NCBI GenBank assembly: GCA_018398765.1
Contig: JAHBMJ010000168.1
Location: forward strand, 1-64,000
Origin: Chromera velia
Lineage: Eukaryota
DNA: 64,000 nucleotides
Direction of reading: 5' to 3'
Positions within the stretch are counted from its first letter, which is position 1. Each line of letters opens with the position of its first letter. The position numbers were made by a program, and so were the translations under genes. The notes below the pieces were generated by a model. It was not told the DNA's origin, did no database searches, and was given only the letters and a program-made list of their open reading frames with translations. Below, in pieces: positions 1 to 64,000 of the stretch.

Positions 1-108
1 ACACTCACTCACTCACACACACACACACACACACAAACACAAACCCAATCACTCACACAGACACACACACTCACTCACACAAACACAAACACACTCACTA
101 ACATGCAC

Positions 109-147
<39 letters not shown>

Positions 148-160
148 GACAGACAGACAG
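1..160. repeat. (CA)n/(CAGA)n microsatellite
   Basis: Directly visible CA, CTCA and CAGA tandem repeats at the window start. Confidence 0.9.
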
Positions 161-757
161 AAACAATGCATGCATTCATTTGCAGAGAGGGTGGGAAGCA
201 CAGGGGTACGTCGGTTTCTCTGCGGTCTCAGGGCCCGACTGGCCGCACCACATTTAAGCTGTCCCAGCCACACACTGATCTGACGGACTCACACAAGGTT
301 CCCCGCGTATTCGCACGGACCGGGTCCACCTCCCACCACAGCTAGGGCGGATAGGAGGTTTCCAGCCAGCCCGGGCGATCGTTTGGTTCCCCCGCAATTG
401 CCGCCTCGGCTCAGTCGGATGTTTTGCCCGGAGAAGTGGGGGGGCCGCTCTGTTGTTTGCGATTGCTTGTGGCGCAAACTCCCGCATGATGCCCACTTCT
501 TACCGAGAGACGCTTATGAAACAATGGACAGAGAACCGGGGTGAGTGGATGATCAAGCGATGCAAACCGCGGCAGAGCCATGACTAACCTTTGTGGGTCC
601 AGGAACCCCCCGCAATTCTTCGCCTCCACCCTCTCCTGCTCGCCACGTCCCCTGACCTTGCACGCAACGATCACACCAGAAAGAAGGATGGAGAGGAGGC
701 TGCATCAGTCACTCAAGAAAAACCTCAAAGCACCGGTTTGGCCAAAGCAAACGAACA

Positions 758-797
758 AACACACACGCGCGCGCGCGCACACACGCACACACATACA

Positions 798-862
<65 letters not shown>
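758..862. repeat. Compound (CA)n(GA)n microsatellite
   Basis: A CA run abuts a GA run directly. Confidence 0.9.
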
Positions 863-866
<4 letters not shown>

Positions 867-1187
867 GGTTCTGACCCACCTGCAGTGTGCGGGTCACTCT
901 TCTTCATTCGCGCGTGGTTTGTGTGAACATGCTCGACCCCCACCCATCGTTGCAGAAGCCACGCAGTCCCTTGACAAGCTTCACGCCTGCATGCCGGATC
1001 TGTCTCCGTCCACTGATTGTGCACCTGCATCGTTCCTTCTCTGTCCCTTTTCAAGATTCCAAAGAACTGTACAAGGTCTGTTTGCCCTTTTCCCAGCAAG
1101 TCTGACCAGGAGGCCATGCTTGGCTTGAGGAGCCGTTGTACCCCGGCCGACATTGTGCTGGACGCGGGGGGGCTGTGGAGTCAAGGG

Positions 1188-1576
1188 NNNNNNNNNNNNN
1201 NNNNNNNNNNNNNNNNNNNNNNNNNNNNNNNNNNNNNNNNNNNNNNNNNNNNNNNNNNNNNNNNNNNNNNNNNNNNNNNNNNNNNNNNNNNNNNNNNNNN
1301 NNNNNNNNNNNNNNNNNNNNNNNNNNNNNNNNNNNNNNNNNNNNNNNNNNNNNNNNNNNNNNNNNNNNNNNNNNNNNNNNNNNNNNNNNNNNNNNNNNNN
1401 NNNNNNNNNNNNNNNNNNNNNNNNNNNNNNNNNNNNNNNNNNNNNNNNNNNNNNNNNNNNNNNNNNNNNNNNNNNNNNNNNNNNNNNNNNNNNNNNNNNN
1501 NNNNNNNNNNNNNNNNNNNNNNNNNNNNNNNNNNNNNNNNNNNNNNNNNNNNNNNNNNNNNNNNNNNNNNNNNNNN
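1188..1576. other. Assembly gap (N run). Other gaps: 11872-12036, 23334-23519, 24439-24486, 50914-50928
   Basis: N characters. Most gaps are bordered by G or C homopolymers. Confidence 0.99.
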
Positions 1577-2264
1577 GGGGATGGCTGTGCTCTGGAGACT
1601 GTTACAGAGCTCGGGACAGACATGATGAGTGATGAAGTGAGTCGTCTTCGACTGCGTCTTCTGCTTCGGCTCAGCAAAGAGGGGCCTGTGCAGATGCAAC
1701 CTGTTGGGCTGGAGATACTTTGATTTGAACAACATTGTCGATAAGGACCTTGCGCAAATGGGGAGGTTGTGGGGTGCGAAGCTCTTGGCTTTCTGGAAAA
1801 TGGGCGGCGCTGGTCCGTGTGTGTCATCGGACAGGTTGAAGACCTCACAAACCCACAGAACAGTTCCAACGGCTTTACATCCAGGGTCGAAGCCTTGCTG
1901 TCCTCTTCTGCAGGAGGGAAAGGGAGCTCCTGAGAGTCGTCCCCTCCCTACATGCGTGGGAGCCTAGCTGTGCCTGATCAATCTACATGGGCGGAAAGCG
2001 CCAGGTAGGGGAAGAGCGGAGAAAAACAATAGATACATGACAGGGCATGCAGGTGTTGCATACGAGAAGATTGACTTCAACAACACCTGCGGGCGACTGA
2101 CGTAAGTGTTGCCACAACACAGTGCAACAAAAGAGTCCTTTTAACACATTCGCAGCATTTGTGTATCCACAGAAGGAGTATACTAATACTACAAAGGTTT
2201 CAGACCGAATGGGTATTTCAGAGACTCACATCTCGAGCAGCTATAAGTTCCGGAAATATCATGA

Positions 2265-2495
2265 AACGTATACGTACGTTTCCATGCATGCATGAAACAA
2301 GCTAGCATGATCAGCTAGGTGTGCAGCTCGCGCGCTTTGCGCGCGCGCGCGCGTACGTCTTTCGATCGCGCGCGGCTTCTTCACCCTAGCTGCCCCACGC
2401 TACGCTTTTCCGGGCCATAACCACCTGTTGCACGCTTGCAATCGCTTAATTGCGTGCGTCAGCCATCCATGTTGCATGGCTGCATGCATGCATGT
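2265..2495. promoter_or_regulatory. Putative promoter patch: CpG/GCGC-rich with TGCATGCA motifs, upstream of the Dicer-like gene
   Basis: TGCATGCA at 2285-2292 and from 2481, (GC)n run at about 2329-2352, and many short palindromes, about 300-500 bp upstream of ATG 2780. TGCATGCA is a known ApiAP2-bound motif in apicomplexans. Confidence 0.45.
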
Positions 2496-2779
2496 TGGTC
2501 CGTCTATATGGTCCGACTATGGTCCGGTCCGACTCTGTGAACTCCCATTGCTAAAACATGCAGGTCGATCGAAGCGAAAGAAGCAACTTCAAGCAAGTCT
2601 CACTACAAGAAAGTTTAAAGCCATCTCACCGGCCATTTTTGACACGCGATCCGTGCGAACAGCCCGGCAATTTTTGGTCTCTCAATTTTCTTGAATTTGT
2701 GGGTGTCTCCCGTCTCCCATTCCCGACTCATATGCTCGTCTCCTATTTAAAAAAGCCTACAGTATAACGGCCGAAGAAG

Positions 2780-4602
2780 ATGTCGTCAGTCGGATCAGAA
2801 TCACCGCGTGGCTCTCCGACAAGGTCGCCGCGTAAGTCAGACAAGCAGGTGACTCTAATCAAGTCGCCACCTGCGTGTGTCTCTGAGGACGGCGAGCCAC
2901 TTGCATGTGAGGAAAGACGACGGCTCGTCTGGCTGAAGGTCGCAAACAGACGGACAGAGGAGCTGAGAGAGGAGGAGGTGGAGGAATTATGCACAGAGAA
3001 GACAGGAGACGTGAAAGACATACCGTTTTGGTCGACTGCTATTCATCTGGCTGCGCAGGACGGCATGTACCATCCATACCCTCTCTGCTTGCTCAGCGTT
3101 GGCAAGCCCCCGTGCGTGATGGAGCAGGGGGTCTATCTGATGAACGGAGGGGGTGGCACAGAAGCCCTGCGGACCATCGACCTGCACCTACGAACGCATT
3201 TCTTTGGCGAAGGGGAGGCTGTGGAAGCAGGACACACCTGGGAGGGAATGTTTTCTGTGGGGGGTGGGTTTGGAAGAATGCGCTTCGAAAGGAGACACAA
3301 GACTCTGTACACTGAAAAAGACATCGAACTGATCCAAGTGAGTTGAAAAACTTAACCACAGACATACAAGCAGATACAATCAGGCACTCAGATACTCCGC
3401 AGATACATGCAGAGACACACAGACAGTCTCAAAGAGACGCAGAGACAGACACCGACAGACACAGCAACAGATACAGAGACAGGCACAGAGGCATACAGAA
3501 AGAGGCGCAGAAAGGTGTGATCAACGCGAATGACAAGCAACCATGCATGCAGACAGACAGCAGTTGGATCGACAGACAGGAACAAAGAGGTACACAACAC
3601 ATGCAGAAGACATCCAGTTCCATAAACAGTGGGACAGACAGTCTGAGAGCACCTCAGAAAATTTTGACTGCAAAAGTTGGAGTCCTGTCCCGTGCGTGCA
3701 GAGATCGGCCGACCTGATGAACTCCACGTTCGGCGTTGAGAGCGAGCTTGGTCTCCTTCCAAAGGACGCAAAAGGAACGCCCCCGCGGGTGCTTGTCGCC
3801 TTGGCGGGGGCGGACGGGATGCCCGACCTGCAGGCAATGAAGGCGGTTCTCCGTTTTACCTGCATTCAAGACGATGGATGGTCAGTGACTGTCTTAATTC
3901 TCTTGACTTCTTTTGGGGTGTATAGACATTGTCAAACTCTGCTTTCATTAGTGCAAGCGTTTCTCTGGCCCCTCCAAAGCGTACGCTTCGGGGGCGTCTC
4001 ATCGGACTTGCACACAAGCTATCAGATTTGTGAAAGAGAAGAGGGCAATTGTGTGTCCATCAAAGGACAGTAGGGGCGGACGGCTTGGCCGTACAAGAGC
4101 ACTCTCTCATCATTCTGCTGTTACTGTTGTGGATTGTTGTGGTGCAGCATGCGTCTGAATCGGATGCTCCAAGGTAATCCTTCTGACTCAAAAGTTAAAG
4201 AACACCTCAGGAGGGCGACGGGCGTCGTTGAAGGAGAGAGCGACAACAAGATCGTCATGCGGGCGCACGGTGCCGATCGGGAGAAGTTGGTGGTGCGGGA
4301 AGGTGGCGATGCGGGGCCTCCGATGGACTGGCGACCGTATTTGGCGCCTGTTGACCCTGCAGGAAATCTGGGGGGGGAAACAGAGGACACTGTGAGGGTC
4401 GTGGAAGTGCAGCTGCAGGTATGTGTTTGCAAGCTTCAAGAAAGAAATATTAATCTATGAAAACGTGCATGAAGATGCACTGAGAGAATCTCTGATGTGT
4501 TTCAACTTTCAAGAAAGAAACATGTGAAAACATGTGGCTTACATGAGAGATAGGAAAAGAAAAAAACGTTTCCCACAGACCGTAATCTGCAGTCTCTCTC
4601 TG

Positions 4603-4635
<33 letters not shown>

Positions 4636-4651
4636 ACGTGTGTGTGTGTGT

Positions 4652-4688
<37 letters not shown>

Positions 4689-4748
4689 TTTGTCTCTGTC
4701 TCTGTCTCACGCACATATACATACATACATACAGACACACGCACACAC

Positions 4749-4805
<57 letters not shown>

Positions 4806-4917
4806 AACGCGCACATACACACACAGAAACGCGCGCGCACACACACAAACACGCGCACGCTCGTACGTTTGTACACGCACACACTCTCTCACCATTCACA
4901 TGCACGCAGACGGACTT

Positions 4918-4959
<42 letters not shown>

Positions 4960-7558
4960 TGTGTGTCTGTATGTCTCTCTCCCTCTCTCACACCCACACG
5001 CATACACGCACGTGTAATATGTGTATTGACAGCAAGCTTGCATGATAAGTTGTATGAGCATACTGTTGGGTACACGTCTTTAGCATAAAAACATTCATGA
5101 ATTCACCGAAATTCACGCTCTTACTGATTGACCTGACTCTCTTGGTTTCCTCTCTGCTTTGTTGCAGGGGGCTTCGAATCCCTTGGCGCGCCCTCGGAAG
5201 ACATCGGTTTCCTTGGAGCAGAGTGCCAGAGCCCTTGCACTCCATCGCAGGAGGGACTGTTGGCTGGTTCCGTTTTCTGTTGGGACGGGGGTTGCAGTTT
5301 GCGGGGCTCCAGATCTTGTTGGACAGATGATTGAAGACCAGGCAAAGGAGGTGGAATTTGAGGGGATGTCGCAAGATGGTGTTGTGGTGGATCGAGTTCT
5401 TGGGAGAGCTGCCCTACTCAGGGCAACACCAAGTAGGTTGAATTTTGACGTCCTGCTCACTCAAACCGAAAGTAAGGAAGGTCGACTTGCTCTCCTGCAG
5501 TCGCTCACCGAGCAGCTCCCTGGATTGGTCGTGACCCCCGATAGGGAGCGCCTCGAGTTTGACGGCGATCTGTACATGGAAATCCACGCAGCCATACACA
5601 TGTTTACCCGAGGAAACTGTAGCACAAAGGCTACTGCTCGTACGCTGGCCCTCGGGAAGGTTGTCAACAACGTGACCATCGGGGAAATCGTCCGTGAAAG
5701 AGGCCTTTCGGGTCTTATCACCCCCAAAAGAGTAGGCCCAACGGCACTTGCCGAAAAGTTGTCCCGGGGGGGGAAAGACATCAGGCTAACTCGCAAGGAG
5801 CAGGCAGATGTCGGTAAGGCACTGCTGGGTACTGCCGCCGCCTCTCGTGAAGCCGATACAAACGGGTACCTCAACACCCTCGTCCATCTGTATGTCCCGG
5901 CTGACTCTGCTGCAGCGGGTGTAGCTACGTCCGCACCGTGTCAAGCAGCAGCAGCGACAACAGCTAAATCAGCATCCACGGTCTCTCGGGCCCCTATCCG
6001 ATAGGCGCAGTTGCAGTCTGCAAAGATGGCAGACAACATTCGGAGAGCGGCCCCCAAGTCTTCTGATAGTTGGGAGATGCCTCAGGCAATGTCTGGACAG
6101 CCCTACCCCCACCACCAACAGCTACCGATCGAGACCCGGTCTTCTGGCCACAGCCGTAGTCCAGGAGAACCGCCCGAGTACAAGTGTTCTCTCGTCGCGC
6201 TTCTGTGCCCCTTTGCAGGTCCGGAGGGGGACAGGCAGACTCTAGTCGCAGTCCTGCAGAAGGCAGGCTTCCTGTCTGACCTGTCGGGCCAGAAGCTCGC
6301 ACTGTTGATTCAGTACCTGGCAAGTGCTCGAGTCTTCCGCACGATTCCGGTCTGCCGTGTTGTATTTGTAGATCTGCAGTCTCCCTTCCTTGTACCTCTC
6401 GCACAGAGAGTGTCTCTTCCCGCCTCTGTTTTCACCGTTCGCGCTTCGGTGGACTACGTGTTTCTGGGGGGGGCAGCCGAAAAGGCAGTCACAGGATGGG
6501 AGCTGCTCTGCAGGCTCCACATTGTTGTGGCCTCCGCAGATGTTTTGGTGCAGCTTTTGTACATCTGCAGAGAAAAAATGAGTTCCGGGGCAGCATTTGC
6601 AAGGCTTTTCCCAATTCCTTCCCATTCTGATTCAGTGAAAGTGAGCGACAGGGAGTGGGCACACCTTCACGGCATCTATGAGCGCGGGACCGACGAGCAT
6701 GTTAAAAGTCTGCGAGAGCGCACTGAAGGTGGGGTTGCCGTCACGCAGGAGGAGGTGTGTGCACCAGTCTTCGACAGTTGGCTTGCAAAAGCGTTGTCTG
6801 AGGCCGCAGCCAGCCGGGCATCCAAAGCAGAGGGTAAAGGATCCGAGGGAAGCCGATCAGAGGGGGGAGTCAATCAGATGCAGGACGTGATTGCCAATCT
6901 GGGCGATAGAAGCCGTGCTCTCTTTGTTTCCCATCCCTCCGCCAGCGTTGAAACAGCAGAAACAACCGCAGCTGCGGCTGGGACGGGGAAACTGAATCTC
7001 CCTCTCGGTGCGATCTCCCTCCGTAGAGCCGCCCCCCAGACCACTCCCGAGCGAGGGGCAGGTGAGCAAAACACTGAGCGAGCATCAGAGGGAAAAAATA
7101 AGCGGAAGAAGAGACGACTCGAGCTGCAGCAGGCCGAAGGCAATGGCCCCGAGGGAAGCGCCCCTCCACCCTCCCCTTCCAATAGAACCCCTAGTAGAAG
7201 CCCCCGTGGCACGCCTTCCGCACATGCATCCAGTGGGTCAGAGAGAGGGGGGGCACCGAGCCCTAGGAGACTGGAACAGTGGACAGACGAAATCTTAACG
7301 ACGATCTACAGAGCACATATGGGCGCTGTCCTGGTTGCTGCAGGATTCGAGTTTGACAAGTGCTTCCCAATCTTGTGCGTACCCCTTAAGGACAAAGTCA
7401 TCTGGTGGGTAAGGAAGATTGCGGGTCGCCTCACGGGGCAGGATGCTCATGCATCTGGCTCTGCTGCATCCTCCTCCTCCTCATCGTCAGCTGCGGCTGC
7501 AGCAGTCCCTCTCTCCTCCGTGCACACAGATGGCAGAGCTAGTGGTGAAGGGGGATGA
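2780..7558 (+). CDS. Dicer-like protein without helicase (platform/PAZ-like region + RNase IIIa + degenerate RNase IIIb). Internal in-frame TAG at 6002-6004, so possibly a pseudogene
   Basis: Exons 2780-3337, 3702-3880, 4148-4418 and 5168-7558 are joined by phase-consistent GT-AG introns. RNase IIIa: LLQSLT...ERLEFDGD (5546-5569)...VVNNVTIG...[11 protein letters not shown] (5798-5830). RNase IIIb-like: [15 protein letters not shown] (from 6449) and [20 protein letters not shown] (7289-7348). ORFs 5159-6004 and 6011-7558 share a frame. Confidence 0.75.
4593..4975. repeat. Intronic compound microsatellite cluster (CT)n(GT)n / (CA)n(GA)n
   Basis: Three alternating-orientation compound dinucleotide blocks within intron 3 of the Dicer-like gene. 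Confidence 0.9.
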
Positions 7559-8255
7559 AAGGGGCACAGACTCTGTAATAAAAACGATAGACATATCATG
7601 AAGAGGCGTATTAGTAGAACAATGAACAACCATGGAGATTTGATTTGGTAGAATTGAAATAAAGCTGTTGTGATTTATTGTGATTTTAAAACTTTACCTA
7701 ACAAAACTGACTGTGTTTTCCAGTATTTTACCATTTTTTAAACTAGTTTTTTAATCAACTAAAAACCTAGCTAAAAACATGTTGCTTCACGTTGCTTCAT
7801 GTTGCTTCTAGTGTTGGCACTGTATGTGTTGCTTAAAAAATTAAAAACAACTTTTAAAAGTTTTATTTCATATAACGTAAAAAAATTGTGGCCTGAAATC
7901 ATACTTTAGACTTTCTTTCACTTTACAAGTTAATTACAACTTTTGATTACAACTTTACATATCACACCTATACAACAGTAAAAAAAATGAAAAAAATATT
8001 ATTTAATACGAGAGTTAAACTAAGAGTTTTTCTCTTATAGCTTTTTTTCTTTTAATAAGAACATACATAATCATATAGAGCAGTGTTTATCTAATACCTA
8101 GTCTAACACTTCAGGGGAACATAAATCGGTATTATAAATCCTATCGTGTTTCAGATCCTGTTCGATTCTTTGTTCGATTCTATTTGAGGCTAGAGTTCAA
8201 CTGAAAGCCGCTGAGTTGTAAAAAGCCCCGGCTTCTATATGTTAAATACCGGAAA

Positions 8256-8488
8256 CTAGGCGTTGGCTAAAGAAAAAAAAAAAAGATCCCCTCAAACCCT
8301 TTACTTTTTTTTTTTTTTTCTTTTTCAGTCAAACAACTGTTGTGCAAGTGTTGCACAGGTGTTGTTCATGTGTTGCACAACTGTTCTTAGGTGTTGCCGA
8401 TGATAAAAAAGTAAAAAAGAAAGAAAAAAAAAAAAATCTCCTCTGATCGCTTATTTTATTTTATTTTTTTTCTTTAGCTGACGCCTAG
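8256..8488. mobile_element. MITE with CTAGGC termini and a degenerate 8-bp TSD
   Basis: Left end CTAGGCGTTGGCTAAAGAAAAAAAA; right end TTTTTTTTCTTTAGCTGACGCCTAG (about 25-bp TIR, 2 mismatches). Flanks ACCGGAAA and GCCAGAAA. Confidence 0.7.
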
Positions 8489-9679
8489 GCCAGAAATTCT
8501 GGGCCGTCTGCTAGGCCGTCTGGCATTTAACTATGCATTTAAGCTAAAAGCCGTTATATTCCGGTATTTTATAGACCCCCGCCACGGCCCCCCTGAGCAA
8601 CTGGAGGGGCCGGCGACGGCCACACTGCCAGGCCGGACCGCCGCCGGGAGGCAAATGCATATGTGTCTGAGTTCCAAGGATGCTAAAGTCGAGCCAAAAA
8701 TTATCGTACGTGACCTGACCATGTTCACCTTTTTGAGAAAAAAAAAATGTTATCAACTTTTGACGAAAAAACGTGTAACAACGTACATGATCAGATTTCT
8801 ATCGATTCATATATGTTTTAAGAAATATATATAGAAATATGGTAAAATTTCTATAAATTATAGAAATTTGGGCCTGATTTCTATGATATTAATTTCTATT
8901 AGATTTCTGTTGAATTAATTCTATCAGATTTCTGTGACATTACTATGAGATTTCTATGACATTTCTGTAACTTGAACTATTTGTAGGGAACGTGCTGCGC
9001 AATACATCAATCAGTAAACTGTCTCAGGCACTTCCTTCCGCAAAAGTATTCAACACCCCAGAACAGACATACATCCACCTGTTCCCCTTCTTAATTTCAT
9101 GGACATTACTTCACAACGGTCATGCATCCATGCAGCATGAACTCAGACCCAGAACTGAGCGTGTCACCTTGCATAGGAAGGAACGGAGAGGCAATTTAAG
9201 GTTTGGGTCACCCATGAAGCACGTGACGATTAAATATGACATTTGTGTGTATGGTCGAGGGAAAACCAGGTGCATATGTGCCGTTGAGAAGGCCGACAGA
9301 CAGAAGGAAGCGCGGAGACCCATGCAAACACACTCATGCATCCACTTTGAACACGAGAGAAACCAGTGAGAACGACAACATCAAAAGCATACAGGGAGTG
9401 CAACTGAATGCACATCCATCACGACAGAATTCTTCCTTCGTTCACCACGATCGTTCTCTCTCTTTCTCATCAAATCCATTTCTGTCTCTTCCTTTCGTTT
9501 TCACACGAAGTAAGATCTTGACACAGAAGAAAGTCTCTCAGATCAACTTTGGACATGCAGTCCAATGTCATGCAGAGTCAACAAAAGAGAACTTCCCGCT
9601 TAATTGCATCTCCCTCAAAATTTATCAATCGCTCTGTCTACTGAGTCAGATAGACAAATCAATAAACAAGTCAGTCAAG

Positions 9680-11179
9680 TTACAGAAGGAACATCTCCTT
9701 CAGGTGCTGGTTCAAAAAAATGCCTTTCGGGTCCATGTCTTCCCGAATCTGCAGGAACTCGTCAAGCTTGGGGTACACGAGGGACAGGTAGAACTTCGTG
9801 TAAGGAGAGATGATGTACTTCTTCCCCCAATGAAACCTTGCACCGTACTTCTCCCCAATGCTCTGCAACACAGCGGACCACAACTGGAATTCACGAAGGT
9901 CTCCGGGGCCTGCTCTCGTCCCGCTGACGATCAGAGAGATCACCCCTGTGGTCCTCTCATACTCGGGTGACATGTACGATACAGGGTCCGCAGACACGTA
10001 ACGCATCATCACCTGCACACGCACGTAGTTTCTGTGCAGGTCGGAGAGAGACCAGATACGCTGAATGAATTCCTTGAAGGCGTCGAGAGACTTCTCGACA
10101 GGGAAGAACAACTCCATCTCAGTGAACTTGCTGCTACCTGCACGAGCGCTGCTCATGGCCTTGAAAGAGGCGTCTGCGCACGTTGAACGGTACACGCGGG
10201 ATATGCGTGTGTCAGACAACACAGCCCACTCCTTTCTCCTTTCAGCCCTTCTCTCGAGGGTCAAATTTCGTGCCAGCTCCTGAGCGAGGGCCTCTGCGGC
10301 CAATTCCATCGGGTCGTCTTCCTCCTCTGCCTCTCCTGCAGTCCCATTCAAAACCTTCTGCACCTCCTCCTCTTCCTCTTCCTCCTCAGGGCGGCACCTT
10401 CTGATGTTCTGCACTACCGCCTCATCAATCTCGGTGTACGCAATCACCATACCGCTCAGCTGACGGAAAGGCTGCACAACGAACTGCATTCTCGGGAACT
10501 GTTCATACAGGGCGGGAACCTTCTCAAGGAGCTCCTCAACGTCGTAGTTGACTACCAGAGACCTCTCAAGGTAGTACTTTGGCACAGCTTGGAACGTGAG
10601 TGTGCTCACGACACCCAATGCACCCAGGCCCACCCGGGCAGCTGCGAACAGCTCTGGGTTCACTTCGGGAGAGGCAGTGATCACAGTGCCATTCGCTGCG
10701 ATGAGCGACAGGCTTACGATTGCTTCTGAGATTGTTCCAAGCTCCCTACCAGTTCCGTGGGTGGCTGTTTGAGTGGCACCAGCCACAGACTGGACACTCA
10801 CAGCACCCAACTGAGGGAGTGCCCACCCGAACTCATCAAGAATCTCATTCAACTCATACAGCCGCATACCTCCCTGTACTGTGATTTGCATCTTCTCCCT
10901 GTCCACGGACACCACAGAGTTGTAAGAGTCCAAGGACATCAAAGCACCCCCTCCATCTGGGGCCGCAATTGGGGACCAGGAGTGACCTGCCCCCACCAAC
11001 TTGAGGGTCAGGTTCTGTGTGGAAACGGCATTCACGATCTGAACGATCTCGTCCTCGCTTGTGGGGGTGACCAGAGCCACCGGATGAGCAACCACACCGC
11101 CCTCCCAATTCTTCCATTCAGCGGCCGCAGCGGAGACTGCAGCCGCGATCACACTCACGGAGGTGAAAAGAAGCCGCAT
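9680..11179 (-). CDS. FAD-linked L-gulono-/D-arabinono-1,4-lactone oxidase-like protein with a signal peptide, single exon
   Basis: 499-aa ORF. WKNWEG start of the FAD_binding_4 fold, VGAGHSWS (position of the FAD-linking His), QSVAGATQTATHGTG, ARVGLGALGVVS, C-terminal HWGK and REDMDPKGIFLN. Hydrophobic leader MRLLFTSVSVIAAAVSAAAA. Confidence 0.9.
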   Translation of the reverse strand: MRLLFTSVSVIAAAVSAAAAEWKNWEGGVVAHPVALVTPTSEDEIVQIVNAVSTQNLTLKLVGAGHSWSPIAAPDGGGALMSLDSYNSVVSVDREKMQITVQGGMRLYELNEILDEFGWALPQLGAVSVQSVAGATQTATHGTGRELGTISEAIVSLSLIAANGTVITASPEVNPELFAAARVGLGALGVVSTLTFQAVPKYYLERSLVVNYDVEELLEKVPALYEQFPRMQFVVQPFRQLSGMVIAYTEIDEAVVQNIRRCRPEEEEEEEEVQKVLNGTAGEAEEEDDPMELAAEALAQELARNLTLERRAERRKEWAVLSDTRISRVYRSTCADASFKAMSSARAGSSKFTEMELFFPVEKSLDAFKEFIQRIWSLSDLHRNYVRVQVMMRYVSADPVSYMSPEYERTTGVISLIVSGTRAGPGDLREFQLWSAVLQSIGEKYGARFHWGKKYIISPYTKFYLSLVYPKLDEFLQIREDMDPKGIFLNQHLKEMFLL

Positions 11180-11713
11180 CTTCCTGAGCTATCTGTCAAC
11201 AAACAAAAATCGCTCGTCGATTGCAACAAAACAATGCTCTCTTGTCCGTTGAACCGATCCCAGTGAGGCTGTTCCAGCTTTTTTCAGCTGATCTTCTTTC
11301 CGGAAGACTGAATCTTTGAAATTTGTGGGATTCGAGGGGAGAAATTTTGCGCCGCGGTCGGGGAATTCAAGCCGATTTTGGTTGTCCGCGCGTTCGGCCC
11401 ATGAAGGGGACCTGCATGGTCGGACCCACGGACGTTCGGACCAGACCTAAATCGACTTTGCGATCTCACTTGTGCGAAAGGAGTTCTGTTGACACGAGCT
11501 AGTGGGGCCTGATCGAAGGACACGACTGCCTGCTCAGGCACTTGATGGAACATAAGAAAGACTGTCGAACACGGGTTCTGCCGGTGAGGCACTCCAACAT
11601 CATTCTCGAGCGTAACTTGACCGATCTGCGCGAAGAGGCAGACAGAGGGCGAAAGACTTGAGCTGTGCTGGAGATCAGGAAGGCCCTGTACACCGAACTT
11701 GTAGAAGACTACA

Positions 11714-14700
11714 ATGGCAAAGAACACTGCCCTGAAACATCTGCAGTACTCCCTGTATGTCTGTGCGCTGATCGGGTGCATCAGGTCAGCTTCTCTGTGT
11801 GAAGATCTTTCGCCGTAAGCTGAACTGGCTGCTCTTCTTCACACTTCTGCCCGTTTGGACCCCCCCCCCCCNNNNNNNNNNNNNNNNNNNNNNNNNNNNN
11901 NNNNNNNNNNNNNNNNNNNNNNNNNNNNNNNNNNNNNNNNNNNNNNNNNNNNNNNNNNNNNNNNNNNNNNNNNNNNNNNNNNNNNNNNNNNNNNNNNNNN
12001 NNNNNNNNNNNNNNNNNNNNNNNNNNNNNNNNNNNNCCCCCCCCGTTTTCCCTGCAGCACGGTGAGGATTTACTTTTCTGATTACTACGTCCCCGTGTTC
12101 ATTCTGCTGGCAATCGCGCGTAGCATCCAGTACCTGTACACGATCTACTTCGCACACCCGTTGCACTTCGAGTCTTTGGAGGATGTCAATGACTACCTGG
12201 CGGCTGCAAGGAAGAAACTGCCCAACTACAAGGTCAGAAACGCCAGTTGTGGTGCTGCTTTGTGGAAAAGAGAGAAAAGGGATGACTTGCCTCTGTTCAA
12301 TGTACGATGTGTGTTGTTTGACTGACCTGAATAAACTGAACCTCTTCGACTGCTGCAGGAGGGATGGGTGACCGTTCGGGATGGAACCCGCATCTACTAC
12401 GAGCGGGTGGGGCACGGGCAAAAAGTTGTGGCGCTTGCCAATGGTCTGGGAGCACGTGAGTGGTCCTGGTTGAATTTCATGCATAAGGCGCGGGAGGAGA
12501 ACCTGTTCTCTGAATGTACGTTCATTCTCTGGGGCTACAGAGGACTGTTCATGTCTGGACCCCCCCCTCCTGGGAAACACTCAGTGAGGGATCACGCAGA
12601 CGACCTCCTGGACCTGATGCGCATTTTTGGAGTCCCCAGACTCCACGCAATATGGGGGTGGTCTACGGGGGCCCAAGTCGGACTGCAGGTTTGTGCATTT
12701 GCTTTCTGTATGTATGGTTTGTTCAAAAGAATTCTGTATGGAAGCAAAAATATGGGGGTGGTCTACGGGGGCCCAAGTCGGACTGCAGGTTTATCTGTTT
12801 GTTTGGTTGAGGGTGGGTGGGGGTGTGAAGAAAAGAGAGCTAGGGAAAGGCGGCCACACGTTCTTCCTGCTTTGGGTTTTTTCACCCGTCCTTCATTGTT
12901 TGAATCTCTTCGACCTTGGCTGTGTGACACTCCATTTGTTCTCTTGTAAGCTTCCTGTGTCCCCTCCAGCCTTCACCTTGAGGTGCTTTTGGTTCTGCCT
13001 TTGTGAGTGAGTGCAGTTCGCGGCAATGTACGGGGAACGCGTGGATCGGCTTGTGTTGATGAACGGTCAGTCAGTCAGGGAGTCATCTCTGCTGCTCGTT
13101 TGGCCCCCCTCAGCTTTGCTGTCGAGGTTCGGATACGTTAATGGGAGTTTGACGAGTGCATGCGTGCGGTCGAGAGACTTTGGGGAAGACAGAGAACGCG
13201 TCGGCGGATCTGTTTTTGTGCGCACGATTGCATACGCATGTTGTATTTGGTTGGTGTGTCACTGCAGGAGCTCATGGACACACGCTTCACTCGGCTCTTC
13301 AGCCTGTGCTTCCCATTCCCTTCATGGGAGAGGCACTTCAACTGTTCGTCCACTACATCCGCACCCTTACCCCCTCCATATGGACCTGGATCGGCAGACA
13401 AATCTATTCCTACCAGACCTTCTTCAGGTCCGCAGCAGGCAACCTCCGTCACGCCGTAATACGGGCACTTTTGATTGTGTATGTGATAATGACAGGCTTG
13501 CAAGCACACGAAGTGAATCACGTTTTTTTTTGTTCGCGGTACTGGTGATTTTGGGCGATGGGGAGTTATGCTCTCTTCTTCCACAGGCAACTTTCTTTCT
13601 GCACAGAAAGACATGGTACTGGACTAGCAAGTTGAGTAACCTTTTTAAATTGCTTGATCGATTGATTATGTTTCTGGCCGAGCTTGCTTGCAGGTGGTGC
13701 ATTCGTCCCTACGCCGTCCTGCACGGCAACCCGGTGCTCGAGTGGGCAACGCTGCTGTACTTCGCAGACGCTTTCGACTTCCACAGGGGGCAGAGCGACA
13801 AGCACACGCTGGTGGGTCGCGTCGGGCCTTGTCATCTCGTTTGTCCCTCATTTTGTGTGGGTGATTCAGAAGTCTGTATCTGTTGGGTTTTGCGTTTCTC
13901 GTTCAGCTGATCCAAAGTCCCTTCCATAGAGCCTCCTTCCTGTTCATGTACGCGTACCTGCCGTGCATACGCAAACATCTCCCATATCTCTGGATGCATG
14001 ATTGTCTGCAGTTTCTTCTACAGACGTTTCAGGAACTAGACGCCCACAGCGCCTTCCACCTGCTCCCTGAAATTCGCACGAAGACCCTGATCATTGGAGG
14101 CTTCTGCGATTTCCTTACGCCAGTCTACCACAGCTTTGCGATGAATGCGAGGATGCCGGATGCCCGTCTTCTCTGCTACTTCTTCGGGACTCATTTCACC
14201 TGTTTTGAGTTCCCCCAGTCAGTCTCCAGGGAAGTTATTCGATTCCTTCAGGAGCCTGCACAAAACCCCTACCTTCCTCTAACCGACGCAGCCACCCCGA
14301 CAGAGGCTGAAGCCAAAACCAGCAGCCCGTCTGAATGGGATCAGGAGTGGGAGAAGCAGGGCTCTCTCAACCTCGACGCCTTGGACGGAGACGGAGACGG
14401 CACGGGTCTGAATCAGGACAGCCAGACGAGCAGGATATTTAGGTATCTTCCTTTTGGATCACCCAGACGCAGAAGGGGGCCACGAAAAGCTCAGTATAAC
14501 TACAAAACTGCTTACGCTCCTGTCCTAACCCCTGCCTATAGACACCTGGACTCCCCATCTGTTGCCGCGGCAGCTGCAGACCCCTTGCTCTCCGTCCCCG
14601 CTCCCCCTTCTTTCAGCCTTAGCCGTGCAATCCAACCTCCAGCGGCTTCCAGCCTGAATCAGTCTTCCTCCATGGCGCGCTCTCTCCTTTCCCCCGAACC

Positions 14701-16165
14701 CCTCCGCCCCCATCCGGTAGTGGTCTCTCCCCGAAAGGGGGACCTTCCACGACCCGCGTCTTTGAGGAACTTCCACCAAACGAAACTGCAGACAACTGGA
14801 CCCGCACACGCCGGGCCGAGCGTCGGTATGTGCGGGATTCAGTGTGACCATCTGATCAATCTAAACCCCTACTGCCCCCAGAACATCATGGCACACGAAC
14901 ACGCAGTACACAAACTTTCGCATCTCCATAAGTGCCGTCTTGCCGTCATCACCTCCCACGTTCCCTGTTCCCACACCTTCCCCTTCACGTCTCCTATGCT
15001 CACACCAACGGCCACCGAGGTGCCCCCCGCCTCCCCCCAGATGCATGCCCTCTCAGATCCCGCAGGCTCTATGCCCGGATCGCGCTCCCCCGCTTCAGAC
15101 CCAGTACCCTCACCCCTAGCACTCGACAGAGCAGCGCCCGCCGCTGCACGGGAGGACCCTAAAGCCAATGCAAGGCAGAGAAGGGGTGACCAGAAGCTGT
15201 TCCCCTCCCACGTCTCCCCCTCTCCCTCGTTTACGAAATCCTCTACAGGAGAAGAGAAGGAGACCCTTGCGGAGAGTCCCTCGACAGACTTCCCTCTCAC
15301 AAGCGACGCGGGGTCTCCTGACAGGCTCAAGGTGGAGAAGGCAGAGAGGGAGAGGGAGAAAGAGAATCCGAATCAGTGGATGATTGTCACAAAGGGACGA
15401 AAGGGGCAGAGACGCGGTAAGGGTGCAATCATAAAGATGAGTGCCGGGGGAAAGTCAAGAGAGACGCTCTCTTCCCCAGCTGCAGCCAGTTCTCCCGGCC
15501 CCGTGTTCTCCCCCAGCAGTCTTGACCAGACGGTAATGGCACGTTCTGGAGGGGGGAGCAGCGTGAGCAGGGAGATGGTGCTTGTGCCAAGGGACTCAAA
15601 GGAGACGCCTGCAGGGGGATCTTCGGAGATCTCCCCTCACACTCTTTCCACGGCTGCAGCCATCGCCTCCTCCCTTTCCCCTGCGACTTCTCCTTCTCAA
15701 CACCAACACCAGCACCGGGTTCTCAAGTCTGCAGCCGGGTTTCGCATCACGCAGCCGACTTCTGTTCACGCCTCTTCTGTGCATGGAGGTTTGGTTGTGC
15801 CGTCGCTGCGGTGGCGTGGAGGGGATAGAACGAACAGAGAGAAGGAGAGGTCTCCAGAGAAAGGGGAGAAAGAGAAAGAAGGCCTGAGATCGAGAAGAAG
15901 GAAACGCACGGGAATGTCAGACGCATACACGAGGAGTCATAAAGGCTTGGCAGGTCTTGCACACGCACATCCGGGTTGGTATCTGCACGCAGCAGCAATG
16001 CAAGCAGCAGCAGCTGCAGCAGCAGCAGAGCATGGGAAGGGAGGCAGGTCTGTGGGTGGTGGGAGGCAGGCAGCTGGGTTGGGTCATTCTTTGAAGGGTG
16101 CGCCGCCACAGGGTTTTCTCGGGGAGGCAGAGGGTCCTGATGAGTGGGAAGATGTCCGAGAGTAA
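11714..16165 (+). CDS. Alpha/beta hydrolase with an N-terminal membrane anchor and a long low-complexity C-terminal tail
   Basis: Phase-consistent exons 11714-11784, 12058-12232, 12359-12688, 13017-13065, 13268-13427, 13694-13811 and 14012-16165. Motifs: DGTRIYYERVG, LANGLG, nucleophile elbow GWSTG, acid in GFCDFLTP, His in GTHF. Intron 1 contains a gap. Confidence 0.85.
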
Positions 16166-18115
16166 AGAAGTTTAAAGGGAAGGAAGAGGCGGACAGAGAA
16201 GAAGAAAGTGGGCGAACAAAAAACAAGGGAAGAAGGGAAGAAAAAAGAAGTGCAAGGGGGGGAGCAGACTCGCTTAGCGTTGTCTGAGATTAAATGAAAA
16301 CGAAAATGCATCGTGAAAGAAGGAACCCGAGAATCGCCAGTCGCGGAGGTTGGGGCAGTTGCTGTAAAAGAAACCCTTTGAACAAAACGACCGGGTTGGC
16401 TCACGTGCACCCTGCGCCCTTTCGTGACTCGCATGACCTGAAAGTGGGTGGGGGGGATGCATGTCTTTGATTCGTGTGCATGATTCAGCACCACCCATTT
16501 GACCGTTGTTGATCGCACAAACTCCCAATGTAGAATCATTCTTTTGATCTTGCGAAGTTTCCCTCCCCATTTCTCCGTCTTCTTCTGTTCCTTTAGATTC
16601 TCTTGCCTCAACGACTGCAAGTTGCTTCATCTTTTGATCTGATCAGTGACATCGATGGATGAGGGGAGGAGGGCCTTTGCCTTTCAAGGTGTGGCTGGTC
16701 CATGCTTGCGTGTGCGTGTGTGTGTATCATTACAGTGTGCGTGTGTGCGCGCACGTGTGTGGTGCGACTGTTTGTGTTCATCTACAATTGGTCCAGCAAG
16801 TTTTCGAGCAACTGGGCGGTTGTGATGGAGAGTCTCATTGTTCAAACAAAAATGTTTTCAATGAGGCCTCCTGCATGCATGTGTGCTCACAAATGTTGGT
16901 CGGTCAATGAAATGTTTTGTTCCTTCTCGACTTTCCCATTCGTGGAGATCGAGAAAGAGAGTACGTATAGAAGAGTCGAATTAAAAGATGATGATCGATG
17001 TACAGGAAAAGAGTCTGCGTGCGTGCATGCATGCACTGGGACCGCATCTTTGGGTAAACTGAGAGGACATGGTCGGATGGGCCAGAGGCGCTTGAAAGTT
17101 TTGCTTTCTTTTGCTTTTGTGTCTTTCTTTCTTTCTTATTCCCCAGCTTCCTTTCATCATTGGCTCTTTTAATTGTGACAAGCATGTTTCTCTCCCTTTT
17201 GATCCCGGTTGTACCGCTACAGTCGCATTTGCCTGGTGAAGTCATCTCGCGAGTGCGAAAGGTTCGTGTTCTCTTCGACGATTGGCACGTACCCTTTTTT
17301 TGTTTTGAATGGTTTCGATGCAAAAAAGTTTCAGTCCGTTACTTTCAATTTGTTCATTTTGTCCCGAGAGACCCTGTTTACTCCGATCGTCTGACCAAGG
17401 TGGACAGGTGTTTCATCGGAGACGGAGACTGGTCGCGAACGGCATTCCCGCGTCCAACTTTGACCACGCGTGTAGTAGAACTGTAAAACTCGCGTCACTC
17501 CTTAACTATCTGGTCATCTGGCACTGACTAGCACTGGCAGTTGCATTTCGGACCTCAGTTTACTGCAGGCCTAGTTTGCTTACGTATGCATGGTAGCGCA
17601 GTGTATATTATGCCCATTAGAACCTTTCAACCAAGCTTTCAACTTGAAAAAAATACAAATTAACAGTATTATGCGACTTTACTGCTCAAGTTGAAGGGTT
17701 CTATGGAGGTTTTCTTTAAAAATTGAATCTTCAAGTTATTAACACACAAATTGAAATATTTCTATTTTAGTCTAGATTTCAGTGAAAAACTTAGTGTTAC
17801 AAGCCTAGGTCTACTGTTACTTAACTGCCTCATACTGCCAGTGTCCATGTATGTCCATCCATATCACTAGCCATTTATCACTTTATAACTTAAAAAATAT
17901 TTATCTAGATATTTTCACAATTAAAAAATATTTATGAAGTTATAACTCTAGTTATATATAGAGCTCTAGATAGAGCTAGGGTTATAGAACTAACGATAGT
18001 CCTAGCGATAGTCACAGTTAACTAGGATAGGATGGGTCAGGATTTATGTTCCGGGTTGCTCCGCGGTCCACTGCCGGGCCTCGACTTGCCAGTGCGGTTA
18101 ATGTCGTAGTGCGGC

Positions 18116-19060
18116 CTAGGCGACGCACAGTGGTAAAAAAAAAAAAAAAAATAGACCTTTCCAGATTTTTTTTTTTTCTTTTTTTCTACGAAGGATTTCC
18201 TAGAGCACCTCTAGGAGCACCTAGAGGAGCACCTTTTAGAAGTACTTTTAAACTAACTTCCTCGCGAACTTATTACTCAACTCAAAGTTTTAAACATCTT
18301 TTAACCCTAGTTTTAACTCTAGTTCTAGTCCTAGTTGTTGTTGTACGTTTGTCTCTACTAGTGTCTCTACTAGTATCTTCACCATTCCATCATCAACTTT
18401 GTTGAACACGGACCAACCGATCTTTTTTCCCTTGTTTAACTGCATTGTCACCAAACTTTTCTCTCTTCTCTTTGCTGTGTCTGTTAAAAAAACTAACCAT
18501 GTCTTCTTGTTTTCCATTCACATTGACTTGCATCCGCCCTTTCTTTCTCGTAAATTCTGCAGCCACTTCAGTATCATCCCCACGCAGTATCGACTCGTAC
18601 TCTTGGTTGAACACATTTTCACGGCTGGCCGCTGCATCTGCATCATCACCTTGCTCATTCTCCTTCTCCCCCTCGTCTTCAGCATCTTCATACAGTTCTT
18701 CAGATGCAAAGCTGTCAACCTGGAAAACATCTTCCAACTATTCTACTTCGTCAAGAAGACGAAGTGCTCTCTCCTCTACCGTCTCATTCCTCCTCCTCTC
18801 TTCTTTGACTGGCTCTTTGACGATATCTAGGACGATATACATTTCAAAGCTCTAGTCGAAGCTAGTTTTGGTCAATCCTTCTAAGCGTCTACCAAGCTAA
18901 AAGTGAAACTGGGATCCTAGATATGATTCAAACCCTAGTTGAAGCTAGTCATTTAACCTTTATTTTTTTTTACATATACAATAAAATTTTAAATTAAAAA
19001 AAAAAAAAGAATAGACGTTTTCAGATTTTTTTTTTTTTTTTACCACTGTGCATCGCCTAG
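18116..19060. mobile_element. Non-autonomous DNA transposon (945 bp) with CTAGGC termini and a perfect 8-bp TSD AGTGCGGC
   Basis: Left TIR CTAGGCGACGCACAGTGGTA(n); the right end reverse-complements to CTAGGCGATGCACAGTGGTA(n). AGTGCGGC at 18108-18115 and 19061-19068. Confidence 0.9.
18393..18830 (-). pseudogene. Coding remnant inside the CTAG-ended element, probably a transposase C-terminus
   Basis: Protein-like frame LDIVKEPVKEE...DEVE*LEDVFQ...VNVNGKQ...DRLVRVQQS*, with one in-frame TAG at 18738-18740. Confidence 0.45.
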
Positions 19061-20465
19061 AGTGCGGCTTTGTAGCTTGAATATTAGCTTCGCACTATAT
19101 ATTTTGAGACTATAGTCTAGTCTGTCTAGATTGTACTACTTGATGAATTAATTGTTTAAATTTGTTTTAAACTAATCTAGAAACTAATTGAATTAACTGC
19201 AACATCTACTAAGGCATCGAATGCAGCATTCAAACTTTTAAACATCTAAGTCTATCGGTCTAAAACTTAAACTAAAAGCCATATGTAAAGAAAAGTTAAA
19301 TTGAGCAGCTAGTAGGTAGAGTGGCTAGTAGAATTGTAATACTGTGATATACTACTACTAGTAAATCTAAGCCTCGTGTTATGATAAAACAAATTCTATA
19401 AGCACTTAGCCCCTGATTAGATTTTTTAAGTTGCTTATTGCTTCATTTTGGCTTGAACTAGTACTTCTAAGATCTAGTTGTAACATATTGCTGTTATTAT
19501 ATAATAAATCTATATAATATGCTGTTGACTCGAATTATTTTATCATTATTGTGCCTGGAGTAACATGCATGTTTCATAAATCATGCCAGTGATTAAGACC
19601 TCAACCTAGACCTTAACGGCCTGGCCACTGCCAAATCTCGGGCCGATTCTCGGCTTGCATCGTATGTTTGTCTCCACTGTCGAGCCTCATTTCTCTTGTC
19701 GCTTCTGGTTGACTGTGATATACGACACTGGCAGACCTGCAGTGCAGTGCAGAACAGGGAAACGACCGGCCGGCATACACAGAGGATCAAAGAATCTGAT
19801 GCAAAAGACTAGAGACTCACACATCAAACAACGCTGTATACGTCAAGTAGGTCAACAGATGAACGCTGCAAAGCCATCTACAGCTGCAAGGCAAACAGAC
19901 CTTCCCCCACCAGAGCTTGACCTCTGCCCAATTTGATTCGAAAAAAACTGTAACTCTTCCGAGCCCAAATGTGCAAAAACCAAGTTTCCCTCAACCAGTC
20001 CGTCTGGACGTTAGACCGCTAGCTGTACCTTTGATGACCGATGCATGCACGCATACTCTCTTGAAAAATTAAAGAAATTTGAAGCTTGACTGACCTGATT
20101 GGAGATGTCCGTCTTTTCTGTCTTTTTGTTCGCCTTTTCCAATACAGTCAGAGAGAAGGAACGACTCGACACCGTAGTCGCCCAGCGGTCTGTCTCATGT
20201 TTTCCCGGGCACCCTGAAGTGTTCTGGATCCCCGTACGGAACGTGCGTCTGCGCGCCTGGGCGTGCAAGATAGTGAGCGTGGTGCATGCCTGTGTGGTTG
20301 CATACAAGTGTACAGTGACGTAGAGTCATGCAGTGTGTTTGCGCCTGGCTGCCCGCTCGTTGCTCCCATGCATTTGTCTCTGGTCTCTCCCCCACTCTCT
20401 CTCTTGGTGCCTCACTCCCTCTGAGGGCTGCGGGACGACGGTCCATGGAACTAGTAACTTCTCAA

Positions 20466-22367
20466 TCAATCCCGCTTGCCTTCCCCCCCTTCTTCCGTTG
20501 CCTCTCCTCTGCTCTCCCTCTGTCCTGTCAACTCTTCCTTCTCGTCTCCCCACCCCAGGTACCTGACGAAGACCAACAGCAAAACGGCAAAAATGTTCAG
20601 AAGGAGGCCTGCACGAAGCCAGATCGTCGCTGCCCAAGATGATGTCCAGCCAAACAGAACAATATTTAACAAAATGGAAACAATTTCTATACTCACCGAC
20701 AGCGCAGCGTAGGTTGCTTTCAGGTAAAGAAACACACACAAAAGACAGAGAAAGGCCTTAACAGCCATTCCGAGCATGCCAGTGGCAAACTCGCCGGAAA
20801 TCGAATTTTTGCACCATTTCCACCACGTCATGTCCCCCCTACAAAGAACAGCCCGCAGCCTCCTCTCGACTCCCTCAAGCTCCTCCGTGACTCTCGGGTC
20901 CACACGGAGGACCTGTCGCACACCACCTTCCTCAAAAAACGCAAACAGCTCCCGCGCGTCTCCGTGAAGAGCAAGCACCACTGGTGCCCCTTCCCGACTG
21001 AGCATCTCAGCCGCCTACACGCGGAAAGACTTCACTTCCAGCGGCGGCTGTCTTTTCTCGCACCAGAGAGGCTTCCGATTTTCCACAGAGATCATCGCCC
21101 CTCTGTACGAGATGCAGTCGCCCTCAATCAGTACTGCACCGTCGTGGGAGTCTTCAGACGGGTCGAAGATTGAAACAAACTGGTATCCCCACTCCACCTT
21201 TTCCTTTTTTTGTGTCTGCCGCGGCAGGATGAAAGGGTCCTCAGGGTCCCTCGTTGGGAAAACCATCAGGGCCCCCCACCCGATCTCCGCAAGTTGGGTC
21301 ATCCCCGCCAAGCACTCCCTCAGGGTTTTCCGGTCAGTGGGCGTCACCTCCCGCACAATGTGTGGACACACAAGCGCATGCAGGCCAATGGCCACATGGA
21401 TCCACCCACCTTCCCCAAATGCCACAATCCCCGTGACAAACAGATGTGCTAAGGCAACACCCAACGCGGCGCGGCTGTGCAAAAAGATAGGTGTGAGCAG
21501 TTCGAACAAGGATCCCAGAAAATGTTCCTCACTCCATGGATCTGTGCTGTCGTAGGCCTTCCGAATTTCCTCTGCAAGCTCACCTGCCTCACTTCTACTA
21601 TCGGCCACTGCCAATCGGGAGTGGCATGTCCTCCCATGCATCAAAGGGTCTGACCAGTTGCGAGGGGCATCCGGAAAGACAAGGGAGAACTGTTTTCTTT
21701 CTTCAGAAACGACCACCACTGTCGCCTTGCCAAACGCTGCCAGGTCCTCTGCCGCGCCATGCCGCGACCCCCTGCTTCTCCGACCTCCGTTGGACTCGCC
21801 GGGGCTAGTCTCGGGGAGGCTAAACTGCAAGGTTCGTCGGTGCCTCGAAACAAATATCGGTTTCACAAACAATCCCGTCTCCTCAATGAAGTCACCGTGA
21901 ACCACAGTCACACCAGGCCTCACGGATTTCCACAGATTTTCCACAGTGACCGCTAGTTGCTGGTGAGTCGCAGGTTCAGAGGTCGCTGCCACGTCTCGTT
22001 TCTGCAACGGCCACCAAGATTTGCGGAAGGGAGTGCACCCACGAAGAGCCACCGTCCCGCCTTGGCCATTGCGTGCCAGCCCGACACAGTACGTTGCGAT
22101 GGCCAAGAGAGTTTCATTGGATACGCGCGGATGCTGCTGTTTGACTCGGAGGATTAAGTAGGTGATGGGCAACACAACCAGGACTGCGAAAACAACCCCC
22201 CAAAAAAATGTTGTTGATGCAAATAGTTTCACAGGATATGTAAGCCATTTTCTTGCAAACCCATGGGCGTTGCAAGAGTCAAGATAGAGGAGATCAAGGA
22301 AGAAGAAGGAGCACACAAGGCTCGCGCGAAGCGAGTTTTCGGATAGGACCCCCCGAAGAACATTCAT
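20466..22367 (-). CDS. Multi-pass membrane protein with two DisA_N/DAC (diadenylate cyclase-like) domains. Internal in-frame TAG at 21015-21017
   Basis: From ATG 22367 (MNVLRG): TM segments; DAC1 (AIATYCVGLARNGQGGTVAL...GSRHGAA 21750-21770...VVVSEE, VSEE at 21699-21710); TM segments; DAC2 (MTQLAEIGWGALMV...SIFDPSEDSHDGAVLIEGD, HDGA at 21135-21146...FRV*AAEMLS); then more TM segments. ORFs 21015-22550 and 20466-21005 share a frame. No introns are evident. Confidence 0.8.
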
Positions 22368-23803
22368 CTCAATATCGCGTGTCTGAATCTGGTTGCCTGA
22401 ATGAATAGTGCAGGACCACTTTGTTGCCTTGATACTGCAATCAGAAGTCGAATGCTGACAGGCCGCAGGGTATAGCTGCAAGGACAACAAAAGGCTGATC
22501 GAACGTTTGATCGAATCGATTGGATCGATTGCATGATATATAGTGTGCATCGATTTTCAAGAGTGGATCGATAATATAGGTCAGTCACTTTCGATCTCAT
22601 CCAACGCTGTCTGCGTGCATGCACTTGACACAATTAAGAGCATGCAGGCCGGCAGGCCTGCATTGCGCCCGCGACGCGTGTTTCGGACGAGCCTATATAG
22701 CTAGCTCGATCGAGCTCGCGGGCGCGCATGGGAGTTACGCAGCCACGGGGGGCTCGAGTACGTGTTCCTTTGCGAGTGCCGGGGGCATAACGCCCCGGCA
22801 CAGGCAGTGTCAGGCACCAAGGGACACCGACGGTGACTGGAAGTAAATGGAAAGCCTAAGTTTTGACGCTGAACTTCTAAACTGAACCGAATGCACATTA
22901 AATTTTTATATACTTAAGTTATTACTAAAACAAAGTGTATCTTGGTGTTTTGTTAGCTGGTGCTAGCTGCTGCATGCATGGTCCCACAAAATTTGAAACA
23001 AATGAAGGCATACCAGCTGATTACCATTTGATTGTATGCAGATTCAATTTATAAAACCCCAAGTAAAACTAAGTAAAATAATAATTTAAAAGGAACAGAG
23101 ATAAGGGTTCATAAATATGTATACTTTAGAATTAGTTTGATATTTCCCTTCTAGGTTGAACAAATCCCAAACAGTGTAAGCCGACCTCCGGCAGTCGACT
23201 GCGGGCAAAACCCGGGACATCAATTTTATACTATGCTATATTATTTAGCTATATATGCGCGTGAAGATTTCGATCTCGTAAAAAACACCTCATCAAAAAG
23301 TGTGCTATCATATGATATTGCTAGTGATATTGTNNNNNNNNNNNNNNNNNNNNNNNNNNNNNNNNNNNNNNNNNNNNNNNNNNNNNNNNNNNNNNNNNNN
23401 NNNNNNNNNNNNNNNNNNNNNNNNNNNNNNNNNNNNNNNNNNNNNNNNNNNNNNNNNNNNNNNNNNNNNNNNNNNNNNNNNNNNNNNNNNNNNNNNNNNN
23501 NNNNNNNNNNNNNNNNNNNCCCCCCCCTCCCCTCCTGGCCATAATCATCATCATACATACTATTATGATTATTATTATTAATAATAATCGGTCTATTGGC
23601 CATCATGCAATGCATGATCATAAAAAAATTTATATAATATTTAACATTTTAAAAACATCATGCCATGATATCAAATTGTCGTATTGTTTACTAAAGCAAC
23701 CTAATTTTATGAAAAGTAATGAAAAGAATTTAAGCTACTAGGAACTTCAAGTTTCAACGGCTGTTTTCCGAAAAAGAACTATTTGAATTCAGTTGGATCT
23801 CGA

Positions 23804-25727
23804 TCATCCCTCATCATGTGATCTATTGCGGCTAGCACACCGGTTGATCACGGCTTCGTCTTCAACCGTCGACTGCAAACTTGCAGCGGACATCGAGGTC
23901 TCCAAGACTTCTGATTTAGAAGCCTCTTCCTGAATATAAACATCCTCCACTGCCTGTTCAGCTGGTTTTTTCTTCGAGGCAGACATAGAGTCTACAGAGG
24001 ACACAGATTTGCGCCACAAATTTCTCGAGTCTGTTTCTTTCAACTTGGACCTGTGTCCTTTCAAATCTCCATTCTTGCTCTTTGTGTCTTCCTCGGAGTT
24101 CTCTTTCGACGCCACCTCTTGTTGCTGTTGTTGCTGTCTCTGCATCGCTGCTGCTGTAGTTCCATGCAGCATGTCCATGAAGGCAAACGGAAAGCCGAAG
24201 TTGACGTTAAAGAGTCCGTGGTGCCTGCATGCGACAAACGGTCAAGAGCTTTAGATATCCTTCCCTTCCTCTGTATGACATGCGCACCCACAAAAACTCC
24301 GGGACATCCATTGGCACGCAACTGCTTAGGTAACGTTCCACAGCATTTAACACTTCATGATTGAGTCCTGGAAATCCGAAGAGTTCAGACCAATTCACCA
24401 ACATGAACACGTACGCACAGACACACACGGACCCCCCCNNNNNNNNNNNNNNNNNNNNNNNNNNNNNNNNNNNNNNNNNNNNNNNNACACATTAAAAGAT
24501 AAACATCGCTGCCACTCAACAAGACTCTTCCCGCTTCCTCCCTAGAGCGTCTCCTTCATTTCAACCTGTCATGACTGGATTCTCACTTGGCCCTCTGCAG
24601 TCGACACGCGACATTCATGTGTCAATAAACAAATACATCCTCACTCACTTGTCGTGATCCTCCGCAGTGTACAGCAGAGGCACCCCCAACCGGATACCCG
24701 AGTGGTCGATCACCCCTGTAGCCCCCATGATGACCATGTAAAGGAGGAACGACCGCACGGGCACAACACGAGGCCACCAGAAGGCAGGCCCCCAGAGGAT
24801 GAGGTAGTAGAGGACCACCTCCACAGGGTGGGCGTACAGATCGTCGAAGGGGGACGGGGCCTTGTACCTGCATGCAGCCTCACAAACAGGCAGACACAGT
24901 CACTTATTTAGTCACTTACTTTCGGAAAGGAGGAGACAGGGAAAACAGCAGAAGAGCAGGCAGAAATCGGAAGGAGAGAAAAGAAGGGAGAAAGCAAAAA
25001 GAAAAGCAAGGAAGACAGACAGGAGCGGACGAGGAAAGAAAAGCGAAGAAGCATGCATGAAAGAGGGGAGCAAAATGTGTCGTCTTCTCCTCGTCTCTTG
25101 AGTATTCAGCGGGGAGGTCACGATAGAGGAAACGGATCAACAAGAGAGAAGCCACAGTTTTTTTGCATTTCCTTCACCACACCGATCGATGCACAGACCC
25201 ATGCACGTACCTGTGGTGGAGTTTGTGGAAGTTTCTATACATAAAGGGCAGATGGAATATCCGATGGAAGTAGTACTCTCCTGCCGTCTCGTAGATGCAC
25301 ATCACAAACGTCACGAGGAACACCTGGAGAAGGTCCACCCAGAAGTCCTTCACAGGGGGTGAGTAGAGAGATCCGAGTTCCCTGATGTTCAACTGCAAGG
25401 AGGCATGAAGAAGATACGGAAAAGACGGGGTGGGGGGGGAGATGCGGACGTAGAGGGGTGCGAGGGAGAAAGAAAGAAAGCAATGAATGAATGAATAAAT
25501 GAATGAGTGAATGAATGAATGAATGAATGACAGGGAGACAAACTGAGCTCCGAGCTTGTCATTCAGTGAGAAATGGAACGTCAGTCGCAGTCAACCCAGT
25601 AGGTAGCCAGTCGGTTCTATTTTCTGGGCTTCACAAAATGTCTTCGCGTCAATCAGCTCCCGAATGACGCAGCATTTTCTCCCTCTCTCCCTGTGTATTT
25701 GTCTGTTTCTCTTTCTCTTTCTCCTTT

Positions 25728-25795
<68 letters not shown>

Positions 25796-26274
25796 TTTTA
25801 ACGACACCACGTCTCTTCCGGCAGGGTTTCCATCCTGACCGAGCAGATCAAGATGATTGAGCACTCTCGAGCTAAGTCTCATCGTTCTTGCATGCTGGCC
25901 GTGCGTGTTTTGGACGGCTGCAGCTTGCTTTCTTTCTCTTTTTCTTCCTTCCCACTTCCCCTTTCAAAAAGAACAAAGCGTATTTCCCTGCTCATCGACA
26001 CACCTCAGTCACAAAGGCAGCAAATGAAGCTGCAACTGCGAGATTTGTGGTGCAGATGAGGGCGTGGAAGGGTTGCACTCCTGGTTTTCTCCTGAAGAGG
26101 GGCACCCAGTTGTGAGCAGCCAGCTTCACATTGTCTGTTCTCTTCGGCTGCAGCTTCCACGTCTCCAACTGGGCCTTCCCAGTCAGGGCCCTCTCATAAA
26201 AGTACCACTGCAAGCAGACAACAAAGCCGCAAGTGGCAAGCCAATTATCCGCTGATGCAAAGATGAAGCAGAAT

Positions 26275-26329
<55 letters not shown>

Positions 26330-26400
26330 CGCACACGCACACGCACACGCACACGCACACACACGCACACGCACACACACCCACACACACACACACACAC

Positions 26401-26453
<53 letters not shown>

Positions 26454-26756
26454 AACAGACACACAGATACACACACAAAATACACACAAACAGATCGACT
26501 CACAGATACACACACACACACAAAGAGGGATGAGCAAGAGCACAAGGAGGGAGAAGGAGAGAAAGAGAGAGGTGTTTTGCCAGAGAGGAACACCCGAAGA
26601 CGAGAGACGGCAATTCAGGTCTTTGATTGTCTACTGGCTTGCCTTTAGAACAAGATTCAGAGACACGTAGCCGAAGATCATGAATGCAGCAGCCCCAATG
26701 GACTCTCTGTGCAGGCTGCATACGGAAGCAATAATTCTCTCCACCGTCTGCATCAT
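23804..26756 (-). CDS. Fatty-acid-hydroxylase superfamily sterol desaturase (ERG3/ERG25-like)
   Basis: Phase-consistent exons 26756-26643, 26207-26004, 25392-25211, 24867-24649 and 24224-23804; the first intron has a GC donor. His boxes HRIFH, HKLHH, DHSG and HDKHH, followed by NVNFG...MDMLHGT. Confidence 0.88.
26275..26522. repeat. Intronic (CA)n(GA)n microsatellite
   Basis: Directly visible, in intron 1 of the desaturase. Confidence 0.9.
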
Positions 26757-27667
26757 TGTTCTTCATGCAGTCCTCCATGTATCCTCGAATTTCGTCCGAG
26801 AGGAAGGAGGAGACGGCAGCGTTTATGGCTGTCTCTCCAACGAAGTTGAAAAAAACCCCACTGGACGATCTGAAAGGTCCCCATGTATGCCTGATTCATC
26901 CTGACAATACGTTCTGTTAAGGGGCGTTCCGACGTACTCCTGCGTGCAGCAGGTAGGCGACACGATTCAACTGCTGACTGACAGATAGCTCGGCCAATGC
27001 TCGGCCATGCTCCGTGCAGATGCAGCTTTAGCTCGGCCGTCGACCAACGCACGCAAATAAAATTTGCACACGTGGATTTTGATCGCCCACCCACTGAAGT
27101 TACGCGTCTCCTCAAATGCTTCCGTTTCCCCGCTCAAAAAGCTGAAGCTGCAGCCCTGTGTCAAATTCAACTTGGAGGAGATTTTCCAGTTGGGTATCAG
27201 GAACTCCTTGAACTGTGAAAGCGTGCGGGGCCAGCGTGAGCTCCCAGAGGTAAAAAGGCAGCTGTTTTTCATTTTTTTACCCTCAAGCCGCACGAAGACG
27301 CGAGCTTGTGCAGATAGATCTTCGTAGGCATTCGAGGGGTGGAAGAGGCTTGTCGTGGACACACTGCAGCCTCCTCAGCTGAGCGTGGGTCTTTCAAACT
27401 GCACTTGTTTCAAGCGGCGGTTCCGATCGCAGAGTGCCTGTTTTGTTTGGTTGAATGAAGTGCTGTCTTGTCGTCGGCCCTTTCGAGATCCTTGTCTCCA
27501 CTCCGCAGTCTTGTCAACCTTCGTGGGTCTCCGAGTTTTCCTCTCTGCATCGGAAGCTTTATCAGGAGGAGAAGGCTGAAGTATAGCACATCTTTTGTAG
27601 GCGTTTCCGGCTCGGCACGTCACCCAGGAGTTTCTTTTCTGAAGGCCAAACGACCGACTCGGGCCGG

Positions 27668-29634
27668 ATGCACTACAGCTCGGCAAGAGGTACGCACCTG
27701 TAAGATGAACTCAGTGAACTGCCGCGATGATCCACTTCATTCAACAATGAGGATGTGCTACTGTCGGCTTTGAGTCCTTGTGTAACCGTCTGATTTTTGC
27801 GTGCGCAGTAGAGTGGGAGGGAGGGAATGTCAGTGCGTTAAAATCTCCTACTCGTCGACTGACAGTTCTCTCCCTCTATGATCCTGTCCTCCTGGTTGCA
27901 GGCGCGAGAACTCGCACGGCCTCCTCCCGATCTCCTGGACCGAACAGCAGGTGTGTCGCGATGAAGAGACTCTTCTTGTCTTTCCTTGCCTCGAATGCCC
28001 TACTAATTTCTCTCCTCGATCACTTCTTCGATCCATCCCTCTAGTAGCGGACACTCACGCACCCTCGTTGGTACCCTGCCTTGTTTGATGTGTTTCTCCT
28101 TCATGGGAGCTCAGGCCGCCAGGTGAACTTCCCTGAGAGCTCTTTCTACACTGATGTGTTCATATGGATTCCTTTTTGTCTCTTTCTGCAGGAATGTGTC
28201 GGCCAACACTGGGGGGAATTTCGGGTTTGGAGGTCGGTCTTCTGTTCTTTTCTTTTCTTTTCTTTTCTTTTCTTCGGCTTCCTTCTTTATGTTTCGTCCT
28301 TCCTGTGCATGCTGGTGCGTATGCCGTTCGCCTGCGTTGTCCCCCCCAAAGGCATCACTTGTCCCCCTTTTTTTGTGTGGTAGTCTGTTTCTTCTCTCCC
28401 TTTTCCATTTCTTTTCTTCTTCTCTCCGCGCTCTGTCCATTTGTCTTTTCGCACCGGTGCCCATCCATCCATCCGTCCATCCTTCGTTTCTTCCATTCAT
28501 CACTTTCTGAATTCCTTCCCTCCCTTCCCGCTGTTCGGCTTTCCTGCACCCCTTTTGCCTCTATGATTCTGACCGTGCGTCTTTGTTCCCGAAGGATGGC
28601 TGCATGCTTCTCTTGACTGACTTCCCTGCCCCCCTTTCTCTGCAGCCCCTCAAGGACAACAACAGCAGAGGGGGAACAATGGGACTTTCAGCACACCGAC
28701 ACGAAACAATACAACAGGAAATTCGATCTTTGGAGGTCAGTCAGTTGCTGTTCCTCTCACCTCAGGCTTCACAGTTCCTTCCTTCTCTCTTGCTGGTTCC
28801 TTTTTGCTTCCCCGTCCTCCCAGCCCGAGCATACTCCACAAATGTCGTCTTGCACCAAACCTTCATTTTTCGTATCACTGCTGAGAGACCCCTGACGCAC
28901 AGTGCTGTCAATCCCTCTTTCGTGTCTCTGCGGCTGTCTACTCGGCTGCCTCTGTGAACGATGGTTTTCCTTCCGCAGAAGGAACAAAAGATTCCCCATG
29001 TGTATGAGCCGATGCATGCAGGTGCGACAGGTTTTGGGGGTGGGGGCGGTGGGAACAGGATGGCTGCCTCTGCTGCCCCTGTTTTCGGCCGGGGGCAGAC
29101 AGGGGAACACGGGGGGTTTGGGGGAAGCAGGGAGGTGAACAGACAGCCTCAAACTCACACTCACACTCAGCAGCAGCAGCAGCAGCAGCAGCAGATCGGA
29201 ACCCAGCTGGCGTTCCGGGTGCAGAAAATCAGTGAGATCGTGAATGACAAAGGGCTCATAATGAGTCTGGCTGGCATGAGGGAGTACGAAAATAAGGTCA
29301 GAGAGAAAAGTCTGAAGGGTGGGGGTGTCTGGTGGCAAGTTGACTTGATTGCTCACTCACTCTGTGCGATAAGATCACTGATAGACTGGCGCTGGTGCGT
29401 CGACTTTTTGCACAATTGTTGCTCCTGCTCTTTGTTGGCCTCTCTCTGTTGCTTAGATATATTGGGAAAGGAGGACAAGCGGAAGCACCAAGCTATGTGA
29501 CAGGCCTGACTGACATGGAGGTCCAGGAGAAAAATCCCCTTACTTCTCTTTTTTGCTCTGTTGGATTTTGTGAGGGCACAGCTGCTCTTCTTGACTAGCC
29601 CCTCATTTCTGCTCATGTGCCTTGCCTCGTGTTC

Positions 29635-29705
<71 letters not shown>

Positions 29706-32700
29706 TGTGTGTGTGTGAGAGAGAGAGATTAAGCGTGTGCATGCGTTTGTGTGCAGACTTTCGAGGAGTTGAGATGGGAAGATCTACAGGCAGGGAGGAG
29801 GGGGCCAGGGGCGCTGTCGGCACCTGTGGGTGCGCCTTCCTTCGGAGGGGGGGCGGCGGCGTCAAGTGGGGGCACGGTGTTTGGGGGAGGGGGGGCAGGG
29901 CAGCCTGGGCAGGGACAGGGTGGCATTTTTGGTTCTTCCGGAGGGGCAGGTCTTTTTGGACAGGGTGGCGCGGCAGCTTCTGGAGGTGGGTGGTCCATTC
30001 AACAAGTCTGTCTTTTCTGCCCTTCTGCCTCCCGGCCTCTCTGCATCTGCCGGCCGCATGTCTGTCAGGAGAGGAAATGGAGTTTTGTGAGGGAGGCAAA
30101 GGAGAGATACGCAAAAAGTAGCCATAGAGACTGCCTCTTTGTCTGTATGTCGGGAGACCTCGAAAAGAAAGGGGATGTTTATGGGTCATGGATGAGCAAC
30201 CTGAACGGAAACGTGTTAGAACGGTTCAATCGTCCTGTATCAAGACGTTCCTCTATACGCGTGCTCCGCTCTCTCTGATCTCATGAGAAAGTAAGAAGAG
30301 AGAGAAAAGAAAAAAAAGAGGCGGAAAACAAAGTTTGAATTGTCTTTGCTCTGTTCGGTGGCTCTTTATGTGTCTGTCAGTCTGTAGGCCGCCGTGTCTC
30401 GCGCATTATCTGCCTTGCTTCGTCGATTGTGAGGGAAGGCTTGTTCTAAACAGTTTCCTCTAGTCTTCTCTGATGCTTCTGCCTGCTGGTCTGTCCCCTT
30501 CATCTGCTTGCGCTCGGGTCGCCTGCACAGAGAGGCTGCGAGCCCTGGGTTGGCATGTGGTGGAAGAGAAAGAAAAAGGCTCTGTGAGAAGCAGAGAGAG
30601 CACTGCTTTGCAAAATGTAGGCGTGAACAGAGGCGACACTGTGTATCGACATCCACTTTTCCCCTGTGTCTCCATCGTTTGCAGCCCCGCAAGCGCAAGC
30701 GCAAACGGGCGGACTGTTCGGTCAGCAGCAACCGCAACCCCAGCAGCAGCAGCAGCAATCATTTGGTGCTTTTGGGCAGCAGGCCCAACCTTCTCAAGCG
30801 CAGCCGCCGACTTCGGGTCTGTTCGGCCAACAACAGCCGCAGGGAGGGGGGGCATTTGGCCAGCAGTCGCAGCAGGGACAGGCAGCAGGTGGGGGGGGTC
30901 TTTTTGGTCAGCAGACGCAGCCGAATGCCGCCGCCACACAGGGGCAAGCGACGGGTCTGTTCGGCCAACCTCAGCAGACGAATGCCGCTCAGGGGCAATC
31001 TGCCGCTCCCTTCGGTCAGTCTCAGCCGAACCCGGCCACACAGGGACAAGCGACAGGTTTGTTCGGTCAGCCAGCGGCGCAGGCTCAGACAGGGGGGGCG
31101 TTTGGGCAGCAGCAACCAGCTCAAGCTCAGACAGGAGGCTTATTTGGGCAGACCCAGCAGCAGCAGCAGCAGCAGCCGGCACAGGCACAACCTGCAGGTT
31201 TGTTTGGACAGACCCAGCAGCAACAGCAGCCAGCGGCGCAGGCTCAGACAGGAGGGGCGTTCGGACAGACCCAGCAACAGCAGCCGGCGGCGCAGGCGCA
31301 AACTGGAGGCTTATTTGGGCAGACCCAGCAGCAACAGCAGCAGCAGCAGCAGCAGCCGGCACAGGCACAACCTGCAGGTTTGTTTGGACAGACCCAGCAG
31401 CAACAGCAGCCAGCGGCGCAGGCTCAGACAGGGGGGGCGTTCGGACAGACCCAGCAACAGCAACAGCAGCCAGCGGCGCAGGCGCAAACTGGAGGCTTAT
31501 TTGGGCAGACCCAGCAGCAACAGCAGCAGCAGCAGCCAGCGGCGCAGGCGCAGACGGCAGCAACATTTGGCCAAGGGAGTGCCCAGCCGACACAGGGTGC
31601 CAGCGTTGGGGGGGGGAATCTCTTCGGAGGAGGGGCCTCCACAGCTTCTCCCGCCCCTGCGACCGGTCAGGCGAGCGGAGAAACCCCAGGGGCCTCCTCA
31701 GCTCTTCAGCAGAACCCCCAGCAGCAGCAGCAGAATGTAGCACAAACACCCTCTCAACCGACAGAGCTCAAACGTCATTCCTGTTGGTATCTCCTGCACC
31801 ACTCCCCTTCAGATGGACGGGGATCACCCCCGATGTCCCCTCCTGAGCCGTCGCCCCCACCCCGCCCACCTAAACCGGCACCCCTGTTTCAAGACTGCGA
31901 ACTGATAGGTGCAGGCCACCCAGGCGCAACGCGTCCCTCTGCCTACTCTGAACGGACTCGCGAAAAGAGTTCTTTCCATAACTTCCCAAATTTCGGGACT
32001 CCCGGGACTTCTTTCGACACTCGGGGCCCGCATGGGGTATCTTTCATGAAGGGGGCCCAAGCAGACAACCGTCTCAGCAGCAGGTCGGCAGGCGGCCCCC
32101 CTCCTTCAAAGGCTGCAGCTGCAAATTTGCCTTTCGGGTCCTCCTACCAGACTCCCAATCTAGGCCAAGAGACCGGTGCCCCCTACAGCACCCTGGGGGG
32201 TCAGGAGAACGTCCCTCCTCCTACGCAGGGCCTCCAGTCGCTTGGCCTTGACCTGAGTCAGTCCTGTCACGCAGCCGCTGCGAGGGAGCGAGAGAGGGAA
32301 AGAGAAAAGGACAAAAGACAAATGGAGAAGGAGAAGGTGGTGCAAAGACAGGGTGGTGCCTCCTCATCATCCAATGCCGAGAGCTCCACGAAAGAGGGAA
32401 GCTCTATGTATCCATCCCTCCAGTCATCTTTCTCCTCCACCATCCCTCTGGGCCCCCCCGGGGTATCTGAGTCCTCTCCGAGTGCCCCTGCGTCGTCGGC
32501 CTCCTCTCCTGTGCCGGGGTCCCTCGACCTGCCTCCCTGGGCCCCGAAGCTCACAAAGGAAGGAGTGAAGACTAGTCCCGGAATCGCCACACTTCAGGCC
32601 TTCTCGAAACAGCAAATTCGTCGCGTTGCAGACTTCCAGATTTCGAAGGATGGGTACGGTTCGATCCTCTGGCCGGGAATGACTGACCTTGAAGGTGTCG

Positions 32701-32838
32701 ATCTGGACGCCTGCGTGCAGTTCCAGAATGGCTGTGTGTCCGTGTACGAAGATCAGGTTGAAGGGAAGGACAAACCTCCACGAGGAACAAAACTGAACAA
32801 GAGGGCCAGAATCACAGTGCTTTGCGCGTAAGTCCTTT

Positions 32839-32870
<32 letters not shown>

Positions 32871-34288
32871 TGTTTCTTTCTTTCTCGCTTGAACAGTCCC
32901 TTGTTGCCTCCCTGCGCGTCTTTCCTGTTTGTTCCCTTCATTCTGTTTGTCATTAGTCTTGTTTTCGTTTTCCTGTGGTGCGGTTTCGAGAAAGTGATTT
33001 TTTTTTTGTTTCGTCGCGTCGGGCTTTTGCCCTTGTGTTCCTCTGTCCGTATTTTTGTGTCTGGGTATGTGGGTCTGTCTGTCTGTCAGGGTTTTTTTCA
33101 TCTCACAGGATTTTCTCCGGGATTGTTCTCTTATTCATCGTGCTGTTAACCCTCTCTCTCTCCCTGCAGCCCCCCTCCTTCCTTCGTCAAGCGGGCGAAG
33201 GGGCGGGAGGAGGTTCTTTTCCAAATCTGGGAGGAGAAGCTCCGAGAAGTGAGCGCGAAGCAAAACGCCCAATTTGACAGCCTGAGGGTGAAGACTGTTG
33301 CAGGGGAGCTCGAGTGGAGGTGGGAGTTCTACGTCGAGCACTTCACAAAGTATGGGTTGGAGCTGGACCGGGACTTTGTGAGTCAATCTGCTTCTTTCTG
33401 TTTGCTCGCCCTATCTGTCTGTCTGTTGGTTGAAGGAAATGAAAGAAACGGAAAGGACACACACTCTTCTCGCCCTTCTTCAAAGAGATCTCAAAGTTAC
33501 GAGTACGTGCTTCATGGACTCACATGCGTGCATTCGTGTGTGTGTGCACGCTCATGCAAGTCGCGTTCAAAGATCCAGAGCGCTGCCTGTCTGTTTGTCT
33601 GTCAAGCCCTTCATTCAACAAAAGAGAGAGAGAGAGCCAAAGAATCAGTAAGAAAGAAAGAAAGAAAGCAAAAAAGCAAGCAAGCAAGCGTGGATGATGT
33701 GTTGTAACAAGGCAAGACAGGATAAGTGAGAGCACTCAAGCGCGGTTGCTTTCTGCATCGGCAAGAAGGAAAGTCAAACGAGGACATGAATGCAGCCGGT
33801 CTTCACATCAACCAGGTATTTATGTGGTGTTCATATCTTTTTCTCGTCGCTGAAGATTGTCGGCTCAGTCTCTGTATGTGTCTATGCATCTTATCCTCTC
33901 TCGCTGGTGTGTTCTCTTCTTTTTTTTTTTCGAGCGGAACAGGCGGAAGAGGATGCTGGCAATGCCCCTTCGCTGCCATATCAGGCGGGAAGGATTGTGG
34001 CTTCTTCTCCGGTACCTGAATCTAGAAGGAGAGAGAGCGTCGACCCGGTCTGTCAGGCTCCCCCCTCCCAGCTTTCTTTCCCTTTCCCTTTCCTCTATTA
34101 TATATGCCTGGGGCGACCTGACACGTGTACGGTGATTCTTTCTTGCCTTCTTTTTTTTTTCCTGGCCTGATCTTCAGGATGGCTGAGGGGGTTCAACAAA
34201 GATTGACGGGGGCGGGAGGAGAACTGTGGCAGAATCTGGGCGGCTTCGATTAATTCTTTGCTTTGGTGATGACCTCCACTCTCATATA

Positions 34289-34337
<49 letters not shown>

Positions 34338-37300
34338 TGCGTGCAGATGACACACGATGACACCAGCGCCTTCCGTCGTCCCGCTCCCCACATCGTCACG
34401 TCCCGCTATCCCCGATTTGACGAGCACGAAGATCCGTCGTACAACGACCTGGAGGGCAGACAGACGGAGCCCCCCTCCCCTACCCATCCCGAGGGGAGCC
34501 CTATGAGGCACGACGTCGACTTCTTCGATCAACAGGAAACTGACAACTTGGCCGCCCCTTCGCCTTTCTTCTCTTCCACCGTTCCCAGGGGCGGGCAGCC
34601 TGGGGCGGAATTCGGAGGAGCGAGGCTGGAGCCGTACGGCCCCTCAGGCTATCCTGAGACGATCCCTGCAGCAGGAGGAGGAGGGGAACAATTGGGGGGG
34701 AGTGACCTGCTCCCCCACGGATCCTTTGCGGGAGCCGATGGGCTCCTGTACAGGGACGAGGCCAATCCGCTCTCGGCCCCGGAAGTTGAGAGGCCGTTGA
34801 AGCCGCAAGGGCTCGGGGGCACAGACTGCTTCACTCCCATTTCCCTCACGCACCCGTCAGTTGCCGTTCCTCCCGGGAAGAGAAAAAGAGACAAAGACGA
34901 GCAGGAAAGGGTGCAGCATGCAATTGAACTCATAGCGACTCTGAAAGATTCGCGTTGGCCTTCTATGAAGAAACGCGCAGTCGAGATGACGATGTTTCCA
35001 AACGAGAAGTCCACGCGGTGTGGGCACAAGTTTGCATCTGGCCCCTCGGGTTTCTCTCTGTCCTTTGCGCTCCATATCGTTCATCGATTCACACCGAAAT
35101 TAAGTATTCCTTACACGACAGGAGAAGGAGTAGTGAAGAGCGAGAAAACAAACGCCCCCTTCGCCGTCGGAATCAGTCTTGTGAAGAGAATGGGGAAGGC
35201 GGTAGCGGTTGGGGGTGCCCAGTGGCTTCGTTCTGTTGTGACGGCCCAGATTGAGCAGTCAGTGGAGGTGGAAGGAAGAGAAAATGACCTGCCGAGACTC
35301 CACCTGAAGTGGTCTGAAGAGGCAGTCACCAGGTGAGTGTGGGTCTGAGTCGTTGGTTCTTCTCTCTCTCAGACTGCACCCCTTCCCTTCGTCCAGTAAA
35401 AAAGTCGCTGTCTCGATCCAACAAGTGAGCCAGATTGTTCAGTTGCCACTGGAATTCGCGTATTGCCTTCCTTCCTCACTCTCTCCAAACAGAGCGCAGG
35501 CGACACTGCTCCGTCGCTGCTTCAGAAGCTTTCGTTACACTTTCTCTCTCTGGGCTTTCGAGTGTGAGTTCCCGCCTTGTTCTCTCCCCACTTTCTTTTC
35601 GATGTTCTGGCTGGGCCAGGGGTGAGAGAGTGTGTTCCTCTTGTCTTCTCTCTAATTTCTGCTGCGATGCAGGGTGATAGATGCGCAGATACACATTGCC
35701 TGTGAGGCAGCGTCGGTCGCTGAGGGAGGGGGTGTCCCTACTGGTGGGTCGATTAGTCTGCATCATGTCTACAGCCGGGATACCCTCTTTCTCTTCCGAG
35801 CGCTGTGGGGGGAGGGACGGCTGTCCAGGGTCTTGAGGGCCTGGCTGGCCTCCGAGTTGAAGTCGGAAGTGCAGGGGGGGGATGAGAGCATGGGCATGGG
35901 GGGCGAGGGGGGAGAAGACGTTGAAGACGGGGAAGGGAAAGCGAAGGGAGACGGGCAGATTGAGAAGGACCGCGCAGATGCCGTCGAAAGTGTTGCAGAC
36001 TGGCTGCAGGTGGGTGCCTGCGTTTTTTTTTTTTTTAGGGGCGGTGGATCGGTTTGTCTGTCTGTCACAGTTGCGCGTGTTGAAGGGCAACCTTTTGCGT
36101 GTCGCGAGAGAGTCGATGTGTATCTTCTGGACTCGTGTACTTGCCGAATTGGTGGTGCTTCTATCCGTTACGTCATTTTCTGGACTGTGTCTTCTCATGA
36201 ATTTCCGACGTTTGAAAATTGCAGGAAGTTACGTGGAGGCGCCGACAGGCATCACGGAGCACCGGCAGAACAGGACAATCCCTGACGCGCAGAAGAGCAG
36301 CAGAGAGGGAGAAGGTCTTGGACGGGGCTTTCCGAGCAGCTTTGTGTGCCGTGGGTGAGGACAGACCAACAGGGGTGGGCGCGTCTCTTCTGTTGGAGGA
36401 GGGGGATGCTGGTGCGAGTCGGAGGGTCCCCCCGAGGCCTGACCATGCGATGACGGGTGTGAGTGAGGTTGACGTTTTCCCCCGGTCCGCTCTGGCGTCT
36501 CTCAGCATTTGCGGTTTTGGCACATCCCATGTGGCGTCGAAGATTTACGACGGTCCGGCCACGATGCTCGATCCTCGTTCGGAGCAGATGCAGCCAGAGA
36601 CGCAGGACTGGAAGGGGCGGTACACCGAGAAGGCCCTGATGGTCGGTCGGTCGGTCGCTGACGGTGCGCAGAGACGGGCAGGAAGCTAGGTTTCCAGCTG
36701 GAGAGAAAGAGCCTGCAGGCGGTTGAGGGTTTTTTGTCATCTCTGTTTCAACTTGAATGGGAGAATGAGCAGGGTGGTTGTGGTTGTGGTTGTGGGGGCA
36801 TTTTCTTCTGTCCTTTCTTACGATAGATCTTCTTTGTCGTTCGCGCTTTCTTGCTTCTTACGATTCTCTGCTGGGCTCTGTCTATCGAGAGAACTCCTTC
36901 CTGCTCTTCTTTCTTTCTCAATTAATCTGCTTGACTTCATGTTCTTGGCTTGCTTGCTTGCTCGGTTGGCTGTGCGCCTGCCTTTGTGCAGGACTTCACA
37001 GCAGCTGCATCGGGGAAAATGGCGATTCCTGTGGGGGATCTGCTGATGGCAGTGAGTGGGGATGCAGACGCCCCTCTCCACCAGTGTCGGGATTGGAGGG
37101 AGGCCCTGCTTGTGCTTCTGAGAATGCCCTGTGAGGAGGCCCATAAGCACTCGGGGGGTGACTGGAGATTGCAACAGGTCCGTCAGTCAGTCAGTCAGTC
37201 AGTTCGTCAAAAACCTGTCCTTTTCTCACCTGACTTCCTTGCTCACTTTACCGACCTCGCCTCTAATTGGTCAGCGAACTCTGCTTTTCTCATGCTTTAG

Positions 37301-38441
37301 TCATCCCCTGCTCCTGTGTACTTTGACTTCTGTGTTTCGAAAAATTCACAAAAGAAGTCAAGAGCTCCTCTTTCTGACCCTCATTGCTGGTCTTTCTTTT
37401 TCTCTGTCCTCTTGTCTGTGCAGGCGCTTCGAAGTCTCCTGAAGAAGGCCTCTGAGGGATTCTGCAGAAAGGTGCCCCAAAGGGGCCCCGTGCTGATTGC
37501 ACCGCCCCCACGCCCCCCCTACGACCTCCCCTCCAGAGACCCTGCAGAGTCCCAGAGGGACCCTGGGGATCCAGATGCGACCAATGAACCCACGATTTCT
37601 TCCTCTTCCTCCAGCAACAGCGACATGAGATTCCGTGCGTTGGACCTCTCCGAGCAGCAGTGGAAGGGCGTGAAGGAAAGGGGTGGAGACACAGGAGGAC
37701 TGAGGAGGGAGGAGCAAGTGGAGGATGACCACAGTGGGGAGAAGTTGGATCTTCAGTTCGAACTTTTGCGGTCCGTACACTTACTTCTTGTCTTTTTGCC
37801 AGTTTATTTCTTTCTTTCACCATCTGTCGATCTGTTTTTCTGTTTGTAATCCTTCTCGTCTTGTCTTGGCTGCGTTTCTGTCTTGGGGAAAATGGAAGAA
37901 ACGCGGCAGTCTCCGTCTGCGTGGTTGTCTGTCTATCCTCCTCAGCGCCGCTTTCTTTAATGCCTCGAGGGCCTTCCCAGTCTCTGATGAGTCAGGCCCC
38001 TTTCTCCATGCAGATCCACAACATCATCTCATCTCATCTCATCTCATTTGGACGCTGTATGCATGCACGCAGGTTTCTGGCCTTCCCGCACCTTGACCTC
38101 TCGGTACTCGACGTGAGAGGGTACTCTCGGGACGGTCTGGACATCTGTCTCTCCTGGATTTTGGTGGTGAACCTGGCTCACGCACTTTGTCTGTCGGCAG
38201 TTCCGACCGGGGGGTCCGACGGATTCACTGCGATGAGCCAGGAGATTTTGTTGGAGAAGTTGAAGAAGATTGGGGAGGTCTTAGGAAGGTGCAGCAGGTT
38301 GATGATCGATTTGCTTGGGGAGTTGGGCGAGTGGGAGGCGGCAGTGGGTGTCCACCTGCTGACGGAACTCTGGGAGAAGGCGTCGGGATCCCTGAGGGAA
38401 CAGCCTGGACAGTTGGGACCCGATGATCCGACTGGTCTGTG

Positions 38442-38519
<78 letters not shown>

Positions 38520-38541
38520 TGTGTGTGTCTGTCTGTCTCTG

Positions 38542-38621
<80 letters not shown>

Positions 38622-39124
38622 TGTCTGTGGGCTTAGTGAGTGAAGCGAGGAAGGGAAGGGTGGTGAATCGATCAAAGTGATAGGGAGTCAATCAAGGTGC
38701 TTGCCTGCAAGGGGTATTGTAAGAAAGAAAGAAGGCTTCCTTCCCTCCGGGAGACATCATGTTTCGGTTGTCGCTTTCCTTTTTGTCTTCTCCAGCTTCT
38801 TCTTCTGCACTTGATTGATGCAGCGTTACACCATCGTTTTCCTTTTGCGCCTTAGCAGCCCTCTCTGTTTCGTACTGTATGTCAGACACACCCGAGCCCA
38901 TCCGTTTCTTGACTCTGTTCTGACCTTTCCTGATCGGCCGCTGATGCAGGCCCGGGCAGTGCCTTCCTCCTTTCTTCTCCCGAAGGACGAGCGGTAGAGA
39001 GCCGCCGCCGCGTTGCAGAGGCGTGTGGTAATCTGATGATGAGAGGGAAGGCGACTGACAGCAGGCGATCCGAAGAAAGCAGGAGAGAAGCGGTGAGCAG
39101 TCTGTCTGTCTGTCTGTCTGTCTG

Positions 39125-39174
<50 letters not shown>

Positions 39175-39595
39175 TGTATGTATGTGTGTGTGTGTGAGAG
39201 AGACAGGGTGAGTGCGACTGCCACCCCCCTCCCGCCCCCCGGAGAGCCTGGGTCAAGGTTTTTTTTTAATCTGACGGATAACTCTTCCTTCCCTCCGGCA
39301 GAAGGAAAGATGCTTGAGTGCGAGTGTCTTTCCGCCATTGCTGCCTGCCTGCCTGGATGGATGGATGGATAGATGGGCGGATTGATCAAGAGATGGATTG
39401 GATGGATTCGTCATCCCCTTTTCCTGTTCCTGGCATGGGAACAAAAATGAACTCTCACAAATCATGTGTGTCATGTGGCATGTGTACATTTGCGCACCGA
39501 AACTCTTCCCCTCTCTCTTCCCTCAGGCAAAGCTCGTGGAGTTCCTCCAGCTTCCGGATGAAGACCTGCTTTTTGGGTCGTGTGTGCCAGTCTGA
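27668..39595 (+). CDS. NUP98: Nucleoporin Nup98-Nup96 precursor
   Basis: About 17 exons. FG/GLFG repeats; GLEBS motif [16 protein letters not shown] split across 29296/29757; autoproteolytic domain (YGSILWPG...[15 protein letters not shown]...[16 protein letters not shown] at 33339-33347); long Nup96-like helical C-terminal part ending at TGA 39593-39595. The first exons and the start codon are less certain. Confidence 0.88.
30700..31580 (+). repeat. Coding GLFG/GAFG-polyQ tandem repeat of Nup98
   Basis: Near-identical nucleotide units encoding AQAQTGG(L/A)FGQTQ(n)PA, with CAG runs. Confidence 0.9.
38438..38626. repeat. Intronic (GTCT)n(CT)n(GT)n microsatellite
   Basis: Directly visible, just after a Nup96 exon donor. 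Confidence 0.9.
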
Positions 39596-40995
39596 CACAC
39601 TGACAAAAGGAATGAGGAGAGAGAGCCTGACTGTGACTTAACGAGGCGGAGATCATCGTCTTCTAATGGTCTTCACTTGACCAAAAATGGGAAAAAAACC
39701 TTCAATCGTTGGTGAGAGCGGAGGTTGAAACTTTCGCCTTCACCTTTCACGTCCTCCTTCTGGCCTTCGTTCGGTTTCGAATCATCTTTCTCCGCTTTAC
39801 ACCTCGACGCATGAAGACCCCTTCCCTTGCTGTCGTCCTCTGCATCCTCAGTCGTGTAGATCCTGCTAGAAGGGTGTGGGAAGGGATCGAAGGAACAAGG
39901 TCCGCATTTCTTGCAGAAGAAGATTGAGGCAGTGGACTTTGCTGAAAGCGACGGTAGAGTCCGCTTTTCTATTTTTGGTGATTGGAACTTGGCTCTCTCA
40001 GTGCGGTTTCTTTCCGAGGCAGGAGGGAGGGGGTGAGGGGTAGTTGGGGGTGGGTCGGGAAGCTGCAGATTTACTGCTGCAAGTTCGTTTTCTATTTTCT
40101 ACAACGTACATCATCGCATTCACTACCCTACAGTACCAGAACGATCCGTTCCGTGTTTGAGCTTGACAAACAAAAAATATTAAAGTCCCAGGGACACAAC
40201 AGGCTTGTGTAGCTTATGCTGTTGTGGACTGCATGCCAGTATTGTTTTTGCACTTCTTTAATTTTTGTTAACAAATATTTTTTTTCTTTCGATTTTTTTT
40301 TTAATACAAAAAGTAGAATAATTATGAAAACTTAGTATAGCATAGCATAACATTGATGTTCCTAGTAAGTAAGTGATAAGTGATTTATTAGTGTCCCAGG
40401 ACATTGTTACCGTTTTGTTGCTATATGACTACTTCCGTCAGATTTATAAAGTTTGAGTTGATAAGATGGAAGGTAATAGAGGGTGTATTTGAAGTAACCT
40501 CTCATAAATGTATAGACAAAGTTATTTTTTTTTTGTTTATGGATCGAGAGTGGGAAGAAATTCAAAAAACGAATTGGTGCAGTTAAGATCTAAAAAAATT
40601 AACGAATCAGTAAGTATATGAACCTTCGGACAAACTAGGTTTGATCCGCCCCTCATATATGAGGACGCGGCATGCATAACAAAAACCTCGATCATCTGTA
40701 AGTATACTTTTGAGAGAAGTTTAACTGTTGGAGATTGCATGATCGAGGGCTAGCTATTTGGTGGCTGGGGGGCCCGCCAGCATTCCTCGGCCAAAATTCG
40801 GCCAGAAGGCCCGCGCAGGCCACGCGCACAGATCTGACTCTGACAAGTCGCCGGGGAGTCAATAAAGCACTGTCAGATGCAGATGCTGTTGATCGACGTG
40901 CATGCACAGTCCCAACAGAAGCTTGAACAGGACATACATGTGACAGTTCCCTGGTGTGTCTTCCCAGCGTCCTCTTTTCGGCGAATTGCGTCAAG

Positions 40996-43406
40996 ATGAG
41001 CGGAGACGCTCAGAGATCCTTCTTCCTTCCCCTCGTCAACGTAGACGGGCTCGATGCGCCGACGCCCCGAGCCGTGAAGGCTCTCTCCGACAGTCTGGAC
41101 AGAGGCGTGCGGGCGCTTGCGGCAGGTGACGAGGCGACTGGGTTCGCCTTGCTCGCAAAGGGGTTCATGTCGGCAGAAATAAGGTGGATAGACGTGCGGG
41201 AGGTTTTGAGACTGAATCGAGGGCTGGTCAGCCGTCTCTCCGCTGAGCGCGCCCCTGACATTTTCTCAGTCAAGGAGGCTTCAGAACTCACTGAGTCGCA
41301 GAGACACGCATTTCTTGTGAAGGCACACGTGAAAGAGCACATGCGTCAGAACCCGAGATCAGAGATTGCTCGGTACACCCGCCTCTTTCCCATAGACGCC
41401 GTCGTGAAAGCTTATGAGGGAAAGAAGAAGATGGCAGCAGGGGAGACGGAGCAGGCCATCATGGACATCAAGAAAGCGCTTCAGATGGACGAACGGACTA
41501 ACATGACCTCCTACTGGTCTCTCTTTACCCTCACCTACGGCCTCTATCTCAACACTGCCTTCCCCCAAGATCAGGTCTACTGGTGAGCCATGACGCACGC
41601 CGTCTCCTTTTGCCGTCTCTGGCAATCCTTCACCTCTGTCTCCAGTCTCTGTGTGCCCGAGGCCCCAGCTTCGGTGCAGCCTTTCTGGCCCCTTCGGTCC
41701 CTGTACACGATCTTGATTTCTCAATTTCTCTTCGAATCGTCGTGTCACTGCTAAGCGCTCTCACGTACATTCAGTCACTGTCTTGTCCTTTCGCATACCG
41801 TCTCTCTCTGTGCGAAGAAGAGAATGAAGAAACTGCTTGCGTCACATTGCGTGCCAGCAGGGCCGAGTCTCGGCGCGCCTTGGAAAGTTTCACCCGTCTG
41901 GCTCCTCCCTGTCACTGGCACTCTGCCTGTGCTTTCTTCATGCTGTTCATCATCAATTTTGAAGTGTTCACTGGAGAGAACGCGGTCGAACTGACGGAGA
42001 ATGTGCCCAAGGGAAGGAGAAAAGGGACGCTCTCGAGGTCTGCATGTCTATTCAGGTTTCTGCTTTTCACTTCTCTCTGAGGCTTTCCTTTCCTCTCCGA
42101 GGAACTCACTCATCACCCAGGTTTTTCTCGTAGTCCTCCTTTTCCTTCCTATCTTTACTCTTGGAGAACCGCCCAGCAGCTGCTCTTTCTTTTTTCTGCC
42201 TGAATCCGTCTGGAGCGGACTGCTGCTTCTCCTTTTGTGTTCATTCTGCTATGGCGCTCTTCTCTTTGCTACTCTGCTGCTTTCCTCTCTGTTCTCTATG
42301 GCGAGGTTCACCTGCATTAGTGCTTGTATGACCCTAGTCCTTTTCTGCTGTCTCTCTCCCCCCCCTACGTTCATTCTTGTCTGGCCATGCATGCAGACTG
42401 CTCTCCAGACTTCCGCCCTCGAAGGTCGACGAGCTTCTGGAGACTTACAGAAAGGGCCTGAGGTGCCTGGAGATGAGGTCCAAGTGGCTGCCCCCCCTCG
42501 GGAAGGACCAGATGGAGGACACGGTGGGGCCTGCGAAGGCCCTCGCAAAGTGAGTCCTGATCGATCGATCGATCGGAGGGTTCGATCTTTCCCTCCTTCC
42601 TCCTTTCCTTTAGGGAGTCAGACAAGCAAAGCACGGGGCTGGCTGCATGGGTGCATCAGGTGAAGAGTCATGAAAGTGAGTGGTCATCTTGTCGGGCGGT
42701 CCTGCCTCTTCAAAAGCGTCGAATGAAAAAAGAAAGATGTCAAACCCCACAGAGAGGGGATGGGTTGTGGGACTACTATTAATACAATGGAGACTGCATG
42801 TTTTCATCGTGTTCGAAGATGGCTGCAGGGAATCAAAAGCAGAATGAAGAAGATGCTTGCGGAAGTTTTGGTATTCTGCCGCGAAAAAACCAAAACGCCC
42901 GCTCAGATGTGTGACACTTTTCCCTTTGTCCCTTTCCCTCCGAACCGCCCGCCTTGCATCGCGTTCATGCATGCAGACTTTTCTCGGAAGTCGTTAAAGA
43001 GAATGAGCCAGAGGGCCAGAGGAGCACGGCAGACGACTTGAAACTTCTCAAGGAGTGCGCCCTGTGCGGCAGAAAGGATGCCTCTCTGCTGAAATGCTCG
43101 CGGTGCGGGATTGCTGCGTATTGCGGGAAGGAGCACCAGAAGGAACACTGGAAGACTCACAAAGGGGAATGCGCGCAGTTGCAGAAAGCTGCGGAGATGC
43201 GGTTGAAAGACAACCACGCGATTCACGAGAGAGTGCGCAGAGAGGGAGACGGAGAGGAAGGACAGTCGCTCTCCTGGAACCCCATCAACTCATCCTCCAT
43301 GGCGAGCATCCCTAGGTGTGTTCATCCTGCTGCGTTTGATGATTTGCCCCTCTCTCTCTCTCTCTCTCCCCCTCCTTTTCTTTCCCTCTAGCACACGAGC
43401 ACGCAC

Positions 43407-43448
<42 letters not shown>

Positions 43449-43458
43449 CGCACACACG

Positions 43459-43536
<78 letters not shown>

Positions 43537-45443
43537 CAGACACAGACACAGACACAGACACACAGACACAGGCGCGCGCGACGAAGCTTCAAGTCCTCCC
43601 CCATGTCCCCACTGAAAGAGACTGCAGGTCCGCGTTTGAGGCTGAGGTCCCCATTCCGAGACGTGAGGCTGCGACTACGGAGGTCCACGTGGTCTTCCAC
43701 CCCTCCCACCTCCCCGAGGACGCACTCGACAGACTGCAGACAGTCAGGGAGAGGACCCGAAACCCAATGCAGGTCAGGAGAGCTCAGGAGGGCTGCATCA
43801 GGGTCGGTCGGGCAGCTGTTTGGCAAGAGACTGAGACTGCGGAGCTAGGGGAGAGAACGTGATCGTTCGACGTTTCGTCTGCTGAATTCCTGCCTGTCCC
43901 TTTTTTCGTTTGCTGAATTCCTGTCTTTCTCTTTTCTCATTTGCTATTGTCCCGTCTCCCCTTTTCTCGTTCGCGCACACAGGTGAAATTCCACATGTAC
44001 GGCTCACCAGAGACGGCTACGAAACTGCGGGAGGAAGTCTTCGGGGTCGCCTCGGGGAGTTCTTGTATCGTTCTTCTGAATCGAGGAAGGTGAGTGACCC
44101 GACCAGGAACTTGAGTCACTCGACAGATCAGATAGTGGGGAGATTGGGCAGGCATTGCGCGGATCTGGGAAGCGGTCTATCTGTTCCCCGCCCCTTTCTG
44201 CCTGCTTTTCTGCTCAGTCCACCATCATTTTCCCTTAATTTCCTCTGACAAAGATCTGCATTTATTTATGGCTTCTCTGCCTCCCTTCAGGTACACGCCT
44301 GCTGGCCTCGGAATGAGTGCCTCGGGAGACGAGCGCAACCGTTCCGTGAGACGCTCCGTGGAGATTGTCGGTGTCAACGCTCCCCGCTCCCTTGTGGTCC
44401 TCTACCAAGACGAAGAAGACGAGGGGGACGACGAAAAGGAGACCCTGCTCACTGTCAAACAGGCAGAGGACCAGACATGCAACAGGTAGGTACACGGGGC
44501 TGTGAAACTTCTTAATCGATTTATGCGTGTTCCATTGGTCTAGATGGAGGTGGAAGAAGATGCATCGATCGTTTTACAGGACAGCATCAAGATTAATATA
44601 GAATTTGAAAGGCCCCTGCCTGTTTTCTGTCTACATGTTCGTGCGCGATGCCTTTTCATGCCTCGGGTATTCCGCAACACCTCCTCTGCCGCTTTTTCGC
44701 CGAGAAGTCTGAGTTTTTCTGCCGTTTTCAGTGGTCCACCTTTCACGATGTTCTTCACTTCATGAGTGTGTTTCATTCAGCTACTTGTATTCGCGTGTCT
44801 GTCTTGCTTTTGTGTGATAGAGATGCAGAGGACTGTTGCATTTGTATCTGCATGAAGGTCGATGCAGGAGTGGGAGGTTGTCTGTGTGTCTATGCAGGTG
44901 CATTGTGAGGCTTGCGAATCTGACTCTTGAGGTTGGCTGCTCTGAGGGCGTCGTCTGCGAGGCCTACAGCAGAGGGGCTTCGAATGAGATCCCTCCCAAC
45001 AGAAAGGCCGCCCTGGTGATGGAGAACGTGCAGATTCTCTGCGGGGCTGTGGGTGCAGATGCAGAGGCAGCAAGGGGAACGCAGGAATGGGGTGTCCCGC
45101 AGACTGTGGGAGGGTGTGCGCGTCCTAGGGGGGGAAGGGGAGGCTGCAGTGACTCAGAGGGCCCATGGAGCCCCGGTGTGACTGTGGGGATGGGGGGGGA
45201 GCTGTTCATGGCTGAGTGTGTGATCAGGGACGGGCCTCTGGCTGGGGTGCAGGTGTCTCTGGGTGGAAGTGCGGTGTTTCGTCGGTGCAAGTTCTCTGGT
45301 CTGGGCAAGGGAGAAGAGGAGCCGCTGGATGAAGACCATGTGAGTCGGTTCATTGATTGGGTCTTCCTGTCTGTGATGCTTTGGGGAAGGAAGGCGAAGC
45401 GAAACATCGACTGCCAATCACTGATAAGCGGTTGTGCCAGATC

Positions 45444-45476
<33 letters not shown>

Positions 45477-47050
45477 GCACACACACACACACACACACGC
45501 ACGCACACACACACACACACACGCACACACACACACACACGCACGCACAAAGACACACAGACGCACAGACACACACACACACTGCATTCCCTGCTAGCGG
45601 ACAGGAATTGCACAACCTCTTAGTTTCGTTTGTTTCCTCTGAAACCTACACATCTGGCCTTCCGCCATGGATCCGCATTGGATTAGATCGTGTTGATTTC
45701 TGCACTGAGGCATGTTTCGTTGGGTTGAATTTCATCGAAGAGGTTTGAAGCGTTTTGTGTTTCTCTTTCTGTCCCTGTCTGTCCATTTGAATTAACCTTC
45801 TCACAGATTCAAGGGGCACAGCCGGCTTTGAGTTTGAACGAAGGTAGCAACGTCCGGCTGTGGGGATGCACATTCGAGGACAACGAGGGACACGCCGTGC
45901 AGTTCGATTCAAGGGGACCTGGGGGTGTATGCTCTCTTCCTGACGATACAGAGAGGGAAGCGGCATTCAAAATAATGGGCAACGGTAGACTCGAAACCCC
46001 AACGGCTCTTGATCTGGCAATGTTGAGGGTCCGTCAGGCATCGAACGTTATAGATGGATGCCTCAATGAGGGGTGGGCAATGCTACGGAGCTCATGACTG
46101 ATTTGCTTTTCTTTCCCAGTTCGCTTCCTTTTTGTTTTTTCCATATAGCTATCGGTGGATACCCATCTATCGGTGAATACCAACAGATGCCGTCTGTATT
46201 GTTCGTATGTCTGCAGCTCGCAATCAATGGAGGTGCGACGGATGTGACGGCAAAGGAGAAGGCCGTACAGATAGAGGCAGAAGCCCGAGCAAGAAGAGAC
46301 CTCTGGAGGAGAGGGGGCAGCTACTCCCTGGCCGGGCCATGCGTTTTCAGGTCAGAAGAGAAGAAGGATGGCGCATTGCAATCGAGGGAGGAAACAGCGC
46401 TTTTTGCATATCCTCTTTCGTCATTGACAGTCCCTGTCCACCTCTGTGTGTGAAAGCAGACTGCCAACTCCTCCTTGGCCCTGGGCATTTGTTCTTCTGG
46501 TCGGGTACCTGAGGCAGACAGAAGCTCTCATGGTCTTATTTGGGTCTTCCGCATGCCCTCAGGCCAAATGTTTCAGTGACTGTGGACCCAGCTGGTCATT
46601 ATGAAGTGCACAACACATGCAGTCGCATGTTGGACTCTGTTTGATCATTTGCATACGCTGCCCTGTGTGTGCAGAAACAACTGTCGGTCAGTGAGGGATC
46701 CCACTGAGGAGACGCAGAGAGACAGAAGGTACGACAGTCCTGCAGCGTGGCACTCCCCCGAGTCTGAGATCGGTCAGCGGATGACAATGCAGAAGCAGGG
46801 ACGGATGCAGTTGGGTGACGTGCTGATGCAGGGCCTCGGCCTTCCGTCCCCTGCAGACCCCAACGCTCCTGTGGGGATGCGGGAGAGCTTTGCAGATTTT
46901 TTGAAGTCCATGGCCAGGGCCGTGGAGGGAGATGAGTCTGCAGGTTCTCCTGAGGAGGGGGGGCACGAGGGCGCGAGACTGGGAAGCGATGAGGCTGCGT
47001 CCATGTCTGCAGACGAGGGAGAAGGCTCAGAAGCCTCGGCCCTTGACTGA
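40996..47050 (+). CDS. MYND zinc-finger protein with an N-terminal helical (TPR-like) region and C-terminal right-handed beta-helix repeats
   Basis: MYND motif CALC...CSRC...YCGKEHQKEHWKTHKGEC (about 43056-43172). Beta-helix-like repeats ECVIRDGPLAGVQVSLGGSAVFRRCKF and GLSLNEGSNVRLWGCTFEDNEGHAV. Multi-exon, ending at TGA 47048-47050; some internal junctions are approximate. Confidence 0.75.
43400..43570. repeat. Intronic (CA)n(GA)n(GACA)n microsatellite
   Basis: Directly visible. Confidence 0.9.
45444..45582. repeat. Intronic (CA)n microsatellite
   Basis: Directly visible. Confidence 0.9.
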
Positions 47051-48011
47051 TCGACGTTGTGTTCTTCTAGCGATGGATTCTTAAGGATCTGCCTGATTTA
47101 GCTGGTGATTCAGCCAAGGCCTTGCCCCACGGTCTCATTCATCAATCGCATTGTTGATCATTACAATGTTCGCGTGTTGTCGCGCGTGTAGAGTTGACTT
47201 ACCTTCTGGAAGAATCGGTTTGATTCAGAAGTAAGTTGGATTAATTTTCACTAATTTTAATAATATTGATTAAAGGTTTTATCGATGAATTCGGCTTTCA
47301 TTCTAATTTTATTATTTGATCCGTTTTAGCTTAATTTTTTAGAGTTCTAGTTGTGATTTACGAAGTCCAGAGGAATAAGAAACAATAGTTTAAATATGAT
47401 ATCGGAGTTACATCAATCACCACTCGCTCTGACACAATCCGACTCAATTATTGATCGCATGAGTGGCTACTCAGGTATACTGAGGTTAACATAGGTTAAG
47501 TGACGAAAGCCTAATTATAAGTTTTAATGTTAAACTTCTAGACTGAACCGAATACTCTAGTATTTACATACTAAAAAAAAAATGTTAAGTGGGGGGAAAT
47601 CATGATTGTACATGATTGAAAGCCAGAAAATGCGAAAAGCTCCCCAAAAAATCCGAAAAAGACAGCGAGGCTCTCTACAAGGAGACATGCATGAGAGACT
47701 GTATGGAGACAGTAATGTTGTGTGTCGGGGCGGGGCCTGGTCCGTCTCTGCATGTATGCTAGCCAGCTGGCCGGCCGTCTCCTCGCTTCCGTCATCTTGC
47801 GCCGATCGGCGAAGTTGCCGTCTCCATGCATGCCGTCTCCCCAACTCAACAATTAATTCGATCGGCTCTATTTCGGCTCTTCATTCGTGAAATTACCTGC
47901 CGTAGCCTGGCACGTATATACGCTACCACACAGTGTGACGGGTCAGTAGTGGGATGCAACGGTCAATGGCCTTCTCCAGATTCGAAGCTCTCTGAAGAGA
48001 TCAAGCATAGC

Positions 48012-48940
48012 ATGCCCATCTTCTACGGCGCGCTCTGCTTTCTCCTCACTTCGCCTGTCGCCTTGCTTTCAGTTCCCAGACCCCGTCTCTCTCTCCTCAG
48101 TACCAGATCGTCGCTTCCCCCTTCGTTTCGTACGCACAGAAAATCTCCCGGTCGCTCCTTTCCTCTCTCCATGACGAGTGCTGATCCAGAAGTGACCATC
48201 GAGTTCCTCAAAGAACTCGCAGAGGCAGGAGGTCGGCCTGCGGGGAAGGGTACAGTCTGGAGACGGCATCGTCGTGAGCATGCATGTCGGAGAAGAAAAC
48301 ACTCACGCAAAGTCCTCTGGTGTCTTTGTGCAGGGGCCCTTATTCGCGAGAACATCTTCAAGAGGGGTAAGAGCACGAAGGGAAAGATCAGCGCTGCAGA
48401 CCTCGTGACAGAGACAGGTGAGAGAAGATACAAGTTCTCCCTGTGACTGCGTGTGTACGAGTGTGTGATCGTCTGTTCACACACAGACCTCGCGGGCCGA
48501 TCCCCAAATCATCTCTAAATTCTCATGCGCTCGACCTTTGTAGGTCAGACAATGTTCTCTGTTCTTGCACCCGCGAGGCAGTCCTGTGGGTAACCAAGGC
48601 TCATTAGATGACGCCCGAATACTATACCTGTTTACTGCAGATGTTGCGGTCGAGAAACTGTTGATCTCAAAAATAAAGGAGAAGTTTCCTGCGCACAAGT
48701 TTTTGTGCGAAGGTCGGTCGGAGAGGGCGCAAGACTCTGGGAGAGACGGGGGGGGGGAGGGAACTGCAGAACCCAGGAAAGGAAAGGAAAGGAAATGGGA
48801 AGTGCTTTTTTTTTCGTGTGTTCTTTGATTTTCCCTCTCTCTCCTCCCTCTCCCCCCCCCTCTGTCTCAATCTCTTGTGTGTGTGTGGGGGGGGGGGGGG
48901 GGGGGGGGGGGGGGTGGGCGAGGGCGAGAGCGAGAAAGAG

Positions 48941-48985
<45 letters not shown>

Positions 48986-49123
48986 CTCTGAACATTGGTC
49001 CGCCTCTGAAGCTCACCCAGTTATTTTCTTTCTTCCTGCCAACGCAGAGTCTGCAACCTCCGATGATAAGCTGACAGACGAACCGACCTGGATCATTGAC
49101 CCGGTAGGTAGATGATATGATGG

Positions 49124-49158
<35 letters not shown>

Positions 49159-52100
49159 AAGAAGAGAAGGGAAGGGGGACAAGCAGGCAGACAGATTTCT
49201 TTCTCAGCGTGTGGAGTAAAGGGGGAAGGGTTGTTTGGTGTGTGACGCAAGCAGCCTGACAGTTTGACGGAATCAAGAAGTTCGAAGACGAAATTCTGCC
49301 CAGAGCTCTCATTTAGCTCGGCATCTCACGAGCAAAGAAACATGGACAGAATTGCGCTGCACAAAGCAAATGCAGATCGTTTCGGTGGGATTCAAAACTG
49401 ACTACTACTCTGATTGTGTTCGGCATCTATCTGGGTGCACTGCAGATTGACGGCACCGCAAATTTTGTCCACACCTTTCCATTTGCTTCAGGCAAGTGTG
49501 TGGGCCTGTACTGGTGTTTTTGAGTCTGCTTTTTGTTGGTGTACCAGCTATCCCTCTGAGATGCAAGGGTCATCCTTTTGAAATTCTTGTCTGCTCTATC
49601 ACTCTTGTCGATGTGCCAGTGTGTTTATCGCTCTTCCCCTCGCTTCTGAACTTGTCGCCCTGTTGCGTGCATTCGTGGGTGGGTGGATGTGTACGTTTGC
49701 TTTGCAGTCTCGATAGGGTTCTCGAGGGGGAAGGAAGTGAAGCTTGGTGCTGTCTACAATCCTGTTCTGGTCAGCAGTTCAAGTCGTGTAAGACCTGTTC
49801 TCTGTCTTTGCTTTCCGTTCCCTGAGTTGGCAAGGCTCTAGAAGGCAGGAGGGAGATTGAATGGAGATGGATACCGGATGCATGGGATGTTTTTTGTATT
49901 TCGACAGAAGTTCCGCCTTTTTGCCCTCTTTCTTGTATGCTTTGAGAGAGGAGGAGACGGCTGGGCGCGAATCTCTCTGACGAGCTGCTTGGAAGGGGAT
50001 GAAGGGCATGCAGGTGTGATGGGGAGGTGGAGAGAGGATTCCCTGGCAGAGAGGGGGGGGATGAAGAGAAGAGAGAGGAAGAGAGAGTTACTGGCTTCGT
50101 ACATGCTTCGGGGGTCCATTTGTGTTGATGTGCGTGTATGTGTTTGTGTGCAGAACGAGATGTTCACTGCAACGAAGGGAGGGGGTGCGTTTCTGAACGG
50201 AGAGAAGATTACCGTTAGCGGATGTACAAAGCTGAGCGAATCCCTGGTTTCCACTGGATTCTGTTGTTCTCTTATGAGGAAGGTCAGGGGATCTGTGTGG
50301 ATGGAGGGTTGTGCAAGATGTGTCCTCGACGCATTTAGAGTCTGTTCGTCATGGCATCGGTCTACAAGCTGTCTGTCTGTCTATTGCGTGGGGTGTTTGT
50401 CTGTTTGTCGAAGTGCCGACATGCATGAGAGGTAAGAGAATGGACGGCGAAAAGAATAATAATTGAGCCTTTTTGGAGTGCTTCCGACTAAGAGAAAAAA
50501 CAACTTCGTCTCAAAGTTGCACTGTCAAAGAGGGCGCGCATGCGTATGTTTGGGATCTCTGTAGGGCCCAGAGAGATATGTGCGGTTTCTGCCTAGAGAG
50601 TAGAAACCTGAAAGTAAGCTTAGCTGGTTGCCTTTGAAGGGAAAGTGAAAGGGAATGCAGGGAGGCCGGATTGAAAGTATACGAGGGATCGTTCAAGTGG
50701 GAGGGGGTTCCGAAAATCTGGATGCAATAATCCTCTTTGTGTGTGTCTCGTCTTGAAGCCTCAAACAATCTTCTTCTTTCTGTATGTCTTGCGTTGTACT
50801 GCAGCTGTCTTCGGACAGCACGACAGAGGCAGAGAGGAAAGAAGTGGAGGCAAGAAAAGGTGAGATGGTCTCGCGTCGAGACGAACAAATGGATGACCCT
50901 TTTTTTTTGGGGGNNNNNNNNNNNNNNNGGGGGGGGGGGGGGCAAGAAGGATGTCTGCAAGATCAAACAGTAAAGGGAAAATGACCTCGTTTCGCATTCG
51001 TGTGGTGGTGAATAATGTCTGGCATCATCTTTTTCAAACGGCCTCTCTCGACCAAGCATCTCTTTGACCTGGCTGTGTGTGATGCCCCACGCCTCCTTTT
51101 CTCTCCGCATGTCTGCAGAAGAGATCTTGAAGTACATTAGCGTGATCATGCAGGTCCGTCTGTCTGGCGGCGCTTCTGGCTGGCTGGGGGGCTGGGGGGG
51201 GGGAGGTTCGCATTCGTTTTTTTTGTTATTCTGTCTCTCGCTCTGAACTGACAGGCCTCTGTATGGCGGTGTCTGATTCTTGAACTTCAAAGAGCACTAT
51301 TCATGAATTGAGTACGGCATTGTGCAGTCTTTTTGGAAGTTTTGTGTTTTTTTGTTTCACTTCATCACCTTCACATTTCTCTCTTCCTTCCCCTCGTTCC
51401 ATCCATCCATCTGACTCGTGCAGGAAGTCCATGACATCCGCAGAGTAGGGTCTGCAGCCCTCGACCTCTGTCAAGTTGGTCAGTCAGTCAGTCAGCCTGT
51501 CAGTCAGTCAGTCAGTCAGTCAGCCTGTCAGTCAGGCAGGCAGTCAGTCAGTCAGTCAGTCAGTCAGCCTGTCAGTCAGCCTGTCAGTCAGTCAGTCAGT
51601 CAGTCACTCAGCCTGTCAGTCAGCCTGTCAGTCAGTCAGTCAGTCAGTCAGTCAGTCTGTCAGTCAGCCTGTCAGTCAGCCTGTCAGTCAGTCAGTCAGT
51701 CAGTCAGTCAGTCAGTCAGTCAGTCAGTCAGTCAGTCAGTCAGTCAATGAATCCGTTCCGTCATCTCATTTCTGCACAGGTGGGAGGGAGGGAGGGAGGG
51801 AGGGAGAGAATGCATGGAGACGTGAAGGAGAAAGGTGGTGTAAGCGAAGTGAAGGATGCTGAACTGAAGTGATGCAGAGTGAGCGGAGGGAAAGAGAGAG
51901 CACTTGTGAGAGAAGGAAATAGGGGTCGAGAGGATGCAACTGGTGGAGAGGCGGGGGATTCAATGAGAGTCATCAGTGCCCCCCCCCACCCATCTCCCTC
52001 ACATCCTTGCGCTTCAATTCTTTCGATCGCTCTCCCTGATTGCATGCATGCATGCAGCCATGGGAAGGACAGACATGTACTTCGAGTTCGGGCCCCATGA

Positions 52101-53070
52101 ATGGGTGGGTGAAGGAAGAATTGAATGTTTCTTCTCAAGAATGGTTGGCTAAATGATTGAGTTTAGGCCTGATGCCTGGAGGGGTGATTTTCAATCTGGT
52201 CGCGGGTTTTCGGGGGTCGATCGAGAGAGTCCATTGTTCTCTCTCTTTCGTGGACCTCCCGGGTGGTCCCTCTGGTGGATTCAAATCGAGCCCGGAAGGG
52301 GGGACCCTAGATATGAATCGTCAAAACGCTTCCATGCTGCCGATTCTGCTCATCTCTTGTTGTTTCATTCGCTGATAATTGAATGATGAAATGAATGACT
52401 ACGGTGATTGAACAACAGCTGTCTGTCTCGATTCTCACGCAGGACGTCGCTGCCGGGTCGATCATTCTGGAGGAGGCAGGAGGATTCCTCTGTGACCTCG
52501 ATGGGGCTCCTGTCAGTCAGTCAGTCAGAACCTTGCTGTTCCTTCCTTCCTTCTAGTCAGCGACAATCAATGCATGGGTGGCATCTTTATCTAGATGGGT
52601 GCGTGTATGGGTGTTTTCTTCCCCCTATGCATTTCTCTTTTTTAAAAAAAGGCGCGGCTACAGGCATCTATGTGCGTAACCATACACACACTTGATTCCC
52701 GTCAGTTCTTCCCTCCCTCTCTACTCTTTCGATTTCGCCAGCGCCTCACTGTCCTCGGCCGGCGTCACTTCTCGTTTTTGCGGCGGGTCTCAATTATTCC
52801 CTGCTTATCTTTGCGTGCTCCGTTATCCGTCAGCATTCTTGTAAGGAGGATGTGAGTTCAAACCTCCACCTGGGGTTTGGCATCAATCACCCAATCAATC
52901 AGTCAATCAACCATGATTTTCACTCTGACGACTCTCTTTTGCATGTTCCCCCTGCATGTGCGCAGTTTGACATCGCCGCCCGTCGTACCCTCGCGGCAGC
53001 CTCCAAGGACCTTGCGATGGAACTGGTCAACAAACTGGCAGCTGGAAAGTGCTTGAGACCGTTCCGTTGA
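48012..53070 (+). CDS. Inositol monophosphatase family protein with a probable bipartite plastid-targeting leader
   Basis: About 13 phase-consistent exons. Motifs DLVTET|DVAVE, FLCE|ES, TWIIDP|IDGTANFVH, RRVGSAALDLCQV|AMGRTDMYFEFGPHEW|DVAAGSIILEEAGG. Leader is hydrophobic MPIFYGALCFLLTSPVALL followed by an S/R/P-rich stretch with no acidic residues. Confidence 0.9.
51479..51746. repeat. (GTCA)n tetranucleotide array beginning exactly at a GTCAGT splice donor
   Basis: Directly visible, with interspersed GCCT variants. Confidence 0.95.
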
Positions 53071-53698
53071 ATTGAGTGTCGACAACGTTTGAAGACGGCA
53101 AGGCAGATCAATGCAGTGAATTCATAAAGAGAAAATATGGTGTGACTCATTCAGAGTTCCTCTCTGACTCATTTGCGCTGTTACACTTAATTCGACTTTG
53201 AGAGTTACCCGGGTAGCGCAGTAACTTTAGGGTCTATGACCTTGTAAAGTTACCGTACTTTAGTAACTGTGACAAATGCTGTAAAGTCACTAAAGTACAT
53301 GGAGTAGAAACATTATGCTATAATAGTTAGAGCAGTGTTTATACAACTTCCCATCTCAATTTCAAAGTAGCTACTACAGTAGTGTTTTTGTCGTGAAGGC
53401 ATTAACTTTTTGCCTATTCTAACAAAAAATCATGCAGATTTGGGGGGAAAAATTTAGGAAATAATCCTGGAAATTCTTAAAAAAAATGTTTGAGGTGACA
53501 ATGAGGTCGTTATTTCCAGAACTAGTCACGGTTCCAGAAAAATTAAATTTGTTGACCCACCTAATTTACCTTTAAAAATTTAGATGATAAAAGATCAAAA
53601 AAATCTGGAGTCCGGTTCTTCATCATTTTTTACATTACTAGGAGTCTAGGACCGTTAACTAAGACTCTAAGAGTTTCCAACTAGGACTTTGAGTTATA

Positions 53699-56477
53699 CT
53701 GTGTTGTTAGGAGTAACCAACTTAGTTTGGTTACCGAGGCGGCCGTTAGGCCGCTTGGTAACCATTTTCATGGTTACAGTAATCCTGCAGAGTCACATTG
53801 ATTACCAATTTTTAAGAAAATCCGGACTAACTACCAATTTTTAAGAAAATCCTAAAAAAAAATTGGTAACTCCCATTGGAGTCTCCCAATTTTTAGGTGA
53901 CTCTAAATGTTCATAGAATTTATTCCTAATAATGAATTAGAGTCTAATGGCTGCGGCTAGAGACTAGTGAGCCCCTGTCTAGTCTGTACACAAAATTTTA
54001 GCTTCAAACTGTATGTACTTCTTTCACTAGACTAGGTACTAATTTTTCAAAATTGGGAGTTACTGGCGGTAAAAAATTGGTAGTACTACCAATTCGATGC
54101 CCAATTCAACTCCCAATTAATTCATTAGGGTGCCCGCTCCGGGCACTATATTTGTTATGGGAAGAGGGGAGGGTGGTGGCGGCTTGATTGTCTGGGTTCG
54201 CCCCGAATTGAAGGAGGGGCCGTAGACAGAGAAGCAGAGGGAGCAGGATGGTCAGACAGCAGAATGGGGGAGGGCAGCGTCGAGGAGCCCGAGAGAGAGC
54301 CCGAACCTGTCCTCCTTGACAACTGTATCTTAGGCAGTCTGAGGTATGCGGATGATCTCTGTTTCCTTGCTCATTCCGTCTCAGATCTGCAAAAGAAGTT
54401 TTCAGCCTTGGAAGGGTATTGCAAGGAATGGGGACTGACTGTGAACTTAAAGAAAACGAAAATCTTACGCCTGTCTGCCTTGGCTCTGGGGCAGTCTGCA
54501 GGGAGAGTCATGTATGGTGGGAGGGAAGTTGAATGGACATCCGAATACAAATATCTGGGGTGTGTTTTCTTTGAAGGGGGGTGTTTGAACAAGACAATTG
54601 AGTCCCGTATTACTTCTGCTTCGCGGGCTCTGGGAGGGGTAATTAGGTTGATTGCGAGCATGGGCCCGCTCAGCATTGATGTGCAGGTAACAGTCTTTAG
54701 AGCCTGCTGGACCTCCATAGCGCTCTACTGCCTTGAATATCTGCCAGTGCGGGATACAGACCTGCTCGCTCTTGATGCTTTGCAGCTTCGGTTTGCCCAT
54801 TGGTATGGTCATTTGTCTGCTCGCAGCCTCTGCCTGCCCTCTCTTTGCATCCTTGGTCTTCTTCCCTGCAAAGCCCTTCTCTGCTCCCGTATCGCTGACT
54901 GGTGGCACTCTCTTTCTATCACAACACACACTATTCCTGCAGCCATGTTGCATGCCTGGAAGAATAACTGCTGCCAACAATTCATAAGGTCTATAGATAG
55001 GCTGTTTGATTTGATTTCTGTCCGCTCGCTGAGGGTCGAGCCCGATCTGTCTTCCCAACGCGGGCAGAATGGTGATAGGGCACAAGGCACCGGCTCACTT
55101 TTCTTCAAGAGCAAGGTGAGACAGACAGTTGCAAAGGAATGCATGAAGGCTTCTGAGGATGATGGGCAATCTTCCTCTCACTTTCCCCTCCTTGCTAGAC
55201 TCACCCCTCTGCAGCGCGACTTCCCGTCCTCCCACTGTATGTTTGTCTTCCTCCTGTATAGCAAGTCGTCCTCCGGTGTTCTTTCCGTCTCTGCCCTTCC
55301 CCGTTCTGCCCTGTCGGTTACGGATGGCTCGATCTTTTCTTTTTTACGCATGCTGACATACAACCCGATGGGCGGGCAAAGTGGGCTGCCTGTTGGTTGC
55401 TCTGATAGAAAGCTGTGCACCTATGAAGCCTGCTGCCGGTATGTAGATGATTGTATTCATCGGCTCTCTGTCTGCCCCCGATGGACTGCCGAACAAGGCT
55501 TTTTGCAGTGGTTAGCATTAATTCAATCAGACCGCTTCACTCGTTGTGACTCACCCTTTACATCCGCCTCTAGGACCTTTTCGAATCTGGGGGTTCGCAA
55601 GTTCATCACATCGCTCTTGCGCTCTCAACCCTCTCTTCTCTTTATGATTTCTCGTCATATTGTAGTAAATGATTGATTAGATTAAGTTCGAATAACTGTC
55701 GTCCACTTAGCTTGCAGCTGGCATAATTGAACAGACCCATGCATGTATGCGCCATCCAGGAGTTCTAAGTCCACCTAGGGCTTGGTATCAATCAATCAAT
55801 CAAGAACTGGGCAACCAAGATGTCCTCGGGGGACTGTTTGGTGGAAATAACAAGCCGATCGAGGACTACACGTCCTCCTTTCTCATGTATTACAGGAAAG
55901 ATAATCCAATGCCTGCGCATTTTGCCATTTGATTATTAAATTACATTGAACAAACCTGTCGCAGATGTGTATCGATCGCATAATTTTTGCATAATGATTC
56001 AAATTTGGGTTTTTAACAAGTTTTTGACAAGTTTTCAACTTAAGTTTTAGTGGTTGTTCAACATGATTTTAGACTCTAAACAGTAAAAAAGTTAGTGTCA
56101 AAATTTTTTTTTTTTAAGAAAAACATTTGCGTGCCGAAGCGAGAAGGTGTGGGGGGGAGGGGGGGGGGATCTTGCGTACCATTGGCACTCAAATGAATTT
56201 TTACATGGCCCCAAACAACTTAGACAAAAAAAGTTTAAAAGTGATCTTTTTAAACTTTTTTACGTCGTACTCTACTCGTACACAGTTTTTGAAGATGCGT
56301 TTCTCCTGTATTAGATCTTGATGCAACATGATGCAACATATTTGTGGGCAGATATAGCTAGATTACCGCGGTAGTGGTAATCCCCTCAGACCCCCCTAGT
56401 TACCAAGTTTTGGTTACCAATTTGATGGTAACCAAAAGCTTTCTAAGAAGGGCCGGTAGTTACTCCTAACAGCACAG
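53699..56477. mobile_element. TIR DNA element flanked by TA(TA) (Tc1/mariner-type target), containing a nested LINE fragment
   Basis: Left TATA|CTGTGTTGTTAGGAGTAAC; right GTTACTCCTAACAGCACAG|TATA (1 mismatch). GGTTACC/GGTAACC/TACCAA subterminal repeats at both ends. Confidence 0.65.
54157..55803 (+). mobile_element. Non-LTR retrotransposon (LINE) fragment: RT C-terminal half, CCHC-like end and (ATCA)n tail
   Basis: ORF 54264-55676 with LRYADDL, GLTVNLKKTKIL, EYKYLGC and C-terminal CTYEAC...DDCIHRLSVCP. (ATCA)4 at 55787-55802. Upstream GRGEGGGGLIVWVR (from about 54160) resembles an APE endonuclease motif. Confidence 0.88.
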
Positions 56478-57590
56478 TATACTTTCAGTTTTTTAAATAT
56501 ACTACAAATACATATATAAAAAATTAGATAAAAAAAGACTTTCAAACCACTTTTTAGAGAATCCAGAACCCCATGCAGAACACCTCCAATCCAGCCTCCA
56601 ATTTTATATGGTATACAAAAAAAAGGTTATAGGCTCGGATTCAATATATATTATATTTGAAATAAAATGCTAATATAATATAATGTAATATAAACTTAAT
56701 GTAATATAGGAGGATGAAGTTTGGTTTGAAGGAAATGAGTGAAAGAAGGGAGATCCGGCCTGCAAAATTTGATGATATGATGTGTCTCTTTGGTTGATCA
56801 GGCGGTTTCTGATAAGGATTCACTCCGATTTAGAGGGAGGTTGCTCTGTCCCGCGCCGAAGCTAGTCCCGAAGGGGGATTTGGTTGAATTAAGAAGGAAA
56901 GATCGACAAACACGGGCGAATTTATATGGATGTTATATCATATTATATTATATTTATATTATTATATTAGAAGAAAAAGCTAGACACTGCTTATCTAGGG
57001 GCGCCTTTGCCCTTGAGCGCACACAGCACTTATAGGTGTTCGTTTTCAGAAGGTGTTCGAAGTAAGGCTACTTCACTTCCAACCATCAATCAAGTCTCTG
57101 ACTTATCTGACTCCATCATTCTGTATCACCGAATTACTGTTTACATGCATTTACGTACATGCAATTAATTCTGCATGCATTGATCTGCAAGATGCGTACG
57201 TGCTCGGTCATGGCTCTCTGGAGGCGCGCTGTGCGGCGGGACCGGTTGGCCGGTGCCGGCCCGCTTGCACGTTCTGCTTTAGAGAAACTCTAAAGATATA
57301 TATATGTATATATTGAATCTAAGCCTAGAAAAAAGGCTTAAAAATCAAAACCTTTCTATATCTGTACAAAAACAAATTAACGCGGCCAGTGCTGCAGTGC
57401 ATTACCTTGTTGATGGAGACGAGAAAAGGTTGGGTTTCACAGAATGGGAAAAGGGGGACGAAGCGGGGCCAGGGCCGATAAAGGCTAGGATAAAGGGCTG
57501 CATCCAGGAAAAATTATCTCTCAGAAATACTCGGAGCGCCGCTTAGAGCGGAGAATGAAGAGAGGCATTTAAAACGAGAGCAAAGGACGA

Positions 57591-58378
57591 TCAGCGGCGA
57601 AGGAGCCGACGGGAGGAGATAAAGAAAAGAACTGAGAGGCAGGAAAGTGATTTTACACAGACGAAGTTTAAACAACTGAACAACAGGGCGACACGCAAAA
57701 CAACAAGTCGTCGCTGCACATAACATCAACATTCTCATTCTTCCAACAATGAATGCACACGATTGATGTGATCACTTGCTTACTTTACATGTGTGGTATA
57801 ATTCGGAGCATGACGAATGCGAACGACACGAACGACAGAAGGATCGTCTTGATGTCCGTTGCATTACTCACTTGGTAAAACACATACAGCAACACAACCG
57901 AGAGAAAAAGAAAGGTCGCCATCTTGGAGGCTTTGGTGATCAACAGGAAGAAAACAGCTGGAGACTCGTCTTGGTCCTCTTGATTCGCTCTTCTCCGACA
58001 GGTGAACTTCCACCCTATATGCTCACCGCAGCCCGCGTTGTCGCACAAAAGGATCTGCCAACCGTATCCTCGAAACCATGAGACCTCAAATTCAGGGGGT
58101 CGCGGCTGCACAATCACATTGCGAATGATTCGCTTCGCAAGGAAAGTGTCAAAACTTCGGGGAAGCCAATTGACCACGAATGACTGAGTAAAGCGCAACC
58201 GGTGCACATCCACGAGTCCCTGTCCCCTTCGTATTCTGGTCTTTCGACTCAGTTTGGACGCAGCTGCCTTGAGGATCCTCTCGTCCTCTCCACATGAGAT
58301 CTGGTCGGAGGGCTCTGCAAGAAGGGCGTGGCAACACGGACAGAAGATACCGTCGACTCCTTGTGAACCGTGAAACAT
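57591..58378 (-). CDS. Stand-alone cereblon CULT (thalidomide-binding/Yippee-fold) domain protein with a hydrophobic C-terminal tail
   Basis: CPCC zinc pair and SWFRGYGWQILLCDNAGCGEHIGWKF (tri-Trp pocket plus second Cys pair). Exon 58378-57872, GTGAGT donor, TGCAG acceptor, in-frame exon 57713-57591. The unspliced alternative ends at 57785. Confidence 0.82.
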
Positions 58379-58959
58379 CCTCGACCGTACTTCCCCACCC
58401 GCCTGTTGCTCAGATCACTGCCGAGGCAACCGAAACGATGTCATCCTCTGACTCGGTTCATGTATGTATTGATATATGTCTCTGAGGGAGAGAAGGTCCT
58501 TGTATATGATGCGACACTTCTAGTTCAACCGGCCCTCCTGGGAAGGGGGGAAACGAGACCTGTGATTTCAGACGACCTTGAACCACAGGAATGAATAACA
58601 ACAGACTTCCAATCCAACGCGAAACGCTCCCTCCGAGAAACGATCAGACCAAAGCACGAACTCGAGCAGTTCCTGGCGAACGATGGTGGTCGGTCGGTTG
58701 GCTGGCCTGGAAATGCAAATGCCCCTCATGGTTTCGACGCGAGGTTGAAAACCTGCTCATCAATCATTGTCTAATCTGGCAGGCTCAATCTGGCAGAGTC
58801 ACACTGAGTCGCGTAGACGGGTCAGAAGTTAGGCAGCGCCGCCCGCGCGGGTATGCATGGCGCGGCATTGGCGCCGCGCGCGGGGGGGAGATCCATACCG
58901 GGCGGCCCGGGCCGATGCATACAGGTACATACAAGACCAAAGAGACACTGAAGAAAGGC

Positions 58960-59422
58960 GTATCACATACCGGCGGCGAGTGGGGTGCTTTTTGCCCCCC
59001 TAAAGCGGCACATTTCCGTAAAAAACTCATTCTCAAAATTGGTAAGGAGTTAGAAGCTGAAACTTTGTGTAAGAAGACGTTGTAACGATAAAAAAAGAAC
59101 TATGGAATAGATTTTTTATATCATTTCTAGAAACATAGGCTGTCATACAAATTTTTTGATTTTGACACCATTTTTTAACGCTTTTAAATAGTAAGAAAAC
59201 CGGTATAAAACTTATAAAATTCGTATGGCAGCCTATATTTGTAGAAATGATATAAAAAATCTGTTCCATAGTTCTTTTTCCATCGTTACAACGTCTTCTT
59301 ACATAAATTTTCAGCTTCTAACTCCTTACCAATTATGAGAACGAGATTTTTGTGGAAAAGCGCCAGCCGCCTATGTAGAGGGGGGGGCAAAAAACACCCC
59401 ACTCGCCCTCGGCATGCGATAC
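58960..59422. mobile_element. Foldback/MITE-like element with about 200-bp inverted arms
   Basis: Arm 58960 to about 59157 (GTATCACATACCG...AATTGGTAAGGAGTTAGAAGCTGAAA...) is the reverse complement of arm about 59214-59422, with scattered mismatches and a short spacer. Confidence 0.85.
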
Positions 59423-60124
59423 AGAAATATGCAGAAAAATGTACAGAGGTATACAGAGGTAGTGAGGGAAGAGCACATCTCATTATCCGAACACGAGCCT
59501 ACTGTGCTGCCTAAGTATACCCAGGTACAGAATAGTAGAGGAGACATAGACATTTCAGTTAAAGTTTTCCGATTGAAGTAGATTGAAGAGTATTTAGTCC
59601 CAAGCTATCCCAAGTGTGTGCTTTGTTAAGCTGATTCAAATTATTTAAAATTTTTAATAACTTACAGTTAATTTGCTTTTCAAAGCATTTTAAAGTTGCT
59701 TTAAAATTTGAATTGATCAAAGTTTTGATTCCTCTTTATTTTTTTTCTGGTTATTCTTGGTACAATGAAATAGTGTTATATCCCACACTGGCATGCACTG
59801 GCATCAAAAACTTCTAGACTAGCAGGTCTGAATCAGACCGTCCAGCCGCTTTCCTTCAAAGCCACACATTGGACATTTAGCATTCGAACTAGCTAGAATT
59901 AGTATCAGATAGCATCGGAACACAATTTAGGCTAATGATGCTGCCAATCCTCTCTAATCCTCTGGACATAAATCTTATCCGATCCGTATGAGTTCTTCCC
60001 TCACTTAGAAGAGAGTGCAAGAGCGCTGTATAACAGAGGTGAACACCCGTTTGAGATAAGAAGAGCACCAACACAGGCAGGCCAACAGCCTTCTTTTGAG
60101 ATAAAAGACAGAATAGTTAGATGG

Positions 60125-60811
60125 TTGAGAGAAAAAAACATAGATGAGATGGAAAAAAGAAAGAAGAAAGTGTTTAAGAAGCAGGTAGAACAAACAATCA
60201 AGATAAGAAAGAGAGAAGAACAGATAAGACTGAGTCAGTTCGAAGGGGTTTTAGATTGGGACAGAGGGGTTCAGAACAGAAATCGCCTTCATTTATGGTC
60301 TTTCCTTGAGAAAGAAGAAAATGCAGAAAGAAACACTGATGCACTCCGTGTATACATCAGAGAAGAAGGTATTAGAAAAGCCAGCAGAAAAGCCCCCTTT
60401 TGCTACACCGAGCTGGCGCCCTGGTCAGTGCATAGAAGGAGAGCAGCATTCAGACTTGGAGAAAGAAGCTTCGCCGTCATAAAAGGAAGAGTGCCACAGA
60501 AAGGTGAACAGAGAGTGCCACTTGGGAAATGAATTTGTCTATTCTGTTTTGACTTGCTTAACTTTTTAGTCCTCAAGGATGAGGTCCACGTGCTCACAGA
60601 ATGCCCAGTGGACGAATGGGAAAGGGAAGAATGCATTGGCTATCTGGCACAAGGGTGGACAGACAAGAAGAACAAAAGAACAAAGCGTGTAAGAAAGTCA
60701 GAAGGGGATGGAAAAATCAAAAAAATGGCTTTGTTCACCTTTTTAGTTAACAAAGCAGACTACTATGTAAACACACTTATAAAAAGAATCTGGATGAGAC
60801 GAAGAGTGTGA
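60125..60811 (+). pseudogene. Degraded LINE ORF2 3' end (CCHC zinc-knuckle region)
   Basis: Same-frame ORFs 60125-60532 and 60554-60811 read AAFRLG...KGR...VPLGK*ICLFC...KDEVHVLTECP, matching the typical LINE C-terminal R-x-C-x2-C...EDExH...CP motif with one stop. Confidence 0.7.
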
Positions 60812-61552
60812 GGGAGATGTAAAGAGGAACTTAAGGATGCTTTTCGAGATGTGACTGCCAAACAGCTCGCAGAAGTCCACGACAAAGCTAGCGACAAAGA
60901 AGAGAAAGGGAAAGGAAACAGAGAGCCGCGTTCCAAGGGAGAAAATCTGATCGGTATGCTTTATCAGATAAAAAGAGCAAGAGAGACAGGCTCTGCACGT
61001 AGGCATACGGTCGCACAAGTAATAAAGGATGCATGCTATCGCTCCACCCCTGCCCCCTGTCACTCTGTCTTTCACTCGCACTTCATCAGAGAAAATCAAG
61101 CATAACTTAATATTATCCCAGGACCGTAATTCAACTGCATCCGTGTTTATCGGCATTAGCAATGGTTTTGAAGTTTGAAGTGCAAGGCAAGAAATTCATT
61201 TGTCGTGATGAGATGTGTCGTGATGAGAAATTTATGTGTCATAACATGAATGCTCACAGACTGCCCTTTGCCATTAGGATACGATGGCTGGCGGGTTTAG
61301 TCACATCATCATCATCATGTATGCGTACATGGTGTGGAGTAATGTACATGAATATATGGTGCAAGGCGGATGTCAGATAACTGGCACACAGGTCTAGGGC
61401 TCCAGCCCCGAACACAATGTAATCCTCTAATCCTGTATATTTATTTATTTTATCGTTTGCAATATATTAGGTTTGGTGTGCAGGCCCTTGAGACTCCAAA
61501 GTTGAGAGAAGGTCTGGAATAATATCCCGGGCCCTGTTAGCGGTGGCGATAC

Positions 61553-61778
61553 CTAGGCTCCCCATATTAAAAGAAAACAAAAAAGAAAATTAGGTGAAAA
61601 ACCGAATTAGTTTTTTTTATTTTTGATTTTCTAGAACAAGACCTGAACAACTGTTGTTTAGGGTGTTGCATAATATACAAGTAATGTTTAGAAGAAAAAA
61701 AAAAAGAAGAAAAGAAAATCAATTAAAATTCCATTTTAGGCCATTACTTTTTTATTTTTTTTTATATGGGGAGCCTAG
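61553..61778. mobile_element. MITE with CTAGGC termini and a degenerate 8-bp TSD
   Basis: Left CTAGGCTCCCCATAT; right ATATGGGGAGCCTAG. Flanks GGCGATAC and GGCGACGC. Internal AACAACTGTTGT is shared with the 8256-8488 element. Confidence 0.75.
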
Positions 61779-62035
61779 GGCGACGCCTTGACATAGCGGG
61801 AAGGCCTAGCGCGGAACCAATCAATCAATCAAACAGAAAAAAAAATGTGAATGCGGCAAATAAACAGGCACACAGAAAGATGATGATGATGATGATGTTG
61901 ACTAAACCCGGCAGCCATCGTGTCCCAATGGCAGAGGGCAGTCTGAGCGGCAGAGGGCAGTCTGAGCATACACGCATTGCTAGCCTAGGAAAGATGGAAG
62001 GAACATCAATGCTACGCTATGCTATGGAAAGAAGA

Positions 62036-62182
62036 CTTTCTTCCTTCCTTCCTTCGTTTCTTTCTTTCTTTTTCTCTTTCGTTCGTTCTTTCTTTCGTTC
62101 GTTCGTTTTTTCTTTCGTTCGTTCGTTCTTTCTTTCTTTTTCTTTCTTTTTTTCTTTCTTTCTTTCTTTCTTTCCCCACCCC

Positions 62183-62233
<51 letters not shown>

Positions 62234-62260
62234 TGTTTTTCTTCCTTCCTTTCTTCCTTC

Positions 62261-62291
<31 letters not shown>

Positions 62292-62406
62292 TCGTTCGTT
62301 CGTTCTTGTTTTCTTTCTTCCTTTCTTTCTTTCTTGCTTTCTTTCTTGCTTTCTTTCTTTCTTTCTTTCTTTCTTTTTGTTTTCCTTCTTTCTTTCTTTC
62401 TTTCTT

Positions 62407-62490
<84 letters not shown>

Positions 62491-62600
62491 TGTTTTTCTT
62501 CCTTCCTTCCTTCCTTCCTTTCTTTCTTTCTTTCTTTCTTTCTTTCTGTCTTTCTTTCTTTCTTTCTCTCTCTTTTTCTTTGAAATGCGAGCTATTCTAC
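62036..62600. repeat. Polypyrimidine low-complexity tract: (TTTC)n with two (CT)n(GT)n blocks
   Basis: Directly visible. The unit (CT)n(GT)n-TTTTCTTCCTTCCT-(TTTC)n occurs twice. Confidence 0.92.
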
Positions 62601-63525
62601 TATGTTTTTTTTTTTTCTCTTTCTTCTTCCTTTGTTTTTCTTCTACTTTCTCTCTGCCCCCCCTGCAGTTTGTCTCAGTTAAAATTGTCTTTCTTAAAAT
62701 TCTTTCTCTTTTCGAATCTTTTTTCTTCTTTTTTTTCTTTCGCTCGTCATCTCTTTCTTTTCCTCCTTTTCGTTTTCTCGTTTCGCTTTATCTATCTTTT
62801 CCCACAGGCAGGAACAAACAAAGACAAGTCAGATGGAAAACACATTTTTGCTACCTTTGTTTTCCTTCTAAATTTCTTCGCGGTTTGCTTTCCTCAAGAC
62901 CCCTTGTCCCTCATCTTCTGCTTCCTGTTCTTCCCTTTCTATTTCTACATTTTCATAGTCAATTCGTTTTCTTCTTGACAATGTTCTCTCTGATCTCTCT
63001 CCTTTATCACTCACGAATATGACATCGTGCAGTGACTGTCGTGTTTGCAGTCGTGAAGAACAGTACACTGTCAGACAGATCGGCAGATGACCTGAGGCAG
63101 CTTCCACTTCATTCTTGACAGACACGCAGGCAGGCAGTAGGTAGACAGCAGTGTGGGGATAGACGCACAGTCCAATGCACAAGCAGCGGCATAGCGAGAC
63201 GAGGCACGACACGGCACAGCAGGAAGAATGGCAGAAAGCGGAGGAGGCATGAATGAGAGGCTCCCAAAAGAACCCCTCCCAAAGTCGCAAGGAAGACTGA
63301 GTTTCCATCTGATGGGTATACACATGCGTAGACAATTGCTGAACAAATAATGCAAGCAACAGAATTAATTGAATTGTTCGCACTACATACAGGAAGTCAG
63401 ACACAAATTGAGGAGCCTGGACAAGCTTCTTGGTCGCCTTTCGAAATCCAATGGCTCACCGAGGCTCACGTTACACTCGATCACAAACGAAAGTTCAAAG
63501 AGAGGCAGGCTAGTCTTTTGAGAGG

Positions 63526-63924
63526 TCAACCTCTTGCTTGCTGACGGATCGCCTCCCTGATCTCATCTGTGAGCTCTTTCATTTGAATTTTCAAAATGCA
63601 CTCCTGAGCTGTGAGCTTCTGATTCTCTCTTTTCTGCATCCGTTCCTTTTCGTTCTCCAGCCCCTTGAGGATTTCCTGACGACCTTGGAACATGTACATC
63701 CTCCCAACAGATCTGAGCAGAGGCACGTTCTCATCGAGACTCTGGATCTCCTTAATGGACAGAATGGACTTTCGGATGTTGGCCTCCAACTGCTTCTGTT
63801 GGACCCCAACCATCTTCAGGTCGGACTCAAGGGACCGCATCCGGCATTGCAGCTCCTCCGGCACCAGAATCTGGTCCTTCCCTTCGCCCTGCTGTTTCTT
63901 CTGGTCCCTCTTCTTCTTTTTCTC
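63526..63924 (-). CDS. Prefoldin beta-type subunit (PFDN1-like), last exon; the 5' part lies upstream
   Basis: Coiled coil...KEIQSLDENVPLLRSVGRMY...coiled coil, the typical prefoldin beta hairpin. CTGCAG acceptor just before 63924. Confidence 0.8.
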   Translation of the reverse strand, partial: EKKKKRDQKKQQGEGKDQILVPEELQCRMRSLESDLKMVGVQQKQLEANIRKSILSIKEIQSLDENVPLLRSVGRMYMFQGRQEILKGLENEKERMQKRENQKLTAQECILKIQMKELTDEIREAIRQQARG

Positions 63925-64000
63925 CTGCAGGTAAGCAGTCACAGAGCCACAATTAATTTCACGGAAACGAAGGATTTGCTAGGGGCAATTTCACTCTTTC

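What the first reader, a model, noticed from the sequence alone, without database searches (positions are those of the whole stretch)
2780..7558. Minimal helicase-less Dicer-like gene with an E-to-K dead RNase IIIa and a fully degenerate RNase IIIb
Seen: RNase IIIa retains ERLEFDGD and the second-motif Asp but has Lys (AAG, 5816-5818) at the catalytic Glu. RNase IIIb has lost all four acidic residues (VFLGG; TTIYRA) and contains a long low-complexity insertion with a basic NLS-like KNKRKKRR. By eye, upstream segments ([17 protein letters not shown]...[24 protein letters not shown]) resemble Dicer platform/PAZ/connector elements. Established: the equivalent E117K change in E. coli RNase III abolishes cleavage but not dsRNA binding. 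Inference: either a pseudo-Dicer dsRNA binder, or a recently disabled copy of a one-active-site nicking Dicer. This points to unusual RNAi machinery in this lineage.
Basis: partly seen in the sequence, partly recalled or inferred. Interest (0 to 1): 0.75.

Follow-up and report, generated by a model that had tools for sequence, protein, structure and literature searches.

The report
Broken, catalytically dead Dicer duplicate
In the alga Chromera velia this stretch is likely a far-diverged spare copy of the RNA-cutting enzyme Dicer, predicted to be unable to cut, and it is interrupted midway by one stop codon; the alga also has a normal-looking Dicer, so its RNA-silencing machinery need not be unusual.

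Summary
The locus is Chromera velia Cvel_2902 (614 aa, four exons) plus an in-frame 510-aa ORF behind one TAG (6002-6004). Two DNA runs confirm both the Lys codon (5816) and the TAG. Domain a is a real, very divergent RNase III with Lys where 145 of 145 comparison domains have Glu. RNase IIIb, platform and PAZ were not significant in profile tests, and the folds were too poor to use. A published alignment shows a separate C. velia Dicer, Cvel_3284, with all eight catalytic acids intact; by eye this locus matches it in order from PAZ end to the last RNase IIIb helix. One stop and no frameshift in 1,132 codons, despite great divergence, says the gene was long kept as a protein and broke recently. 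Best reading: a non-cutting Dicer duplicate, now probably a young pseudogene or truncated allele. Dead Dicer paralogs are known in ciliates. Boldest open reading: a naturally split pseudo-Dicer, since an ATG in a locally favoured context lies 21 nt after the stop. No homolog and no RNA cover were found.

The parts
2780..3337 (+). Exon 1 (aa 1-186); holds platform-like motifs seen by eye (3026-3097, 3272-3337)
   Evidence: Matches P0002; platform similarity not significant
3338..3701 (+). Intron 1, GT..AG
   Evidence: no RNA read shows the splice
3702..3880 (+). Exon 2
3881..4147 (+). Intron 2, GT..AG
   Evidence: Sequence; the spliced frame stays open
4148..4418 (+). Exon 3; PAZ-like region by position and by eye only
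   Evidence: no Pfam PAZ hit
4419..5167 (+). Intron 3, GT..AG, microsatellite-rich
5168..5545 (+). Start of exon 4: PAZ-end and connector-like segment
   Evidence: By-eye match to Cvel_3284; weak BLASTP extension to Dicer L170, E 0.67
5546..5833 (+). RNase III domain a; keeps E, D and D, has Lys at the fourth acid
5816..5818 (+). AAG (Lys) at the catalytic Glu position
6002..6004 (+). In-frame TAG, the only stop in 1,132 spliced codons (codon 615)
6026..7558 (+). ORF2, 510 aa, same frame, annotated as its own protein (P0003); ATG in AAG|ATG|G context
6389..6800 (+). Putative RNase IIIb N-part with signature decayed to VFLGG (6458-6472); rival reading: helicase HEL1-like remnant
   Evidence: By eye against Cvel_3284; neither reading significant
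6812..7276 (+). Low-complexity insertion with basic run KNKRKKRR (7094-7117)
   Evidence: Cvel_3284 has an insertion with a basic run at the same place (by eye)
7283..7369 (+). Putative last RNase IIIb helix; D..E replaced by T..R
   Evidence: (BLASTP to L185, E 0.33)

Best explanation
The locus is likely a helicase-less duplicate of the ordinary Chromera velia Dicer that lost both cutting centres while still being kept as a protein, and its frame is now broken by one stop codon at 6002-6004. Shown: four-exon gene, RNase III domain with Lys for the catalytic Glu, single stop, single copy, a separate intact Dicer in the species. Inferred: origin by duplication from the Cvel_3284 lineage; a long phase as a non-cutting dsRNA-binding or Dicer/Argonaute-accessory protein, holding RNA ends with a PAZ-like module and the duplex along the paired dead RNase III domains; a recent nonsense change that leaves a 614-aa piece without its RNase IIIb partner, so that in this strain the gene is probably a young pseudogene or null allele.
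For: RNase III domain a is real and aligns best to the first (IIIa) domain in 6 of the 7 two-domain Dicer segments hit that far or better (L185, L172, L200, L161, L170, L205; L171 gave short hits only), with Lys opposite Glu in all 6; Glu in 145 of 145 comparison domains; quick tree puts it inside RNase IIIa, SH-aLRT 99. Cvel_3284 keeps RLEWLGD/ADLVE and RLEFLGD/ADMYE and has helicase C-terminal motifs (PMC9353057 supplement); by eye short motifs recur here in the same order at PAZ end, connector, IIIa, IIIb signature, IIIb middle and IIIb last helix, with the insertion at the same place. Yet phmmer over 1.84 billion representatives finds only the two halves themselves, so divergence is deep. 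One stop and no frameshift in 1,132 codons, intact splice sites and in-frame codon bias on both sides of the stop mean selection for protein lasted until recently. Chance that E>K is decay after the stop: 0.03-0.17. Dead Dicer paralogs are kept in ciliates (PMC2647294).
Against: Link to Cvel_3284 is by eye only. RNase IIIb N-half, platform and PAZ are not above shuffles; a reversed-sequence control scored as well as the real N-terminus. The tree branch is very long (3.7) and AU tests do not reject placement with RNase IIIb (p 0.28) or bacterial enzymes (p 0.32). A pairwise alignment to E. coli RNase III put the second motif out of register. No dsRBD was detected. The ATG 21 nt after the stop has the AAG|ATG context seen at likely real starts, which fits a split gene better than an accident.
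Confidence: 0.5

Rival explanations
1. Naturally split pseudo-Dicer: ribosomes stop at 6002, re-initiate at 6026 (or use a second transcript), and the two polypeptides would pair through RNase IIIa and IIIb to form a non-cutting dsRNA clamp.
For: The stop lies in the Ala/Ser/Thr-rich linker, exactly between the domains; the next in-frame ATG is 21 nt on and is the only 1 of 10 in-frame ATGs of 5168-7555 preceded by AAG; AAG precedes 25 of 967 and 20 of 933 ATGs in the window, but the first ATG in 4 of 9 long ORFs examined, among them ORF1, the oxidase gene and this one; ORF2 is fully open.
Against: Small, hand-picked sample noticed after the fact; in-frame continuity is what one nonsense change gives; no room for a promoter; no expression data.
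Confidence: 0.17
2. Recently disabled one-site nicking Dicer: RNase IIIb was dead long ago, RNase IIIa cut one strand until E>K and the stop arose.
For: Three of four acids survive in domain a and none in b; GAG>AAG is a single transition; Paramecium Dcl1 has a dead second domain.
Against: Chance 0.03-0.17 of such a hit after the stop; the signature has Asp for Leu and the residue before the Lys is Gly where the five commonest residues (138 of 145) are F, L, V, M, Y, changes that suggest older loss of the active-site geometry.
Confidence: 0.1
3. Two adjacent unrelated genes: a single-domain dead RNase III protein and an ORF2 that is something else, for example a decayed helicase HEL1 remnant.
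For: Databases list two proteins; ORF2 has no family hit; hhalign lays helicase motifs I, Ia and Ib in order on 6170-6850; one lenient test gave 16 of 300 shuffles.
Against: Other HEL1 tests were null (270 of 282 reported shuffles, 32 of 300, 38 of 100, 49 of 300); same frame and 21-nt spacing; the C-terminal helix matches RNase III and, by eye, Cvel_3284.
Confidence: 0.13
4. Full-length working pseudo-Dicer: an unannotated intron or read-through removes the stop.
For: A GTATGT donor at 5890 like that of intron 3, with in-frame AG acceptors at 6069, 6153, 6159 and 6234.
Against: 5891-6151 has in-frame codon bias like an exon (0.125 against -0.147 and -0.26; intron controls are noisy); the acceptors have weak pyrimidine tracts.
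Confidence: 0.08

Closest known systems
Chromera velia Dicer Cvel_3284 (PMC9353057, supplementary alignment)
   Same: Same species; by eye the same order of PAZ-end, connector, RNase IIIa and IIIb motifs, and a long low-complexity insertion with a basic run inside IIIb
   Different: Has helicase C-terminal motifs and all eight catalytic acids; not found by phmmer from this locus; no stop
Paramecium Dcr2/Dcr3 and Tetrahymena Dcr1 (PMC2647294)
   Same: Alveolate Dicer paralogs predicted to be catalytically dead, kept beside an active Dicer, function undetermined
   Different: They keep helicase and DUF283, have lost all acids in both domains, are expressed and conserved in two genera; this one lacks a helicase, keeps three acids in domain a, is an orphan and has a stop
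Ciliate Dcl proteins, Eimeria/Cyclospora Dicer-like, Giardia Dicer (PMC2647294, PMC9353057; Giardia architecture recalled)
   Same: No helicase; N-terminal extension of 350-450 aa plus two RNase III domains
   Different: They keep catalytic acids (Paramecium Dcl1 lacks them only in the second domain)
E. coli RNase III E117K (PMC10037077)
   Same: Same substitution at the equivalent Glu; abolishes cleavage
   Different: Laboratory mutant of a homodimer that binds through a dsRBD; no dsRBD detected here

Membership tests
RNase III fold family (PF00636) | Profile match over the domain | tested here: met
   E 8e-5 over profile 1-96 of 102, below the curated cut-off; 0 of 300 and 0 of 100 shuffles
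Active RNase III | Four acidic residues, ExxGD and DxxE | tested here: not met
   Domain a has E, D, D, K; putative domain b has none
Dicer | Two RNase III domains in one polypeptide | tested here: not met
   In-frame TAG between them; splicing or read-through not excluded
Dicer | Second domain is an RNase IIIb | tested here: inconclusive
   C-helix borderline, N-half null; by-eye match to Cvel_3284
Dicer | First domain is of the RNase IIIa type | tested here: inconclusive
   BLASTP and tree favour IIIa; AU tests do not exclude others
Dicer | Platform, PAZ and connector upstream | tested here: inconclusive
   No Pfam hit; shuffles 11 of 500, 28 of 100, 55 and 123 of 300; model pLDDT 34
Canonical Dicer | N-terminal DExD/H helicase and DUF283 | tested here: not met
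   No hit on the 614-aa protein; an unseen upstream exon is not strictly excluded (gap of N at 1189-1576)
Dicer | Cuts dsRNA into small RNAs | not testable with these tools
   Needs an assay
Pseudo-Dicer (ciliate Dcr2/Dcr3/Dcr1 kind) | Expressed and conserved across species | tested here: inconclusive
   No homolog in four searches; RNA look-ups blank (see Tried and rejected)
Dicer-type HEL1 helicase (for ORF2) | Motifs I, Ia, Ib, II above chance | tested here: inconclusive
   no Walker A lysine or DExH visible

The most novel reading that the evidence does not exclude
A naturally split pseudo-Dicer: one mRNA gives, by stop and re-initiation 21 nt later, a platform-PAZ-RNase IIIa chain and an RNase IIIb chain with a nuclear signal, which pair into a non-cutting dsRNA clamp that competes with or feeds the real Dicer Cvel_3284.
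Probability: 0.12. Interest if true: 0.7.

Novelty: new variant of a known kind. Interest (0 to 1): 0.3.

Why it matters
If the best reading holds, it is one more, independently made dead Dicer paralog in alveolates, apparently being lost, and of modest interest: what such paralogs do is open even in ciliates, but a broken orphan is a poor test case. If the split reading holds, it would show Dicer's two RNase III domains separated onto two chains and a stop-restart arrangement in a chromerid nuclear gene. Searches of the held library found no paper on this locus (listings only).

Tried and rejected
Assembly error at 5816 or 6002: rejected by runs X1 and X2, though both may be the window's source. 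Paralogs and orthologs: none; three word-based searches, one full phmmer and cluster look-up gave only the two halves; the first 336 aa were not searched on their own; flat contig depth and no second contig at 80% likeness in X1/X2 argue for one copy; none in the window. No whole genome was held. RNA: no RNA holder listed among 11 runs; run X5 (about 97.5% alike, so another strain) covers the neighbouring oxidase gene but not 5100-7376 or exons 1-3; X8 and X9 gave nothing on 1600-4560 and had no positive control; this is no evidence of silence. Folding without alignment: pLDDT 34 (614 aa) and 46.5 (6170-6850); four fold searches gave no usable match. ESM Atlas: RNase III clusters at 0.76-0.80, below DUF3871 clusters and below the bar. 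PDB sequence searches: only Drosha at E 1.4 for domain a. NCBIfam and PHROGs: nothing. My own idea that VFLGG is a helicase GG doublet: not significant in four of five tests and displaced by the Cvel_3284 comparison. Complex prediction of domain a with ORF2 was not available. Earlier findings of the scan: four look-ups, all empty. Cvel_3284 could not be aligned with a tool.

Full report
Identity and gene structure. The first half of the locus is UniRef A0A0G4F7M9, Cvel_2902 of Chromera velia, 614 aa; the second half is listed as a separate 510-aa protein. Exons are 2780-3337, 3702-3880, 4148-4418 and 5168 onward, with three GT..AG introns. Exon 4 continues in the same frame to 7558 with a single TAG at 6002-6004; the spliced frame has 1,132 codons and one stop, at codon 615. 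Over 5168-7555 this frame has 1 stop, the other five have 11 to 37, and 1,000 shuffles gave a mean of 29 and a minimum of 13. Contigs of two DNA runs carry 5100-8284 with no difference, at the depth of the neighbouring contig, and one of them carries 1600-4560 likewise; both runs may be the window's source.

Domain a. Pfam PF00636 matches 5546-5833 at E 8e-5, under its cut-off. An HMM from 145 RNase III domains fetched by signature (rows under 150 aa and duplicates dropped from 239) gives 11.8 bits, 0 of 300 shuffles. BLASTP against 13 eukaryote-like segments aligns it best to the first RNase III domain of Dicers L185, L172, L200, L161, L170 and L205, and in all six the Lys of ADVGK lies opposite the Glu of the second motif. 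That column is Glu in 145 of 145 rows. A pairwise alignment to E. coli RNase III matched the signature but set the second motif out of register. A quick tree of 39 rows places the domain among RNase IIIa (SH-aLRT 99) on a branch of 3.7; AU tests do not reject RNase IIIb (p 0.28) or bacterial (p 0.32) placement. E117K abolishes cleavage and keeps binding in E. coli (PMC10037077, passages), so this centre is predicted dead.

The rest of the Dicer anatomy. With the Dicers I could fetch (mostly fungal), the platform-connector region, the RNase IIIb N-half and a rival helicase HEL1 reading of 6170-6850 were all at or near shuffle level (counts in the observation check and rivals). Only the last helix (7283-7351) leaned to RNase III. 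Both AlphaFold models, made without alignments, were unusable and fold searches were empty.

The Chromera Dicer. The supplement of PMC9353057 (passages; supplement search and parts) lists and aligns Cvel_3284. As printed (trimmed by the authors) it has helicase C-terminal motifs, RLEWLGD and ADLVE in RNase IIIa, and RLEFLGD and ADMYE in RNase IIIb. By eye, this locus shares with it, in order: QG..N.L..P...SV..E (5165-5220), C..P..V.Q (5300-5326), RGG and R...K..AD...AL.G (domain a), LV..A...SL followed by A[ST] and FLG (6389-6472), P....WL...L.EA (6764 on) and Y...GF.F.K (7304-7360), and both have a long low-complexity insertion with a basic run just before the second IIIb motif. This comparison was not computed.

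History. No search found any relative beyond the two halves themselves, Cvel_3284 included, so the sequence has diverged far. A gene decaying over that distance would hold many stops and frameshifts; this one has one stop, intact introns and in-frame codon bias in every segment, including the linker around the stop (intron controls noisy). So it was translated under selection until recently (inference). With 2.9% of substitutions making stops, one stop implies some 11 to 70 substitutions since loss of constraint, and a 0.03 to 0.17 chance that one of four acids was hit. The dead centre therefore probably predates the stop.

Mechanism. In Dicer the two RNase III domains pair and each cuts one strand while PAZ holds the duplex end (established knowledge, recalled). 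With no complete acid set in either domain, the read-through protein would hold but not cut dsRNA, acting as a competitor, guard or loading partner beside Cvel_3284 (inferred; no dsRBD detected, so binding is unproven). In the sequenced strain the stop leaves a 614-aa chain without its partner domain. The open alternative is a split protein: the next in-frame ATG lies 21 nt after the stop and is the only 1 of 10 preceded by AAG, a context found before about 2-3% of ATGs in the window but at the first ATG of 4 of 9 long ORFs examined. This is a small sample seen after the fact.

Comparison. Paramecium Dcr2 and Dcr3 and Tetrahymena Dcr1 have all catalytic residues mutated, and Paramecium Dcl1 has a dead second domain; helicase-less Dcl proteins have a 350-aa extension plus two RNase III domains (PMC2647294, passages). 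Eimeria has a helicase-less, PAZ-less Dicer-like protein, Toxoplasma one with a helicase and no recognisable PAZ (PMC2877743, passages), Plasmodiophora a Drosha-like one (PMC13547706, passages); PMC4791657 (passages) gives the motif definitions and further variant domains. Minimal and dead Dicers are thus known kinds; the combination here (no helicase, both centres dead, a stop in the linker) is a variant. Seven searches of the held library gave no paper on this locus or on a split Dicer in their listings.

Verdict. Real locus, largely as described, but most likely a dead and now broken duplicate beside a normal Dicer; expression unknown. Interest 0.3.

Noticed in passing
window 21015-22556 (-): Open frame with hydrophobic N-terminal segments and a diadenylate-cyclase (DAC, PF02457) match, E 5.5e-11, two stretches, with RHR and HDGA motifs: a c-di-AMP-cyclase-like gene in an alveolate.
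   Followed up: no
window 9680-11188 (-): Intronless FAD oxidase of the ALO/gulonolactone oxidase kind, covered by a contig of putative RNA run X5 with 57 differences in about 2,260 nt, so that run is a diverged strain.
   Followed up: partly
window 54129-55676 (+): Reverse transcriptase fragment, PF00078 E 6e-9, probably a non-LTR element remnant.
   Followed up: no
window 30627-32831 (+): Nup98-96 exon with FG repeats and the autopeptidase domain.
   Followed up: no
window 57785-58414 (-) and 12335-12949 (+): Yippee/cereblon-like domain (E 4.6e-4) and an alpha/beta hydrolase exon.
   Followed up: no
window 2780, 6026, 11176, 40996: Likely start codons share the context AAG|ATG, against 2-3% background.
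   Followed up: partly
L185 and L161 (metagenome loci): Dicer genes readable as single open frames of 1,108 and 1,556 aa.
   Followed up: no

What the first reader, a model, noticed from the sequence alone, without database searches (positions are those of the whole stretch)
20466..22367. Eukaryotic membrane protein with two DAC (c-di-AMP synthase-like) domains carrying complementary half active sites
Seen in sequence: the architecture is TM-DAC1-TM-DAC2-TM. DAC1 keeps GSRHGAA and VVVSEE but has RPGV in place of HDGA. DAC2 keeps SIFDP...HDGAVLI but has FRV*AA in place of TRHRAA and LHGD in place of VSEE. Established: bacterial and archaeal CdaA/DisA make c-di-AMP at a head-to-head interface of two DAC domains, with HDGA and RHR/SEE residues contributed across the interface; c-di-AMP synthesis is not an established eukaryotic pathway. 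Inference: this may be an intramolecular pseudo-heterodimer with one composite catalytic site, analogous to the C1/C2 halves of animal adenylyl cyclases. It could make c-di-AMP, a linear pppApA, or another dinucleotide signal in a protist. The lack of introns and the isolation between TE debris fit a horizontally acquired gene.
Basis: partly seen in the sequence, partly recalled or inferred. Interest (0 to 1): 0.9.

Follow-up and report, generated by a model that had tools for sequence, protein, structure and literature searches.

The report
Broken copy of algal double-DAC enzyme
This gene is a stop-broken copy of a membrane protein from a Chromera alga; its unbroken sister copy has two bacterial-type c-di-AMP-synthase domains that each keep only part of the catalytic residues, so the sister likely works as one single-chain enzyme that would join two nucleotides.

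Summary
The motifs are real and both halves are DAC domains (Pfam PF02457 42 bits, cut-off 27; both match DAC structures). It is present in both DNA runs laid, and it is CAG in the only relative found, Chromera velia Cvel_14962 (74% identical). Contigs of a second, about 1% diverged isolate read CAG there but carry two other stops, and their differences look neutral (3 silent of 21). The window gene is therefore a pseudogene. The sister copy is open across both domains, keeps the same reciprocal pattern and shows purifying selection (93 amino-acid differences against 127±6 neutral), most strongly in the 'degenerate' half of DAC2. Likeliest working mode of the sister (about 45%, inferred, no activity or pairing shown): DAC1 holds the donor ATP, DAC2 supplies His-Asp, one bond per turnover, giving pppApA or, after rebinding, c-di-AMP. 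Topology is unresolved. I found no paper on a eukaryotic or tandem DAC, but the key DAC-architecture review was not available. The scan earlier noted a different, also frame-broken, eukaryote-looking DAC gene on other DNA.

The parts
20466..22367 (-). Whole reading frame, 633 codons, broken at codon 451; pseudogene copy of the Cvel_14962-type tandem-DAC membrane protein
21015..21017 (-). Premature TAG (codon 451); CAG/Gln in the sister copy and in the second isolate's copy
22149..22205 (-). Predicted N-terminal transmembrane helix (residues 55-73), followed by basic residues
   Evidence: hydropathy
21663..22136 (-). DAC1 (residues 78-235): His-Asp of HDGA replaced by Arg-Pro; G-S-R-H and S-E-E kept
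21354..21533 (-). Inter-domain segment: a conserved amphipathic helix (279-296) plus two hydrophobic helices (300-317, 321-338); predicted hairpin, three-pass reading not excluded
20898..21341 (-). DAC2 (residues 343-490): HDGA and first Arg of RHR kept; G-T, His and Ser-Glu-Glu replaced
20568..20777 (-). Three predicted C-terminal transmembrane helices (531-549, 554-572, 582-600)
20350..20547 (-). Remnant of the sister protein's C-terminal tail in a different frame (41% identity over 69 residues, E 0.12): probable frameshift after the last helix, shared by both isolates
22811..22897 (.). High-copy repeat upstream of the gene (summed contig depth 685 against 28 for the gene's own contig)

Best explanation
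The window gene is a stop-broken duplicate of the Chromera gene Cvel_14962, and that unbroken sister likely encodes a membrane-anchored, single-chain DAC pseudo-heterodimer with one predicted working half-site. Shown: two DAC folds, the motif split, the stop, the second copy, selection on the pair. Inferred mechanism for the sister: both domains lie in the cytosol and pack face to face; DAC1 binds the donor ATP by its triphosphate (Ser160, Arg161, His162, Ser180) and a metal (Glu182); DAC2 supplies His365-Asp366 and holds the acceptor nucleotide (Arg406) in a remodelled pocket (Thr to Phe405, His to Val407). One phosphodiester bond would form per binding event, giving linear pppApA (or pppNpA if the remodelled pocket takes another base); c-di-AMP would need the linear product to rebind reversed. 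Confidence by step: window copy dead about 0.9; sister functional about 0.75; composite catalytic site as its working mode about 0.45 (the figure given).
For: Pseudogene: TAG in contigs identical to the window in 2 of 2 DNA runs; CAG in the sister and in a clean window-type contig of the second isolate (X6 record 17, 2 differences in 208 nt); that isolate has its own stops at codon 322 (3 of 4 runs) and 393 (2 of 4 runs); 3 silent, 15 missense, 3 stop changes among 21 differences, as expected if neutral (P 0.10-0.22) and unlike dN/dS 0.3 (P 0.002 or less). Sister: open frame with only a 2-residue gap across both domains; 93 of 447 residues differ against 127±6 in 2000 neutral simulations, lowest 109, dN/dS about 0.29-0.47; DAC2 C-half 50 of 55 identical, P 0.0004 against neutral, with many silent changes among the listed rows; sister-type contigs occur in runs guessed to be RNA. 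Mechanism: residue roles in CdaA (Asp binds ribose; Thr, Arg, His, Ser, Glu bind phosphates and metal) from PMC7288161 section 2.3; face-to-face dimer required (PMC8573169 passages); 3'-OH of one ATP attacks the alpha-phosphate of the opposing ATP with pppApA as a free intermediate (PMC3900455 passages). That His170/Asp171 of one protomer share a metal with Glu224 of the other is recalled from the 6HVL paper, which I could not read.
Against: No pairing, topology or activity evidence. The full-length model failed (pLDDT 30.5). Only two sequences carry the pattern, so conservation of the motif residues themselves is not significant (12 residues at 79% background identity, P 0.06). DAC2 retains Asp and Arg, the two residues whose mutation kills minimal PanS enzymes, so the split is incomplete. 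CdaA catalytic domains also form a back-to-back dimer. The inter-domain segment may be the three-pass CdaA N-terminal unit, which would put the domains on opposite sides; charges around the three C-terminal helices do not give a consistent orientation. The sister's annotated N-terminus is shorter with a weaker helix, and part of the selection signal may be historical. The second-isolate contigs are shallow (depth 3-6), from one study, with no DNA run of that isolate laid.
Confidence: 0.45

Rival explanations
1. The sister protein is a pseudo-enzyme: a membrane nucleotide sensor or scaffold in which DAC1 binds ATP and DAC2 binds a nucleoside or dinucleotide without catalysis.
For: Neither domain has the full DGA+RHR+SEE set; single DGA or RHR mutants of CdaS are inactive as homodimers (PMC4568413 passage); strong conservation of the remodelled DAC2 C-half fits a binding pocket equally well.
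Against: The residues kept are the complementary ones expected for one composite site; a pure sensor would not need His365-Asp366 and Glu182 together (inference).
Confidence: 0.2
2. Catalysis does not use the DAC1-DAC2 face-to-face site: either two DAC2 domains from two chains form a PanS-like minimal active dimer with DAC1 regulatory, or the DAC1 C-half and DAC2 N-half form one swapped (circularly permuted) complete domain that dimerises.
For: DAC2 keeps Asp366 and Arg406 and one acidic residue in the SEE region; PanS works with a GGR motif and needs only these two residues among those tested. The two significant halves are the inner ones, the pattern left by tandem duplication on the way to circular permutation.
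Against: DAC1 alone models as a complete DAC fold; the outer halves are as conserved as the inner ones (78% and 91% against 84% and 79%); Phe405 replaces a small residue at the base-contact position.
Confidence: 0.13
3. The inter-domain segment crosses the membrane three times as in CdaA, so DAC1 and DAC2 face different compartments and cannot share a site.
For: phmmer and the Atlas align this segment with CdaA N-terminal units; CdaA has three predicted helices there (PMC10243994 passage); the first helix has mean hydrophobicity similar to a CdaA first helix.
Against: The first helix is amphipathic (moment 0.26-0.32 against 0.10-0.13) and far more conserved than the predicted transmembrane helices (22 of 24 against 65 of 119, P 0.0005); basic residues precede both domains; homology of the segment to CdaA_N is not significant (113 and 77 of 500 shuffles).
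Confidence: 0.1
4. Both copies are decaying relics of a transferred bacterial gene; the motif split is historical and nothing is made today.
For: One of two copies is dead in both isolates; no relative outside this species in 1.84 billion representatives; the sister's N-terminus is uncertain.
Against: The sister has no stop across 447 aligned codons although about 3 are expected per lineage if neutral, and the pair shows dN/dS well below 1.
Confidence: 0.1
5. The TAG is read through (reassigned code or editing) or is an assembly error, and this locus is itself functional.
For: Contigs from runs guessed to be RNA show CAG at this codon.
Against: Those contigs differ from the window at 20 further sites and carry two new stops, which marks another isolate, not editing; two DNA runs show the TAG; a neighbouring 502-codon ORF has no internal stop under the standard code.
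Confidence: 0.02

Closest known systems
CdaA/DacA membrane diadenylate cyclase (TIGR00159; L. monocytogenes 6HVL/4RV7, S. aureus 6GYW), especially the deltaproteobacterial CdaA and CdaA-YbbR fusions with SIFDP-x-S-x-x-HDGA
   Same: DAC fold, membrane anchoring, HDGA, G-x-R-H and SEE motifs; best sequence and structure hits.
   Different: Eukaryotic host; two DAC domains in one chain; no domain has a complete motif set; far below the family cut-off (20.2 against 188.8 bits); three extra C-terminal helices; no YbbR.
PanS minimal DACs of PanDA/Panoptoo anti-phage systems (bioRxiv 10.64898/2026.08.10.743972 and .743927)
   Same: DAC domains with altered RHR motif; a break of symmetry in the DAC active site that changes the product (3'3'-cUA).
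   Different: PanS is a soluble homodimer whose asymmetry is conformational; here the asymmetry would be encoded in two different domains of one membrane protein.
CdaG/DS-2C proteins (DACNG-DACNH-DAC)
   Same: A possibly DAC-derived, catalytically dead domain (DACNH) precedes an active DAC (passage).
   Different: There the last domain is complete; here neither is. No DACNG/DACNH match was reported by Pfam.
Animal membrane adenylyl cyclases (C1/C2 pseudo-heterodimer), recalled
   Same: Works-like analogy: two homologous domains separated by membrane helices with one composite site.
   Different: Unrelated fold (class III cyclase) and product (cAMP); analogy only.

Membership tests
DAC domain family (Pfam PF02457, DisA_N) | Profile score above the curated cut-off | tested here: met
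   42.1 bits (window) and 40.5 bits (sister) against 27, two stretches each
DAC domain family (Pfam PF02457, DisA_N) | Complete DAC fold in each domain | tested here: met
   DAC1: TM 0.65-0.67 over residues 38-200 in the Atlas's own model. DAC2: Z 8.8, rmsd 3.7, 134 aligned to 7dg0, from a model guided by a bacterial alignment, so weaker
CdaA/DacA (TIGR00159) | Equivalog score above cut-off | tested here: not met
   20.2 bits against 188.8
CdaA/DacA (TIGR00159) | DGA, RHR-type and SEE motifs together in one DAC domain | tested here: not met
   DAC1 lacks His-Asp; DAC2 lacks Gly-Thr, His and Ser-Glu-Glu, against invariance in 65-67 bacterial rows
CdaA/DacA (TIGR00159) | Three-helix N-terminal membrane domain (PF19293) before the DAC | tested here: inconclusive
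   No Pfam CdaA_N hit; not significant against shuffles; aligned loosely by phmmer and the Atlas
Active diadenylate cyclases | Two DAC domains face to face | not tested
   No usable model of the pair; full-length model pLDDT 30.5
Active diadenylate cyclases | Makes c-di-AMP from ATP | not testable with these tools
   Needs an assay of the sister protein
Intact protein-coding gene (this locus) | Open frame under purifying selection | tested here: not met
   Stop at codon 451; other stops at 322 and 393 in a second isolate; neutral-looking differences

The most novel reading that the evidence does not exclude
Probability: 0.35. Interest if true: 0.85.

Novelty: new variant of a known kind. Interest (0 to 1): 0.58.

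Why it matters
DAC enzymes are described from bacteria and archaea as symmetric oligomers. A tandem DAC with a split site in a eukaryote would extend DAC signalling to a new domain of life and would predict an unusual product (a linear or mixed dinucleotide) from a one-bond active site. The test is direct: one named gene, two soluble domains, a standard LC-MS assay. The window locus itself is dead and the family has only two known members in one species, which limits the reach.

Tried and rejected
No whole genome was held, so further copies in this genome could not be counted beyond the two contig types seen in each DNA run. Three word-seeded protein searches: only Cvel_14962 or nothing among 829 candidates; longer and shorter length classes were not searched. 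phmmer over 1.84 billion representatives: the sister itself and 5 weak bacterial CdaA-type hits. No relative in metagenome (592 pattern hits, 0 confirmed) or viral contigs (19, 0 confirmed); these pattern scans find close relatives only. Full-length AlphaFold2 from a 2-row alignment was unusable. Foldseek on the DAC2 model gave no match at E 0.001 or better, though the top rows were all CdaA/DacA. hhalign of DAC1 against DAC2 and of the helical segments against CdaA gave nothing significant. No model of the DAC1-DAC2 pair was obtained, so pairing is open. No listed run is on record as RNA; X3-X6 are guesses, so expression is not shown. Seven difference rows (21054-21101, one contig of X4) were dropped from the 28 listed as a chimera with the sister copy. 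The 80 bacterial loci were fetched with a bacterial query, so they do not identify a donor; no tree was built. GC3 (0.60 against 0.67 for a neighbour) gives no transfer signal. Literature: 10 searches listed no paper on a eukaryotic or tandem DAC; Chromera plus c-di-AMP gave one unrelated paper. The Galperin 2023 DAC-architecture survey, the He 2020 review and the 6HVL paper were not held and may bear on novelty and mechanism. No supplements were read.

Full report
What is there. The minus strand carries one frame from ATG 22367 to TGA 20466, 633 codons, with a TAG at codon 451 (21017-21015). Pfam DAC scores 42.1 bits against a cut-off of 27, in two stretches; NCBIfam CdaS and CdaA are hit far below their cut-offs. 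A profile from 84 bacterial CdaA sequences (80 loci plus P0004-P0007) hits the C-half of DAC1 (17 bits) and the N-half of DAC2 (33 bits); hhalign gives 94.6% and 97.8% for the same halves. The other halves are marginal or not significant by sequence, but the Atlas's own model of the sister protein matches DAC domains over all of residues 38-200 at TM 0.65-0.67, and a model of the middle segment plus DAC2 (mean pLDDT 58.6, built on a 68-row alignment) ranks DacM, CdaM, CdaA and CdaS first at Z 8.8, 8.3, 7.9 and 6.3. Two DAC domains are therefore real.

Where it comes from. The only close relative is Cvel_14962 of Chromera velia, 635 residues, 74% identical. Each of two DNA runs holds one contig identical to the window over 19800-22882 and a second contig about 85% identical (196 differences and a 6-nt gap over 20797-22136) at similar depth. 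The second contig's listed differences translate to Cvel_14962 residues, so the genome holds two copies and the window is most likely Chromera velia DNA (inference). Among 1.84 billion representatives the sister finds only itself and five weak bacterial CdaA-type proteins; metagenome and viral contigs gave 0 confirmed relatives. A bacterial origin is likely; no donor was established.

The window copy is a pseudogene. The TAG is in both DNA runs and is CAG in the sister. Four runs of one other study (guessed RNA, same species label) hold shallow contigs 98-99% identical to the window copy. Of 28 listed differences I dropped 7 from one chimeric contig; the other 21 lie in 1781 of 1899 coding bases covered. 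Codon 451 is CAG there (X6 record 17 has 2 differences in 208 nt and spans sister-diagnostic sites on both sides), but codons 322 (X4, X5, X6) and 393 (X4, X5) are stops. The 21 changes are 3 silent, 15 missense and 3 stop changes: compatible with neutrality (P 0.10-0.22) and not with dN/dS 0.3 (P 0.002 or less). A remnant of the sister's C-terminal tail lies in another frame at 20547-20350 (E 0.12) with no indel between the isolates, so a frameshift after the last helix probably predates their split. Independent stops in two isolates are what a recently dead gene shows. Limits: one study, depth 3-6, no DNA run of that isolate.

The sister copy looks functional. It aligns across both domains with one 2-residue gap and no stop. 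Over 447 codons 93 residues differ, against 127±6 (lowest 109 of 2000) if the 196 base changes were neutral; dN/dS is about 0.29-0.47, an estimate because not all base differences were listed. This contrasts with the isolate comparison (Fisher P 0.002-0.03). The supposedly degenerate C-half of DAC2 is the best conserved domain part (50 of 55; P 0.0004 against neutral, 0.018 against the protein's mean), and silent changes among the listed rows argue against gene conversion. It looks re-specialised, not decayed. The sister's start codon and N-terminal helix are uncertain.

Motif anatomy (sister numbering, against 65-67 bacterial rows). DAC1: His to Arg109, Asp to Pro110; Gly159, Ser160, Arg161, His162, Ser180, Glu181, Glu182 kept. 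DAC2: His365-Asp366-Gly-Ala kept; Gly to Ser404, Thr to Phe405, Arg406 kept, His to Val407; SEE replaced by His-Gly-Asp or Gly-Asp-Ala depending on register. In CdaA the Asp binds the ribose and the Thr, Arg, His, Ser and Glu bind the phosphates and metal (PMC7288161, section 2.3 read). Catalysis needs a face-to-face pair (PMC8573169, PMC6368335, PMC10167629, PMC11376277; passages), and proceeds by attack of one ATP's 3'-OH on the opposing alpha-phosphate with pppApA as an intermediate in M. tuberculosis DisA (PMC3900455, passages; not seen for CdaS, PMC4568413, passages). The sharing of one metal between His170/Asp171 and the other protomer's Glu224 is recalled, not read. On that basis DAC1 is a donor-ATP site and DAC2 an acceptor site, and the pair would have one working half-site. 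Against a clean split, DAC2 keeps both residues (Asp, Arg) that minimal PanS enzymes need (bioRxiv 743972 section 7; 743927 parts 1-3 of 5).

Topology. Hydropathy gives one N-terminal helix, two helices at 300-338 and three C-terminal helices. The helix at 279-296 is amphipathic and much more conserved than the others (22 of 24 against 65 of 119), and basic residues precede both domains. This favours a hairpin with both domains in the cytosol. CdaA has three predicted helices in the corresponding place (PMC10243994, passage) and the C-terminal charges do not fit neatly, so the point is open. The full-length model was unusable and no model of the domain pair was obtained.

Context. A high-copy repeat lies 450 bases upstream; otherwise the neighbours are ordinary genes, one of them a long single-exon ORF.

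Novelty. Ten literature searches listed no eukaryotic or tandem DAC (search listings only unless named above; also passages of PMC10249747, PMC13700151 and bioRxiv 2022.03.11.483894). The most relevant survey (Galperin 2023) was not held. The scan's notes hold one other eukaryote-looking, intron-split and frame-broken DAC gene in another genome (e1-7376012), which I did not test; no note matched this sequence.

Verdict. Observation partly confirmed; this locus is a dead duplicate (about 0.9). The interesting object is the sister gene Cvel_14962: probably functional (about 0.75), most likely a single-chain DAC pseudo-heterodimer with one composite site (about 0.45). It works like a DAC pair but is not a member of CdaA by the family's own criteria. 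New variant of a known kind; interest 0.58.

Noticed in passing
window 19800-19961, 20460-20514, 22250-22404: The sister contig also resembles the window outside the coding region, which points to a DNA-level duplication of about 3 kb, not a retrocopy.
   Followed up: partly
window 9680-11188 (-): Uninterrupted 502-codon ORF with FAD_binding_4 and ALO domains (L-gulonolactone oxidase-like); shows that long single-exon genes occur here.
   Followed up: partly
window 54129-55673 (+): Long ORF with a YADD motif, reverse-transcriptase-like by eye; not scanned against Pfam.
   Followed up: no
window 30627-32828 (+): Nup98-like gene with FG repeats and the autopeptidase domain.
   Followed up: no
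window 5132-6004 (+), 12335-12949 (+), 24645-24899 (-): Exons with weak RNase III, alpha/beta-hydrolase and fatty-acid hydroxylase matches, all below the curated cut-offs.
   Followed up: no
L001-L080: This deltaproteobacterial CdaA group has RHH instead of RHR in 60 of 65 aligned rows, so the third position of the motif is not fixed.
   Followed up: no
window 20966: The second isolate's copy changes the His of LHGD to Asn, one more sign of relaxed constraint on this copy.
   Followed up: yes
window 22263-22367 (-): Residues 1-34 end in a hydrophobic stretch and a small-residue motif that resembles a signal peptide by eye; the sister's gene model starts downstream of it although its DNA is similar there.
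   Followed up: no
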